This document shows, in pieces, positions 1 to 64,000 of a stretch of DNA of 64,000 nucleotides (its first letter is position 1; each line of letters starts with the position of its first letter). A model generated the notes under the pieces. The model was not told where the DNA came from. It saw only the letters and a program-made list of their open reading frames with translations, and made no database searches. The DNA comes from Cystobasidiomycetes sp. EMM_F5 (taxonomy: Eukaryota). The stretch lies in contig JBPGPT010000012.1 in assembly GCA_051047955.1 (NCBI GenBank), positions 310,001 through 374,000 on the forward strand, written 5' to 3'. Made by a program: the position numbers and the translations under genes.

Positions 1-21
1 CTGACGCGACGCCATCGGCAG

Positions 22-678
22 GCTCTTCAATACGAACGTGAGAGAGCCAATCGAGGCAGTGGCGTACCTCGCGAGCAAAGAGAGCGCGAACGAGCAGAAA
101 GGCACCAGCAGCGAGCTTCGGCGCAGGCAGCCGGCACAACTCCGGGACAGCCAGGTCAGCCAGGTGTCATTCCACCTTCACCGGCACTCGTTCGAACCAA
201 TTCTCGCGGAAAAGGCGCTCGTCATTCGGACCTTCCCTCAGCCTCAAACGTTGCCATTACTGGCGCGAGAGCTCCGAATCTTCTAGGCCAGCCACAGCCC
301 AAGAGGCAATCTTCCAGTCAGGCCGTAGCACCCGGTACGCCTGGCGGAGATTACGCCTATGGCAGTTCGCCAGTCAACGGTAGCGACTACCTCCAGTCTC
401 AAAATGCATATCCTTCGCAAAATCAGAATCCTAGATACACCACCGACAGCTACGGCGGTGCGCAAAGTGGATCCGCGCAGCCGAACGGACAAAGCGCGCC
501 AGTTACGCCGGTCAACGGACAGGATCCGGCTCAAAATATTGGACGTGCAGCTGGACAGGGTATGCAAGGGAATGCCCATATGGGCAACGGAGAATACATG
601 GATCACGAAGATCAGGACCGACCACACCGAAGCGGGTTTTCCAAATTCATGGACATACTCACGTGCCGATGCGGGTGA
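22..678 (+). CDS. 3' terminal exon of a casein kinase I (Yck/Cki, CK1-gamma-like) gene, 5'-partial
   Basis: Frame 1 is open from a probable acceptor (ctgac...cag at 1-21) to TGA 676-678. It encodes a Q/P/G-rich tail with PPSPALVR and ends FSKFMDILTCRCG*, a Cys-containing lipidation-type end typical of fungal membrane CK1. The kinase domain is outside the window. Confidence 0.55.
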   Translation, partial: ALQYERERANRGSGVPREQRERERAERHQQRASAQAAGTTPGQPGQPGVIPPSPALVRTNSRGKGARHSDLPSASNVAITGARAPNLLGQPQPKRQSSSQAVAPGTPGGDYAYGSSPVNGSDYLQSQNAYPSQNQNPRYTTDSYGGAQSGSAQPNGQSAPVTPVNGQDPAQNIGRAAGQGMQGNAHMGNGEYMDHEDQDRPHRSGFSKFMDILTCRCG

Positions 679-1303
679 AGGTGCTCAGAGGGAAAACCGG
701 CTTCGAGTTGATAAATCTACAGCTCGTTTCCCTACATCTCATGCGTCTAGACTTCTGTGCCAAAAACGCAATGTCCGGCCGCTACGCGAGACTGGAATTC
801 TCCGTTTCTCTCCGGCATTCGCCCAGTTTTGTATTCTGCGACAAAGGCCCTGCTCATCCTCCTTGACGACGTTGACGACACCTTCATCACACTCATTCGC
901 GATACCCCGTCATTAATACTGTATAATCTGGATTGTACTTTCGCTGTACTTCTATGGGCCTGACATGGGCATCCAAGAAATTGGAACATAAAGCGAGGCG
1001 CGCTCTGGCAATCTCGTATATTTCCGGAAGCACAAGCTCTCCTCGTAAGGTCTCTGCACCCTGTTCCAAACTTCGCTCGCCTGCGAGTCAAAGGTCTCGC
1101 TTTTCCACCATCTAGTTTTTATGATGTTGTCGCAGAAGGGGAGTTAGCTGTTGCAAGCGCACTGCAATGCCACAAAGTACTGATTGTCAAGTCGTTTTGT
1201 GGTGTTGCGAAATGTCTAATATCCCGATATATACATGGGTCGCAGGATGCTGTCGTCGGTGCGTCTTGGACCATACCGAAACTGCCCACGACTGCTGCCC
1301 ACC

Positions 1304-2459
1304 ATGCCGTTCGCCTCCATGACGATGGAAGACAAGGAGGCATTCTATGCCTTGCTTGACGAGTAAGTCTTGGAATTGTCGAAATGCTGTTCCCGCGCAC
1401 CATCGGCGTCATCGAGCAGCAGCGATTTTTTGAAAGCTTTGCTGTCCAGCTTGGGCAAGCGGTGTCCCGCATTATTACCCTACTCATACGATGCCTGTGC
1501 AGATACTTCGAAAGCCGCAAAGAGCTCTTTGCGAGTTGGGTCAATCAATCTCATAGCGCGGCAGCACCGGCAGCGCCAATGGCACATAGACCAGTCACCA
1601 ATACAAGAACAGTAGCACGTAAGCGTTCCTTATCTAGTATTGCGAAGCGTTGACTGATTAGCCTATTACACACTTCATACCTTCTGCAACGCCGCTTGCT
1701 TGGGCGTTAATTCAATGGGATCCGTCATCTCATGCTTGCCCCCAACTATTATGTCATGCACATCCTAAATACGCTGTCTTTGTAGCTGCCCCGTCACCCC
1801 GCGCCAGAGCCGGAAGCGAGACACACAATGCTTCGCCCACATCAAGCAGTCCACAGCCAGCGCAGACCGGACCCACCAATCCATACGGCATCACGGTTCC
1901 TTCGCTATCAGATTTGAGAGATCCACGGTTCCAATCTGCTTTCAAAGCCGCTAGCAGTGGGCTTGTTGCGGCAGGCGGATTTGCCAACAAGTACATGATG
2001 AAGAACCAGCCAGGCGCTTCTCCAGCCGCGGCAAGCCCGGCAGGAAGTGACGTCGCGCCTCCGAAAGCTGCAAAGCCAGCAGGTTTGGGTAGCGCATTCG
2101 CTGGCTTCGCCGGAGGTTCCTCTGCACCACCAAAACCGCCTGCGCCAGCACCGCCTGTGGGAAACCGTGTGCGAGGAATCGGCGTGGCTGTCGCGCAATT
2201 CGACTATCCGTCGCAAGAAGCTGGCGATTTGCCATTCAGTGAGGGCGACAAAATTACGATTTTGTCAAAGGAGAGTGATGACTGGTGGAAGTATGTCACG
2301 CGAGACACTGCTATTTTTGCGGGATACGCTGACAAGTCACTCATTGTAGAGGACATCTCAATGGACGCGAGGGTCTCTTCCCTGCCAGTAGGTCCAGCTA
2401 TAACCTGACTCATTTCTGTACTCACATCATGATCTGCAGGCTACGTATCAGAAGTGTGA
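1304..2459 (+). CDS. SH3-domain protein (proline-rich linker, C-terminal SH3), 5 exons
   Basis: Spliced reading MPFASMTMEDKEAFYALLDE|YFESRK...; SH3 AVAQFDYPSQEAGDLPFSEGDKITILSKESDDWWK|GHLNGREGLFPA|SYVSEV*. GT-AG introns at 1363-1502, 1619-1785, ~2292-2349 and ~2388-2439. Confidence 0.85.
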
Positions 2460-2620
2460 GGGTAGACAGGGGACGAGGGCAAGGCAACGAAAAGGCAATA
2501 TTCAGTCAAATTGCAGTCGGCGAGCGCGACTTTGTTGTACGAAGGCTTGTAAATGCTACTCTGTATGCTTGCCCAATTGTCGCACAGGCTTTCTTCACAA
2601 CAATAGGACATAAGTACAAA

Positions 2621-3516
2621 TTACTCAGTAGCTTTCGGCGGCAGCCAATCGACGGGGAAATCCTTTATCGTCGCACGTCGCTTGCCCTTCTTGAGCTTGC
2701 GTACCTCTGCATGGCGCAGATCCAACGGAATGTCTTGCATGGAGTCTGTCAGATCCTACAAGTAGATATAACATCTGTGTGAGGTGTGCCCTCAGACGTG
2801 AGCAGATGTACACTTTACGTACTTGAGCTTCGGCTATCAGCCTATCCAGCGCGTCGGAGCACCATTTTGCATTCATCGAAGGATCCGGAAAGGAATCGGA
2901 AGAAATCTTGATGGAACCTCTGTCAGGGTCGTACCTCGGCCCTGCCAGCAGTTTGAACTTGTGTACGCTCTGGGCGGAGGTGAGCTTTTTCAACCGCTCG
3001 AGATCCTCCACCTTTACGGACAAGACTGCCTTGCGAGAGGCTGGATGTTCAGGCTGGCCGAGATAGTGTTGCGTGCGAATGACTATTGGAGTCGAGGGGT
3101 CTATTGGGTAGTTTGCGACCGGGAATGCCTCTGTGGGTGTTCAAAGTGAGCAACTTTGCCTAGCCTGCATTACAGTCTCACACACTGCGAATCTCTGGCA
3201 TCTGGAACGCAATCAGTCGCATGAGATTGATCCGGTCTCTGTCGTCGTCCAATGCTTGGTGTGCTACCCAGGGAACGTCGTCCCACTGAAATTGTTCGAG
3301 ATTCATCATGTCGAGCGGGTCGTCGCGCTTGTCGAGGGTGTCGGTGGTCAGGAAGGCAGCTGACCTCCTTGGCGATGTATGGAGTGCTCTCCGCCGCTTC
3401 GACAAGCTGCACCAGCAGACTGGGCTCGTTGTTGCGGCAGGCTGCGGCCGGAGCTGCAAGGTCGAACTCGAGGCGGACGCTGCGATCCGGCGCAGTGACT
3501 GGCCAACAGCGGTCAT
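2621..3516 (-). CDS. RSM24: Mitochondrial small ribosomal subunit protein mS35 (Rsm24)
   Basis: Arg/Ser-rich presequence; HKFKLLAGPRYD...IKISSDSFP...NAKWCSDALDRLIAEA and spliced end DIPLDLRH...FPVDWL typical of the MRP-S35 family. Confidence 0.85.
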
Positions 3517-3685
3517 GGCTGCGAGAGCAGAACCAAACTTGTTACTGATGCAAAGGTGTCGGTGTTGTCTTGAAATGTATTAACGCTGATCGAGGATATT
3601 GACGGCAAGGGGAACCTGAAGCCGCTTTTCAAATTATTTCGTTTGTGACTTGCAAAAGCGACTCTGCCGGCTAGACCTGCCTGCG

Positions 3686-5899
3686 ATGCCTATGCTCAAG
3701 GATCCCTCGACAAAATACAAGTACGGCTCGCAGTATCAGCATCCTGTAATGTTGTGTCTGACTCGGAGGGGTCATGCTGTCCAGGCCGTTCAAGCCGGTC
3801 GATATCCCAGACCGGACATGGCCGTCCAGACAGATTACCGCAGCGCCGAGATGGCTGTCGAGCGACTTGAGGGATGGAAACCAAGCCTTGGTCAATCCGA
3901 TGACGGTCGAGCAGAAGACTCGCTTCTTCAACTTGGTCAGTTTGCTTGAATGTACCGGATGATGCTCTGCGCCTTACATCCAGCTGTTTTATCCCCTCAA
4001 TCACATCTATCATCGATATCTGCTCTGCGTGCGCACTTGTCGGCTCTCCGGCCAACTCGTACAATACCAACTTTGCACATATAGCTGGTCAAGTGCGGCT
4101 ACAAGGAGATTGAAGTGTCATATCCGGCTGCGTCAGACACGGACTTCAACTTTACCCGAATGCTCATTGACAGAAAGTTGGGTGTAGCCGAAGGAGTATG
4201 GCTGCAGGTGGGGACAGGCAACGTATTCCCACCGCAGCAACGTATGCTTACACTGCTCTAGGTCCTGTCTCCTGCGCGTGAGGATCTCATTCGCCGGACA
4301 TTCGAAGCCGTCCGCGGCGCCCCAAGAGTCATTTTCCACATGTACAACGCTACTTCGCCCTGCTTTCGTTCAGTCGTATTCAACAATGACAAGCCGCAGA
4401 CAGTCGATCTCGCTCTGAGGCATGTCAAGCTCATCCGGGAACTCGTCGACGAATCTATTGCAAGAGGAGACGGAACCGAGTGGCAGTTTGAGTACTCGCC
4501 AGAGACATTCTCGCAGACCGAAGAAGACTTTGCGTATCACATCTGTAATCAAGTGCAGGATATGTGGTTTGCCGACAAAGATCGCTCAAAAATGCATCCC
4601 ATCATCTTTAACCTCCCAGCTACCGTCGAAATCTCTACGCCAAATCACTATGCCGATCAGGTAGGCTATGCGTCATGACTGGCCTACTTTGATATTCCGC
4701 TGACCTTACAACACCAGATTGAGTACTTTTGTCGGCATTTAGCGGACCGAAAGACCGCTTGCATTAGCTTACACTGTCACAACGACCGCGGGTGTGCGAC
4801 TGCCGCAACGGAACTAGGAATACTCGCCGGAGCACAGCGAGTCGAAGGCTGTCTCTTTGGTAACGGGGAACGGACGGGCAACGTAGATCTCGTGCAAGTG
4901 GCTCTCAACCTATACACTCAAGGAATTTCGCCAAACGTCGACTTTAGCGATTTGCAATCCATTATTGACATTGCGACAGAATGTAACGAGCTGCCTGTCC
5001 ACCCTCGACACCCTTATGCGGGTGATCTCGTCTTTTGCGCCTTCTCTGGTTCTCACCAAGATGCAATCAAAAAGGGCTTTGCAGCCTACAAAAGGGGCGG
5101 AGGGCACTGGGAAATTCCCTACTTGCCTATCGACCCACAAGATCTCGGATGCACTTACGAGGCTGTCATCAGGGTCAACTCGCAATCTGGCAAAGGTGGC
5201 GTGTCCTACATCGTCCAAGAACGCCTCGACTTTGACATGCCCCGCAAGATGCAAATCGCCTTCTACCAAGTCATTCAAGCAGTCGCGGATAGGACATCAA
5301 AAGAACTGTCTCAAGACGACATTGAGCGTATTTTCCGGACAACTTATCATATCGGAGAGGGCTACCAAGGTCGCATAGTCCTCCTCGACTACTCTCTCAC
5401 CCAATCTCCGAATAACGGGCCTGGCTCGTCGTCCGCATCCTTGTCCGTCAGATCGCCAAATGGCGCATCTGGTGGGTTTTCGTTCGCACACAACGCGAAT
5501 CAACCGGGTGTCAAGAACCGTTACTTCACGGGGAAAATCTTGGATGGTAGCACGGAGCGGACAATCTCGGGGCTTGGAAACGGCCCGATCTCGTCTCTGC
5601 TCGACGCCTTACGCAAGGATTGTGATATTGATCTGTCTGTCAGGGAATTCTCTGAAGCGGCCATTGGTCAAGGTTCAGACACTCGAGCAGCCTCATATGT
5701 CGAGCTCGTCAACCCCGCCGGCAAAGGAGCCTGGGGAGTGGGTGATAACGTCGATTCCACGTCTGCTATTCTGCAAGCTGTATTGTCGGCAGTCAATGCC
5801 CACGTCACCGACATGGATGAGTTGGTTGATGAAGCAGAGGCGAATCTCAGCAATTCGCAGCCGCCGGCCGCAAAAAGCATACCGATCATGTCCAAATAA
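3686..5899 (+). CDS. LEU4: 2-isopropylmalate synthase (fungal Leu4 type)
   Basis: [11 protein letters not shown] start, [75 protein letters not shown]-terminal regulatory domain; several GT-AG introns. Confidence 0.97.
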
Positions 5900-6140
5900 G
5901 CGCAATATCGGTGTTGGCAGACATTATGACATATCCAAAACTATAAGCTATCTTGAAGTATGGACACCGTACGGTGTCGCTGTATCGCGGAATCAAGATC
6001 AGGAAGTAGTGCACCTAGTCGTCACGCATGTCTCATTGGAAACTCAATTTCGACTAATTTGCAGGGACTGTCACTCGGCTGCACACCGATCATTTGAGAC
6101 AACAACAATGTACTCTGCACTAAATTATACGTCCGGAGAT

Positions 6141-9100
6141 TTACGCTGCATAAGTTTGGTACCATGTTTCTTTTTGTAGATCCTCTTGTTCTGCAGAGTC
6201 CTCTACCCAATTAACCGTCACTATGCGACGTGCTCTTGGCTCCCTTGTGCGGCGGGATAAATCGACAAACCTGCCAATCCATTGTGTCGTCAGCGCAATT
6301 GACAGATGCCTGGTTTACTGAAGTACCTTTTCGTGTCGTCTGACATGATGATGTGTGTCAACGCAGGTTCATCCAGATTGCTTGTCAATTTGCCCCCGCC
6401 AGCTTCGAGAATCTTTCCAGCTTCGATCAACCTGCGCGAAGAATGTTAGAAGGATGAAGCTTCGCCCACGGCTTCGGACACCTTCACTGACCTGCGGTCA
6501 TTCGCTGCAACGTTGACCCTGAAGGTGGATGTTCCGACCACTTCCTGCACACGGTTCTTCTCGGCATTGGCGGAAGTATCCAAGTAAAAAGTTAAATGGC
6601 GAAATATTTGCTGCTCGTCATACGCTTTCGCATCTGTAAACGCGCCCATGCCAGATTGTGTGATTTTGGCATCGAGATCTTCCTCCTCACTCTTGACAAT
6701 ATCTGGCGATGCCGCACGGAACAGTGACTTCTACCGCGAGGGGAAGTAGCAGATCAATCACTCTCAGTCATGCTTTAAGGCTTCTTGCTATACGAACACT
6801 GACTTTCCCAGCTGGCCCGCTCGGCTGCGGTGAATCCGAAGCCGTACTAGCGTCCTCCTCCTCTGTCTCGGTGGCCGAGTCTTCGATAGCCGACCCTGTC
6901 TGAGTTTGTACAGTACCAGACTCTAGTTTGGCTCTCTTATCTGATGGTCCAGTACTTGAACTCGGCGGGCTAGCGCTATCAGATTGCGCACCATCGTCGT
7001 TGGGTTGATCAGCAGTGGTGTCATCAGACTTGTGAACGTAGTACCTTCCGCCAACGTCAAGGCTAGAACTCTGCGAAGTGACCAAGATACTCACCTTGCC
7101 GTCAGTGGCACTTTTTGACCAGACATCACGGAGTCAATGATCCAGCTTGGATGGAGTATATCCCTGCCCAACTTGATGATGTTTTTCACCTTCATGACTG
7201 TGACGAATGTCAGCGGCACGATCCAGTCCACTGTTTCGATACAGAGCGTGCGTACAATCCTTTCTGCCGCAAATGACGTAGCATTCCTGTCCTTTCGGCA
7301 CGCTCTGCCACCGCTTGCCTCCGTTGGACACTATTGCTTTCTCTAGAGCTTGCTTGTTGCTCTCGGGCACCTCAACGCCATTGACACGCAAGCCTTCCAC
7401 CACATCTAGGAGGGAGACAGCTCGACGTTAGGTCAATGCGTCACGTAGACGGTCTTGCTACTCACAGAAGAGGTCGCCTTCAAATATGTTTGTCTCGGCC
7501 TTCAGGTCACCAAGTTTAGCACCCTGGAGGCTGGGTAGAATGGAGGCCTTCGGATTGCGTGCAATGACTCTGCGCTTCTTCCTGCGTTAAGTGGACACGA
7601 TAATGATGGGTAAGCACTGTACTACATTGTCCGGATATGTTCCAGTCGGTTACACACATAAACGAATCTGCAATTGACTTTTCGCCGCGTTGAGAGCTCG
7701 CCATGGTGAGAAAGTCAACTATATACATGCTCAGCATTGATTAGACCGCCATCAACTTCCGCACCTTGAAATTTGTGACAGTCCGAAGGACCTAAGTCCC
7801 ATCGGATTTTATGCATGCCTGTAATGCTCGTAAGAGGAGGACTTACTATGCCCTGAGACACGTACGTGGAAAACGAAGACAGACTTCCGCTCCATAGTTC
7901 ATGGCTAAGAAGAGACATCGTCAATGTGTATCAAGGCAGACGCCAATGTAGTTTACCATCGGCTGTGATTTCGGCGGCCTTGACAGCCACAATGAAGGAG
8001 CTGCATGTCAAGCAGATGATAAGCCTTTTGCAGGTGGGCCCGACGGCGCCAGGACTGACTCGGCCGGTTCGAACCAGACATCGGGTTTCTCGTCGCCAAA
8101 GACATATCCTGGTGGATCCGTCATGCCCTTCACCCAGTCTCTGCCTTTGCCGCTGACGTGCTCTCTGCATGCAAGCTATCAGCCAAAGCTGTACCGAAAC
8201 ACGAACTTCCGTACTGTATCTTCGAGAAGTCGTCCATGTTGAAACCTGAGCCGACTTTGCAAAACGATAGGTACCTGAAGGAATAGTCAGTGATGCGAAT
8301 ATCCGACGCTTGTTCAATGTTTACTTCGGCTTGTCCGGATCACTATCGTCAAGTACTCCGCACATAAAGGAGCCAAGAGTACCGCCCCTCTTGCCACTTC
8401 CCCAGAAACCTCCCATTACGAGAACCTGTCAACAAGGGCGCATCAGCTAGCTTCAGTACTCCACGCACTACTACTGACGTCAACTTCCTCGCCCAAAGAG
8501 TCCATGTACTCAGGTTTGACTTTGATCCAGTCATCTTCCCGTCCATGCAAAGTATACACAGATTCCAGATTCTTCACGACTAAGCCCTCACCCCTGCAAA
8601 GATCGTGAGCTGCAGCGGACACATTTGATATGATACTCACTGTTTATCTAGGATCCAGGCAAGTCTATCTTTGATATCCTTGGCTGAGTGTCCCGTAGAT
8701 GCGTCCGCGAATTCGAGTCTTGCGTACTTTGCAGTGATCAGCTTTTGCATTACTTTCCTACGCTCCGCCAGAGTCTCATCCAGTAGTGATCTGCCGGGTC
8801 TCCCTTTGCCTTTAGCGTACAGGACATCAAAGACCTTGTCTGAGTACGATCATTCAGCATCTCTGGTATCAATCGCTTGTATGTCAGGTCATACAGGTAA
8901 CTGTCGGGCCACCTTCAGACTTGAATTGATCTAAGCGAGAGAATCAGCATATACACAATCCCGGGCCTATTGACCGTACTGATGGCCGTTGTTTTCAAAT
9001 TGCCAAAGGGTAAGTACATGCCGGTCGTTGGCTCTCGTACCACCATCTCGCCGTCGAGTATGATTCTACGGGTTTTTCCTTTAGATGGACAGCAGTATTA

Positions 9101-10699
9101 CTCATATGACTTACTCGTCTATGGATTTGTGAAAGCATTCGTGTATGAACGGCGTCAAGGCCGCTTCGGCTTGCGTTCGATCGAGGCCGTACAGATACTA
9201 TACGAAAGTATTGAGCACGGGAACCGCGGAGTGCTCGACGAGATCAGCGTTACCGTGTAATCCTTGTCTTTCCTAGGAATTGCAAAGTTGGCGCACGTTG
9301 TATCACTAGCGTATAGAGCACGCACCGAGAGTAGTAGCGATACTCTTCTCCTTTCTTATGTAATTGTATGCGCTCTCCATCCAACTTCTCTTCAATAAGA
9401 AAGGTTCGAGGCTGCAGGAAAGCGTTACTTCTAGATGGCACACGGGACATGCACATTTCCACTTGCGTTTTTTCCTGTGGCTCCCATTGTTTTGGCAATG
9501 TCTTCGAAATCATTCTTGTTGCGATTACATAGCATGGGCCGGAAAGCCCGAAAGAGCTGCACGGTATTGTCCTGGATATAGCCGTCAGGCCGGTAGCCTC
9601 ATAGGGTAAAGCGGCATCGACCTGCCTCATTCGGGAGGCGCTTGGATGTGTCCCATAATTTCCAGCAGACTGCTCGTAGGTCTGAACACACGTTGAAGAG
9701 GTCAATCGCGTCCTGGTGAATGCAGGCCAGGACCATCTTTTCGCCAAGCGATATCTTCAGGTCTACGACAATCTTAATTTAGCTATGGCCCACTCGATGC
9801 ATACTATTTAATTGTCCGTACCTTTCAGTATGACTCTTATGAGCCACTTTTGCTCCTTGGCCGTCAGTTTCTCATGGAAGGTCGACACAACCTTGATTTT
9901 GGCTTCTCTGATACAACTTTCAGTACAATCCGAACTTACGATTGAGTATACTAGCTTACATTTTGGTTGACTTGCTGAGAGTATCTAGCAGATCGTTGAC
10001 CTCTTCAATGGTCATCTTGGACCGCTCGACAGTTGATCGGGAGGCGATTTCACTGAATGCGACCTCAGCAAAGTCGCCGGACGCTTTCTAGACCCCATCA
10101 GTCAGACCGCGTGGCTGATAGATATACGTCTCCCCTCACACTGTCCCTCGTAGGTTGTTTCCAACGAAGGAGACGGTCAGCTGAAGGGCTTGTCTTGGCT
10201 AGGCTCAGTACTTGAATGTATATCTTCGCGAGCACCTGCTCTTTGGTGCCGTATGTAGCTCGATACCTGTCACGCTGCGGGGCAACGCTCAGCCGTGCTT
10301 TCTATAAGTATTGACGGAGAATCTCACGTCGGGTACCAGCAATCTCACTAAGGGATATAGGTCTTTGCCGACTTCAGTTCGCCAGCGCTGCAGACATTAG
10401 CATCAGTGTTCTGTCATACATTGCCACCCTGACTTGATTATCAGAGGATGACCAACCGCAAACATCTGCTGCACAAGCGCGCGCTTCTTCTCAGCTGATC
10501 CCTTGTTGCCTCCAGCTGTACGCTTTCCGCGCATGTCTTGCAGCAATTCGAAGAATTCCGATACCAGCTCGAATGACGGCGTAGGCCCCGTAGGCGCACA
10601 CTCGGCCGGACGCTGGTCAAACTCATTCGGGTCCGCGTTGGCTGTTTCGTCCTCAGCGTACAGGCTCTGGCCGCCTGCTTCATCATCGCTGGCGGCCAT
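6141..10699 (-). CDS. LIG4: DNA ligase IV (NHEJ) with C-terminal BRCT domains, many introns
   Basis: Adenylation motif IEEKLDGERIQLHK, YRYYSR, GEGLVVKN...WIKVKPEYMD, OB-fold and BRCT-like exons; last exon ends ETWYQTYAA*. Start could be 10732 instead. Confidence 0.93.
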
Positions 10700-10785
10700 A
10701 TTGACGGTTGCATCATTGTCAAGACGGACCATGCGCTACATTGGATCACGCTCTGAAGATATAACAGCTAGTCTAACAACAACCT

Positions 10786-11773
10786 TCAACAATACCTATC
10801 GCTCTTGAGCTTCCTACGGCGATCAAGCATCTCCTCTGCCATGCGGCCTTCTTGCTGGGCTTTGCGTAATGCTGCTTTCCCTTCAGAGCTCTCTCCGTGT
10901 TTGCTGCCGATTCTGGCCTGGTACTTCTTGCTGCAAATGTTCTAAAAACTCAGTCGAACCCAGTCGTCCATGCATGCAGCAGGAGAAGCTCACATATTTG
11001 CAGCTTCGGCGGCTGACACGTTCCCCATCACCACAACTTCGTCAACAGTTGAAAGTCGCTGCTTCTTTCGACGTTCTTCTTCGGTCTTGCCCAAGTATTC
11101 TGCTTGCATTTTGATGTACCAGGTTTCGTCTGCGCCGATGCTTTCCGCATCGCATCGCAGCTCGAGCTTTCCACCAGCAACTTCGTCGAGACTGAGATAC
11201 TTGTTGTAGGCCGAGCTGCGTATTGCGAACGCTCCTTTGCCGCCTTGCTCCTCAGCCGACTCCACGACAAACTCTTCCGGAACACCTCTGGCCTCTCTGT
11301 CAGCAGTGACAGTCCCGTACTGATCTGTCGCTAAGAAACGATCTTGAGCGCTCTTGAGCGTGATGCAGTCATCCGACTCTGGCAGCCGCGCGCATCGCCA
11401 TATACTGTCCACAGTCGTAGGCTCGCCAGCTTCTGCAGTCATGTCCTTGTCCATCACGTACGGGTACGCCCTGAAGTTGATGGGGTTTGTGGCCAGTGCC
11501 AGCGGGTGTCCGTCCTTTGACAGTGAGCTCTTGGACGTTATGAAGAGTGGTCCAACCAGGTCATCAGCAGACAGAGCCAGCGTCCAGCCTGAAAAGGCGG
11601 TTGCCGTCAATCTGTATTTCCTCCCACTGGCCGCCATCCTCACCTTCCACATCTTTGCCGTATCGGCGCTGCCACGTCAATCCGCTGCTGCTGCCTTCGC
11701 CCTTGTCGCCATCTCTCGACTCTCGATGAGACCGCTTCTTCTTCTTTGTCTCGCCCTTAAACTTGAGGGACAT
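10786..11773 (-). CDS. FRG1: FRG1-family protein (fascin-like beta-trefoil)
   Basis: MSLKFKGETKKKKR start; ITLKSAQDRFLATDQYGTVTADREARGVPEEF; conserved end EEMLDRRRKLKSDRYC*. A ~53-nt intron near 11590-11642 explains the apparent frameshift. Confidence 0.9.
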
Positions 11774-11892
11774 GTTGGTAGCGGCAAGAGGTTCTTACCA
11801 ACTGGTGCACACTTGGTACGCCGGAGAAATTCAACAACGCATTATGACATTCGATGCTGGTATTTAACAACGAATTAAACGTCTAAGATGGT

Positions 11893-14800
11893 CTATTTCT
11901 TGAATGCTCGATAAGTTAAATAGCCGCCGAAGAGAGCGAAGGCAAGCAGGCAGCCAACAATGCCAAAGAACCCTACCATGACTCCCAGTCAGTCGCCATG
12001 CATGAGCGGGAATCCAATCAAGTACTCACAATTTAGATTGTCCACGTCTTGCCCAGGAACATTTACATTCATACCCCACAGACCCTGTTTGCGCAACTGT
12101 TAGCGGGATATACGGTGATGTGCGTGCACACTTACAGTAATTAAATTCATTGGAATCAAGACCGTACCCAGAGCCGTAAGTTTGGAAAGAACATCGTTGA
12201 TTTGGTTGTTAGCGTCTGTCATTTCGATAGAAATCTGGGCGAGGTAATTCGAATGCGAACGAGACAGAATCTTTTCGTAATGATTTAGATTTTGCGTCAT
12301 GGTAATCAGATGGTCCTGAGGAAACACATCAGCCAGGCCAGCCGCAGAATTCGTCTATATAGACCAACCTGAATGTCTGACAAATACAAGCCAATGTCGG
12401 ATTTCGGTGCGACAGACCAGTTCTCGTTGCATCGCTTGGCCAAGCCCTTGACGACATCTGCTTTGTTGCCCATCAATCGCAAGAGACCCATGACCTTCTT
12501 ACGGCATGTGCCAATTCTCCGCAACATGTCACTTTGCTCGGCATCCTTCAAGATCAACACCAGCTCGTCAATACTGTCGACCTCGTATTCGATGTTCTGG
12601 ATTAATGGACCGAAAGCATCGGTGATGTCGTCGATGAGAGCATACGAAATCCAATCTGATGTCACATTGATGAAATCCTTGAGTTGCTTGATGCGCCTCC
12701 GCACGTTCTGCGGATGCGGAGTGCCACGAAAGTGGAATGACAGTGTGCCTTCGCGGAATACGATGATATACATATTAAGTGGCTCGAGATGAGTTGGACT
12801 ATAGGGATCTTGGTCGAAGGAGCGGAAGCAGACCAGGTAGTAGTTCCTGAACAACTCGATCTTTTCGCGGGTTTCCTCCATGAGGATATCCTCGATAGTG
12901 AGGGGATGGATGCCGAATACCTTTGCAAGGACTTTCATCTCCGCGTCGGTAGGACTGAGGATATCGAGCCACCAAGTATTGGCTTCAGCATCTTCATTTG
13001 ATCTAATAACGCTTGTGCGGGGCTTCTCCGCTTGGCTGGCAAACCGGGCCATGTTACTGATGCCACCGGCACTTCTGCTTTGCGGCACGGCGCCTCCCAA
13101 CTGGGAATTGTCTGGGGTATTCTTACCCGAACTGCTTGCGCCCGGCGGTCTTGCCGGTAAGAATGCATCATTTGCATGACTTTCGTTTGGAATCACGCTA
13201 GCTTCCCATTCTTCCGGAGGATTGCGGGTATGCCTTCCTACAAAAAGCTCTTCGAAAGTCTGTCCATCGCCTGGTATTTCAGCCAGACTACGTGCGTGTA
13301 TTGTTGTCGGCAAAGCGTTGGAGTAGAAGGAAAAGCGATAAGGTCGGGCCTTTTCGCTAGAATGATACCCGGAGCGTTGCGCTGACTGACCGATAGCTCC
13401 AAAGCCGCTCCCGCCCTTGGCAGCGTCGCTCAAAAGAGGCGTTTTCACATGCGCGGGAGAAGTGATGGACTTTGACTCTTCACCTGCGCTCGTCGTGCCG
13501 CCTTCAAACAGCGCAAGCTTTCGCTGATATCTTCCAACGCCATGACCAACGCTCTCGCTCAACTTGCGCTGCTTGCGCAGGGGAACCTCGCCATTCATTC
13601 GTCTGCGCATCATGCCACCCTCTTGTTCTGGGCTGAAGCTGATGAGCCTAGAATCTGCCGAAGCACCTTGCGCCGTCGTGCCATCATTGACTCCCCTCTT
13701 GGATCTGGGAATGGGTATCCCGTTCTTCTCGCGCTCCTCGTCGCAATATTCCTCGAGAGCTCCAAAGTCAAAGGGAAAAGGAAAATTGGGGAGAACCCCT
13801 GGGATGCCCATACCGTGATGCTTTTCCCGATAAGAATCGGCGACATCGTGCCTTTCTTCGCGAGAAGGACTGCGACGACCGCCACGGGCGCCGCCTTCGC
13901 GTTCTTCCATGTCAGCCTCGCGCATCTCAAGCATGGGGAAGCATACGTCCTCTTCTACCTTGCCAACGTCGGACGGGCGTCGAGACAACGAAGGAGTGAA
14001 GGTATCACCATCATCTGCCTCGCCTAAGCCGAGCTTGAGGTTGCGACCGCCATACTGAGAGTGTGTAGATCTCCCTGATTGATGTCGTTGTAGATAGCTT
14101 CTTGGACGATGGCGCTCCCCATCGCTTCGATGATCTAGCACGCCAGGCTCGTCCTCCGTTCCATTGTGCGGATAGGAAGAGCTGTGTACGGCGTCCAAGT
14201 CAAGCTGATCAGAACGACTTCGATCGCCCGATGTCGACGCTCTAGTGTTGTTTCGCGGGCGAGAAGGCTTCTTACGGTTACTGGGTGAGCGAGACTCCAG
14301 ATCATCAGACCCTGCGGAGTCGCTCTGACCGGGCTCGTCCTCGAAATCATCCTGTAGATGTGTCGTACGATCTTCAGACTGCATCTCTGAGCGTAATCTG
14401 CTTGATTTGTTTCGGGCAGCAGTTCTGACGACGTCTCGTGGACTCAGATGACTGCGCGATGGCTGGTCTTCCCGCGCTCGCCTGAAGGGCACTGGCATGG
14501 AAGCCTGCGAGCGTCGGTGGTCGATGAAGCCCGGCGACGAATCGACAGAAGTATCTGAAAGCGTTCGTCTACGGTTCTGACGATAGAATCTAGCCGCGGC
14601 GTTATTTGAAGACGGTGGTGTACGATGCGCAGCGGGAGCTACACGCTCCCGATTGTCAGGAGGGGAGGAGCTTTGGAAGAAATGGGCATCCTGTTCGAGC
14701 TGCAGGTCGTGCATCATCAGTATCCCACTCAATATTCGTACGAACATGTTTGGTCCCAGGCCAGCTTTGGGTTTTTCCAGCCCTCACCTGATTTGCGTCA

Positions 14801-14988
14801 CCTTCAGCGCTCCCGTTGCCTCCGCTTCTGCTTCTAGCTCGCCCCGACATCATCTCGGCTCCTCTCGACATGCTCGTAGCCAGATGCAGGTCGACTTCCT
14901 GCTGGTGCGCCCGCTCAGTCTGCTCGTGCTCATCTTGCGGTGGGACCGGCGAGCTAGAGCTCGACGAGATTGGGCGAGCTCCTGGCAT
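11893..14988 (-). CDS. MNR2: CorA-family Mg2+ transporter, Mnr2/Alr1 group (closer to Mnr2) with long disordered N-terminus
   Basis: FGIHPLTIEDI, SDWISYALIDDITD, YEKILSRSHSNYLAQ, and the GMN signature in GLWGMNVNVPGQ between two TM helices. Confidence 0.88.
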
Positions 14989-15224
14989 GCTGGTGTCGCA
15001 TGTGCTGGTGTTGCAGCAGTTGTCTGGCTGGCTGGGTCGGGATCTAAAGCCGTGCGCAAATTGGACGGAGCGTAATCGACCCAGGTAGACGTGCAAAGAC
15101 TAGTCCAAGGATTGGCTACAGAAGGCTTGTAAGGCTAGACAACAACATGCGTGGAATACTGTATAACCTACTGTCACGGTGGATCGGCTACTCAACTACT
15201 GATGCAGAATCCTACTAATATAAT

Positions 15225-18200
15225 TTACACGATCTCCCCGTCTGTCGGCGAAACTAGCGATGAAGGTAGAGAAGAACCCGCCATGAGAGGGAAGGCCTCC
15301 GAGTGGTCAACGGAGAAGCCCCGTTGAAGAGTAGGCTTTCTCGCGCGGATTGCTGTAGGCAGAATTCCATCCACAGCCCGCCAGACTCTGGTAAGACCGG
15401 GCACTGTTGAGCTCGAAGGCGAAGTCGGGCGTATGCTACCAGCCTTGAGTAGTAGAGGTGGTCTGACCCAACGCTTCAGCAAAAGGCTGCTGCTGACCAC
15501 GCTCACACTGCTCATGGCCATAGCTGCGCCTGCCAACATCGGGTGCAGGTGGATTCCCCAAGGGAGCAGAAAGCCCATGGCGAGCGGTATGCCAATGAGG
15601 TTGTAGATGGATGCCCAGACAAAGTTTGACTTGATCTTTCTGAAAATTGTACGGGAGAGATGCAGAGATGCTGCAACATCTAGTAGATCGGATCGCATCA
15701 AAACAATATCAGCGGCTTCGATGGCGATGTCGGTCCCGCTGCATAAAGCTATGCCAACATCAGCTGCTGCAAGGGCAGGTGAATCATTGACTCCGTCGCC
15801 AACCTACCGGAAGCAGGTGTCAGCAAACAGCCGTGTATAAGGAGATGCGACAATCTCACCATTGCTACCCGCAGACCTTGGCGCTGCATGCTCTCGATAA
15901 TATCCCGTTTCCCCTCTGGTTTAATGCCCGCAAAGACGTCTTCACCTGGGATGCCCACATCGGCAGCAATAGCTTTGGCAGTCGCCTCCTGATCGCCGGT
16001 AATCACGCAAACCGAAATGCCCATATACCTAAGTGCATCGACCAGCTGGCGAGCCTCAGGTTTAATCGTGTCCGCAAGCGAGATAACGCAAGCGAGGACG
16101 TTGTCTACTGCAACGAAGATGACAGTGCGGCCAAGAAGCTCCTCGCGGGTCTTGTATGCAAGCAGATTGCTTGTAACTACTATGCCATCCTTGGCCATAA
16201 AGTGCTCGTTACCGATACACACGAAATGCTGGGAAGATACGCCTCGTGTAACCTGGCATTTGATGCCAGAGCCAGTAACGCTCTCGAATGCCGATACGTA
16301 GATATCTGGAGGTAGCTCGATGAAGCCTAACGTCTTTCGTGCAAAAGTCCCCGCAGCCTTTGCAAGCGGATGTTCTGACTTGCTTTCCGCTGCGGCGATC
16401 ATGATCAAGATGGCTGCTTGCTCCTCGGACCAATGACTACCACGCCTGACACGATCAATATCGACAGATAGCTTGTCGGTCGGCGAAACAATCGATACAT
16501 CCATGTGCGCCCACCGTAGACCGACAACATCGAGCTGTCCCATGGTAAGGGTGCCTGTCTTGTCGAGGACAACGCGATTGATCTTGTGTGAAGCTTCCAG
16601 AGGCCCTGCGCCCTTGATCAATATGCCATTTTGGGCACCTACGCCTGTTCCAACCATGACTGCAGTTGGTGTACTGAGGCCAAGGGCGCACGGGCATGCG
16701 ACCACGATAACGGAAATACACAGCTTGAGGCATACCATAAATTTGTTACTGCCCTCTTCATGAAAGATATGCGGCAGATTAGCAGTAGTGTGCGCGATGA
16801 CCATCCAAGCGAAGAAGGTAAGTAGGCTGAGAGAGATGACAATTGGTACAAAGTACCCAGCGACGGTGTCTGCCATTGCCTGGATGGGCGCTTTGCTAGT
16901 CTGAGCATCCTCCACGAGCTGTACGATTTGACTGAGTGCGGTGTCCTTGCCTGCACGGGACACTCGCATATCAAAGGTGCCGAGCCCGTTTACCGTACCG
17001 CCCATGACGGAATCACCAATTCTTTTCGCGACGGGCACGACTTCTCCGGTGACCATACTCTCATCTATACTGGAATCGCCCTTAATGACGAACCCATCCG
17101 CCGGAATCTTGTCGCCGGGTACTATTTTGACAAGGTCATTGACCTGCACAAGCTCGGTAGCGATAATCTTTTCGACGGTACAAGTCGGTGGATCCAAGTA
17201 TATCGTCGCCTTTGATGGTGATAGGGACAAAAGCTTGCTTAATGCCTCGGATGTCTTACCCTTGGCCATATTCTCCAAATATCTTCCGAAGGATACAAAC
17301 GTGATGAGCATTGTAGAGGTATCAAAGAATACCTGAGGGTGATAATCCAAGTCGCCCAAGCACGTGCCGGCCAAGATTGCAAAGATGGAGTATGCAAAGG
17401 CGGCGGAGGTACCAAAAACGACCAAGACATCCATAGTGGGTGCGCGATGCTTGAGAGCTTTCGCCGCAGACTTGTAGAACCGTAGACCGACCCCAAATTG
17501 AACTGGTATTGTTAGGCATAGACAAACCAGATCGCCCAGGTATAATCCAGAGACGATGCGCAAGTTGACTATAGGTCTAGTCAGGGATATCATCGGGAAA
17601 ACCATGCTGAGAAAGAAGACCGGGAGAGCCAGTGAGAGCGACCGAATAAAGGCACGGCGCCACTCTTGTATCTCTTTAGTCCTAGCCAGCGATTTCAGCT
17701 GAGTTGAATTGCTCTCTTCTGATGATAGCATCGCATCGAAACCCATATCTTCAATTGCTTCGACGAGGTTTCTGACACCAACGGCGCTAGAATCATACGT
17801 AATCTGGCATCTCCCTGGCACGAGGGAGACAAAAACGGACTGAACGCCTGGAAGGGTTTTGATGCCCTTCTCTACAGCGGAAGTACAGCTTTATATGGCA
17901 GATGTCAGCAAATAGGTGACGGGACTCAAAAAAAGCTGACGGACGACGCGCATGTCATGCCAAAGACCGACAGAGTGACAGTGTCCTGACTACCACGGTT
18001 GGCGAAAGCCGAATCTGACGCAGGCAACGGATTGGCCTCGAATCCGAGATCCTATGGTGCACGCCATTAGCTGAGATGACTGCGATATCCCTTGCTATTC
18101 TCACTTCAATCTCGCTAGCCAGCTTTTCCAATGTCCATAACGAAGGATCGTAGTCAATTGTTGCTTTCTCAGCCCTGTCAGCAACACAAATCAGCAAATA

Positions 18201-18405
18201 CTCGCGGCACGAAATGTCTAAAAGGTCACAAGAGTGCGACGGATACTGTATGTATGCCAGCCAGCTTGCTCAAACCGCCTTCGACCGCTTTAACGCATGC
18301 TTATTGATGGCAAACCCGATCAGTCATCACAGTGTTGACCTGCAGCCATAACAGCTTACCACCGCAGGTCATGCCTTGCACGCTGAGGATCCCGCGCTGC
18401 GACAT
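15225..18405 (-). CDS. CCC2: Cu(I)-transporting P1B-type ATPase
   Basis: HMA motifs GMTCG|AC and GMTCAS|C, TGE actuator, [42 protein letters not shown]. Confidence 0.95.
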
Positions 18406-18782
18406 TGCTGTCGGGGAAGATGGAGTATTTGAATGGCAGCTTGCGACACTGGAGCGGTCCTGCCGCAGGTCGTCCAGGTCGCGCAGAGCAGTGCCGGGAT
18501 GGTGTAAACTCTGGCGGACCAGCACCAGAGCGATGGTAGTGACGGCGTGTTCCGAGAACGCTCGCAGGGTTAAACAGAAGAATGCATAGTGTTGTTGAAG
18601 TCAAGCATTGCGCAGCTGTCAGGTTCCGGAGTGCCCCTTTGTAGCTTTTAGTGGCGTGACATGGCGACAACGTGAAAGACCAGTCGCTTGACTTCATTTT
18701 GACTGTCTACTGTGTGACAACTTTGCACTATGGGACGAAGTACTGAGACTCGTGAAAGCTGCAATGCCCACATTGACTTTCT

Positions 18783-20541
18783 TCAGGCGATTCTGCGCCG
18801 AATCCCAACTATCATTGCGATACTTCCGAGCGAAAGCATCCCGACGCTTGCGAGAATCACCATATCTTTATGCTCTTCGGCGCCCGTGATCAGGCAGACC
18901 GTCACCAGAACATTCAGAGGGACTCTAAACAAAGCCGAGAACTGGCAGGATCTCATCACGTCAGCCTTCAGATATATCGTACTACAGCACAAGCAATGAC
19001 TCACACTCGCTCGAGACTCGTCAGGTATCAGATTACCTCGAAGTGTGCCGAGAATTGGAAAGTACATTCCAACAGTGACCTCAAACAAGCAGAAAGCCCA
19101 GAATCGCGCTGGCAATGTCTGGCTAGAGGCGCTGATCACCAGAGCGGCGGCTGCCATCAAACATGTAATGCTTGCGAGAGTAGCGTGCCGCCGGACCGTA
19201 GACTCTGATGTGGAGCTCGACGTGATCGAGTACACGACTGATCCGCAGCTCATGCAACACATGAAAGCGCTGAAGATGATGCCAAAAGGAAGGTTCTGCC
19301 CCTTGTCACTGACGGCTTGTAGCGCAGGCACCCAAAGAAACACAAACAAATACATTGCCGTCTCATAGAAGGTTTGCGTGATACCAAGAGTCGTGAGGCT
19401 CGTATCTACGGTAAATGCAGGCCTCAGTCATTACGCTTACCATATGACTCGGAGTTACCTTTTAACACAGTGCTGATCGCTGAGGTCAAGCTGTGACTGG
19501 AATTTTGACTATCATCACTCAATAAAGCTCGGGCAGCTTCAGGATCGCCACTTTTCCCAGAGTGACTGCTCGGCGACGTGTCTCCGTAGTTTTCGTTCCA
19601 CGTCGTGCGGATTGCAACGGCAGCTAGCGCAAGGCATGCCGCACTAGCCATGAATGGAGCTTTGACGGATCCAAAATGGTTGACCAGCACATTACTGAAT
19701 ACTCCGGTAACTGCGGCTACGATGCCATTGACAAATGTACACCTTGACAAAATGCTACTCAGTTGATCCTCGGAGAGATTCATAGCGTGAGCCGACGATA
19801 TGAGCCATGCTTCAAAGCACGAAAATAGGATAGACTATGGCAGGCAATGATAGCGTCAGGTGTATACGCCGTTCACACAGCTCGGACAGAACTCACAGTC
19901 GAGACACCGCCCAATATGCGTCCTACAAAGAGTAGGGGTAGATTACGAAATTGAGCCACACAGCATGACGTTCCGTATAATCCGCAGAATATTAGGCACA
20001 TGCGCTTGCGACCGCTGCAGAACATTGGCAGGATAACGTAATGGATCAGGCAATACTTCGGCACTCTATACTTGACACCGAACGCTGCTTACTATCGGTC
20101 AGCCCATTTGCCCACGTAGGGTGCGGAGACTCCGCCTGCAGAGAATCCGAAAACGAAAAGGGCTGCCACTATCCGGTCCGAATACTTGTATGTTGTTGAG
20201 TATAGCGGGTACATGTATGGGCCTGAATGATAGTATCTTGTCACAATATCGTTCATCAGCCAACGTCTCGTGCAACATACCTTGAAGCCAGTCCGCGCCT
20301 ACATATTCATTAGCGTGGATCAGTAAGATGATATTTACGCATACTCACCCATTACAAGTGCGAAGACTACGATATACGCCCTCCATAATGAGCGCGTTGA
20401 TCCGCTTGGCGCTGAAGTTCCTTCGGCATTTGATGTCGCATCGCTCTGCGGCTTCTGCTTCAAATAGGATTGTCCGACGGTCCCGCAGATCGTAATGATT
20501 CCAATGAGCACTAGATTGATGGTAAAGAAGTCCACCATCAT
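18783..20541 (-). CDS. MFS_5 / MFSD5 (molybdate-anion transporter-like, DUF791)
   Basis: Spliced ADWLQ|GPYMYPLY, GRILGGVST|...FEAWL, WNENYG, MYLFVFLWVP, FRVPLN motifs; includes an 18-nt micro-exon. Confidence 0.88.
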
Positions 20542-20824
20542 TTTTGGGCGGTATTGGGAAGATAGCCGGCTGGGGGATCCAGACCGGACGAAGCGATATC
20601 AGGACTCGGCGAGCTGGTCAGCTTGTTAGGAGGGAACGTTGTGTACGATATCAATAGAGCGACCAAGTCATGGCTGATGCGACGCGGTATACCTTAGCTG
20701 CGAAGCCTTGCTTTGGGCTTGCAATGCGGCCGATCGCCCGAGTACAGCCGTCCTGCCATTGCCCGGCCCTGCTTGCCTCTGCCCTCATCATCCGACTCGA
20801 GCAAGTGCACATCTTACTGTCAAC

Positions 20825-23141
20825 ATGGCTAACAATAACTACTCCTACGACGACGAGATTGACCTTTATGGCGACGTTACCGAGGCTGCCTCTCCAGGAA
20901 AGTCTGGCAACGCAGGCGGTTCGAATAACCAAAATGGTGCTGGCGGTCAAGCGGATAGACCCTCGGATGCCTACGACAACAAGCAAGCTATCTCTTCCAT
21001 ACCAACCTTCATCAGCGAGGCCAGAGGCGGAACGGGCATCATACCAATGCGTGACGAATTCTCCCGGCGAAATGACGGATCTGGCCAAAAGAACGATTAC
21101 GGCAACGATCAGCAGCAACAGTGGCAGAACCGACCCATGAATAACGCGCGATCAGCAGACGGTCCCGACGAAGGGCGAGTGTACTTCCTCTACAGATCGT
21201 ATCCCCTTAGTCCCATCCGCGCGGACTTTTCAGCGGTCTTACAGACGAAAGCTTTGATAATTTAACGAATCGTAATAGCTTTAGTTCTCATAGCGCAGCT
21301 AGCTATACTGAGCTAGCTGGTCGGTCTTGGATTCGGCCATACGCATTCTACAGCTCATCTCATAAAGCATAACGATACCGTGTATCGCAGCATTCACACT
21401 ATATCGTCATATTCCCAGACTAGCGAGTCAACTAGGTATATAATAATGCAGTGCTAATACGTTCTCGTCTTGTTTTTTCCTGTGTCTCGTGTCATTCGGT
21501 GCAAACTATCTTGGCTATCTCTACCCCTCTACTGTGCGCTCGCTTACGAAACCGCGCGGCGCTCTGTATGTTTCGCAATTTGTTTACAAACATACAGCAA
21601 GATGTTCATTGGCGGTCTCAATTGGGAAACAACCGAAGGTCAATAGGACGCTCGTGCTTGTGTTTCAGCTGGCGCAGCATACTGAAAATCCGACTGCCTT
21701 CTCCCATGTAGAGTCAATGCAAAAGTATTTTGAGCAATTTGGTGAAGTTGCGGCCTGCACAATCATGAAGGACCCACATAGCGGACGATCACGAGGCTTC
21801 GGATTCCTCACTTTTGCAGATCCGGTTGCTGTAAACACGGTGATGGTGAAAGAACATTTCCTCGATGGCAAAATTGTAAGAAATATTCAGATGCCTTCGT
21901 CAAAGCGGTCTTGACTAACATGTATGCCCGCATAGATCGATCCTAAGCGAGCTATACCCCGACCAGAGATGGGCACTATTCGTAATGACAAACTGTTTGT
22001 ACGACATGTCCCGCAATCTATGGATTACTACAAGTTCAAGGAATATTTCTCGCAATTCGGTACCGTTGTTGACTGCAACTTAATGATGGACCGGGAGACC
22101 GGTGTTCATCGCGGCTTTGGCTTCGTGACCTATGAGGATGCGTCGAGTAGTGCTTCAGCCGTCAACCAGCAGCACGAGTATGATGGTCAATTCGTATGTT
22201 ATCCTCAGTTCCACTATAGCGTCAGCTGACTTTGCCTGTGACGTTCAGCTCGAGGTAAAGCTTGCTACCCAGAAACGCGACCGCGACTCGACATATGTAG
22301 GTGACCGACCGAATTTCGGCCGCAGAAACTATGACCAGGGCGGACGAGGCGGTGGGAACTTTAACAATAACGGAGCATACAATAATGGCCCTAATGACAT
22401 GGGTGGCATGGGCATGGGTAACATGAGTAACATGGGCGGTGGTATGGGAGGAATGGGCGGTATGGGCATGGGAGGTCAAGGCGGCCAGGGTGCTTTCGAT
22501 CCGTATGCCATGGCTCAATTCTTCAAACAGGTATATCATGCCGTAATTTCCTTCAGATGCGACCGTTGACACTGACTGGCCCTGGTTCTGCGCAGATGGG
22601 TTGGGGGAACTTCAATCCAATGATGGCCATGCCCGGTATGATGGGCAACGGTGGTATGGGCATGGGTATGGGTATGGGAGGCATGGGCGGCATGATGGAC
22701 CCGAGCATGATGGGCGTAAGTCTGAAGGGCGCGAAGTCTGAAGCCCATAGCCTGACTAGACGTTTCTTATGTGTACAGATGATGGGGGGCATGAACGGCA
22801 TGGGAGGCATGAACCCTATGGCCGGCATGAGTGGTATGGGAGGCATGGGTAACATGGGCTCTATGAACAACATGGCGGGCATGGCGACAATGGGCAACAT
22901 GGCTGGCGCGCAGTCCCCTCAGAGCGGCTTCGGCGGCGGTAGCGATGTTAAGATCCCTTCCGGCCCAAAGGCACAGTCGAGCGCTTCTTCAAGTACAGCA
23001 CGACAAGCTTCGCCCGCTGATGCTAAACCACCTTCGAATGCGCCAACTGGACCTGCAGCTATGAGAGGGGGCGGAAGTGGCGGAGGAGCTGGACCAGTGC
23101 GGAACAACCGAGGAGGCAACCGCGACCATCCATACCGCTAG
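20825..23141 (+). CDS. HRP1: Two-RRM RNA-binding protein, Hrp1/Nab4-Musashi-hnRNP A/D family, with Gly/Met-rich low-complexity tail
   Basis: DLYGD N-terminal motif, KMFIGGLNWETT, RSRGFGFLTF, IDPKRA, second RRM RGFGFVTY, C-terminal R...HPYR PY-NLS. Confidence 0.85.
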
Positions 23142-23179
23142 TCTACACAACTTATGCTTTGCTCGTCGAATCGAGTAGA

Positions 23180-24140
23180 TTATGATCCATACCTTGCTGC
23201 GGCCATGGCTTTGAACTGCGAAGTGTACCATCAGATTTGTGAATACGTATAACAGCAACTCTGCGTTGCATGACTGACCATGGCCATAGTGCTGTCTTCC
23301 TTTTGCCGCATATTCGAAACTCGCTCATCCATCGCTGCTCGCTTGTCTGCGGTTTTGGCTTGGTATTTTGCGCGCGCCACGTCTCTACGGCGGATTGCCT
23401 CGGCAAAAGACGAAGTGCTGCCTCCCATCAGAGTATCTTCAGAGACTTCCATGTCACCTTGTTCTCGGGTCGCAGCCATTGCGCGATTGCTTTCCCTCAA
23501 CTCCGCTCGCTTCTCTTGGACTCTGTCTCGGCCTGTGGCCTGATTATCGCGTTCCTCTTGCCGAGCCTCTCTCTTGTCACGCTTTGCTGATATGCGCTCC
23601 GCATCCCGTTGTGCTGCCCGATGGTCCAGTTCAGCATCATGCTGGAGTGCTAGATCATCGGCTGTTGGTCGTCTCGGCCCCAACTCCACATCGTCTCGCG
23701 CAGCTGGTACACGCTCGATGCTAGTCACTTTAAAGGCTGAACCAAAGCGCCCGTCGTAGTAGGCGATGTCCAATTTGCCGCGATTCCATCGTTTGACGAA
23801 TTTCTTGAAATATCGCTTTTCATGAGCAGTGTCTAGTTTGGCGATGTCCTTAGGTTTAGACCGGTCATGTTGTAGCCAGTGTGCAAACTCGCTCTTCTTC
23901 GCTCGAGAGTCGTCAACATCTGCCTTGCATACTAATTAGCATGGCATTCGAATAAGGCGGACTTTTAGCGCTGACAGACATGCCTATCTCTTCGACCCTT
24001 GTCGGTCGACCGGAATGCTTGCCTTGGCTGTGCTTATCTGCTTTCGAAGAACGTCGCTCCCGCTTCGACGAATGGTCATGTCTGTCGTTGTCTGAGTCGC
24101 TACTGTCGGAATCCGAGCCCCGGCGACTGCGCTTGCCCAT
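23180..24140 (-). CDS. SCI1-like (style cell-cycle inhibitor 1-like) conserved nuclear protein
   Basis: RS/K-rich N-terminus, then KSEFAHWL...YFKKFVKRWNRGKLDIAYYDG, a charged coiled coil and FKAMAAARYGS*. Confidence 0.65.
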
Positions 24141-24364
24141 GTCTGCGAGCTTAGTATGGCATTACTGGGTGTTGTATGTGCTCATTATGGCCAACGAGCA
24201 CCGTCATTTACGCGTGCGGTCATATTTGGGCGGAAGCGTAATCGACCTAAATCTAACTGCAATCAATCTGTAATGATGGCTTACTGCCACTGTTTCCAAG
24301 TCACACTCGGTTACTGAATCAGCTCAGTTCACGCCGACTTCTGAGCCTGCTTGTGGCATGAAAC

Positions 24365-27300
24365 ATGTTCAAGGGCCTATTCGACAGCGACACTGCCGTC
24401 AAACATGCTCAGGCGTCAACATCGCAAGGCGCACGCAGGCGATACAGTTCTAATGTAAACAGATCGTTACATGGCAGGGCTCCATCCTATCCGCCCTTTC
24501 CGCTACCGTTGCCCCACCGGAACATCAACGTAACAGCTGATGCGGCAGGTCTTATCCTGAGTCCGGCAAACGGCGGAGGACGTGCCGTGCTACTTTCGTG
24601 GGCACTGAAGACAACCGTCAGCGTGATAGATAGTCTCAGTCACATTGAAAAGAAAGCAAGTGTTTCACACAGATGCTCCGCGTTCGGTGTAGTGGGAGTC
24701 TTGAATCTATTCCAAGGCAGAGCAAAGCTATATCGCTCCTTCAATGATCAGCAACTGATGCATTATATCAACAGAATCATACGTCCTGCTCATCAGCTCG
24801 CGGCGGCATGTTGGATATTTCGGAAGCTCCGAGACAAAGAGTATCAAGTGCTTAACGGGGTACGCGCAGAATATTTCTCGTTGTGGAGCGACGCATTATA
24901 CTCATTACGCCGTCATAGAATACTCGCGGTGCCGCTCTCTGATCGCGCAAAGGCAGCTGCAGTGCTACGAGACCACTCTGCAAAGCATGCGGACCAGCAG
25001 AGACGGCAGAAACCGCAAAGCTCGGGACTCAGCGATATCTCTGGCGTATCTTCGGATGCCTCTGATGAAGAAGAAAATGCACGAAAGACCTTGGCATCCA
25101 CCGCAGTATCTGGAATTAACGCTGTTCCCAATCCTCCGGTTGAGGCGTCGCCTAATGACGCTGAAGCCGTCGAAACCTCGATACAGTCGTCGACGGATGC
25201 GAATCGCAGACCGGGCCTTCTGCAAGGGCTTGGACGAATATTTTGGTCAACATCAACGGCAGAGAAAGATACGAAACCGTTAGACTTGATTGCGCTTGCC
25301 GAACAAGCAACACCGCCCGTCAGTGCAGCTACGGAGGTACACGCTAGTGGGCCTGAGGTAGTACAATCTCCTCTTTCGCCAGCAAACAGCACCGAGACAC
25401 CTTCGCTCCGTGAACTGGACAAGAAGATTCTGACGGAGGCTATAGCCGAAATGACGAGTGGGGGCTTCTTCTACAGCCAAAACTTTGATTTTACCAGGTG
25501 CACGCAGAGACGATGGGCACAGCTCCGAGAAGAGAAGCAATTTTTAAATACAAGCATCTCGGACATAGGTGTGCTGCCCGCTGTAGAGTCAACATCCCCC
25601 AGCAGGACATCAAAGGCGGCTTTGCCCCAGGGTGAAGATGCCATAGACATCAATAACGAGGAACCGCAAGCCAACAGAACGCTGGTGCAACGGGCAGATC
25701 GACGATTTTGGTGGAATAACTGGCTGAGCAAACCGCTGACCGATGTGGGCGTTCGTGATGATCCTCCCTGTCTAGAAGACGGGCTCGTATGCTGACAAGT
25801 CCTGACATCCAGCTTGACGAATACGTCACGGTCCTTGTCCAGGGATTTGCGCAATCGCGAAGCGTCACTGTGGGCGACGAGCTAGATGTAAATATGCTGG
25901 TCATATCACGTCGAAGCATAGAGCGACCAGGATACCGATATCAGAGACGTGGAGTCAATGACAATGGCGGTGTTGCCAATTTCGTTGAAACGGAGTTCGT
26001 TTTAACTTCCGAGGTACGCATGCTTAACGATACCTTCCCTCCTGCTGATCCGTCTGCGTCCCCAGGTTGATGAACAGCTCCATCTATCAAGTTACGTGCA
26101 AATACGCGGCAGCATCCCTCTGTTCTGGAGCCAATCGCCCTGGTCGCTGAAGCCCGTACCGGTACTGGAACGGTCATCGGCCGACAACGAAGGTAAACGA
26201 TTTGCATAGGGGAACAATGAATACGCTGAGAGTCATGCCAGGTGCGATACGGAAGCACTTCAGCAAGCAGCAAGCATTATACTTTGGTAAAGTCAACGTT
26301 ATCAACTTGGCTGAAACGACCGGGAAAGAGGGCGTGATTGTTAACGCATACAAGAAGGCTGTCACAGATCTCGACGACGACAACATCCAGTACAAAGAGT
26401 AACCGTCCATTCTTGTGATTTCTTACGTTCGGCTGAGTACCGTTGTCCACCTTGAATAGATGGGATTTCCACCATATTTGCAAGGGCATGAAGTTTGAAA
26501 AGATTTCCATTCTTTTGGACGAAATCGCTGAGGATATACTGCATGTGAAGTATGTGTGAGGGTCTCACTCAACACAGCCGTCTCTTATGCTACTTTTAAG
26601 GTCGTTTTGGTCTCTGAACGGAAAGAATCTAGAGCTCCAGGCTGGGGTTTTCCGCACAAATTGCATGGACTGTCTCGGTAAGGTTCATGAAACTTCAACA
26701 CAGCTTGAAGTCCTCTCAACATGCCACTAGATCGGACCAATGTCGTGCAGTCTGCTATTGCACGCAACATTCTGTCCTCGTTTCTTGTTCAGATTGGCAT
26801 CGGTCCCTTGCAGAGTGCTAGCAAGGAGAAGCTCGACTTGGCATTTAACGCAATTTGGGCAAATAACGGTGACGCTATCAGTCGCGAATATGCAGGTACC
26901 TCTGCACTCAAGGGCGACTTTGTACGGTCTGGCAAACGTAATTGGCGGGGACAAATCAACGATGCAACCAATTCCATGGCGAGGTTATATCAGAATACGA
27001 TTCTTGACTTCTTCAAACAGTCAATGCTAGACTACGTCCTGGGTATCAATATCAACGCTTTCGCGGACTTTAGTACAAACATGCAGACCGCAGATCCCGG
27101 TGAGATACTGCGCTTGAATGCCATCAGGCGGGCTGCAAGTAGGTCAAAACTCAGCAACTGAAGGGACTGCAACTGATAGAAAGCTATTGCAGTCAATACA
27201 GCATGGTCACATTGCTTATCGGAAGACGAGCAGAAAGAAGGGGCTTGGACCGTCTTGTCCCCGGCTACACTCGGCAAAATTCAAGATTCTCAATTCGAGG

Positions 27301-27995
27301 AGAAAATTCTGCTCATTACCAAGAAGGCTCTGTATTGCTGTGCGTATAGAGCGTCTACCTTCGTTGGATTGTCACAGTCAGCTCTGACGAAAAAATGCAG
27401 GTTCATACGAGTATACTTTACAGAAAGTCCGCGAATTCGTCCGGATTCCATTGGGGCAAATCCTTAGTTTGACGAAAGGGGCATACATATTATCTGCATT
27501 GCACGCTGCCGCACGAAATGTGAACGAAAATTTCGGCTTTACGGTGAAATATCTGCCCGAAGGCAGTGATGCCCGCTCCAGCACGTATTCAGTGCGCAAT
27601 ACATCTGCAATCCTTGCGCCGCAAACAGCGGCGGGTGAAGATGCGATCAAGATACAAGAACGGGTAGAGGCACCGCGTATGATCGCATTCAAAGCTATGC
27701 GACAAGATCTAGTACGTGACCCAGAGGCTCAAGGCCTGTCAGAGTTACGGACGTCAAGTCGACAGCAGGTGAACACCATCGTCTCGCAAATTCGGCAGCT
27801 ATGTGAAGATATTGGATCCGCAAGCGAAGAAGACAACGACTTTATTGTCGATAGCCCGATTATTTCGGTGGAGCAGGCCGCTCAGGACATCGGCCTGTTT
27901 GACCGCATTCAGCACGAGATCAAGGTGAGCTAATAGTGCAGCGTTTCTTGCGCAAGTCTCTGACGCATTTCGATTAGAGTCTGATCTGGCTCTGA
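24365..27995 (+). CDS. Sac-domain phosphoinositide phosphatase with hSac2-type C-terminal domain (Sac2/INPP5F-like)
   Basis: ISRRSIERPGYRYQRRG, VANFVETE, QIRGSIPLFWSQ, catalytic RTNCMDCL|DRTNVVQ, WANNGDAISREYAGTSALKGDF. Confidence 0.9.
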
Positions 27996-28145
27996 CTCGC
28001 TTGGAAGCGATTTCAATGAAGAGGTCCGGTACCTGAAACTGCACTCCGATACCGCGCGTTGTGGTATGACGCAGCAACATTAATATTATGATAGTATTAT
28101 GACGTACCACTCAAGCTTGCACACGAAGATTCCGCGTTTGTGTAT

Positions 28146-28240
28146 TCAGAAATCTAACGCGGTCATCAGTGGTTGCATTTTCGCCCTTGGACGTACACGC
28201 GCGTCCAGAAATGCGAGAGGTAGTTAGTTCAACAATCATG
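28146..28240 (-). ncRNA. Possible box C/D snoRNA (snR58-like guide)
   Basis: Minus strand: degenerate C box ATGATT, internal stem-loop GGACG..CGTCC, C' box TGATGA, 13-nt spacer ending GTTAGATTT, D box CTGA. Lies in an ~800-bp gap without a credible CDS. Confidence 0.3.
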
Positions 28241-28802
28241 CTATTGCCAGGGATTTGGGGTAAAGGTTGCAACTATTCTTGCAACTTGTACACACTGTAC
28301 ATGCATGTAGCAACAGGGAGCGAGCGGCCAAGGCTTGAAGTCAATCTGATCAGACAGGGCGACGGGACGAGTGAAGAGTGTGAAGTGTAATTGATTCGAC
28401 ACTGGGCCGAAGCGTACAGGTCATAAATATCGATGTCGCCCGTCCATGGCCCGTATCGCAAGAGCATTGCGGGCTCATGTTCTTAGCGTATCTTGTTTGC
28501 ATACACGACGCCGCTTTCTTTGCCGCTGTTCGTAAAAGCGTGCGGATACCCCGACAGGTCGCTCTATAGCTAAGGTGCTGTGTTTGTGAATATAAAATCG
28601 GCTTCAATACGGAGTCAGTGAATGCCAGAGATATCCTGCGGGCCGGAGTGCAATAGGCGAATCTGTTTCTTGCGCAACGACTTTCTACCTTTCCCACTTT
28701 GTCCTTTGACAATCGTCATGATACATCCTGCGACGTCCACAAGGGCAAGCTGCTAGCCATGGAGATCAGCACAGGCTACATTTGTCGCATAAGAGCATCA
28801 GA

Positions 28803-31800
28803 ATGTCGTCGAGAAATGGCGATGTCAGCGCCAGTATCGCAACGAAGGCAAGCCGTCCAAAGCCTGGACGAACAGCCCGAGACGGCCGACGCGAGAATCT
28901 GCTCAAACGACTGGGGACTTTGCATAGTCTTTCCGTCAACAGTGTAGCATTGCTGGCAGTCGCCTTCATTCTTCTTCTCCATCTCTGCGCTTTGACGCTC
29001 TTTTCTCGTGGATTCCTTCTCAGCCGCACAACACTCGAGAAGCGCAATCTGTGCAATGTCGCATCACGGGACTGCACTTTGACGCCAAAGTTTGACCGAG
29101 CTATCATTCTGCTCATTGACGCTCTGCGTTATGACTTCCTCTTGCCCGCGGATCCGACACTGTCCTCTTTCGACGGGGCACATCATAATCATTTGACGCT
29201 ACCAGGTCAACTAACCGCTCGCTGGCCAGAGCATTCGCTGCTCTTCAAAGGCGTTGCGGATCCGCCTACCACAACCTTGCAGCGCCTAAAAGCTCTGACA
29301 ACAGGAAGTCTCCCTACATTCGTAGATGCAGGTTCAAACTTCGCAGGAAGCGCGGTTGAGGAGGACAATTGGCTCGAGCAAGCGAATAGAGCTGGAAAAC
29401 GTATTGCTTTTATGGGCGACGATACGTGGCTTACCATATTTCCAGAAGCAATCTTTGCACCGAATCTCTCATTCCCCTTTGATTCGTTCAACGTAGAGGA
29501 TCTGGATACTGTGGATCGTGGGGTCAGGAAGCATATTATTCCATTACTAGATGAGCCCGCGGCCGGCTCGTCCTGGGACATCTTGATTGCACACCCGCTT
29601 GGGCTAGATCACGCCGGACACCGATTTGGCGCTTCACACGCAGAGACATCGCGCAAGTTGGACGAGATGAATGCTTTACTGCTCGATGTCGTCGATCGCT
29701 TGGCAACAAAGGATCTGCTCATCGTGCTGGGTGATCATGGCATGGACTCCAATGGCAATCACGGTGGCGACAGTCCCGACGAAACCGATGCAGGCTTATG
29801 GATCTACAGCAAGACTGCACTGACTCCCTCTAATGTCCTGGATATACAGCCATTCCGACAGTCGTCTAGCACATTGACGTCATTGCTGGGGCTTGCGCCA
29901 GATGGTTATGCCGAGTTCTTCCAGCATCACGGCACGACCACCCGTAGCGTGTCGCAGATTTCGTTAATCCCAACTTTATGCCTGCTTCTGGGCATTCCAA
30001 TTCCGCTCAATAATTTGGGCACCGTCATACCGGAACTTTTCGTGGAAACTACAACGGCTTCATTGCTTCATCGTGCGGTTCATGGACCTTCAACCAACCA
30101 ACTCCTTCAAGCTATGCGTATTAACGCGATGCAAATTCGAGGGTATATTGAGGAGTATACGTCGAGCAAAACTGGCTCGGATCTAGCTCCTTTCGCAGCT
30201 AGCTTGCAAGACGCTTATCAAGCTGCGTCAGCTGAAGGCACGGAGGCTGCTGAATTCGTCGCACTGCGCCATTTCACATTCTCCGTATTGCGAGTGACGC
30301 GAGGCATATGGGCAAGGTTCGACGCTAAACTCATGCTTGCCGGCGTGGTCGTGTTGTTTGGGTCGCTCATCGCAATTTGGCGCTTCTATTGTCTGAGCCG
30401 GCAGCCAGGGCCTCTTTACCGGAAGGGCGTCCTTCGCGCAGCCTTGGCTCAAGGTACTTCGGGCGCAGTTATTGGCCTGACATGCGGAGTACTAGCTCTG
30501 TTACTCTCGAGAGCATTGTCGACCCAGGCTAATCTGTCTAGCAACATTGTGATTTTCGGTACGAGCATCGGTGGTCTGGCAGGTATCCTATCATATCGCA
30601 AAGATGCAGAATTGGAGTCACCCGCGACAACCATATCCACGTCTGATTACCTCGCCGTAGCTCAAATTCTCCTCCATAGCATTATGTTTGCGTCGAATTC
30701 GTATACGATGTGGGAGGATAGGGTCGTACTATACCTCGTGCAGATGACCTCTCTGGTCCTCGTTATTCAGGGGCACCGCGCATACATACCGCTGTTACGA
30801 TTGCGCATCATTCGCTTCGCGGTCCTTTCGATGATGCTGCATCGCTTCATTGCGTTCTCTACCATATGTCGGGAAGAGCAACATCCATACTGCAGTGCGA
30901 CTTTTTATGGAAGGAGCGGTGTCAGCACGGCTTCAGGGTCAGCATTCGGCCTTGCAATTCTCGCTGCCATCTTCCTTCCCACCATCACCGCCCGCTTCCT
31001 CGATATTGCCAAATCTCGTCAGGGATGGGCGTCCTTCATCCTGAGGTACAGCTTCAGATCGCTGCTACTTGCTGGTGTGCTGTACTGGATAGCGGAATAC
31101 TTCGAACATGAGGGGACACCTTCCCAAGTGCGCCTGTTGTCAACATTCCGAACCACTTTGGCGAGGTCGCAATTGCTATGCTGTCTACTACTGGGGAGCA
31201 CGTTCTGGGCTACTTCACCGGTATGCGTATCTGTCATAGAGCAGACATTCGAAAAGGAGGACGGGCAAACCTCGACCAAAGTATCAGTCATCGGATTCGC
31301 GAACGCCGCCGGAGCCTCATATCTCCTCGTGTTCATCGCTCTATTCAGTGGTATATTCCTACTCGCTCAACCTGTCGGTCAGTTTATCTACGCCATCGGC
31401 CTCGTTGCTCTGCTTTCTTTTCTCGAAGCCAATGACAGCAACCGCGATGCAGAATTGCTCCTCTCGCGAGCGCAAGGCAAGATGCCTCCGCTTGAAGTTG
31501 AAGGTGTCTCAGTGCGCCCAGATGTGCCGCCGTCGTTGATGAGCATATGTTATTTGGTACTCTGGGGTTTCAACATTTTTTTTGCGACGGGCCATCAAGC
31601 TGTATTGTCGTCTATACAGTGGAAAGCAGCCTTTATCGGATTTCCCGTACTCACTTATCCCTTTTCTCCGATATTGGTAATCCTCAATACTTTAGGTCCG
31701 TTCATACTGTCTGCTGCAAGCGTGCCGCTACTCGTCTTTTGGAATACATCGCCCACCATGAAGAACGGACCTTCCATGCCAGTATTGACCAATATACTCA

Positions 31801-32033
31801 AGGCATCCTTTGGCTTCATGTTTTATCACACATCGACGACGTTGGCAACTGCTGCATTTGCTGCTCACCTCCGCCGGCATCTTATGGTATGGAAGGTATT
31901 TGCTCCGCGTTTCATGTTGTCTGCGATCACTCTGCTCGCGGTAGACGCTACTCTGCTTTTATTTGCCGTAGGATGGGGCACTTTGGGGACGTTGAGAAAG
32001 CTCAAAACGACATTTGGTTCGGCCTGGTGCTGA
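28803..32033 (+). CDS. GPI13: GPI ethanolamine phosphate transferase 3 (PIG-O), single uninterrupted ORF
   Basis: LFSRGFLLSR, IDALRYDF, ADPPTTTLQRLKALTTGSLPTFVDAGSNF, GLDHAGH, GDHGMD, FFATGHQ, HLRRHLMVWKVFAPRF. Confidence 0.96.
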   Translation: MSSRNGDVSASIATKASRPKPGRTARDGRRENLLKRLGTLHSLSVNSVALLAVAFILLLHLCALTLFSRGFLLSRTTLEKRNLCNVASRDCTLTPKFDRAIILLIDALRYDFLLPADPTLSSFDGAHHNHLTLPGQLTARWPEHSLLFKGVADPPTTTLQRLKALTTGSLPTFVDAGSNFAGSAVEEDNWLEQANRAGKRIAFMGDDTWLTIFPEAIFAPNLSFPFDSFNVEDLDTVDRGVRKHIIPLLDEPAAGSSWDILIAHPLGLDHAGHRFGASHAETSRKLDEMNALLLDVVDRLATKDLLIVLGDHGMDSNGNHGGDSPDETDAGLWIYSKTALTPSNVLDIQPFRQSSSTLTSLLGLAPDGYAEFFQHHGTTTRSVSQISLIPTLCLLLGIPIPLNNLGTVIPELFVETTTASLLHRAVHGPSTNQLLQAMRINAMQIRGYIEEYTSSKTGSDLAPFAASLQDAYQAASAEGTEAAEFVALRHFTFSVLRVTRGIWARFDAKLMLAGVVVLFGSLIAIWRFYCLSRQPGPLYRKGVLRAALAQGTSGAVIGLTCGVLALLLSRALSTQANLSSNIVIFGTSIGGLAGILSYRKDAELESPATTISTSDYLAVAQILLHSIMFASNSYTMWEDRVVLYLVQMTSLVLVIQGHRAYIPLLRLRIIRFAVLSMMLHRFIAFSTICREEQHPYCSATFYGRSGVSTASGSAFGLAILAAIFLPTITARFLDIAKSRQGWASFILRYSFRSLLLAGVLYWIAEYFEHEGTPSQVRLLSTFRTTLARSQLLCCLLLGSTFWATSPVCVSVIEQTFEKEDGQTSTKVSVIGFANAAGASYLLVFIALFSGIFLLAQPVGQFIYAIGLVALLSFLEANDSNRDAELLLSRAQGKMPPLEVEGVSVRPDVPPSLMSICYLVLWGFNIFFATGHQAVLSSIQWKAAFIGFPVLTYPFSPILVILNTLGPFILSAASVPLLVFWNTSPTMKNGPSMPVLTNILKASFGFMFYHTSTTLATAAFAAHLRRHLMVWKVFAPRFMLSAITLLAVDATLLLFAVGWGTLGTLRKLKTTFGSAWC

Positions 32034-32193
32034 AACCACTTCATCGATGTGCTCTGCGCCACTGTTGTACTTGCCGTATCGAACAAAGTATCTTCCGTAT
32101 GCCCATTCATTATCTAATGAGCGCCGGAAGCGTTCTTGGTCCGTTTGAGCGACTTTTTCGCGGGGCTCGGCCTCAATACTTTCAGGCTACTCA

Positions 32194-32253
32194 CCAGAAT
32201 ACTACGAAGAATGTGCTGCAGTTATTTTCGTAATACTTGTCGTAGTATTCTGG
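32194..32253. repeat. 14-bp perfect inverted repeat (hairpin) just outside the left TIR
   Basis: CCAGAATACTACGA (32194-32207) and TCGTAGTATTCTGG (32240-32253), 32-nt spacer. Confidence 0.85.
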
Positions 32254-32275
32254 CAGGGCTTCCGTGGTACTTGCA

Positions 32276-32354
32276 GACGAGCTAGTGGGGTCTGCCAAAG
32301 GTCTGCTCCGGACCCTACCGGACCCTCCCGTGACCCTCGCCTGGGCTCACCGCT
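32276..32354 (+). repeat. Left terminal inverted repeat (79 bp)
   Basis: GACGAGCTAGTGGGGTCTGCCAAAGGTCTGCTCCGGACCCTACCGGACCCTCCCGTGACCCTCGCCTGGGCTCACCGCT; its reverse complement matches 37479-37557 with 2 mismatches. Confidence 0.97.
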
Positions 32355-32356
32355 CT

Positions 32357-33286
32357 CTAGCTAACATTTGCGAAGTTTCCTTGGGCAGCCTTGATGGCTT
32401 TGTTAACTCTTCGCTTGAAACGCAACTAGTTTGAATGGTGGGTGATGTAGGCGGCGTACACGCATCACTAGATAATGGTCTAGCTGCACACCGTTTCGCT
32501 TTACGTGGTGAGATAGCATTTACAACGATTTGCTTCTGTGTGATCTGGTGGACTTGATGTTCGGAATTCGAGCACGTGAAACTTTTCTCCGTACCAGCCT
32601 AATTTCATGCGGACTTCCTTCGCGCTTGATTGTCCTGTTTTTAACATAATCTGCACTTCCCTCTCGTTCTTTGCCTTTCCCCTTGACCCGCACAGTTCGC
32701 AAACCTTCGGCCGAAGCCTGCACTGCCTCAGGCGTTGTTTTAGCTACAGGCGCATTGAGTGAACCAAAGGGCACGAGCGCTTTGGCGCGTGCAATTCTTT
32801 CAGACGGATCCATATCTTGGGCGCAGAGCGTACTGTATAGCTTCTGAATAAGATCCACGGCGTAAGGGAATGGCTGGTTTTCGTGAAATTCCGGCAGCTC
32901 TTCAAACAGCTCCAGTGCTAGCTTCAGCTAAATCCAACTAATTAGATAGCTATTCATCGAGATCCGACTCCGCTTACATCGGCTGAGGCAGACGAAGGTG
33001 CATCGAGATTTAACCAGCAGAATGCCGCGAGTATGTACGCCTCACAATTTGCCACCGCTCCGCTGTCGTCCCTGATGTTATGGTACACCCAAGCTACAGC
33101 TCCAGCGTAATCACCTTCCTTCATAGTGTTCATTATCTCAGCGTTGTCGACGGACTGCTGGTAGTATTCCAAAATGAAGTTGCGACCCCTGTTATGCAAC
33201 GCAATTGAGCAGGTGCATCAGCAGCAAACGTGCAGCATGCATACGTACAATTCTACCAACGCTCTCATCTCGCTTGTGGTCGCCAT
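32357..33286 (-). CDS. Orphan protein A of the TIR cassette (~250 aa; helical N-terminal half, basic/disordered C-terminal half)
   Basis: Three canonical GT-AG introns give one open frame MATTSEMRALVEL|GRNFILEYY...SASAD|LKLALELFEELP...HEIRL|KQIVVNAISPRKAKR...GNFANVS*. Confidence 0.7.
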
Positions 33287-33443
33287 AAGAGCCGTCACCA
33301 AGATACTAATAACGCAGGAATTACTCTAAGAACAAGATCAATTGGGCTCGAGCGTGACTCACGGGGTCACTCACGGGTCCGTTCAACGAGCCTGAACATT
33401 CTCGACCTCCTGACTGCGACTGCTAAGCCATCAAACCGAGAAT

Positions 33444-36400
33444 ATGTCAATCGCTAACGAAAAGATGGGTCATTCTGCGGTTGTGGAGACAGCAGCCGAG
33501 ATTACACCAGATCTGATGATTCCAGAGGATCTGCTGGCGAATCTGGCCAAATTGAAACGTGAAATTGTCACCAATACAGACTTGGCGAGTTTCTCTGTCG
33601 ATTTCTGGACTCTTTGCCTGGCGGCTGCTCGTCAGATCCACACTATCGCAGATCAGCTCCCTGCAGCAGGCTTGAAAGGGGCTGCAAAAAAGCGCACAGG
33701 CCATCCGTCAAATATTTCGAAATGGCTATGGGAATCACGAGAAGGCCGGTCTCTTAATCCTGATGCTCTGGTTACAGGAATGGGAATTCTACATTCTTTC
33801 ATTGAAGAGCATCGAGTCAGCGTTCTGGAACATCGAAACGCTCCCTCAACAACACCAGAAACCGACTATCCTTTTTTGTGGCCAAATTATGATGACATCG
33901 TCGATGTCGTCGCCTACGTGCCACAGTCGCAGCTACTACGAATCGGGCTCAAAGCGCATGGCTCTCGGAAAGCTACAGTCAGAGCGGCTAGCTTAATTAG
34001 CTGGAGCGCTCTGGACATACCAGCTACGCCCGGCAACTCAGAACACGCGTTCACAAAAGACGAGATCATGACACAACCGAATCTTGCAAAGCTATTAAAC
34101 GCTTACATACGGGAGCGTCAGACGGGCGGCGGATTTGAGAAGGAGCTCAAGCGGATCAGGGCCGTCATGGTACCGAAGTACACCAGCAGAGAGCATACTC
34201 ATGCAATCACATATGTTAACATTCCTGGTAAATCTCTTAATTCTGGCCAATATTGGTCTTTAAAGTATCGCAAGCTTGTTTTCCAATTGATGTGCCAAAG
34301 AGTGACTAAAGCTACAGGTGATTGCTATCTCCAACATGGCGCGAGCATACTGAACCAGCAGTATTACAGGAGTGCTTGAAGACCTCGCGCCCTCGCTTCG
34401 ACCAGGACAGCTTCCATTCTCCATTTGGCTCAGACAAGAAGATTCTGAAATGCCTAAACCCAGTGAGACCGAGGAGACATTCATCAGAACGTGGGCCAGC
34501 AGTGTGCTCTCCATCATCGATGCAGGCTTGGCGATGGAGAAAACGAGTGGGCGTTTTCTGACATATACATGAAGTTGTCTCATATTGATGTTCGTGACAC
34601 AGAAACTGAGATCAAAGAAGTAGTGACTGCGTATTCCAATACTGCTAGTCGCGTTCAAAATCTAGGTAAGAGAGAGATACGGAAGTCCGACGTATGATGC
34701 GCTCATTTTTGTTTGACAGCGCTGTCGAGCCATGAAAGAGATCTACAATTTTGGTCATCCCAGGACGGGGTACGTCAATGCAAGCTCTGGATAGACCGCC
34801 CGGATCTACGCGTCTGCATCTACTTTTCCATACCAATGCGGATTCATCAGGACCGAGCGCAATCTTTGTGGCAAGCTCTCAAACGGCAGTCGCAGAATCT
34901 ATGGTTGAACGGTACAATGTTCGCCCTGATAATCGATCTTATAAGTATGTCAGCAGGGAACATAATATGCAAACTAGCGGAAATACGCGATTCTGTATGC
35001 GTGGATGATCTCAACGAAGACGATACGTTCGATGACACTGAGCATACGCATGAATCAACGGAAGACAAGGTGGGTCAAGTAGTGTCACCAGATACAAATA
35101 CCAATTCCGGGTTGTCGACAGGCCGCTTGTGCAATTATGTTGCGGTGTCACCTATGTGATCTGCCCTTTGAATGCAGGCTTTCGCCTTGGCACAAGAAAA
35201 CGTTATGTCCTACGCATAATGTGGGTAATGATTATCATTCGTTTCACATCCAGCTGATGTATCAGCAGTCGATGTATGTTGGCCAACACGTACAGGGCCG
35301 CACGCCGCTGTTCCAGTCAATTGCAGACAATGCCGACATTCCAAACCGCGGTGCTGCCGAAGTCTCCGATTTCATGCAAACTGCAGTCACGTCGCTCAGA
35401 GCAGAATGTAGGCTGTGGTGTATCTGCCTCCGAATCAATGGATCAAAAGGTTTCAATCGAGCAATACTAAAACTGACAGATACCATCCGGCAATACAATC
35501 TGGGTGTACCCGACGGATGGAACCCTGTACTGACCTCGACCCGCGAACAGAATGGGATAGACAAGCGGATTTGGACCTACCGCCTACTCCAAGTCGTTGA
35601 TATTGATTTTGACATGGATGAGGGCGTCATGGACATGTGGCTAGCGAATGGGATTGAGGTACAAAAAATACAGGCTTATAGAAGCCGGTTTCATCGCGTA
35701 GTATCATATGGTAACCAAGTTTGCATGAGCTCGACCGGAGGAAATAACTGATGCCGTCTCACAGACCACCTCGCCGTTCCCAAGCCCCTCATTGCTTCGC
35801 TCGATCAACATCGGGTTTTCTTTGCGAATAGAATCTGTTTACGCACAGGTCATACGCAAGATAATGTTGACGTAGTGCCTCGCCACATCAACTATTTAAA
35901 GCACACATACCCACCGGAGTGGGTGAGCTTTGCGGCCATGGAGCGCTTCAAGTTCTGTATTTTGGCTGGTCTTCTCACCACTCTCGATGCGCAGAAGCTG
36001 GAAGCAGATGCAACGGCTTTAATTTCAGCCTTTCACAAGGTATCAGCCCGGAACTTCTGCGTATAATCATCATACTAATCTTAGGATATCAGCTTTCCTT
36101 GCTTGTGCCTAATACTAGGCAGGGCCGTTCTACCGCGATTGGAAACAAATCGCTACGAGAAGCTGTATACGCCGCCTATGGACCCATCATTGAGTTTGGT
36201 CGACAAATTGGGCATGAAGATGAGGCCTATGCGTTCTACGAAAGTACTGCCGACCGGCAGCCACAACAAGTGCAGATCAGTGGCACAGTAGAGCCTGCAA
36301 AACCGCTTGTCGGTTTGCGAGAACTTTGTCAGTGGCGGGCCGAAGATTATGGCGACCAGCTTTATAGGTCCGGTACAGCCAGTCAAGCCGCCAAATTTCT

Positions 36401-37242
36401 GAGCTCTCTTGAAGGGACTTTGAAAGACTTGCAGAGTGGTATGTAACGCTACAACCGACCGATCAGTGGAGTGTGAATTTGACTGCGATCTGTTAGATCT
36501 TACTTCGATGGAAAATGGTGAATTGTCACTGGTCGGCGTTCATGTAAGCCACAAAGCATAGCAAATCGAACCAACTAATTCTGGAGTGGGACAGAGCCTG
36601 ATTTCTCAAGAGTTTGTCCTTTTCAAATGGTGGCACTATTTCTTGCTACTCGAATGGTGTGATGGGTGAATCATTGTTACGCTCGATAGCGAAAAACACT
36701 GACTTTCATTGCTGGTCAGATACGGCTCGTGTATGATTGCGTTTGTGTTCGTTGCGTTTTGGGTGGTCAACTGGACTCAGCTCATCAAATGCCGAGGCCG
36801 TTGTCCGCTTTTTGGTTTCCGTTTGAGTGCGCGCCGCAAAGATCTCACAGCAATGGTAGACGCTCACCGCGTGCACGGACTGTCAATGGCTTATTCCATT
36901 CAGCAATTTCCGGATGTGAAGTCGCTGGCAGATCTCCGTTTGGATCTCGGCAATTTGTGTGTACAATCCAGGACCGCCAACTACTGGCTGCACAACTTTG
37001 CTTATGAAGATGTTCGGCTTGCCGATGCTCAGCTTCTTCGCATTGGCCATGAAAGATTCCGGTCAATGTATCCTAGTCTTTACTCAATCCTGGCTGATAG
37101 CAAAACTTTGGAAGATCGGCTTGCTCGGCTCTCCTGTGAATCAATTGAAGGCTTTGAAGATGGGCCATACAATCGGTACTGGGATTTGGAGCCGGATCAC
37201 ATACTGCACCCGTCGCAAGGCAATACGCATGTGACGATGTAA
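33444..37242 (+). CDS. Orphan protein B of the TIR cassette (roughly 1,100 aa if continuous); putative HNH-like (beta-beta-alpha-metal) nuclease
   Basis: A chain of exons joined by ~50-nt GT-AG introns; CHLC..CPTH motif (35146-35217); SLD...GHTQDNVDVVPRHINYLKH (35797-35904); second motif AHRVHG...NLCVQSRTANY. The junction at 34490-34572 is ambiguous. Confidence 0.6.
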
Positions 37243-37478
37243 AAGCTCGTCAAGTGGCTGTCTCCGCATCGTTTCCAGAGCTGTAGCAGTCATCATCGTT
37301 ACGCTTCAACAACAGTCTGTATACCACACTAAGCAAGTATGTTGTAAATCCACCCTGCGGTAAATGAAAGATGGAACTGGAATCTTAACGATAACATACG
37401 CCTATTAGCCATTTGACGACCTGAACAGCGCGGTTGGCCCTTCAAACAAGCCAAGTTGAATGAGTGACAGCAAAGCAC

Positions 37479-37557
37479 AGCGGTGACCCCCGGCGAGGGT
37501 CACGGGAGGGTCCGGTAGGGTCCGGAGCAGACCTTTGGCAGACCCCACTAGCTCGTC
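37479..37557 (-). repeat. Right terminal inverted repeat (79 bp)
   Basis: AGCGGTGACCCCCGGCGAGGGTCACGGGAGGGTCCGGTAGGGTCCGGAGCAGACCTTTGGCAGACCCCACTAGCTCGTC; the outer 66 bp match the left repeat perfectly. Confidence 0.97.
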
Positions 37558-37949
37558 AAGGAATCGATTGGGAGGTCCATTGGCGATATAATGTGCGCAC
37601 ATCAGTAAATCTGAATGTAATTATATAGTGTATAGATTCCTAATGCGGTATCTCCGAAATTGCTTCGTTGGTGTAGGTGAGGAATTGAGAAATCCACTCG
37701 CTTGTGACAACTCTGACACAATTAGCAGTGGTTGTAAGTGCACGGCAGATTCGTTCAGTGCCAGATCTGACCAGATATTAGGCATTTTCGCTTTGGGTGC
37801 GAGAGGTGATCGGTTCAATCCCGGTACGAGGCCATATCTTTTGCCGCGTGCAGGCAGAGCGTGTACGGGTTCATCATACGCGTATTCAGCACTATCGCGA
37901 TACCACCGTGCCTGACTGAGCGCCCCTTTGCAGCCTGACAACCGCAACT

Positions 37950-38367
37950 ATGGCAGAAACGGTAACGAGACGCATATCCAAAGCACTGTGACGAGTCTGA
38001 TGAGTCTGCAGTCGCATACATATGCATTCGAGGTCGCAATGACTTGTGGAGGATGTTCGGGCGCCGTGCAACGCGTCTTGGACAAAATGGAAGGTGAACA
38101 GCTGCTCAGACAGGATAGCAACCGTTTTAGAATCTGACATTGTCGCATACCAGGTATCAACGTCCAAGAAGTCAAATGGGAGACTAAGAGTGTCATTGTC
38201 GTCGCTCCAAATGGCACCCCGGACTTTGACACTGTTCGAGAAAAGATAGCCAAGACTCAGGTATAGACCTCCCTCCTAATCTACAGACCGTCGCTGAGCG
38301 ATGTGCACAGAAAAAGGTGATACGGGGCACTGACAACGGGATCGAGGTTTACAAGGCAGACGCATAG
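37950..38367 (+). CDS. ATX1: Copper chaperone Atx1 (single HMA domain), 4 exons
   Basis: Spliced MAET|SHTYAFEVAMTCGGCSGAVQRVLDKME|GINVQEVKWETKSVIV...VREKIAKTQ|KKVIRG...; MTCGGC motif and KT.K loop. Confidence 0.92.
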
Positions 38368-38435
38368 CAAATTGTTGCCAACAACAAGGTAGTACCGCTG
38401 TTACAATCAATTATAAGCAGTCGACTGCCTATAAG

Positions 38436-41400
38436 CTATTCCGCACTACTGGTGTCTCGTTTATCGTTGTCCTTTGTTTCAACAGCTGCCATGCTTGGGA
38501 TTTGTATGCTCGATGAAATATCAGCTTGGATCTCCTCCGCTGGCCCGCCCGCCGTCGACTCGTTCACATCGGTAGCGCGCACAATATGGGATGTTGCTGT
38601 TTGTGGGCTGTGATCACCGTGACTTGTGTCATCTGCTGGCACAGTCAACTTCGGCATGAAAGCCAGATGTCCTGCTGACTTCTGCGCTGATTCGACGTTG
38701 CTTTCAGTGCTGGCATCTGCGGCTGCATCGGTCGATATTGAGGGAGTTGCTCCACTTGACAGTCCGGCTCCCAAAATTGGCTCTCCGGCCGTTTCTGAGC
38801 TGTTGCTGCGATTACCGAGACCGCCAAGACTCAAAACTTGCGGTAATTTTGGCAGAGTAACGTTGATGGCCGGGATCGTCGCCGTACTTCTCTTACTGAA
38901 TAAGCTAGCTAATCGATTTTTGACATTGGCGCCGGTAGGCGGACTGCTTGCCTCGGATCTCTCAGTGGAAGCGGTGGCAGGGAAAATATGAGCCGAAGAC
39001 TGCGGAGATGCCACAGGAGGCAGTGTCTCATCGGCCAATTTGACCTGGGCGATTGCAGATATGACCGACGGATCCTGAATGTTCGTGCCAACAGACACCG
39101 ACTGTTCGCGTTCACCGTCCAATGCGTTCTTTGCCGGCATCCCCACCGCAAATGGCTCGTTAAGTCGCTCTGAGTGAGAAGATTCAACGTCCGCCACATC
39201 CATAGCTACAATTGTTGGTGATGGAGGCAGCGGTATCTGCTCTGGTAAAAGAGACGCGGAAGCAAGATCCAGCACATTCCGGACCGTTGCGCCTTCGCTG
39301 CTTGCTGTTTTGCCAGGGTCCACGATATTTTTTGGTACCAACTCAAGTTGCTGAGGCGCCTCTGCAATCGGCGTAACGGGCTTGTCCGGTAGCGCCGGAG
39401 GCTGCTCCTCCTCCTCTCTCCTAACACTACTGAGCGACGATGTTCTGCCACGACTAAGGGATGCGCGAGCTTGTGTGAGAGCAGGAGTCGAGAACGCCTT
39501 CATAGGTGGCGCCGGTTGAGGTGCAGAAACTCTTTTCATCCGGATGAGATCTTCCAACTCAGCTCCCGGTGCGGGCCTCTCCAGCCCCTTCAGCTCGGCA
39601 AATTTAGCCTTCATATACCTAGCGTCGATGAGCATTCGCTCCTTTGCAATGTCTGTCTTGACTTCGATTCTACTGTATTCTTCGGCGAGTCTTGAGTTTA
39701 TCGCAGATAGGACCTGCATCATGACGAGCTCCAGAGCGGCGCCCGGCAGGAACCGGAGAAGTACCTTGTGTAGGGTAGACGTTTCCTTGACCAACGTTTC
39801 CATGTATGAATTCGGATCGTCACCCGCTGGCTGGTCCCAGGGTAGCTTTTGTAGAGATTCTGCATGCACTGCGAGGCGATCGCCCATAATGGCAACTAAC
39901 TTTGCGTGAATTTCGTTCTGATGTTCTTGGTAATCTCTTTTCACTCTGTCAAAATCGACAAGAATGATAGCTTGTTTAGCACGAAGATGGCGTCGCAAGC
40001 ACTCTCGTATGTATGGGATAAGGCTGATGACGACCGATAGCGCTTGTGAGGCAAGAGCAAGGTGTTTAGCTGTAATATTCTTCAATCCGGCTGAGCGCAT
40101 CGCCCCAGCCCCAAGGACGACTTGACAAACACGCGAGTTGTATTGCTGCAGATAAGGTTAGTCTATGTTTAGCTTCAATGCTCGCGACACTCGCCTTTAA
40201 GAGCTCGACGATCCTGCTCATGATATCGGTTGCAATTGTAGGTAGGTTGAGCACAATTTTGAGATAATCCAACAGGGATTGAACGAGAACCAAGCTGGAA
40301 GAAACGGTATAAAAAGTACGATCTTCGATACTCAACAATTTTCTAGACCCTGCGGAAATGGTCACATTTGCCGGACTTTGCACATCCTGTTTCCGCAAGA
40401 GCAGAGTCACAGGGTCCGCCACAGCGGAGCTGAGAATGAGGTCGACAGCTCGTTGCACATCTGCAGGCACATCTGCCGTTGTCCACTTCTCCTCTTCAAC
40501 GTCTCTAGCGACTTGAGTAAGCCGAGATATGTGGAAATACTGTAAGTAATGCTTCGTCTGCGTAAGCGCAAGTCAGCCACTTCATCAAATTGAACGATAA
40601 AGTAGGCTTACTTGGCTGAGGATCACTGCACGTAGGCCGACTACCATTTTGCGAGACAAAACTTCGCAGTCTAGAAGAAATTGCCAATTCAGGTCGTAAG
40701 CTTCTAAAAACTGCTTCAATTGTAAGCTCTCGATCTTTTCGTTTCTACTGCCGACAACGCGAGCGAGACGCGCGTTCGCGTAGTCCGCAACGGCAGGAAC
40801 TACCGTACCCAGATCACCGAAACGAGCATCGTCAATAGACGACGAATCTGGCTCTATGTCTTTGATGCTGGAAGACCCATCTCCCGGAGGGACGGGAGCT
40901 GATATGAGAGACAGCAAGATTCTGGAATGCAGAGCTGCCACCTTAATACACAGTAATACCGCAGGATAAACTAGATGCATAAGAGACATGTATTGGCGAT
41001 GATCCATGCCAGCAAGGTCGGATGAGGCGGGATTTGATGACGGATCCTCAACGTCAATGGATGCCCTAGGGGAGGATGTGTCGATGTCCGCTATTTCTTC
41101 TGCATCGCCTGGTGGCAGGAGCTACGCGCCAGCATATCAGCCATGTAACGAGATCGCCACGATCAAAAGACCCACATTATTGAGTATCAATCGTACTTCT
41201 TTCAAATACGCCATCTTGTATAAAGCGAAGGCCTGAGCGGTGCAGCGCTCGCCGCAGCGAAGCAGCAGAGTGAGCAGATCTAGCAATTTGCCCTGCAACG
41301 TATTGTCGAAGTCTGCGATGGAACTATCGGATTTGTCAAGGCTAACAGGCTCGAGAGCTGTATCACGCGATTGATGCACTTGTATTTGCAACTGATGGAT

Positions 41401-42818
41401 CAAGAGGCCAACGAGTTCCGTCTGTACTGCACTTGCGACCAGGTCGCGAACCGATGATATTCGCCGCGGTAAGTTTGCTAAAACAGCAACTCTGCTGATC
41501 TTGACGGGCGTCTCCTCCGGCGGTCGTCGAAAGAGACCGTGCAATGGTGTTCTCGGCGCGTTACTTGGAAGCCCGGACACAGCTGTACCCGCAGGCTGCA
41601 GAAGAGGGGCCGCACGCAGAGAGTCACACAGCGGAGATCTCGATGCCCACTCGTCGTCCAGAGCTTCTATCAAATCCATAGCTTCCCTGGTCTCACCTGC
41701 TTCGGCGAGGTCTTCTGCATGATCGATCGCGTGCAAAACATCCATTACACGGCCAACAGCCTCGTCTAAGCGTTTTAAGCGTCTTCTCCGGACGCTGCCT
41801 CGGTTGACCTCGAGGCCTTTGCGAGCGACATGGTCATCGATGTCCGCCAGACTCAGTTTTAGGGAGGAGATACGCTGTAGTGCGGCCTGGGATTGCGCAT
41901 TGAGAGCCTGAAGGTTGGATAGGGCCGAAAAAAAGGATGCCGATTTCATGGCAATCTCTACACCTAGGTGCAATTCGACAATATCAAGGTAGTACGACAG
42001 CTTTTCTTGTAATACTTGGTCCATTGTATCGTAAGACTTGGACGCGGTCATGGACGTCGACGTATGTTCCGAAGAATGATTCGGAGGCAATGCGCGGATA
42101 GCATCGAATGTCTGCGGATTGGCTAGATTGAAATTCTCCTGTAGAAAGAGATCCGGAATGATGTCCAGTGGCGGCAATTCGACTTTCCGTCTCTTCCCTT
42201 TGCCAGAGAGACTCGATGCAAAAGTGCTACCCTCTAGAGCTCTGATGATGGCCCTTCTCCTCCGTACATGCTCCTCTGTAGGGTGATCGCTGTCGGATTC
42301 GTTGTCATCGTCATTCAGGATTGGCGTTTCGGACACTGGCAATTTGGTCCTGCTCCAGTCCTCCCAATCCGAACGAATGCTCTCAATATACGGCTGAAAG
42401 TCCTTTTGCGATACTTTTGGAATATCTGAGAGAACAATAGACGCTGCGGGTTTCCCACGAGTCGCGCCAGTTTTGGGTCCGCTCGTTGATCTCAGAGGGT
42501 TCAGATTACTGAGGTTAGTCGAGATGGTTGCAACCGCTGAGCCTGCGTTAGGATTAGCGAGTATGGCTGCGATCTCTGCGACATTATGTTGGGTTCGCCA
42601 AAGGTCCATACACATCAGTTTAAGACTTGTTGCATGATGCACAGACGATACTGACTATAGGAATTGCTCTGGCCGTTGCTGCCCATGCCATAGTTGCGGC
42701 CGAGCTTGCTCGCCCGTCCTGCATCAGATAGGATGGCGCTGTCATTGCCGTACCGACTGGCCTCGACCAGCGAGAAGGTGCTCTCAGAGCCATCGAAGGA
42801 CCTTCGTTCGCTGGTCAT
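38436..42818 (-). CDS. VPS54: GARP complex subunit Vps54
   Basis: LQEKLSYYLDIVELHL...SFFSALSNLQ and NSRVCQVVLGAGAMRSAGLKNITAKHLALASQAL, EHQNEIHAKLVAIM. Confidence 0.93.
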
Positions 42819-43033
42819 CTATGTAGTACGCGTACTGGCCGCATCCGGGTTCATATGTCAATCGCCATCTCGAACCGGACGTCACGTCGGTTACGCGAAG
42901 GCTAATCAACAAGCGAATCATCATGAGTCGCTTAGTTTCTAACATAACAAAGCAACGACTCGGAGACGCCGCTTCACAAAGCTACATCGCGCCCCTACGA
43001 CACAGCATCTCGCCCCTGTTGCGCCCGATATGC

Positions 43034-44501
43034 CTACAACCTCTTCTCGTTGATCATTTCTGCATCAAACAACCCGGCCTGCAGGTTTTTGACGGCTTCT
43101 TCGGCCATTAATGATCTGCCGCATGGGTCAATGCATCAGCCTACAGATCCACCAAATTCCTTGCCGTACTGACCGTGTCTCGATGTTCGCAGATCCAATG
43201 TGGGGTAGGAGCTGCGCGAGGATAATTTAATTTTTTGGGGAAACGTTACTGATGTACACAACTCACAACGCAGCGGGGCTGCTTGAGTATGGGATGATCA
43301 GCTTGTATTTGCGGCTCGCCCTCGATCACATCTAAACCAGCTCCTGCGAGTCTTCCTTCGTCTAGTGCCATAACCAGAGCATCGGTATCGACGACAGGTC
43401 TTACTGGAGTATCAGCATGCAAGTTGTTCGCGTCCTGCCACACTCCTCACCCTCTTGCAATGTTGACCAAGACTCCTCTAGATGGCATTAAAGCTAAAAA
43501 TTCTGCATTCACCATGTGCTTTGTCTGGAGCGTAAGAGCCGCCCCGACGATGAGCACATCGCTTTCTGAAGCTAGCTGTTTCCAGTCGAGCGCCGGTTGA
43601 ATGGGTATTTTCTGCTCCCTGATCAGACCAAAGTGATCCTCCCGAGCTGCTTGACCAGGCTGTGATCCAAGATATAGCGCTTTCGAAATTTGAAATGGTA
43701 TTAGGCGTTGTAACGTAGCTTGAGCTATTCGTCCAAAGCCAAGAAAGCACACAGTTGATCCTTTAATTTGTGGACCCGATAGTAGAAGCGGAGACCATGG
43801 CATCTGCGGCCAGTCTCCCTGCACGACCCGTCGCATAGCCTGCAAGACTCTTCGTTAGCGTACAAAAGGCGCATCCGTCAATTGATCACCTCTCCTGCAC
43901 GCCGCTGCGCCATTAGTACCAACATGACGGCGAGGTCCGCTACTGCGTCGGTAAGAGCACTCGGCGTGTATCCCAAGCGGACTCGCCGGGACTTCAAGGA
44001 ATCGAGGGAGATGTGATCAACTGCATGCATGAGGCCAATGTCAGCGGTAAACGTTCGTGTTAGATCAACGCTCGAACGAACATCCAGCCGAATACGAGGA
44101 GACCACTTTGAGCTTGTCACCAGCAGCATTGATGAGTTCTCCATCGCATTTGTCATTTAGCATACATAGAATACCAGATGCATCCTTGGCGTTCTTCAAG
44201 AGCCATTGTCGGTCAGCAGCCTATAGCCGGACAGGTCAACAAGCTGCTCAGTGCGCACTTCTTGCACACCACACCTTGTCCTCCTGCCAGATAATAGTTT
44301 CCAGGCGATTATCAGCGGCCAGCAGCTTGGCTCCTTGTTCCGGCAGCGCTGTGTATGGATTGATGTTAGCAGTCGTCTCATTGCGATAAAGTGAATCTTA
44401 TGGTGACCTCGAGTAACGACGACCTTGACTTTCGACATGCTACGCAAGAATAGAGATGGAAACGTTGGTCGCAAGCACTGTGGTCGGAGCGAGCGTAGCA
44501 T
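43034..44501 (-). CDS. Glyoxylate/hydroxypyruvate reductase (D-2-hydroxyacid dehydrogenase)
   Basis: KVVVTR, LGYTPSALTDAVAD, GFGRIA nucleotide-binding motif, LVNIARG, AGLDVIEGEP, LPHIGSA. Confidence 0.9.
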
Positions 44502-44767
44502 CGGGAGTCGGTAAACCACGCTTTGAAGAAGGTCTCGCTACGGCTCTCGTGCATGATATCGATAGTGCCACAAAATAATTCGGCTATTCGTCTACCGCGT
44601 ATGCAACCCATTACAGCACAGACTGCCAATAAAACAAGAATCCTACTCTGACTACACCTACCGCGCCAACTCATGTTAATTTTGGGTGCCGAAGCTTTGA
44701 CTCTTCTCTGAACGCTCCGAGTGCGTGAGTCTAGTGAATTTACCAGAGGTGGAGTGGCTAATGATAC

Positions 44768-45880
44768 TTACTCTGCAGTCTGCACTTCCTCAGGAATCTG
44801 TTCGCTGTGATCCTTGTGACCTGACCACTTCGGTAAGCCGTCCTTCATGTCTACTGATCTCGATCCATAGAATATGTGACATTTCGCAACGAAACCAGCC
44901 GGCATACGCTCCTCCCCGTCGAATTTGAAAGCAGAAGGATAGCACAAGACGGTATTGCGGCCCTGTGAGTTGACGTTAGAAGGGATAGCCTCTTCCTGCA
45001 GTAGATTGAGGATGCATACCTCGTCAAAGAGGGGAGACCTGCAGTTGTCACAAGCAACTTTGCAGGGAACGTAGTGTATAGATGACTTCTTGTCGGTGGT
45101 GAAGAAGTCGATGCCTTTCCTGCTCCCGTGCGATTTGCACTCCGTCATTCTCACCGAAGTCTGTCCGGAACGGCGTGTCAGCTTGTATGGCTAAATACGC
45201 ATTCTTTGACAGCGCATACCTTGGGAAATATCTGCATCAGTACAGAGAGAAAGTCAGTGAAAGTCAGTACTGCATTAAACAAGTGTATCTCAACTTACCA
45301 CTGCATGTTGGAAGGGAGCCCCGTGGAGCCGTTGACACTGGTTATTAGCGTGTCAGCGGAATGCGGAAATTGCAGAACTTCTCTAGAACTGAAAGATACG
45401 TACATCATGGCAATGACAAAACTTGGCATCCCAGGGCTCTCCCGCAAACTCAAACTTTAGATTCCCACACCAGCACGAGCTTTTGAAGGTATCGCAGTGC
45501 ACATCTAAGCGAACATTTTGTCGGGGTAGGATGTGAAGAACTGCTCACGCGTAATACTTGGCGTGAAATTTGTCGCTGTTCCAGCTATATGGCGGTTTAT
45601 TTAGAAAGTCTTTCTCATAGTCGCCGCCCTTCTGTGATGGGATTGGACCTGTCCAGCCTGTATCTGGGATTGGTTTCATTTCTTGCTTGCCGGAGTTTGG
45701 CTTGTTCTGCGCCGCTTCTCGTTTATCGTCAGGTTGCTCGCCGACCATGTTAGAGCCGTGCTTTTCGACCGAAGGAGCTGCCGTTAGATTGCGATGCGAC
45801 GACAAAGAGCCAGCTAGAGGCTTTGCTGAGGTTCTTGGTTTAAACCGAAACAGGCAGCTTGGACTGAACAAGCTCCGCAT
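44768..45880 (-). CDS. GFA / CENP-V (Mss4-like) zinc-binding protein
   Basis: SCWCG, FCHCHD|CQRLHGAPFQ, CDNCRSPL, CHIFYGSR...DGLPKW. Alternative start at 45748. Confidence 0.88.
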
Positions 45881-46058
45881 GCATGGGATGTGGGAGAAAC
45901 AGTCAGCGAATCCAACATTCTGTGCAGACAATATTGGCAACGTCATATATACAGTTCTTCAGGTCACGGCATGCTAGAACGCGATTGAGAGCACGACAAC
46001 AAGGAAAAAAGCATTGCGAACTCCAACTACTCGGTATCAAAGGAGCTGATCCAAACCC

Positions 46059-47552
46059 CTACGCCGCTTTCGCCTCTTTGGCTTTAGCTGGGAAACCCTT
46101 GATGCCGTCCATTCCTTTCAGTTTCTTACTAGTCGACGAGACTTTCTTGCGGTCCGAAGACTCTCCAGAGAGTGTCGCGTTCTTGTTACCTTTGCTGGCT
46201 TTCTGCTTGACGCGCTTCGGCGAGCTCTGGACTTCTGGCTGCACGGAGCTTTCGTCAATTTCGTCTACTGGCTCTTCAGCATCACTGGCTTGATCCTCGT
46301 CTGGATCCTTATCGGCTCCTGCACCGTCTTCCTCAACATCTACCGCTGCAGAAGACGGGCCGGCCTCGATCAGTTTCGCCTCATCTTTCTGAGCAAGTTT
46401 CCGAGCCTTCTTCTCCTTGATGCGCTTCTCCTTGTCCTCCTTCGCCTTCTTTGCCGCTTGTATCTCTGCCTCGTTCATATCTGGGATATAGAATCTGCCC
46501 TTGGCATCACCTTCGCCTTCCTCGGCTAATGAACAAGTCCATATCGGTAGACTAGCTGAAGTCGTCGTCTTTATGTTGAGAGACTGAACATTATCCCAGC
46601 CGCCCATAGGTACGCGAACGGCCAGATGGGGTATGACTGCCAGCAGATTCTCATACAGCTGGTCGAGCGAATGGTTTGCTAACGAGCCGAGCTTGATAGC
46701 AAGGGATGTACCGCGATTGACACGCAGGTAGGTGGAAGATATGGCACGCTCAAGCTCGCCTTTAAGGTCTACACGCTTGAGTGTAACGGGAATGGGAGAT
46801 CTGTGAGCAATGATTAGGCTCTCGTCTTCCAGGAGCTGTGCAAATTATCATACTTTTTGGTCTGTAGCCAGCTTTTGCCTAGTACGCGGGGCATCTCCGG
46901 CAGGATTCGGTCATCCACGAGGAACAAGTCGTGCTCTTTCATAAGTTGCCGCCTCGCCTCGAATGGCTTGAACTGAACAGGGTACAAGCAGTCAGTAAGA
47001 CAAATCCCAGCTAAATTTTGGCTGCGTATTCTCTCACTTTTCCTTGTAATTTCTCCAAGCCGATAACCCGACTAATGAACTTTACGTTCTTTCCCTCGAG
47101 CAAGTCCTTGTATTCTCTTTGTGGATCTTTTACCAACAGACATACGGGGTTTTTGCGTGGGTCCATCAGAGGGTTTGGGAGAGCAATGCGGATAGATTTG
47201 TTGGAATCTTTCGGCGACCTTCGCATTCGAGGGCACGGCGCAAGTCAGCCACTGCCGCCGCACAGACGCAGCAAGTGTATACGTATACACACATTCGCTT
47301 GACAGTTACTGCGAGCCATAGCATCTCATCGTCATCGCTAGCCAGCAAGTCAGATTTTTGGTTGCCCGCGACCTTTTGTTTCGCGTGCGCAACGAGGGCG
47401 TGGACTGCCTTTCGACATTGCGCCGCATCAACAGGTAACGTCTCGAATTTGGGCGGTTCTGGCGCCGGAAGGGCCTTTACTGATTTTGGCTTGATGAACA
47501 ATTTCGTAGTGATGCGCGAAGCCTTTGAGGCGCCCTTCTTTGCACGGGTCAT
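46059..47552 (-). CDS. Ribosomal L1 domain-containing nucleolar protein (RSL1D1/Cic1/Utp30-like)
   Basis: AVHALVAH, PIRIALPNPL, VCLLVKDPQREYKDLL, GGWDNVQSLNIKTTTSASLPIW, Lys/Glu-rich tail. Confidence 0.88.
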
Positions 47553-47896
47553 GGTTGGAACGCAGAGCGGACAGCCCTGGCAGGAGTTTGCAGGCTGGCC
47601 CAGATATGCAGCGAGTTTGTCAGAGTCAGCTTGTTACAGCGTGACTACCAAATTTTGCTCGACCAGAGAGGCTCAAATTTGCAGCTGCAGGTGGCGGCGT
47701 CAGGGTCTGCTGGACGTCGAAGCGCAGCCTGGATGTGAGACTGGCAGGACAAGCGTCGAGCAAGCCGTGCCTGCAGCCTGTTTACAGGACAACGCGCTCA
47801 AGCCCTAGTCGCAATCTGCAACGGGTATGTCGAGTTACCGGTCTGTATCTATTGTCAAGCTAAACATTGTCCAAAGGATTTCGAGAACGACAGGTC

Positions 47897-48806
47897 ATGT
47901 CCACTATGCAGGGCACCGAGCCTCGCAAGTCTAGCAAACACAATAGACCGTCAAATACAAGCGGCGAAACGAATAAGGACGGAAAACGGAAACATCGTCA
48001 CGGCTTCAGAGTTGGACCCAAGCCGGCTCCGGGAGTCTACACTGGCAAAGGTAGAGCATGGAATCTGTTATCTCTGCTGAATATGACTGATTGCATTGAC
48101 TTTGGTCTCGATAGCCGACAAGATCAAAGCGGCCTTGATTCGCAACGCAAAGATCAAACAACAATATGCTAAAGTGTTGAAGAAGGAAGGCAGAGCGTTC
48201 CCGACACGTTCTCGCGATGACCATGCTGAAGACGAGGATATGAGTAATCCGGACAGTGGTGACCACGACCAAGAAGATTCGACAATGACCATCGCTTCGC
48301 CCTTTCAGTCCCGTACCGACTCTGCTCAGCGCAAAGGCAAAGGCAAAGGTCGAGCGAGAGATGCCATGCCTGTAGATCTCGTCAACACAAAGTCTGTACT
48401 TCGCAAACGCAAGTCTGGGGAACTGGAGAATGTTGAGAATACAATCGATGACGCTGAGGCAGAGTCAGACGATATGGACATCAACGACCGGCCAGCACCA
48501 GGCCCGGATCGACCGCCGATGGTAATGCAAGTCTATCCTTCCAGGCGAACGTCTGCAGCCGGCTCAGCGCTCCCTCCGCTTAAAAAGCAACGCATGACCC
48601 CCGCAGAGCTTGAGCAGAAGAGGCAAGAACGCGAAAATGAGCGCACTCAGTGGGCCAAAAAGTCTCGTAAGGGTCAGCCAAACATGGTAAGAAGCCTATT
48701 CTCGCCTGAGCAAGTAATAGTATGCTTATTCTAAGACATGACACAGGGTAGCCGAGTTAATGTACTACTCGGCAAGATACAACGCGGTCTGGGTCGACCG
48801 CAATAG
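47897..48806 (+). CDS. Fyv7-like rRNA-processing protein
   Basis: GFRVGP...YTGK|ADKIKAALIRNAKIKQQYAK and C-terminal KKSRKGQPNM|GSRVNVLLGKIQ, which resembles the Fyv7 GQP.M motif. Confidence 0.7.
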
Positions 48807-49044
48807 TTGAGTAGCACTAGAACTTTGACAGTCTGTCGTTGTACACCATTATATGCAACGCTGTCGCTGATAGCGCAGCATGCATGACCGCTATCAGAAT
48901 ATGAAGCATGTCACAACCTATGATCAGGTCACCTTCCATGCTGGCTACAGATTCTGCTATTCATTGACAACAACGGCGTCGCCTTTTACTGTATGCTCTT
49001 ATTGCCAGACGAAGATACTGAGACAGTGGCGCAAATGAATGCCA

Positions 49045-50632
49045 TCACGCGCCTGGCAGGATGGCGGTATCGACGAATTCTTGCATATCAAATGGGACGA
49101 TAGGCTGAATGATACCTCTCGCACAATCAGACGACAAATACTGACGGTACGATCAAAATACGACACACCTTGGGCGGCTTGTTCTTGCTTGCCCCTCGTT
49201 CCTGCGGGTACGTGGCCTTCAAGTCGTGAAGGGACCGCCACACAGTATCATTTTGCCGGAGAACCTGCTCCAGCTTCGATCTAGTTGATGATTTGCCGAG
49301 GCTCACTGGATAGGGATAAAGTTGATGCATGGCCCTAGATGAATATCTGAGACACAACTCACACAGTATCGCACCGCTGACAGCTTCCGCGAGAGCTAGT
49401 CTACGATTTTCGTCTAGATAGTAGCTAACGGGTGATAGACGTGGATCGTGATATGGGAGCAGACCAGAGACCGATTCAAGCTCGGCACGATGCGTCTGTC
49501 GCAGGACCGGATCAGCCAGCCTATCCGCCTGGGCATACAGACTTTGCGCATGAGCCAGGGCACCAGACAAAGCTGATGTCGTGCCGTTGACCGAGGCTGA
49601 CGATGAAAAGGACATTGCAGAGCTTGCTGTACTTCCGATTGAAGCGGTCGACCCCTCCATAGATCCATGTGCAGATCCTGGAGATTGTGCTGCCGAAAAG
49701 GGCGTACTTGGTCGCGACGGATGTAGACCAGACGATGTTGATTGTACACTGCTGCCGTTTACGCTGCAAGCTGCTTGGCGGACTACTTCGATAAAGAGCT
49801 GTATTTGTAAAGATAATGCTAGTCGAAGCGGATTGGTAGAGAATATAGGAGGTGTGGGTGTGCGTGACTTGTGAGAATTGGCGGAATGCGATTTGACCTG
49901 CGGGACGTATGCGTGGCGAGGTGTACTGGAATTGCTGTATGCGGCGGATGCAGAAGCCTGCTGGGTTTGGGTTTTGTTATGGCTAGAAGGCGCAGAATAG
50001 TCTGCAGACGAAGCTAGAACGGACGGAAAATGCAGGTTGCACATGTCGACTGCTGATTGAATGGAGCCTTGCTCTACTAGGTGGCGGATATCTGCCATGC
50101 AAAGAATCAGAAGGTAGTCTGGGGGTAGTTACGCGCACATCGACTCGCCCTTCCGTATCCGCATAGATCTCACCTCCTCACGCGTGAGAAGCGGGGAAGT
50201 ATAGCTGGCATCATCGTCAGTCTCGGAAGGCCCAGACTGGACGTGTTCCCCTCCATCGAGCTGCAATTGCGGGTAGCCGTTACTTGGAGAGTGGTCGACA
50301 GTTCGCTCTGCCGTGTCCATGGCACTATCGGCGCTGAGCTTGCTTGACGCGACGGCACTGCGATAGCCATTTGCCAATGTGGACCCAGAGCCAGACGCAA
50401 CAGGCGCATCGCTGGACGGATAGCCGTTCCCAGACGTGTGCCACTGCCGCACAAAGGCTGCAGCCGTGTCGACGCACGTAGACGTTGTCAGGTAGTCCAG
50501 GATGACGTGCCGGAGGTCTTCGCCGTTCAGCCGTAACGGGGGAGCATTGGCGATGCTGGGCAGCCGCGACTGCGGGACTGCCAGCTGGCCAGCATCATCT
50601 GTGACTGTAGTCTCTGGGTCCTGCATGCTCAT
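49045..50632 (-). CDS. LisH-CTLH-CRA domain protein (GID/CTLH E3 ligase subunit-like)
   Basis: LisH-like LRHVILDYLTTSTCVDTAAAF, CTLH IRHLVEQGSIQSAVDMCNLHFPSVL, CRA ELESVSGLLPY...SPVSYYLDENRRLALAEAV. Confidence 0.8.
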
Positions 50633-50750
50633 CTGGCAGACAGTTTTGTTGGAAATTGCACAAAGGTCGTCGAAGCATCCGGCAATCCATCTTGCAACTT
50701 TGGATCCTGACGACTGGCGACATTGCACATCTCAGCCGGACAAGAGCACC

Positions 50751-52521
50751 ATGGCTACCTCGCTCATCGAGACTCAGCGGGATTCCCACCATGCCCTTGA
50801 AACGTACGAAGCGGCATTGACGCAGCTGCTCATTGTGCCCGATGACAGCTACAAGCTGCACCGCGAACGGCTGGGAGCAAAACACCGTGCTTCATACCTG
50901 GTGGACCGTATAGCTGAGAGGGCAAACGAGCTGCGAGACGCATATGCCGACAATTCTGGCCTGCGCAAGCAAGAGCTAGACTCTATAGCCAGCGGAGGAA
51001 TGGCAGTATTTTACGACCGTCTGGCAAAGCTCAAGGAGTACCACCGCAAGTTTCCAGAGAATGCAGCTAGAGGAGAACACGATGACGAGCGAGTCGACTT
51101 TACATCGCTGACCGGAGTGAGCGGTGCAGATGGGAGGGACTTTTTGGATCGCATGTTTTCGGGCGAGGAGAGCTTGGGAAGATACCTCGACTTGGTTGGC
51201 CTGCATGAGCGGCACTCGAATCTGGGGCACGGCATAAAGCGCGTCAACTACATCACCTACCTCGACGAATTCGACTCCTTCGACAAGATTCCTCGGCAAG
51301 CGAAGAATGATAACTACGCAAAGTGGGTTACTTGCTGTATCACGTAACACGAACAAGATCTGACATCTTGATCGTATTGTAGATACATACAAGCAATCCT
51401 CGACTACTTGAAGTCCTTCTACCGCCGGTCTGGACCGCTGAAAGATTTGGACGCAGAGCTACATGTCGCCATCGATGATTTTAATCGTCAGTGGGAGAGG
51501 GGAACTATTTCTGGGTGGTCTGCAGCGGAGACGAAAGGGAGTTCTACGGCTAGCAGTAGCGAAGGCGTGTGGTGCGATGCCTGTAGGTGATGGTCCTGTC
51601 AGGTTATGATGTTGAAGAATTGACTGACATGATGATCCCAGGCCAACGTATGTTTGCCAAGCAGACTGTCTACGATGGCCATCTCAATTCAAAGAAGCAC
51701 GTTAAAGCAGCTGCGGCTGCTGCCAATAACGAAGCAAACGGCGTCAATGGCAAAGCACACGCAAATGGGTCTTCCTCGACTGGCGATCTCCAGCAGAAGG
51801 AGAAGGACCGCGCTATGGCACTGGTAGAGCACCAGATACGCCATCTCGTTTCCGACTACGACTCTCCGCTGCTTGTGATTCGAAACGATACAAAGGCAAA
51901 TGTCGAGCGGAAACAGGCTCTGACGGATAGGGAGAGGCAGATTGAGAATGAAGAGCTCGAGGAGAGGGAGAGGAGAGAAGCGGAAGAAGCCGCTGCCAAA
52001 GCGGAACGCGCGGCCAAGAAGGGCATCAATGGTGTAGCCGGAGTGGACGAGGATGGCAACGACGATGACGACGAAGAGCGAATCTACAACCCACTCAAAT
52101 TACCTCTCGGCTGGGATGGTAAACCTATTCCTTTCTGGCTATACAAGCTGCATGGTCTCGGCGTCGACTACCCGTGCGAAATCTGCTCAGACTACCTGTA
52201 CAGGGGACGAAAGAACTTTGAACGGCACTTTCAAGAGGCCAGACATGCGTTTGGGATGCGTGCCCTTGGACTGCCAAATACGAAACACTTTCACGAGATT
52301 ACCAAGATTGCAGATGCCATTGCTCGTGAGTTTTGAAAAGGTTACTTCAAGGATGGTGACTGTCTTGCTAATCATGTGATGCTGCAGTCGCTGAAAAGCT
52401 CAAGAATGAAGGTCGGCAAGAGGCAGTCGCGATGGAGACGATGGAGGAGATTGAGGACGAGGAGGGCAATGTGTATAATCGCAAGACGTATGAGGATCTC
52501 AAGAGGCAGGGTCTGATATGA
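50751..52521 (+). CDS. PRP9: Splicing factor 3a subunit 3 (SF3a60)
   Basis: [81 protein letters not shown]. Confidence 0.96.
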
Positions 52522-52868
52522 TTTCCGACCAAAAGCAGCTAAAGAGGTAACTCATTGGACAGTTGTTGTAAACATATCAGTAACACGACAGCTTCGTAGT
52601 AGACCAATTGCTCTGACATAATATGAACTAGTTAGCCCGATCGTTGTTCCTTAGTCCGGCAACTACTGTCAGAGCAGCCTGCTTGCAAACACTGCAATCC
52701 GCAATCTGTGCAGTCTACACTCTCTCCCATTGCCAGCGTGAGGCCTCTGCACAGCTGGCAGCACATTGCAGCTGCCATTACTCTGGCTTTCGAGTGTGCA
52801 CTTCCTGTCCGGCAAGACTAAGATAGCACGCTTACCAGCTCCGAAGACGGTGTATACTTCTGCAAACC

Positions 52869-55800
52869 ATGAGCAACCCCATCAAGAATGTGCTCCACAA
52901 GCTGGTGCACCACGATGACGGCAAGGACAGGCAGCACCACAAACACGACGCTCCGGCCTCGTTGACGGGTGGCACAGCGAGCACTCCCGGCACTCCGGGT
53001 ATGACGACTCCAGCCAGCGCGGTCAGCAGCCTGCACATCAGCAACGATGTCAACAGTCCACCCGGGAGTGGTGCCAACACTCCCCGACACGTAGGGACTC
53101 CGGTCATCTCGAGCGATAAGGCTCACAAGACGGCGTCGCACGGACACGAGAAGCACCCGCCGAGTAGCCTTACCAGCTCAGATATCCGGCGGACAGGCTC
53201 CAACTCGTCGGATATCCACTCGCACTTTTTGGCCATCAAGGAGCAACTGTCGGGGAAGAAGCACAAGCAGCACGACGACGAACACACGCACGGCTCCCAC
53301 TCCCCTCTTCATGCTACCGCGGACGGTGCTCGACCAGGCCTGACGCACCGCAAGACAGACGAGGATGTACGAGCGCTCAAGGTGGACCGTCAGGTCGAAA
53401 TAAAGAAGGATCTCATTGGTGAGTGCAATGGGTCTCGCTCGCTTTGCAATTAGCATCACTGATGGCACTCACGCCTGCTTGTAAAACACAGCCAGAGAAC
53501 TTGCTGCCAAAGAAGCGTACGAAAAGGATGCTCTGAATACGAATTATGGCTTTTTGAACATTGATGCCAAACCAAATGTCAACGTTGAGACTACCGGAAA
53601 GTCAGTGGCTGCCCTTTACACCTCCCGGCATCATCACTTATATGCCACTCCAGGAAAGACACGCTGCTCGAGATTAGCAAGATGCAAGAAGGTCAACAAG
53701 TCTTCTTTCGTGCCCGCGTTCAGAGCGTCAGACAGCAGAGTATGTCAAATGCATACAGCTATTCCAAATTTGCGCTCGTCGAGCTGACATTACTGCTTGT
53801 ACTGTCAGGTTCCAAGCTTGCTTTCCTCATCTTCCGGCAACGGTATGACGAAATCCAAGGTGTACTAGTCATTGAACAAGGCCAAGTCTCGGAGAATATG
53901 GTACGCTTTGCGGAGCGACTTCCGTCCGAAACAATCGTTCTCGTGCGCGGCGTCGTCCAGAACCCGCAGAGCGTCGGCCAGTCCGATGTCCACTATACAT
54001 CTATACATAATGTCGAGATCAAGGTCAAGACCCTACACGTAGTTTCGCAAGTGACAGTTGCACCGCCATTCAACATTCACGATGCTTCGAGGCCAGATGC
54101 TGACTTCCACGAGGAGGACCATGTACATGGTAGTCAAGTATCGTCTCGCATGCACTTCGACAATCGCGTTGCGTCACTTCGCGTAAGCTCGTCCGGTGCT
54201 ATTGAGGATATAGCGTATCTGACACGGAATCCACAGACGCCCGTCAATCAAGCTATTTTCCAACTGCGTGCGGCCATGCTCGGCTACTTCCGCTCATACC
54301 TGACCGAACGAGGTTTCACCGAAATGCAGTCGTCAAAGATGCAGCAGGGAGCACCGGAATCGGGCGCGTCGGTCTTCAAAGTCGATTATTTCAAGCGAAC
54401 CGTATCTTTGGCACAATCGCCGCAACTTGCGAAACAGATGGCCATTGCAGCCGATATGCGACGAGTATTCGAGATTGGCCCAGTGTTCCGTGCTGAAAAT
54501 TCACAGACAATGCGGCAGTATGTCTTTCTGCTCTTCGACTGGTGTCTGAAAGCTGATCCAACTTACAAACAGCTTAACGGAATTCATTGGCGGTAAAGAG
54601 AGAAAATCATGAATGTCTTGCTAATCAGCTAATGTCCCTCCAATTGTAGCCGATCTCGAGATGGAGATTGATGTGGATTACCATGAAGGTAGTTCAGGTT
54701 CGACCAGATGTATCGGCATCCTCCTGACTGAAATGCCTATCATTGCAGTCATTGACATGCTGGATGGTGTTTTTAAGCACATGTTCAGAAGTTTATTAAC
54801 GGAGCAACACGCTCTTCTCGATGTCGTCAAGCGCAAGTTCCCTCACGAAGACGTGGTCATCCCGGATAAAACACTCCGCCTGACTTTCAAGGAAGCTGTA
54901 AAGCTCATCAACGATTCAGGCTGGAGGGAAGACGGTGAATTGGTCAGCGAATACGAAGACTTCAGCACACCTACGGAAAAGCATCTCGGTAAAGTCGTTA
55001 AGGAGAAGTACAATACCGACTATTATATCGTCGACAAATTCCCTGCCTCGGCTCGTCCGTTTTATACAATGCCGGATCCAGACGATCCACGAATCTCCAA
55101 CTCCGCAGATTTCTTTTTGCGCGGTCAAGAGATTCTGTCCGGTGGCCAGCGTGTGCACCATGCTCCGCTCCTGGAAGAGCGTATGCGCGCCGCCAAGGTT
55201 GATCCGAAGGACATGGTAGACTACCTCAATGGCTTTCGATGGGGATGCCCGCCTCACGGAGGAGGCGGTATCGGTGTAGACAGAGTACTCTTCCTGTTCC
55301 TCGAGCTGGGCAATATCCGCTGGGCGTCATTGCTTCCAAGAGATCCAAAGTCATTCCCAGATGACAAGACCCTTCACGGGGGCAAATCCATCCGAGGGCC
55401 AGAAGTCAACTTGCTCGATTACGATACGGCTCTACGTCGAGGCGAACATGTCCCACCGCCGAGCGTGGAAGATCTTATTGCTTCGTACGGTGAGTAGTCC
55501 AGTACAGTATACGATGGTACTGTTTCTTGTGCTCACTCTGCTTGCCATATTGTAGGAGATGCTGCGAATACTGTATTATTGGACGCTGCTTGGGAAGTAT
55601 GGAGAGACGACCAGTCTGGTGCAGTCTGCGGATTCAAGGAGACTGAGGGGCATGCATTGTGCTGGGGCAGGCCACTGTGCCCAGACTCTATGCTCAAGCC
55701 AGTTATGCGACGATACATCGACTACCTCAAGAAGCAGCGAAAACTCAAGCCTATCTGGGCATGCGTTGACGAGGTTACTGAGCAAATACTTGCAAAGGAC

Positions 55801-56664
55801 TTTGATTGGCGCTCGCTTGCCGTGGCCGCTGAAGAGCGGTTCGACCCTACCGCACACAATCCCAATAGCAACGCGACTAGGTCTAATCTTGCGAAGAAAA
55901 TAGCCCAGGCTAAGAACGGCGGGTGCAAAGCTGTCATCTGCGATGGCCTGCCAGATGAGAAGGTCCGTGCTCAGATCAATGAGCGGATGGAAGACTGGAA
56001 GGGTACCCGTGAGGGCAAGCAGATGCACACCACATCGCTGACTCCTTGGGATGACGACAAACATCGTCGGTTCTTCTACGCGACGGAGAAAAGCGGCCGC
56101 GTACGTTCTTTGACTTGCCTGTACCTGTTCTCATTGATGACACAATCTTTTGCAGATTTGCGCCTTGGTCGTACTCGCTCAACTGGCACCCGTGCACGGT
56201 TGGCAAATCAAGTATTCTCTATCGTTCCCGGATGGTCCGAGTGGCGCAATCGAGTTACTCTTGTCGACAGCCATTACGCAGCTTGGAGAAGTCGGTTGCC
56301 ATTCTGCCACTTTCGGGACATCTGCCGCTACACACCTCGGCGAAGGCTCGCACCAGAGTGCATTCAAGATGAAGACACTTTCTAAAGCATATGACGCCAT
56401 AACCAGCACTTTCAAACTGTTGACCAAACCAGAATTCCGGTACGCTACAAAAGGACTTCTACCAACTGATACCGCTAACCTACCATCGATCTGTTTTCTG
56501 CGTGCAGTGCTAAATTCGGCACTACCCAGGATTACGTAAGTGCGGCGCGAACGTAAGCTATGCGTACAGAGTTGACGTTCTGCCTACAGGTTTACTTGGC
56601 TTACCCTCGTCATGGCCTTGGAGTTGGAGGCATCAACGCTATTGTCAAGGGCTTGTCTGATTAG
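52869..56664 (+). CDS. erdS: Aspartyl-tRNA synthetase fused to a DUF2156 (GNAT-like aminoacyl transferase): ergosteryl-3beta-O-L-aspartate synthase
   Basis: AspRS motifs LAQSPQLAKQM, FEIGPVFRAENS, GQEILSGGQR, PPHGGGGIGVDR, LLPRDPKSFP. The frame continues past the normal AspRS end into DLIASYG|DAANT, QIKYSLSFPDGPSGAIE, SATFG and YPRHGLG. Confidence 0.9.
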
Positions 56665-56757
56665 ATGTCAGAGGCGTGCATTAGTCTGGCAGGCGTATAT
56701 GTCTTGAATAAGTTGTGATGCTATCATAAGATGAAATTATGGCAATGAATGCTGATC

Positions 56758-58200
56758 TCATAAATTCTGTCTGAAATGATTCTCGAGCAAGGTATAGGAT
56801 GTCTGTCTTGCCCGCTCATTTATGGCGCTACGTGTAGCATCGGATGTTCTTGCCAAGTCCTGCCGCACAAAGCGAGTCAGCTAATACTTTTTGCACGGCT
56901 CCTGATCTTACAAAGGCATGCGCAACTCCCGCCAAGTCTTCAATGGCTGTTGTTACTCCAAGACTTGTGAGTCTGACTGCAAAGGCCTTACATTCCTATT
57001 ACAGCTAGTATCAGCTGCGTACAACCTACGGAAATTGCAATGGGAACGCACTTGACGGAAATGATCGTGCTGCGCAGTCACAAGCTGGAGCGGCGGGAGC
57101 TGAGCAAGCTGAGCATCCGAAGCCCGATTGGGCGAGATGTACGGACTGCTTCGAGCTTCATCGGTCGAGAGCGGTCCGGGTAAGTAACATCGGAGAAATG
57201 TTCTGCTCATCCAGGGAGGAGGCATGATTTCCGCTGAGTTGGTAACAGCTAATTTGTCCTCGTACGATTGAGCAAGATCGAGGCCGGGGTATTGTAGACC
57301 TATGGCAGTGATTCGCAAAGGCCATGGTATTGGTACTTCCTGCACAAGCAATGCCAACGCTCTACGACATATACGTAAGCTTAAGATGGAGCAGTTCTGC
57401 AGTAATGAGCGTACATGGCGATGTTTCCACCGGCGCTACCGCCAGACAGACCGATGCGTGATGTATCGAAAGCAATGAATGGTTCCGTAGGCCGTGACAT
57501 TCGTATAGAATTTTGGAGACTTTCGCCATGTCCAGCTGGAGTCGCGATCCACGCCAGAAGGGAATGAGACTGCCGTAGCGCATATGGGAAGTACTTCTCG
57601 GGAGCTTTCGCATAATCTGGCCCTACTACTATGCCTGAAGTGGAGAAACGCCTTCAATCAGTATGAACCGTCAGGAGGCACCTTCACATACATCCCAAGT
57701 TGTCTGCGTATTGTCGACACAGCGCATTTTCAAGTTCGGGAAAGCATCTATGGTGGGGAATTTCATTCTTTGCAATGATGACCGTACGCGGGGTAGGGCC
57801 GTATTCCTCACATTGACCAACCTCCGCCGTGACTGCATCTTGCACTGTCAGCATATTTCATACCGAGCTCACAACAGCATGCACCCACAAATGAACGATA
57901 ACTTTGGTCTCTGCTGTTATCGTCTTCGGAAGGTATATGCACACACGGCAATCTGGAGTGTCGGAGCCAAGCTTGGCCGTACATTCGAAGTCGTGCGAAC
58001 GGTTGGCAACGTTGGTCGCTCCAGCGAAGAAAGCTGCAGTTCCTAGGCCAGCGCGTATCCCCCGAATCGCTGCAAGGATGTTAAGCATCTTCAGGCCATT
58101 TGCTGTGCAGCGGACGGACTTTCTCACCGAGAGAGTCTTGCCAGCTACACGCTAGACCCTTCTGTATGGGTACAACATCATCAAGTGTGCGAAGTGCCAT
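56758..58200 (-). CDS. HSL-family alpha/beta hydrolase (candidate ErdH, ergosteryl-aspartate hydrolase)
   Basis: Spliced VIVHF|HGGGW, DYAKAPEKYFPYAL, GGSAGGNIA nucleophile elbow, PYISP, TAQHDH, AHAF|D catalytic His. Confidence 0.85.
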
Positions 58201-58255
58201 CGAGTGCGCGATTGTCAAAGCCTCGCCAGACACTCAGACAATAGCAACGCGAAAT

Positions 58256-59851
58256 CTACAATTTACAAGCACAGTCTCGCTTGCTGCGGACGAGCACTGA
58301 CTTCTGAATGTCCGTGACACTAGTCAGACCAGCCAAGGCCATATTGACTTCCATTTCCGCCAGGATGCTTCTGAGAACCTGTTCGACTCCCTCCTGACCT
58401 CCTAGAGCCAAGCCCCACATGTAAGGCCGGCCGAGAAACACGGCGTGCGCACCGACTACCCCATACAATCTCAGCCATGGTGCGCATCACTGACCCGATG
58501 GAAAGGTACTTACGTGCCAATGCCTTGATAACGTCTGCGCCAGTGCGAATTCCAGAATCGAATATGATGGTCATTTGCGAACTCTTCACTTTTGCGGATG
58601 CCGATATGTTCTCCAATGCCCGCAACGAGCCAATTGCGCCGTCGACCTGCCGACCACCGTGATTGCTGACGACGATGCCATCCACGCCAATGTCTACCGC
58701 CTTCTCCGCGTCTGCAACTGACTGGATCCCTTTGAGTACAAGTGGCCCGTCCCACATACTTCTCAGCGACTCCACATCTTTCCATTGAAAAAAATGTCCG
58801 GAATTAGTCTCAGCCAACGCGGCCATACTCGTTTGCTGGATGACATCGCGTTCGTCTTCATCTCGCCATCCGACCTCCACACCGGGAGGTAATTCGCCCG
58901 GTCCATTCCACTTTGTGCTGGTGTGATCGTGACCTTCACGAGCCATGAAGACGGGATCGGTGAACAGATTTTGCAGCCCTTCTCCCTGAAAGAAGGGCAA
59001 ATATGCTTCCTCGAGATCTCTAGGTCGGAAACCGATCGAGAAGGTATCGCAGGTCACCACAAGAGCGGTATATCCTGCGGCTTTCGCTCGAGAGAGCAGA
59101 GACTGCGTTACTTCCTTTGTTATCGGCCTATTGAATGATGAGCACAATACATCAGGCCGGTCATACGTATATCGCACTGACCAGTAAAGCTGCATCCAAC
59201 GGAGTCCGTCGCTGTTAGCTTCTGCTACTTTCTCCAATGATCTTGAAGCGAATGTGCTTAAACACATTCCCAGTCCCACGTCCGCTGCAGCTTTCGCGGT
59301 CGCTATCTCGGCATCTCGGTGCATTATGCTTTGAACACCCTGTCTAGTACGTCAGTGGGCGTCTATCGCGTCTTCAGGACGTGCACGAACAACAGGCGCC
59401 AAAATGATGGGTGCACTGTGGCGTTGACCAAAGAGGTCCACTTGTAGACAGCGTTTGTTGGCGTCTCGAAGCATGCTTGGGACGATACTCCAGTCGTCAA
59501 AAGCATCACGATTTGCTCTTGCTGTCTTTTCAGCGCCGGCAGAGCTGTGCAAGCGGTTCGTAAATTATACATGTACAGTGCTTTGCGGAGTAGCATCGGC
59601 ATATATACCCGGCCACGTAGTTGAAGTTTGGTTTGGGTAGCTTGCGGCGTGCGGCGCGTTCAAGCTTGATGTGATCTAGCGGTATGGGTGTAGGTTTCAT
59701 TGTCGCATAGATCTGTTTGCGGATTGCATGAGCTCCACGGCGAAGTTCGGCTGGAGGGCTTCACCTCTCTTTGATAGCCGTTGAAACGATTGTACTCGAC
59801 ATCCTCCGGCTCTTCAGCCTGCATCTGTTTCTGCTTGCGAACATTCAACAT
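58256..59851 (-). CDS. FMN-dependent alpha-hydroxy acid oxidase / lactate 2-monooxygenase-like
   Basis: ANRDAFDDWSIVPSMLR, APIILAPV, WMQLYW, VLKGIQ, VSNHGGRQVDG, DSGIRTGADVIKALA, GRPYMWGLA; ends CKL*. Confidence 0.93.
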
Positions 59852-59977
59852 GATTGATTGGTGTCAGTCGACTCGGTTGGTCTGCGGCAGATGTTCTACA
59901 TTGCTTCGGCTTGACCGGCTACCATCGACCCTAAATCCAAAAAGCTATTGCTACAGGAAAGCACTCCGCCTTGGTAC

Positions 59978-60882
59978 TCAAACAAATTTCACACCTTCAC
60001 CATCACCAGCTTGCGACGCCTGAAAGATTTGGGCTTTCCCTTGTTTCACTAAAGTCTGTAAAGCGAGCTTTAGCAGAACAGGAGGTAGATCTGCAAAGTC
60101 TACAGGGCTTCTGTCAATCTCATGCGTTGTGAGACGGATTACGTCAGGATGTGACCCACCCTTAGAGGGAGTAGGCTCTTGGAGTTCGTACATTGTCATG
60201 ATGGAATTCGTTTGTCCGCTTTCAACGACCTTCGATGAGAAGATGAGTAAGTAATAACTTGGCAGTGATGGAGCAGGACTAACCCAGTGGTATATAATTT
60301 GACCCCACTCGCTGGGCGATCGCCAGAGTATCAGTGCTCCTGTTCCGTTCGGTAAAACAGGCACGCTTGTACTGTTGAGGCGCTGCGATGGCAGCGAAGG
60401 ATCGTAGGCGACCGTTCCTACAAGTCATGATGTCAGGAGAGTCTATTTCAGCATACCCGATGACTCACCAGCCTTGGCCATCAGGTGCATCAGTTCCAAG
60501 ATGAAATCCGAGCGTAATCGTCTAGAGATGCGCGAGTTTGCCCAAAGTTCGCTCATGTCATTACCTGAGCCAACATCTCTGGAGAGAGCACCCTCGGACA
60601 GCTCTATGCGGAAGATGCGATGATATCGGCAATACGAGAGTATCAAGGCCTGCCATTGACGAGACTGAGATTCAAACGTGATGGCTTTCGGTTGCCGGCT
60701 TGACGTAAAGCAGACTCAGTGACGAGAATGTGATTAATACGGCATACGGCGTACGTGAAGAAGGCAGGGAACGCGTGTATTGGGGGAAAGACGTAGCCTG
60801 ACGCAGAAGTGGCGGATGCCAGCGACAGGTTGTTACTCTTTGGCTGGATGGCGGTTGCTGCGCCAGTTGGAGCAAGCGACAT
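59978..60882 (-). CDS. VPS25: ESCRT-II subunit Vps25
   Basis: FPPIHAFPAFFT, ILSYCRYHRIFR, LILWRSPSEW, IMTMYEL, LVKQGKAQIF...GVKFV*. Confidence 0.9.
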
Positions 60883-61013
60883 TCAAGACTCAGACCGTTT
60901 GCATGCCAGAACTGCCAGAGTATGTAACTTTCGAGCTCGAATTGAGCGGATGTCAAGGCCCGGTTATCGAGAATCACGGCTACACGGCTGGTCAGTTTTT
61001 GACCATTCGAGTG

Positions 61014-62038
61014 ATGGAATCCGTGCAAGAACTGCTACAACATGCACTGCAATCATGGACTGTGTACACGTTCGCTGCCTTATCGGTAGCCATCATCTTC
61101 TTCGCATATCAGGAGTGGACCAAGTCGACGCCGAAGGTAGCCATCCAAGTGCCAGGGAGGCCGACAATATTATTCGTTGGACCTATGGGTAGCGGGAAGA
61201 CCTCTCTTTTCGGCAGAGTGAGTACTACTGCAGCCCAGGTTGCAGGAGACGTTTTAAAAGCTTGTTATGCCAGCTCGCATACCGGATATGTCCGCCTACT
61301 CACACATCAATGATTGCAAGCACCGCACCAATCACAGGCAACTTGCGCCTTGTAGATATTCCAGGCCACCCTAGACTTCGTTCCAACATACTATCCCAGT
61401 ATTTACCTTCTGCGAATGGCGTCGTCTTTTTCGTAGACCCCGCAATCAATGCCAACGCTTCGGGCATCCAGGCAACCGCAGAACATCTTCATATCGTCCT
61501 ATCACTTATTCGTATCTTGGAAAGCAAAATCGGCAAAAGTCTGCCTCTACTCATCCTTCTTACGAAATCTGATACCTGGACAGCAGCGCAAAAGGGACGT
61601 GCGCAAGATAGGGTACGGACCGCGCTGGAGCGAGAAATGGAAAAGCGAAAGACTGCATCGAGCGGCGTTGCTACAAACCAGGCGCGCTTGGAGTCAATCG
61701 ACGAACTGCCGTCGGGCACCACCTCTAGCGGCCTTTCAAGCCTTATCGACTTTGTATGGCGGACGACCCCAAAACCGCTTGTTGCGCCCAATCCAAGGGG
61801 CATCAATCTGCCCTCAGACGAGCAGGAGATACTACAAAGTGATGTGCTCGATTTTGAGGGACCCTTCTCATGGGAAGAGGCCTCATTGGGTGTCTCGGTA
61901 CGATGGGCGTCTGCGAGCGCAAAGGGATCCGCATCCCCAACACTTTCAGAAGCTTTGCCGGAGACTGACAAGACGGACCTGAAGCCAAATGGAGACACGG
62001 ACGGGCTGTATGAATGGATCGATACCTGTGTACGATGA
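61014..62038 (+). CDS. SRP102: Signal recognition particle receptor beta subunit (GTPase)
   Basis: N-terminal TM helix, GPMGSGKT P-loop, THTS, LVDIPGHPRLR, TKSD, LEREMEKRK. Confidence 0.9.
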
Positions 62039-62265
62039 ATTGCGACGGATGTAACGTATAACAACAGGGGAAAGCACGAACAAGCAGCACCAAATCGCGT
62101 ATGTATGCGAAATGTTTGTCTAGCCCAAAGCTGGAGTAGACCCACGTGGCAATAGTGATAGTGGTCATTTTGTGCAAGGCGTTTTGACACGAGGACGATC
62201 TGTAACATTGCGACACCATGATTTGACATCTAAAGAGCTGCCACAACTGTTCAAACACTGACAAT

Positions 62266-64000
62266 ATGCCGTTTGAGCGCTTCGAGGGCCGTTCTCGCAG
62301 TGGCCGAGCTGCATTGATGCGTCGCGTGAAGCTGCCAGCAGTTGCGATAGTCGGCTGTCTGGCCGTGTTCGCGCTGTACGAGCGCAGTTACTTTACAAGA
62401 ACCTCATCCTCGACGCCTGCTACCAATATGGGCTGGCAGAGCTTCCTGCCAGCGTACAATTCGCGGCTGTCGACAGCATCACCGTCAACGTCTTCAAGCA
62501 CAAACACGACGGGGCAAGGTGCTGGCTTTCTGGGCGATAGCGACTACGATGACTGGTGGGACGACGATTTTGACGACGACTTTGATGGCTTTGCGCCAGA
62601 GCCGACAGCCGAGATCTGGGATCCATTCATACAGAACAGCCGTCCGCTGACAGAAGTGACAGCAAAGGCATGCGTCTGGCCGCCATCAATATACGACGCG
62701 TGTATGCCCGAAAGTAGCTATCGCCAAGATGCTGAAAGAGGGCAGTGGATCAGGGTCGAGAAAGACCTGAACATGAGGGTTGGTGTTTGTAAGTCCTGCT
62801 GCCGACTCTGCTGTCCCGCATGAATGCGCTGACATTTAGAGACCGTAGACTATCTGTATCTATTGTGAGTAGTTACGAAAGGTGCACTTCGTTGCCTTCC
62901 TCTGACGCCCATGAAACAAAGCTACCGGCGATTGCCTCTGTACTCGACTGCTCCCACTCTACGCGAGTTCCGACTACTGACCAAGAGCGAAGAAAAGACT
63001 ACATCTTTGTCGGAGAAGAACGGGTGGACGAAGGTTGCACAGAACATGCGTGATGGCATTTGGCCGAGCCAGGAGGCAATGTACCTCTACTACAGGACAG
63101 CACCACGGAACCGGAGCAGTACTTCCATGACGGACGAGATCAACGAGATTGACGTGGTATGGGGATCAAGCGGGACCCTATACGGCTGGGAGCGAATGAA
63201 TCGCGATTTCGCGGAACCGAAGGAGAAGGCTGCTGCGAAGCAAACGGACGAAGGCGCCGAGCTGATGTGGAGGAAAGGATCACCCAAAGTTCCGCAGGCA
63301 ATACTCCCGCTTTCCTTCAGTACACAAGGCAATTACAAGATTATGCAGATTGCCGACTTGCATTTCTCAGTATCGAAAGGCAAATGCCTAGACTCGGATT
63401 GGCCTGGTTGTAAAGACCCTTCCGGCTCGGACAGCGTAACGCTGCAATGGCTAGGTCAGGTTTTAGACGCTGAGAAGCCTGATCTAGTCATTTTGAGCGG
63501 GGATCAGTAAGCAATCTGAGAGTGTCTGCAGTCCTCTGTGTTTTAAACTGACTACCTAATGCGCTGACAGGCTCAATGGCCAAGATACATCATACAGCTC
63601 GGAATCTGTGATATTGAAGGTTGCTAAACTCTTCGAGCAGCGATCTGTACCATGGGCTGCCGTTCTCGGCAATCACGACGACGAGAAGACCACTCTCACT
63701 AGGTACGGTCAGATAGTCATGATGCAAGCTCTGCCATACTTCGTCGGGGAACCCGGTCCAATACAAGTCGATGGCGAAGGCAACTATGTCATCAAATTGT
63801 ATAGCGCAGACGAAAGCCGGACTGTCTTGTTTACCTTGTACTTCTTGGACTCGCATGCGTACAAGAGTTCACTCAACCCTTGGAATACGGAGTATGATTC
63901 TCTGAAAGAATCGCAAATCAAGTGGTTCAAGAATGAGAGTAGCAGGGTGAAGCCGATACAGCGACCGTACAAACCGCCGAAACTCCATAATGACACATTT
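62266..64000 (+). CDS. Calcineurin-like metallophosphoesterase (Dcr2/Sia1-like), type II membrane anchor, 3'-partial
   Basis: YKIMQIADLHFS, EKPDLVILSGDQ|LNG, WAAVLGNHDDE, GEGNYV, LYFLDSHAY. Confidence 0.88.

Follow-up and report, generated by a model that had tools for sequence, protein, structure and literature searches.

A candidate unclassified TIR element between GPI13 and ATX1 in Cystobasidiomycetes sp. EMM_F5

When two genes lie between near-perfect inverted repeats, did they arrive together as a mobile element, or are they resident genes whose borders have come to resemble each other? The question is raised by a 5,282-bp unit (positions 32276–37557) in a 64,000-nt stretch of DNA from Cystobasidiomycetes sp. 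EMM_F5, the whole of which is called the window here. A preliminary description saw in this unit a recently active selfish element of undescribed type, a non-autonomous cargo carrier, or an invertible cassette. Our analysis leads to a more guarded answer: the unit looks like a mobile element, but a resident gene pair is nearly as likely.

Inverted-repeat arms and their surroundings

The unit consists of two genes enclosed by inverted-repeat arms of 79 nt: the left arm (32276–32354, plus strand) and the right arm (37479–37557, minus strand), with 5124 nt between them. The arms are complementary at 77 of 79 positions (97%). Since the only two mismatches sit at arm positions 67 and 71, the outer 66 nt (32276–32341 in the left arm) are identical to the reverse complement of the right arm. 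Coordinates and identity thus agree with those first described. The pair is the sole direct or inverted repeat of at least 35 nt within the window, and the outer 26-mer of the arm is present in the window only at the two arms (two or more matches in 0 of 100 shuffles).

Each arm is itself built from short phased repeats. The left arm contains GGTCTGC at arm positions 14 and 25, GGACCCT at 35 and 45, and the further 7-mer GTGACCCT at 55/56, a spacing of 10–11 nt; the right arm carries the same 7-mers on the opposite strand. Tandem Repeats Finder (TRF) reports a period of 10 in both arms, with 3.0 copies at 32308–32338 and 3.4 copies at 37490–37525. The control for the phased motif used a motif picked only after the arms had been inspected. 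A promoter site at 33364–33380 also resembles part of the arms, by a pattern likewise chosen after inspection (three matches, a number reached in 0 of 100 shuffles). In an unbiased alignment test this site was not among the six best hits, and the best non-self score, 26, was reached in 19 of 40 shuffles; we therefore rejected the resemblance as evidence. Folding of the arm RNA is not unusual (z 0.70).

The flanking genes are those named in the preliminary description. To the left lies a PIGO/GPI13-like ORF (28803–32033, with its stop at 32033); to the right lies an HMA (ATX1-like) ORF near 37990, followed by Vps54. Without the unit, the GPI13 stop and the ATX1-like ORF would be about 675 nt apart. 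The unit has a GC content of 49.1%, and none of the 96 other 5.28-kb windows is as low (mean 51.6, sd 0.9, minimum 50.1). By 4-mer signature it is no outlier: 5 of the 96 lie further away. The 64-kb window contains no tRNA genes, and an Rfam search matched no family. A scan for bacterial-type promoters and terminators, irrelevant to a eukaryote, gave the same counts as shuffles.

At its boundaries the unit is preceded by GGTACTTGCA on the left and followed by AAGGAATCGA on the right. Its two flanks share no perfect direct repeat of at least 3 nt, even with the boundaries shifted by −6 to +6. A target-site duplication should still be visible, because the arms are only 2.5% diverged. The window shows one copy, and the protein collections contain one protein cluster for the EMM_F5 genome. 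An independent k-mer assembly bears on the repeats themselves: it places the cassette ORFs on a contig of 5,210 nt (the 5,150 nt between the perfect parts of the repeats plus 2 × 30 nt) and the neighbouring genes on two others, of 46,627 and 134,400 nt. It follows that the repeat pair is genuine and does not belong to a dense family of dispersed repeats. The assembly fits either orientation of the 5,210-nt contig.

Two divergent genes and their relatives

Exactly two divergent, intron-containing genes had been noted inside the repeats, and so it proved: both are intact, spliced, and matched to public proteins. They run outward from a shared divergent promoter and 5' region that occupies 33287–33464, between the two start codons.

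The small gene, EMMF5_003163 (32520–33286, minus strand, stop included), encodes a hypothetical protein of 218 aa (P0013). Its three exons (33286–33249, 33188–32978, and 32927–32520) are separated by GT-AG introns of 60 and 50 nt and, joined from the window, match the public protein letter for letter. The codon-bias score is 0.17–0.20 bits per codon in frame. Among 23 candidates in the protein collections, the last exon matched its own public record only. Modelling predicts that the first 135 aa or so of P0013 are helical; its C-terminal tail is strongly basic. A search of the ESM Atlas returned sub-threshold TPR-like leads alone (0.88–0.89), and Pfam found neither a Myb/SANT domain nor any other match at E up to 1–5.

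The large gene, EMMF5_003164 (33465–37242, plus strand), encodes a hypothetical protein of 944 aa (P0006). It has nine annotated exons: 33465–34317, 34370–34546, 34603–34665, 34720–35069, 35296–35710, 35765–36039, 36123–36438, 36497–36543, and 36904–37242. The introns measure 52, 56, 54, 226, 54, 83, 58, and 360 nt, and the joined exons again equal the public protein letter for letter. ATG codons occur at 33444 and 33465; the annotation starts at the second. An alternative model from 33444 stays open for 1094 aa with short introns only (35070–35121, 36544–36594, and 36666–36719). Codon bias is 0.10–0.21 bits per codon in all seven of the annotated exons tested, and about 0 in the disputed segments. 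Both cassette genes are host-like in codon bias and in intron sizes. They are not paralogues: the best BLASTP E value between P0006 and P0013 is 1.4, so the proteins are unrelated.

Only one part of the large gene has detectable relatives, the N-terminal domain of about 250 aa encoded by exon 1 (33444–34317, plus strand). Four clusters among 1,835,955,588 representatives match it, with E values from 2.5e-17 to 8.3e-08 and identities of 25–31%. These are unnamed ORFs of 280–347 aa, and they look like the first exons of eukaryotic genes, because all four end where exon 1 ends. The invariant positions of the domain are L, W, R, F, A, P, Y, P, L, W, P, and L; none of them is an acidic, His, or Cys residue. 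When all 944 aa were searched, 8000 scored candidates of 519–1652 aa yielded no hit, and the C-terminal exon likewise had none among 270 candidates in a search limited to proteins of 304–2000 aa. The ESM Atlas gave no usable hit for P0006. In the collections searched, no sequenced fungus has a named homologue of either cassette gene.

Two of the relatives, P0004 and P0005, have longest contigs of 5,230 and 5,341 nt, which puts them in the size class of the unit. The match in size is a lead only. Candidate stretches of the relatives' DNA were confirmed in 0 of 126 and 0 of 64 cases in JGI metagenomes, in 0 of 8 and 0 of 16 cases in IMG/VR, and in 0 of 31 cases in one search of prokaryote genomes. 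A second prokaryote search confirmed 1 of 68, a match of a Clostridia MAG to P0004 residues 1–67 that is of low complexity and was judged spurious. Phage and plasmid records gave no match.

A mobility enzyme and the known elements

Does either protein resemble an enzyme that moves DNA? Searches of Pfam and NCBIfam with both proteins, at E up to 1–10, found no transposase, integrase, tyrosine or serine recombinase, Rep, helicase, polymerase, or TnpB/RuvC family, and sequence and profile searches of the PDB returned nothing below E 0.6. The absence of DDE/RNase H, tyrosine-recombinase, Rep/helicase, and polB motifs, first noted from the sequence alone, thus extends to Pfam at E up to 1–10. To our knowledge, the Sola, Zator, Kolobok, Novosib, and Dada superfamilies are absent from Pfam and lie outside this negative result. 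The structure predictions that had been recommended for both proteins were run with AlphaFold2 in single-sequence mode, and the models are unusable: pLDDT is 45.4 for P0013 and 34.4 for P0006, too low to judge whether P0006, which has no Pfam, NCBIfam, or PDB-sequence match, folds as a DDE/RNase H-like enzyme. Towards its C-terminus P0006 also contains a "GH...Y" string that loosely resembles box II of tyrosine recombinases, with no HxxR upstream.

Two kinds of element can be set aside on this evidence. A Fanzor/TnpB-carrying element was rejected: there is no OrfB/TnpB match in Pfam or NCBIfam, even when the Cys/His-rich alternative exon 35122–35295 is included; there is no Rfam match; and the 3' region of the large gene (37243–37557), where a structured guide RNA would be expected, folds no better than shuffles (z 0.09), and that of the small gene shows no unusual folding either (z −0.86). 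A Polinton/Maverick or an integrated linear plasmid was likewise rejected: Pfam finds no polB, integrase, or terminal-protein families, and there are no relatives in IMG/VR, phages, or plasmids.

Other elements share part of the anatomy. Cryptons are tyrosine-recombinase DNA transposons first found in fungi, basidiomycete yeasts included; they span a few kb, carry an intron-containing gene for a large protein, make no staggered-cut target-site duplication, and keep a low copy number. The unit is like them in size, in its intron-containing large-protein gene, in lacking such a duplication, and, as far as the window shows, in its low copy number. However, Cryptons are not known to carry long TIRs, which the unit has, and neither the whole large protein nor its single exons gave a Phage_integrase-type Pfam match at E up to 10. 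The hAT, Mutator, and CACTA superfamilies have long ends in which the transposase binds several short repeated motifs, and these subterminal repeats are comparable to the phased 7-mers of the unit. Their target-site duplications measure 8, 9–11, and 2–3 bp, respectively, whereas the unit has none, and their Pfam transposase domains are unmatched in it. Spy elements, which are PIF-like, reportedly insert without target-site duplication, and would in that respect, and in being TIR-bounded, resemble the unit.

Spy has a single DDE transposase ORF, according to PMC4482050, whereas the unit has no DDE match and contains two ORFs. Closer in layout is the PHIS superfamily (PIF/Harbinger, ISL2EU, Pangu, and Nuwa): TIR-bounded, with two ORFs, one large and one small and accessory. 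In the same paper, the second ORF of Pangu is described as having no known motif, the Pangu TIRs as 11–40 bp, and PHIS elements as making short target-site duplications. In contrast, the unit has TIRs of 79 bp, no target-site duplication, and an accessory protein without a Myb/SANT domain; PHIS elements encode a DDE transposase, and Pfam finds no DDE_Tnp_4/Plant_tran-type domain in the unit at E up to 1–5. Measured against class II TIR transposons in general, the unit has the terminal inverted repeats but not the target-site duplication.

Insertion or resident gene pair

The repeats bound the unit exactly, and both genes are intact, spliced, and directed outward from one central promoter; the unit therefore brings its own expression signals. 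We read it as a self-contained insertion of the mobile-element type, a candidate unclassified TIR element present as a single copy in the GPI13–ATX1 intergenic region, and give this reading a probability of roughly 0.4. Several features point to it: an inverted-repeat pair unique in 64 kb, with its perfect part outermost and exactly two genes inside; the lowest GC of all 5.3-kb windows; phased subrepeats in each arm; two orphan proteins; and, as a lead only, the contig sizes of P0004 and P0005. The exon 1 relatives, at 25–31% identity, show a patchy, fast-diverging spread of the sort typical of selfish genes. Against it stand the missing target-site duplication, the one copy in the window, the lack of a detectable transposase domain or of any invariant acidic, His, or Cys residue in the conserved N-terminal domain, the host-like codon bias and intron sizes, and the unremarkable 4-mer signature. 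The arm-like promoter site is not significant, and the phased-motif control is post hoc. Of the original proposal, then, the selfish-element reading stands as the single best fit, together with the anatomy and the absence of a recognisable transposase. The evidence does not support recent activity: a target-site duplication is missing, the window holds one copy, and the protein collections contain one copy of the large protein plus four distant clusters. The element may be active or recently immobilised.

If the unit is a TIR element, a plausible mechanism can be sketched. The helically phased 7-mers would be putative multi-site binding sites, at which an element-encoded protein pairs the two ends. 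The protein of 944–1094 aa may be the recombinase or transposase, with its conserved N-terminal 250 aa or so as the DNA-recognition part. The 218-aa protein, with its basic tail, could serve as an accessory DNA-binding or nuclear-import factor, by analogy with the second ORF of PIF/Harbinger. Given the missing target-site duplication, insertion would presumably be precise, through a recombinase or blunt insertion of the Spy kind rather than staggered-cut DDE integration. A mobile unit would imply that the large protein is a DNA-rearranging enzyme, invisible to profile libraries, that leaves no target-site duplication. Such an enzyme, from a yeast family that has hardly been sampled, would represent a new class among eukaryotic transposases or recombinases and might be of use as a tool.

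A bolder claim, and to us a doubtful one, is that the unit founds a new superfamily of eukaryotic TIR elements, of which no other member has been described: about 5.2 kb long, with long phased-repeat ends, a central bidirectional promoter, a transposase or recombinase of unrecognised fold, a basic helper protein, no target-site duplication, and an architecture kept in at least three lineages whose N-terminal domains are only 25–31% identical. That the repeat-bounded architecture is shared so widely is hinted at by the three contigs of 5,210, 5,230, and 5,341 nt.

Nearly as likely as a TIR element is a non-mobile, lineage-specific host gene pair, whose arms are either a shared 3'-flank element or the by-product of a rearrangement, kept alike by gene conversion. 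At 165 and 237 nt past their stop codons, the two transcripts would run into the same arm sequence, and, as the genes diverge, the arm has the same orientation relative to the 3' end of either gene. The single copy in the window, the missing target-site duplication and mobility enzyme, and the two intact genes, with multiple introns of host-like length and a host-like codon bias, all suit resident genes. The arms fit less well. A 97%-identical pair of 79-nt non-coding sequences requires a recent origin or active maintenance. The arm RNA and the 3' regions fold without peculiarity. An inverted gene duplication is excluded, since the cassette has no other duplicated part and its two proteins are unrelated. 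The GC content, lower than in any other window, and the lack of a named fungal homologue in the collections searched also speak against a host pair. Should the unit prove non-mobile, it would be a clean case of an inverted-repeat pair maintained around lineage-specific genes, in need of its own explanation.

The two alternatives offered at the outset fare worse than either a TIR element or a host pair. A non-autonomous carrier, in which the two genes are captured passengers and the transposase is encoded elsewhere in the genome, would account for two proteins without a transposase-like domain and for long arms with phased subrepeats. We think it unlikely, however: no target-site duplication and no further arm copy in 64 kb accompany it, and the great length of the flanking k-mer contigs speaks against a numerous family with these ends. 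Inversion of the segment as a switch, by homologous or site-specific recombination between the arms, is more improbable still. A perfect inverted identity of 66 nt can sustain homologous recombination, and the k-mer contig would allow either orientation; but Pfam detects no recombinase family, and an inversion would change no connection between promoter and gene, because the repeats enclose the common promoter together with both 3' ends.

Least credible of all is a basidiomycete HD mating-type locus, in which allelic diversity would explain the absent homologues of a divergent HD1/HD2 pair: two divergent genes, a common promoter of about 150–180 nt, and rapid divergence recall such a locus, but Pfam finds no homeodomain in either protein at E up to 1–5, the six frames of the cassette hold no WFxNxR-type helix-3 motif beyond one loose match without F and N, and sizes of 218 and 944 aa are atypical.

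Repeat arms and locus

The unit at 32276-37557 (5,282 bp) follows a PIGO/GPI13-type open reading frame on its left flank that ends at 32033, and precedes a forward-strand HMA-domain ATX1-like frame (37916-38263, its start also put near 37990; MTCGGC motif; Pfam HMA, E 3.2e-4), with Vps54 beyond on the right flank. Both flanking frames were confirmed, and the placement between GPI13 and ATX1 stands. The ATX1-like frame lies between the consecutive tags EMMF5_003164 and EMMF5_003165, and hence seems to have been overlooked in the public annotation. Excising the unit at the repeat ends would leave GPI13 and ATX1 about 675 nt apart.

The left arm (32276-32354) and the right arm (37479-37557) are 79 nt each, 97% complementary, and spaced 5124 nt apart. 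These positions agree with the preliminary description, as does the perfect outer stretch of 66 nt; the two mismatches fall at arm positions 67 and 71. The pair is the sole direct or inverted repeat of at least 35 nt in the 64-kb window. The outer 26-mer is absent elsewhere in that window, and two matches arose in none of 100 shuffles. Each arm carries 7-mers spaced at 10-11 nt: GGTCTGC twice, GGACCCT twice, then GTGACCCT. TRF gives a period of 10 with 3.0 and 3.4 copies. Spacing of this kind is characteristic of DNA that a protein binds at several sites along one helix face. The chain of four motifs is confined to the arms (maximum of two in 200 shuffles), for a motif picked after arm inspection.

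The EMM_F5 genome, from a leaf-surface yeast lacking a sequenced sister taxon, was assembled with SPAdes from Illumina data only (18.6 Mb; 253 contigs; PMC12697161). In a k-mer assembly made independently for this organism, three cassette ORFs (P0001, P0011, and P0012) share a contig of 5,210 nt. The 5,150 nt separating the perfect arm parts, plus 30 nt per end, add up to exactly this length, as expected of a k=31 graph breaking at an inverted repeat. A 134,400-nt contig carries the right-hand genes, and a 46,627-nt contig carries one left-hand gene. Because the break fits an inverted repeat, the repeat is no assembly artefact. Repeated 31-mers are also scarce around the repeat, which makes it improbable that a high-copy dispersed repeat inserted twice here by chance.

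Two divergent genes

Splicing the annotated exons out of the window DNA yields exactly the large-gene product P0006 (EMMF5_003164, 944 aa), which public records list as a hypothetical protein from Cystobasidiomycetes sp. EMM_F5, and likewise the 218-aa small-gene product P0013 (EMMF5_003163). The arms enclose exactly two divergent, intron-containing genes, whose exon structures match public proteins. All introns are GT-AG, and eight of the ten measure 50-83 nt; the large gene has two long introns, 35070-35295 (226 nt) and 36544-36903 (360 nt). An alternative large-gene model, starting at the first ATG (33444) and replacing the long introns with introns of 51-54 nt, is open for 1094 aa. Its first extra segment (35122-35295) is Cys/His-rich, with a C-x2-C ... 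C-x2-H pattern.

Frame-specific codon bias was trained on 10 long host frames in the window (5,613 codons). Values were 0.10-0.21 bits per codon for all seven annotated large-gene exons tested, and 0.17-0.20 for the small gene; GPI13 (0.18) and Vps54 (0.23) are both within the training set. The three disputed large-gene segments gave -0.04 to 0.04 bits per codon, so that either large-gene model may be right. Together, the exon joining and codon bias show that both genes are real, intact, and host-adapted.

The genes share a divergent promoter of about 150-180 nt, and the 3' end of each faces an arm (stop-to-arm distances, 165 and 237 nt). The promoter contains two tandem TGACTCA/TCACTCA-type heptamers (33350-33380), which resemble Gcn4/AP-1 sites.

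Mobile element or resident gene pair

The most likely reading, with a probability of roughly 0.4, is that the unit is an unclassified TIR-bounded element, present in single copy and a candidate for mobility. A unique repeat pair exactly bounds a self-contained two-gene unit, and the perfect portion of the repeat is the outermost. The GC content of the unit (49.1%) is lower than in all 96 other windows of 5.28 kb; its 4-mer signature is ordinary, 5 of 96 windows being more distant. Two of the four distant relatives of exon 1 (P0004 and P0005) lie on contigs of up to 5,230 and 5,341 nt, matching the 5,210-nt contig here: a striking hint that the repeat-bounded architecture may be conserved in relatives.

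Against mobility, no target-site duplication flanks the arms, even with shifted boundaries; at an arm divergence of just 2.5%, a duplication should still show, had one formed. A single copy was seen in the 64-kb window, no enzyme family was recognised in either protein, and the genes have host-like introns and host-like codon use. An arm-like promoter site was rejected as evidence, lying outside the six best local alignments of arm and window; the best non-self arm alignment (score 26) was reached in 19 of 40 shuffles.

ALTERNATIVES

A close second, tentatively held, is that the unit is a non-mobile, lineage-specific orphan gene pair whose shared 3'-flank element has been maintained. This accounts for the single copy and the absent duplication, but leaves unexplained both the low GC and the 97% identity of a 79-nt non-coding pair. 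The invertible cassette entertained in the preliminary description is unlikely as a switch, because the promoter and both genes sit within the repeats. The divergent layout would suit a basidiomycete HD mating-type pair, yet no homeodomain was found in Pfam or by a WFxNxR-type motif search. Fanzor/TnpB was considered because of the Cys/His-rich alternative exon (35122-35295), and then rejected, as Pfam and NCBIfam gave no such family, the 3' region showed no structured RNA (z 0.09), and Rfam returned no match. Viral, plasmid, or Polinton origin found no support in IMG/VR, phage, and plasmid records.

Of known elements, two-ORF TIR transposons (PHIS superfamily) come closest to the unit in layout. 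Most PHIS groups are described as pairing a DDE transposase with a DNA-binding second ORF, and the Pangu second ORF as having no known motif (PMC4482050). The unit is not a PHIS member, since a DDE match and a short target-site duplication are both absent and its ends are far longer. The absent duplication likens it to Spy and the tyrosine-recombinase Cryptons, neither of which is known to form such duplications. A recombinase domain was not found in its proteins, and Cryptons are not known to have long TIRs.

Protein searches and distant relatives

That no transposase or recombinase is recognisable was borne out by sequence searches. Pfam, queried with whole proteins, with single exons, and at E up to 10, returned no credible family; NCBIfam gave no match, and PDB sequences gave none below E 0.6, N-terminal-domain profile included. 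The ESM Atlas yielded no usable match for the large protein and sub-threshold TPR-like leads only (0.88-0.89) for the small one. AlphaFold2 models made without an alignment (pLDDT 34.4 for P0006 and 45.4 for P0013) were too poor for fold search. No relationship exists between the large and the small protein. The small-gene search found its own record alone among 23 candidates, and no relative was found for the whole large protein among proteins of 519-1652 aa or for its C-terminal exon among those of 304-2000 aa.

Exon 1 (261 aa) was compared by exhaustive phmmer with 1,835,955,588 representatives (E up to 0.001). This retrieved five proteins, none a named fungal protein: the query's own ORF and four others, unnamed and 280-347 aa long (E 2.5e-17 to 8.3e-08; 25-31% identity). 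In the alignment these four stop where exon 1 stops, and so resemble the first exons of related genes that contain introns. The invariant residues comprise hydrophobic and aromatic ones and a single Arg, and none is Asp, Glu, His, or Cys; this pattern is more in keeping with a putative binding domain than with a catalytic site. The sole prokaryote-genome match (L001, 10001-10207, a Clostridia MAG) covers P0004 residues 1-67 at 34% identity, and was judged spurious as low-complexity, Ser/Ala-rich sequence. One distant relative exists as five variants (P0003 and P0007-P0010) with 94-95% identity on separate contigs (2,044-8,291 nt); these may represent different strains or multiple copies within a single genome.

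Follow-up and report, generated by a model that had tools for sequence, protein, structure and literature searches.

Two HNH-like motifs and a rare conserved domain in a predicted gene on an inverted-repeat cassette of a fungus-like chromosome

We found that a predicted protein of 1104 aa, the product of gene B (33444..37242, + strand), carries two mutually similar HNH-like strings, the second of which lies in a very rare conserved C-terminal domain with an invariant set of two histidines and two asparagines. Gene B and the smaller, divergent gene A are carried by a cassette of 5,282 nt (5.28 kb) at 32276-37557, within the 64-kb window (the whole stretch of DNA that was analysed). Judged from its sequence, gene B is intact and lineage-restricted, a fungal gene carried on an inverted-repeat cassette. 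We hold it possible, and adopt as our tentative explanation, that its two modules are diverged His-Me-finger (HNH_3 or I-HmuI-like) nucleases of a selfish cassette.

Gene B is predicted as an open frame of ten exons (33444-34317, 34370-34546, 34603-34665, 34720-35069, 35122-35710, 35765-36039, 36093-36438, 36497-36543, 36595-36665 and 36720-37242). The nine introns that separate them measure 51-58 nt and are all GT-AG, and the joined frame has no internal stop, in agreement with the preliminary description, which had read the motifs after splicing. Intron 9 (36666-36719) was placed using relatives that read EWCD...[YW]W.xFxFxTF across the junction; an alternative tail model, with the intron at 36657-36719, introduces a TGA and was discarded. 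There is also a possible extra in-frame intron at 35221-35265 (or 35268), which leaves the CHLC...CPTH string described below unaffected. We rejected a foreign origin for gene B, since its codon use does not stand apart from that of host genes nearby: the distance to the pooled host open reading frames (ORFs) was 0.596, and eight host ORFs, each measured against the rest, gave 0.516-1.285. The GC content of gene B was 0.489, versus 0.515-0.538 for host ORFs.

All three motif strings that had been reported in gene B were present, with one reading frame per exon. The C-x2-C-x16-C-x2-H string (CHLC-x16-CPTH), a putative zinc-binding site at aa 497-520, lies at 35146..35217 (+ strand), exactly as claimed. 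The middle HNH-like string, ASLD-x14-GHTQDNVDVVPRHINYLKH (aa 695-731), had been placed at 35797-35904; the string is there, but 35797 is the position of the serine, 3 nt late, and the true span is 35794..35904 (+ strand). Similarly, the C-terminal HNH-like string, GRCPLFG...AHRVHG...DLGNLCVQSRTANYWLHNF (aa 957-1024), was present but spans 36796..36999 (+ strand) rather than 36800-37000. Both HNH-like strings follow the pattern D-x-H-R-V ... N-[VL]-x-V-x-x-R-x-x-N-Y-x-x-H with N-x8-N spacing, and alignment of exon 6 with exon 10 gave E 0.049 by BLASTP and E 0.16, in the same register, by hhalign. From the earlier proposal of a tandem HNH protein we retain two mutually similar HNH-like strings with the N-x8-N of HNH_3; a curated HNH match and a beta-beta-alpha fold were not obtained.

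We compared the frequency of these motifs with that in shuffled sequences and in the window. Gene B contains two matches to N-[LIV]-x-[LIVW]-[LIVTQ]-x4-N, for a shuffle mean of 0.022 (0 of 2000 shuffles reached two), and there are two more in the window's other ~128,000 six-frame residues. Where the N-x8-N pattern is preceded by D-x(0-1)-H, gene B has three overlapping matches that represent two distinct sites, the shuffle mean is 0.002 and the six-frame background of the window has none. The HNH-like motifs are thus more than chance, for a pattern that was picked after the data were seen. Hydrophobic residues at +1, +3 and +4 of N-x8-N were found in both gene B strings and in all three phage HNH_3 domains compared. 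The string C-x2-C-x(10-25)-C-x2-[CH] is only mildly unusual, because its single occurrence in gene B was reached in 12 of 2000 shuffles (0.6%) and the six-frame background holds nine matches.

The residues of the middle string are D698-x-H700 ... N718-x8-N727-Y-L-K-H731, and an adjacent D685-H686 pair lies upstream of them. Exon 6 matches phrog_3322 (endonuclease, E 0.037) and phrog_3118 (HNH endonuclease, E 0.051), both sub-threshold; among the seven exon pieces of gene B that were scanned, these two PHROGs are the sole family matches that name a function, and both fall on the middle motif. When exon 6 was used in a language-model search, the top cluster was 'HNH domain-containing' (score 0.91) and a PF01844/PF13395 cluster appeared at rank 15 (0.87). 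A word-index search, which covered proteins of longer and near lengths for exon 5 and of near lengths for exon 6, returned no homologue but the window's own protein (P0008), which is weak evidence of absence because that search requires shared 5-residue words. No members of phrog_3118 were found in two jumbo phage records.

A search of 1.84 billion representatives found seven relatives (E 7e-45 to 7e-4) of the conserved domain at the C-terminus, which takes up exons 9-10 (aa ~908-1104; 36595..37239, + strand). The domain consists, in order, of an aromatic/hydrophobic stretch (aa 932-950), C959, D978-x-H980-x2-H983-G, N1009-x4-S-R-x2-N1018-Y and H1091-x-L-H-P...H1101. Residues H980, H983, G984, N1009, S1014, R1015, N1018 and Y1019 are kept in seven of seven relatives and D978 in six of seven. 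The conservation of Asp, His and Asn that had been proposed as a check on the nuclease claim is therefore borne out for the C-terminal string. The terminal histidines are also kept (H1091 and H1094 in 5/5 relatives, H1101 in 5/6). Two cysteines are poorly kept, and a zinc-binding reading of this end is weak because C1011 (of 'NLC') is found in one of seven relatives and C955 in four of seven. The stretch at aa 932-950 is strongly hydrophobic (Kyte-Doolittle 1.92 at aa 935), lies directly before the C-terminal HNH-like string and keeps its aromatic/hydrophobic character in the six relatives that cover it; should this stretch be a membrane helix, a nuclease would hardly be expected there. The C-terminal motif had also been likened to uncharacterised fungal proteins; seven unnamed relatives do exist, whose fungal affiliation is conjectural. 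No DNA of these relatives was found in metagenome, prokaryote genome or viral contigs, a set that holds no fungal genome collection. When the C-terminal exon was searched against an atlas, none of its neighbours was informative and the recognition score fell short of the threshold.

Structure prediction, which had been suggested as a way to find the beta-beta-alpha-metal fold (a helix together with a beta hairpin), did not recover it. AF2 models of the C-terminal exon with its seven relatives (pLDDT 48.0) and of exon 6 alone (pLDDT 45.3) were all-helical with no sign of a beta hairpin; because both have pLDDT < 50, they are too poor to read and are no evidence either way. At the family level, the exons of gene B had no match in Pfam (no HNH even at E 10), NCBIfam or PADLOC, and PDB sequence searches with them gave unrelated weak matches only. 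In hhalign, neither exon 6 (E 0.4) nor the C-terminal family (E 0.59) matched a three-sequence HNH_3 profile significantly. Searches of phages and plasmids by tblastn with exons 6 and 10 yielded chance-level matches only; the best of them, to Gordonia phage Fenry (E 0.1), was discarded as it is antisense to an annotated gene. The consensus S-x-D...G[YH]..., which the preliminary description took as established for phage and viral His-Me finger nucleases, was not encountered anywhere in the analysis.

We next describe the cassette that carries gene B. A repeat search and comparison of the arms placed its boundaries at a left arm (32276..32354) and a right arm (37479..37557), neither assigned to a strand, that form an inverted repeat of 79 nt with 97% complementarity, the sole such pair in the 64-kb window. 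The first 66 nt of the repeat are identical between both arms, and the terminal 21-mer is found in the window solely at the two ends of the cassette. The left arm holds three tandem units of ~10 nt (CCGGACCCTA, CCGGACCCTC and CCGTGACCCTC). No target-site duplication of any length was found at the perfect termini, as the left flank (...CTTGCA; GGTACTTGCA) and the right flank (AAGGAA...; AAGGAATCGA) have no direct repeat in common, and the window holds neither a second copy of the cassette nor a solo end. The cassette begins in an intergenic spacer, 43 nt past the stop of the upstream ORF, which is GPI ethanolamine-phosphate transferase-like and ends at 32233; the downstream neighbour is an HMA/Atx1-like ORF starting at 37916, and Vps54, CorA and Cu-ATPase are further housekeeping neighbours in the window. 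The host chromosome is fungus-like, and the housekeeping genes on both sides indicate that the cassette is an insert in a core chromosome. Rfam and tRNA scans of the 64-kb window returned no match.

Gene A (32520..33286, - strand) is predicted as an open frame of 218 aa in three exons (33286-33249, 33188-32978 and 32927-32520), with GT..AG introns of 60 and 50 nt and a basic C-terminal tail (20 K/R among the last 69 aa). No Pfam or NCBIfam family was matched by its two large exons, nor was a PADLOC match found for the largest, and no transposase family was matched by these two exons or by any exon of gene B. The start codons of gene A and gene B are separated by a predicted divergent promoter region of 157 nt (33287..33443, no strand assigned). 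This region contains single copies of the heptamers CGGACCC and GTGACCC, at 33364-33381, and both heptamers also build the repeat arms. CGGACCC has nine sites in the window, five of them in the cassette, and GTGACCC has six, of which four are in the cassette; we treat this sharing between promoter region and arms as a hint only.

The tandem His-Me-finger reading of gene B is plausible, and it suggests how the protein might work. Gene B would consist of two paralogous D-x-H ... N-x8-N-Y-x-x-H modules (aa 698-731 and aa 978-1022). In each, the histidine that follows the aspartate would act as general base where strand 1 ends, the first asparagine would hold the hairpin, and the second, placed where the helix begins, would be a metal ligand. 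With two modules in one chain, each could cut one DNA strand, and a double-strand break would result. On the simplest view, the protein would serve a selfish cassette as its endonuclease: it would cut either the cassette's own ends or an empty target site, and repair would then copy the cassette in; the absence of a target-site duplication would fit cutting and repair copying. The gene, its cassette, the two similar motifs and the kept Asp, His and Asn residues near the C-terminus are observations; the way the protein folds, its cutting of DNA, the residues that would bind metal and a part in mobility are what we infer, and the same applies to the suggestion in the preliminary description that gene B mobilises the cassette or acts as a poison.

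A doubtful but serious alternative is that gene B encodes an orphan fungal protein with a function unrelated to DNA cutting. Its C-terminal domain would then have a different fold, rich in His and Asn and perhaps able to bind metal, with a hydrophobic or membrane segment as its anchor, and the HNH likeness of the middle string would be a short-motif coincidence. The hydrophobic stretch at aa 932-950, conserved in character among the relatives that cover it, suits such an anchor, and the invariant C-terminal histidines (H1091, H1094 and, in five of six relatives, H1101) are needed by no HNH pattern. No HNH model gave a significant match, the atlas neighbours of the C-terminal exon were uninformative and the AF2 models, though unreliable, were all-helical, all of which is compatible with an orphan fold. 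Coincidence, however, has to account for two independent methods (PHROG and the language model) that give HNH for the middle string, for two strings that align mutually in HNH register, for an N-x8-N and D-x-H pairing that occurs twice where 0.002 is expected, and for H/N/N residues that are invariant in seven of seven relatives.

Two further explanations concern the cassette as a whole. It could be a conventional cut-and-paste transposon with terminal inverted repeats (TIRs), in which an unrecognised DDE/RNase-H-like transposase would reside in gene A or within the first ~650 aa of gene B, and the HNH-like modules would be accessory, as is the small His-Me nuclease of KolobokP, which is described as a eukaryotic TIR transposon that pairs a His-Me nuclease with a DDD/E transposase (PMC9587614). 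The long and near-perfect terminal inverted repeats point in this direction, as do the compact two-gene layout around a 157-nt divergent promoter, the recurrence of the repeat-arm heptamers in that promoter and the insertion amid housekeeping genes. DDE transposons leave a target-site duplication. The cassette has the inverted repeats of a TIR transposon, but its perfect termini lack a target-site duplication of any length and no exon shows a recognisable transposase; moreover, neither a second copy nor a solo end occurs in 64 kb, and a family with seven relatives in 1.84 billion representatives is extremely rare, unlike typical transposases. We consider this explanation unlikely. The least probable, in our judgement, is that gene A and gene B form a poison-antidote (killer or meiotic-drive-like) pair, with gene B as the nuclease toxin and gene A as the small basic antidote. 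The tight linkage and divergent transcription of two orphan genes, a large nuclease-like protein and lineage restriction are circumstantial points in its favour; it leaves the inverted repeats unexplained, the family scans showed no likeness to known killer and antidote families, and a physical link between the products of gene A and gene B is conjectural. The explanation that we favour, diverged His-Me-finger nucleases of a selfish cassette, can be extended to a bolder claim that we regard as very unlikely: the cassette would be the first seen of a class of eukaryotic nuclear elements, with inverted repeats and no target-site duplication, that move by a tandem HNH endonuclease rather than by DDE, tyrosine, serine or HUH enzymes, with the small basic gene A protein as a partner whose targets would be the 10-nt repeats, at the cassette ends as well as in the gene A promoter.

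If the modules are real His-Me fingers, gene B has an undescribed architecture, a tandem HNH in an intron-bearing nuclear protein of 1104 aa, and would offer a candidate sequence-specific double-strand nuclease as well as a case of DNA movement in fungal chromosomes outside current transposon classifications. If they are not, the C-terminal domain, conserved and very rare, would still merit a structure. The claim of a nuclease is plausible, at the level of motifs and sub-threshold matches.

The published hallmarks of the His-Me finger include a nearly invariant histidine in strand 1, often preceded by D, E or H, and an asparagine or histidine positioned in the helix's first turn (Jablonska et al. 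2017, PMC5714182). In its motif sequences, gene B resembles above all the homing-endonuclease type HNH_3 (PF13392), with which it shares an acidic residue and a histidine, then an asparagine with hydrophobic positions, a second asparagine nine residues on and x-x-[K/H/L] thereafter. The Asp/His pair is spaced as D-x-H in gene B versus D/N-H in HNH_3, and the loops from His to Asn are of 17 (middle) and 25-28 (C-terminal) residues versus 11-13 in three HNH_3 examples. Gene B further differs from HNH_3 in having two copies in one nuclear, intron-bearing protein of 1104 aa and in giving no significant profile match. Homing genes are small and mostly consist of one ORF. In organelle or phage genomes they reside within introns or inteins, or by a conserved target, and they have no terminal inverted repeats. 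Homing endonucleases cut an empty site into which repair copies the gene, so that no target-site duplication results, and the cassette likewise has none; unlike homing genes, it is a nuclear two-gene unit of 5.3 kb, with 12 exons in all, that lies in an intergenic spacer and has inverted repeats. Cut-and-paste transposons with long TIRs, of which Mutator-like elements are an example, resemble the cassette in their long terminal repeats, internal short repeats and size of a few kb, and differ from it in that the cassette has no target-site duplication, no transposase or zinc-finger match and an extremely rare protein family. Full-text searches of the literature turned up no published fungal TIR element that encodes an HNH protein.

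Among eukaryotic DNA transposons, KolobokP is reported to encode a His-Me finger nuclease together with a DDD/E transposase, and transposition and endonuclease cleavage were proposed as its dual means of propagation (Kojima and Bao 2022, PMC9587614). In that account, KolobokP has long terminal direct repeats and short TIRs (up to 18 bp), is present in many copies and is known from seven animal phyla (PMC9587614). [quoted passage not shown]

Gene B lies on the forward strand of the cassette (33444-37242), and its ten exons, joined across nine predicted GT-AG introns of 51-58 nt, give a 1104-residue frame without a stop. A first model of its tail, which yields a TGA, was rejected. Intron 9 was set at 36666-36719 from relatives, database proteins matching the C-terminal domain, that read uninterrupted through ...EWCD...[YW]W.xFxFxTF..., and the TGA problem disappeared. 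Two relatives (P0001 and P0003) have 20-23 additional residues exactly at the position of the 54-nt intron 9. These look like an unspliced intron translated by the ORF caller, which would make those relatives eukaryotic as well and suggests a gene structure in common with gene B. The translation contains the three strings named in the preliminary description: CHLC...CPTH (35146-35217), a middle HNH-like string (35794-35904) and a C-terminal HNH-like string (36796-36999), all on the forward strand and displaced by at most 3-4 nt from where they were first placed. A candidate additional in-frame intron (GTGGGT...CAG; 35221-35265 or 35221-35268, 45 or 48 nt) directly follows the C-P-T-H codons, and its use would delete 15-16 residues.

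Seven relatives (E values of 7e-45 to 7e-4) came out of 1.84 billion representatives searched exhaustively by HMMER with 36781-37239 as query; all are short ORF fragments of 89-217 residues that are 28-49% identical in alignment. Counted per column among the relatives covering that column, C959, H980, H983, G984, N1009, S1014, R1015, N1018 and Y1019 are kept in 7/7 and D978 in six of the seven; further on, H1091 and H1094 are kept in 5/5 and H1101 in 5/6. The Asp, His and Asn residues on which the HNH reading relied are thus conserved in the C-terminal copy. The cysteines invoked alongside them did not fare as well, with C955 kept in 4/7 relatives and C1011 in 1/7. For the exons holding CHLC...CPTH or the middle copy, the database search found no homologue besides the window's own protein, P0008 (exon 5). 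Two stretches of gene B exceed 1.7 on the Kyte-Doolittle scale (19-residue window), at residues 436-456 (about 34912-34974, forward strand) and 932-950 (36721-36777, forward strand), and could either cross a membrane as helices or lie in a buried core.

Matches naming a function were confined to exon 6: phrog_3322 'endonuclease' (E = 0.037) and phrog_3118 'HNH endonuclease' (E = 0.051) both span G-H-T-Q-D-N-V...N-Y-L-K of the middle string. No exon matched Pfam, NCBIfam or PADLOC, and relaxing Pfam to E = 10 for exons 5, 6 and 10 changed nothing; PDB sequence searches, run with four exons (1, 5, 6 and 7) as well as the C-terminal family alignment, gave weak, unrelated matches only. In a protein-language-model search, in which scores near 0.9 have a chance rate of 4-10% in shuffled proteins, the cluster nearest to exon 6, with 163 shared features and a score of 0.91, was named 'HNH domain-containing protein (fragment)', and a cluster with PF01844 in 72% of its members ranked 15th (0.87). 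AF2 models of the C-terminal exon with its seven relatives (pLDDT 48.0) and of exon 6 alone (pLDDT 45.3) were helical and unusable.

Three HNH_3 domains from one Serratia phage record all follow [D/N]-H, 11-13 residues, N-L-x-[WI]-x-T-x3-N-x-x-[H/K], with an Asn-to-Asn distance of 9. The middle string reads N718-V-D-V-V-P-R-H-I-N727-Y-L-K and the C-terminal string N1009-L-C-V-Q-S-R-T-A-N1018-Y-W-L, each with D-x-H-R-V upstream (D698/H700 and D978/H980, respectively). A core pattern defined post hoc from these strings has two occurrences in gene B, where shuffles predict 0.022, and a further two among the roughly 128,000 remaining six-frame residues of the window. The strings align with each other in the same register (BLASTP E = 0.049 as a single comparison; hhalign E = 0.16), which suggests that they arose by internal duplication.

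The cassette is 5,282 nt long and is bounded by a 79-nt, 97% complementary inverted repeat (32276-32354 and 37479-37557), the sole long inverted repeat of the 64 kb. The aligned arms are identical for 66 nt counting inward from each end, and the terminal 21-mer is absent elsewhere in the window with up to 3 mismatches permitted. The left flank reads ...CTTGCA and the right flank AAGGAA...; they have no direct repeat in common, and there is therefore no target-site duplication at the cassette ends. Each arm contains three ~10-nt tandem units, whose heptamers CGGACCC and GTGACCC (32309-32336 and 37483-37524 in the arms) each have one further copy, in opposite orientation, at 33364-33381 in the 157-nt divergent promoter that separates gene A from gene B. 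Five of the nine CGGACCC sites in the window and four of the six GTGACCC sites fall inside the cassette, which is no more than a hint. The heptamers could be binding sites common to the ends and the promoter. Gene A (32520-33286, reverse strand; three exons, 218 residues) drew no family match for its two large exons; its very basic tail, with 20 K/R among the last 69 residues and a pI of 11.6, resembles a nucleic-acid-binding or nuclear-targeting tail.

In codon use gene B falls among the values spanned by eight host ORFs, with a GC content only slightly below theirs; the cassette is therefore not a recent arrival from a distant genome. One database protein alone, P0008, is identical to part of exon 5, and its record places it on a single contig of 5,210 nt, near the cassette size; this need not imply a free or multi-copy element, because the inverted repeat would interrupt an assembly graph. 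The window contains no N bases, its long frames are interrupted by short GT-AG introns, and tRNA and Rfam scans of it gave no match. We read it as part of a nuclear chromosome resembling those of filamentous fungi. In a family search, large ORFs around the cassette matched housekeeping families, among them a GPI ethanolamine-phosphate transferase-like ORF (28722-32030), Vps54 (38439-40157, reverse strand), a CorA-like transporter, isopropylmalate synthase and an HMA-domain P-ATPase of the copper type (15752-17890, reverse strand). The cassette starts 43 nt downstream of the upstream ORF stop (32233). About 360 nt separate its other end from an HMA/Atx1-like exon (37916-38137, forward strand), directly upstream of which it lies; this exon and the P-ATPase are 20 kb apart. 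Elsewhere, a family of GGTATGGG-type repeats (22441-22864) encodes Gly/Met-rich repeats inside ORF 22431-23141 and looks like a low-complexity protein region.

We tentatively favour, at somewhat below an even chance, the explanation that gene B carries genuine duplicated His-Me-finger modules and serves a selfish cassette as its endonuclease. A nuclease cut would be followed by repair-mediated copying of the cassette, which would fit the absent target-site duplication. A serious contender, of slightly lower probability, is that the motifs are part of a different fold whose function is unrelated. Comparison with a small HNH_3 alignment by hhalign was not significant for exon 6 (E = 0.4, aligning outside the motif) or for the C-terminal family (E = 0.59, aligning at the motif), and an atlas search with the C-terminal exon returned no informative neighbour. 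Residues 932-950, a conserved aromatic/hydrophobic stretch (Kyte-Doolittle 1.92) just ahead of the C-terminal copy, also favour another fold as a possible membrane segment; should they be membrane-spanning, it is doubtful that the following domain acts as a nuclease. A TIR transposon of the conventional type whose transposase went unrecognised is unlikely, since perfect ends without target-site duplication speak, at this single locus, against a DDE mechanism and are consistent with repair-mediated copying. That gene A and gene B form a poison-antidote pair seems more improbable still, and explanations outside these four hold the remainder.

Measured against the standard of Jablonska et al. 2017 (PMC5714182), gene B presents, at the sequence level, the features by which a His-Me finger is defined; as the likeness is at this level alone and no family model matched, we do not file it as a member. 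Full-text literature, searched in the main texts, yielded no fungal cassette that combines inverted repeats and an HNH protein. The nearest published mobile element with a His-Me finger nuclease is KolobokP (PMC9587614), which differs from the cassette: it carries a DDD/E transposase, its terminal direct repeats are long, and its hosts are animals. The cassette is at most a variation on an already known type of element. Of the tandem HNH nuclease first proposed, the tandem HNH-like motifs are borne out; the nuclease fold and role are putative.
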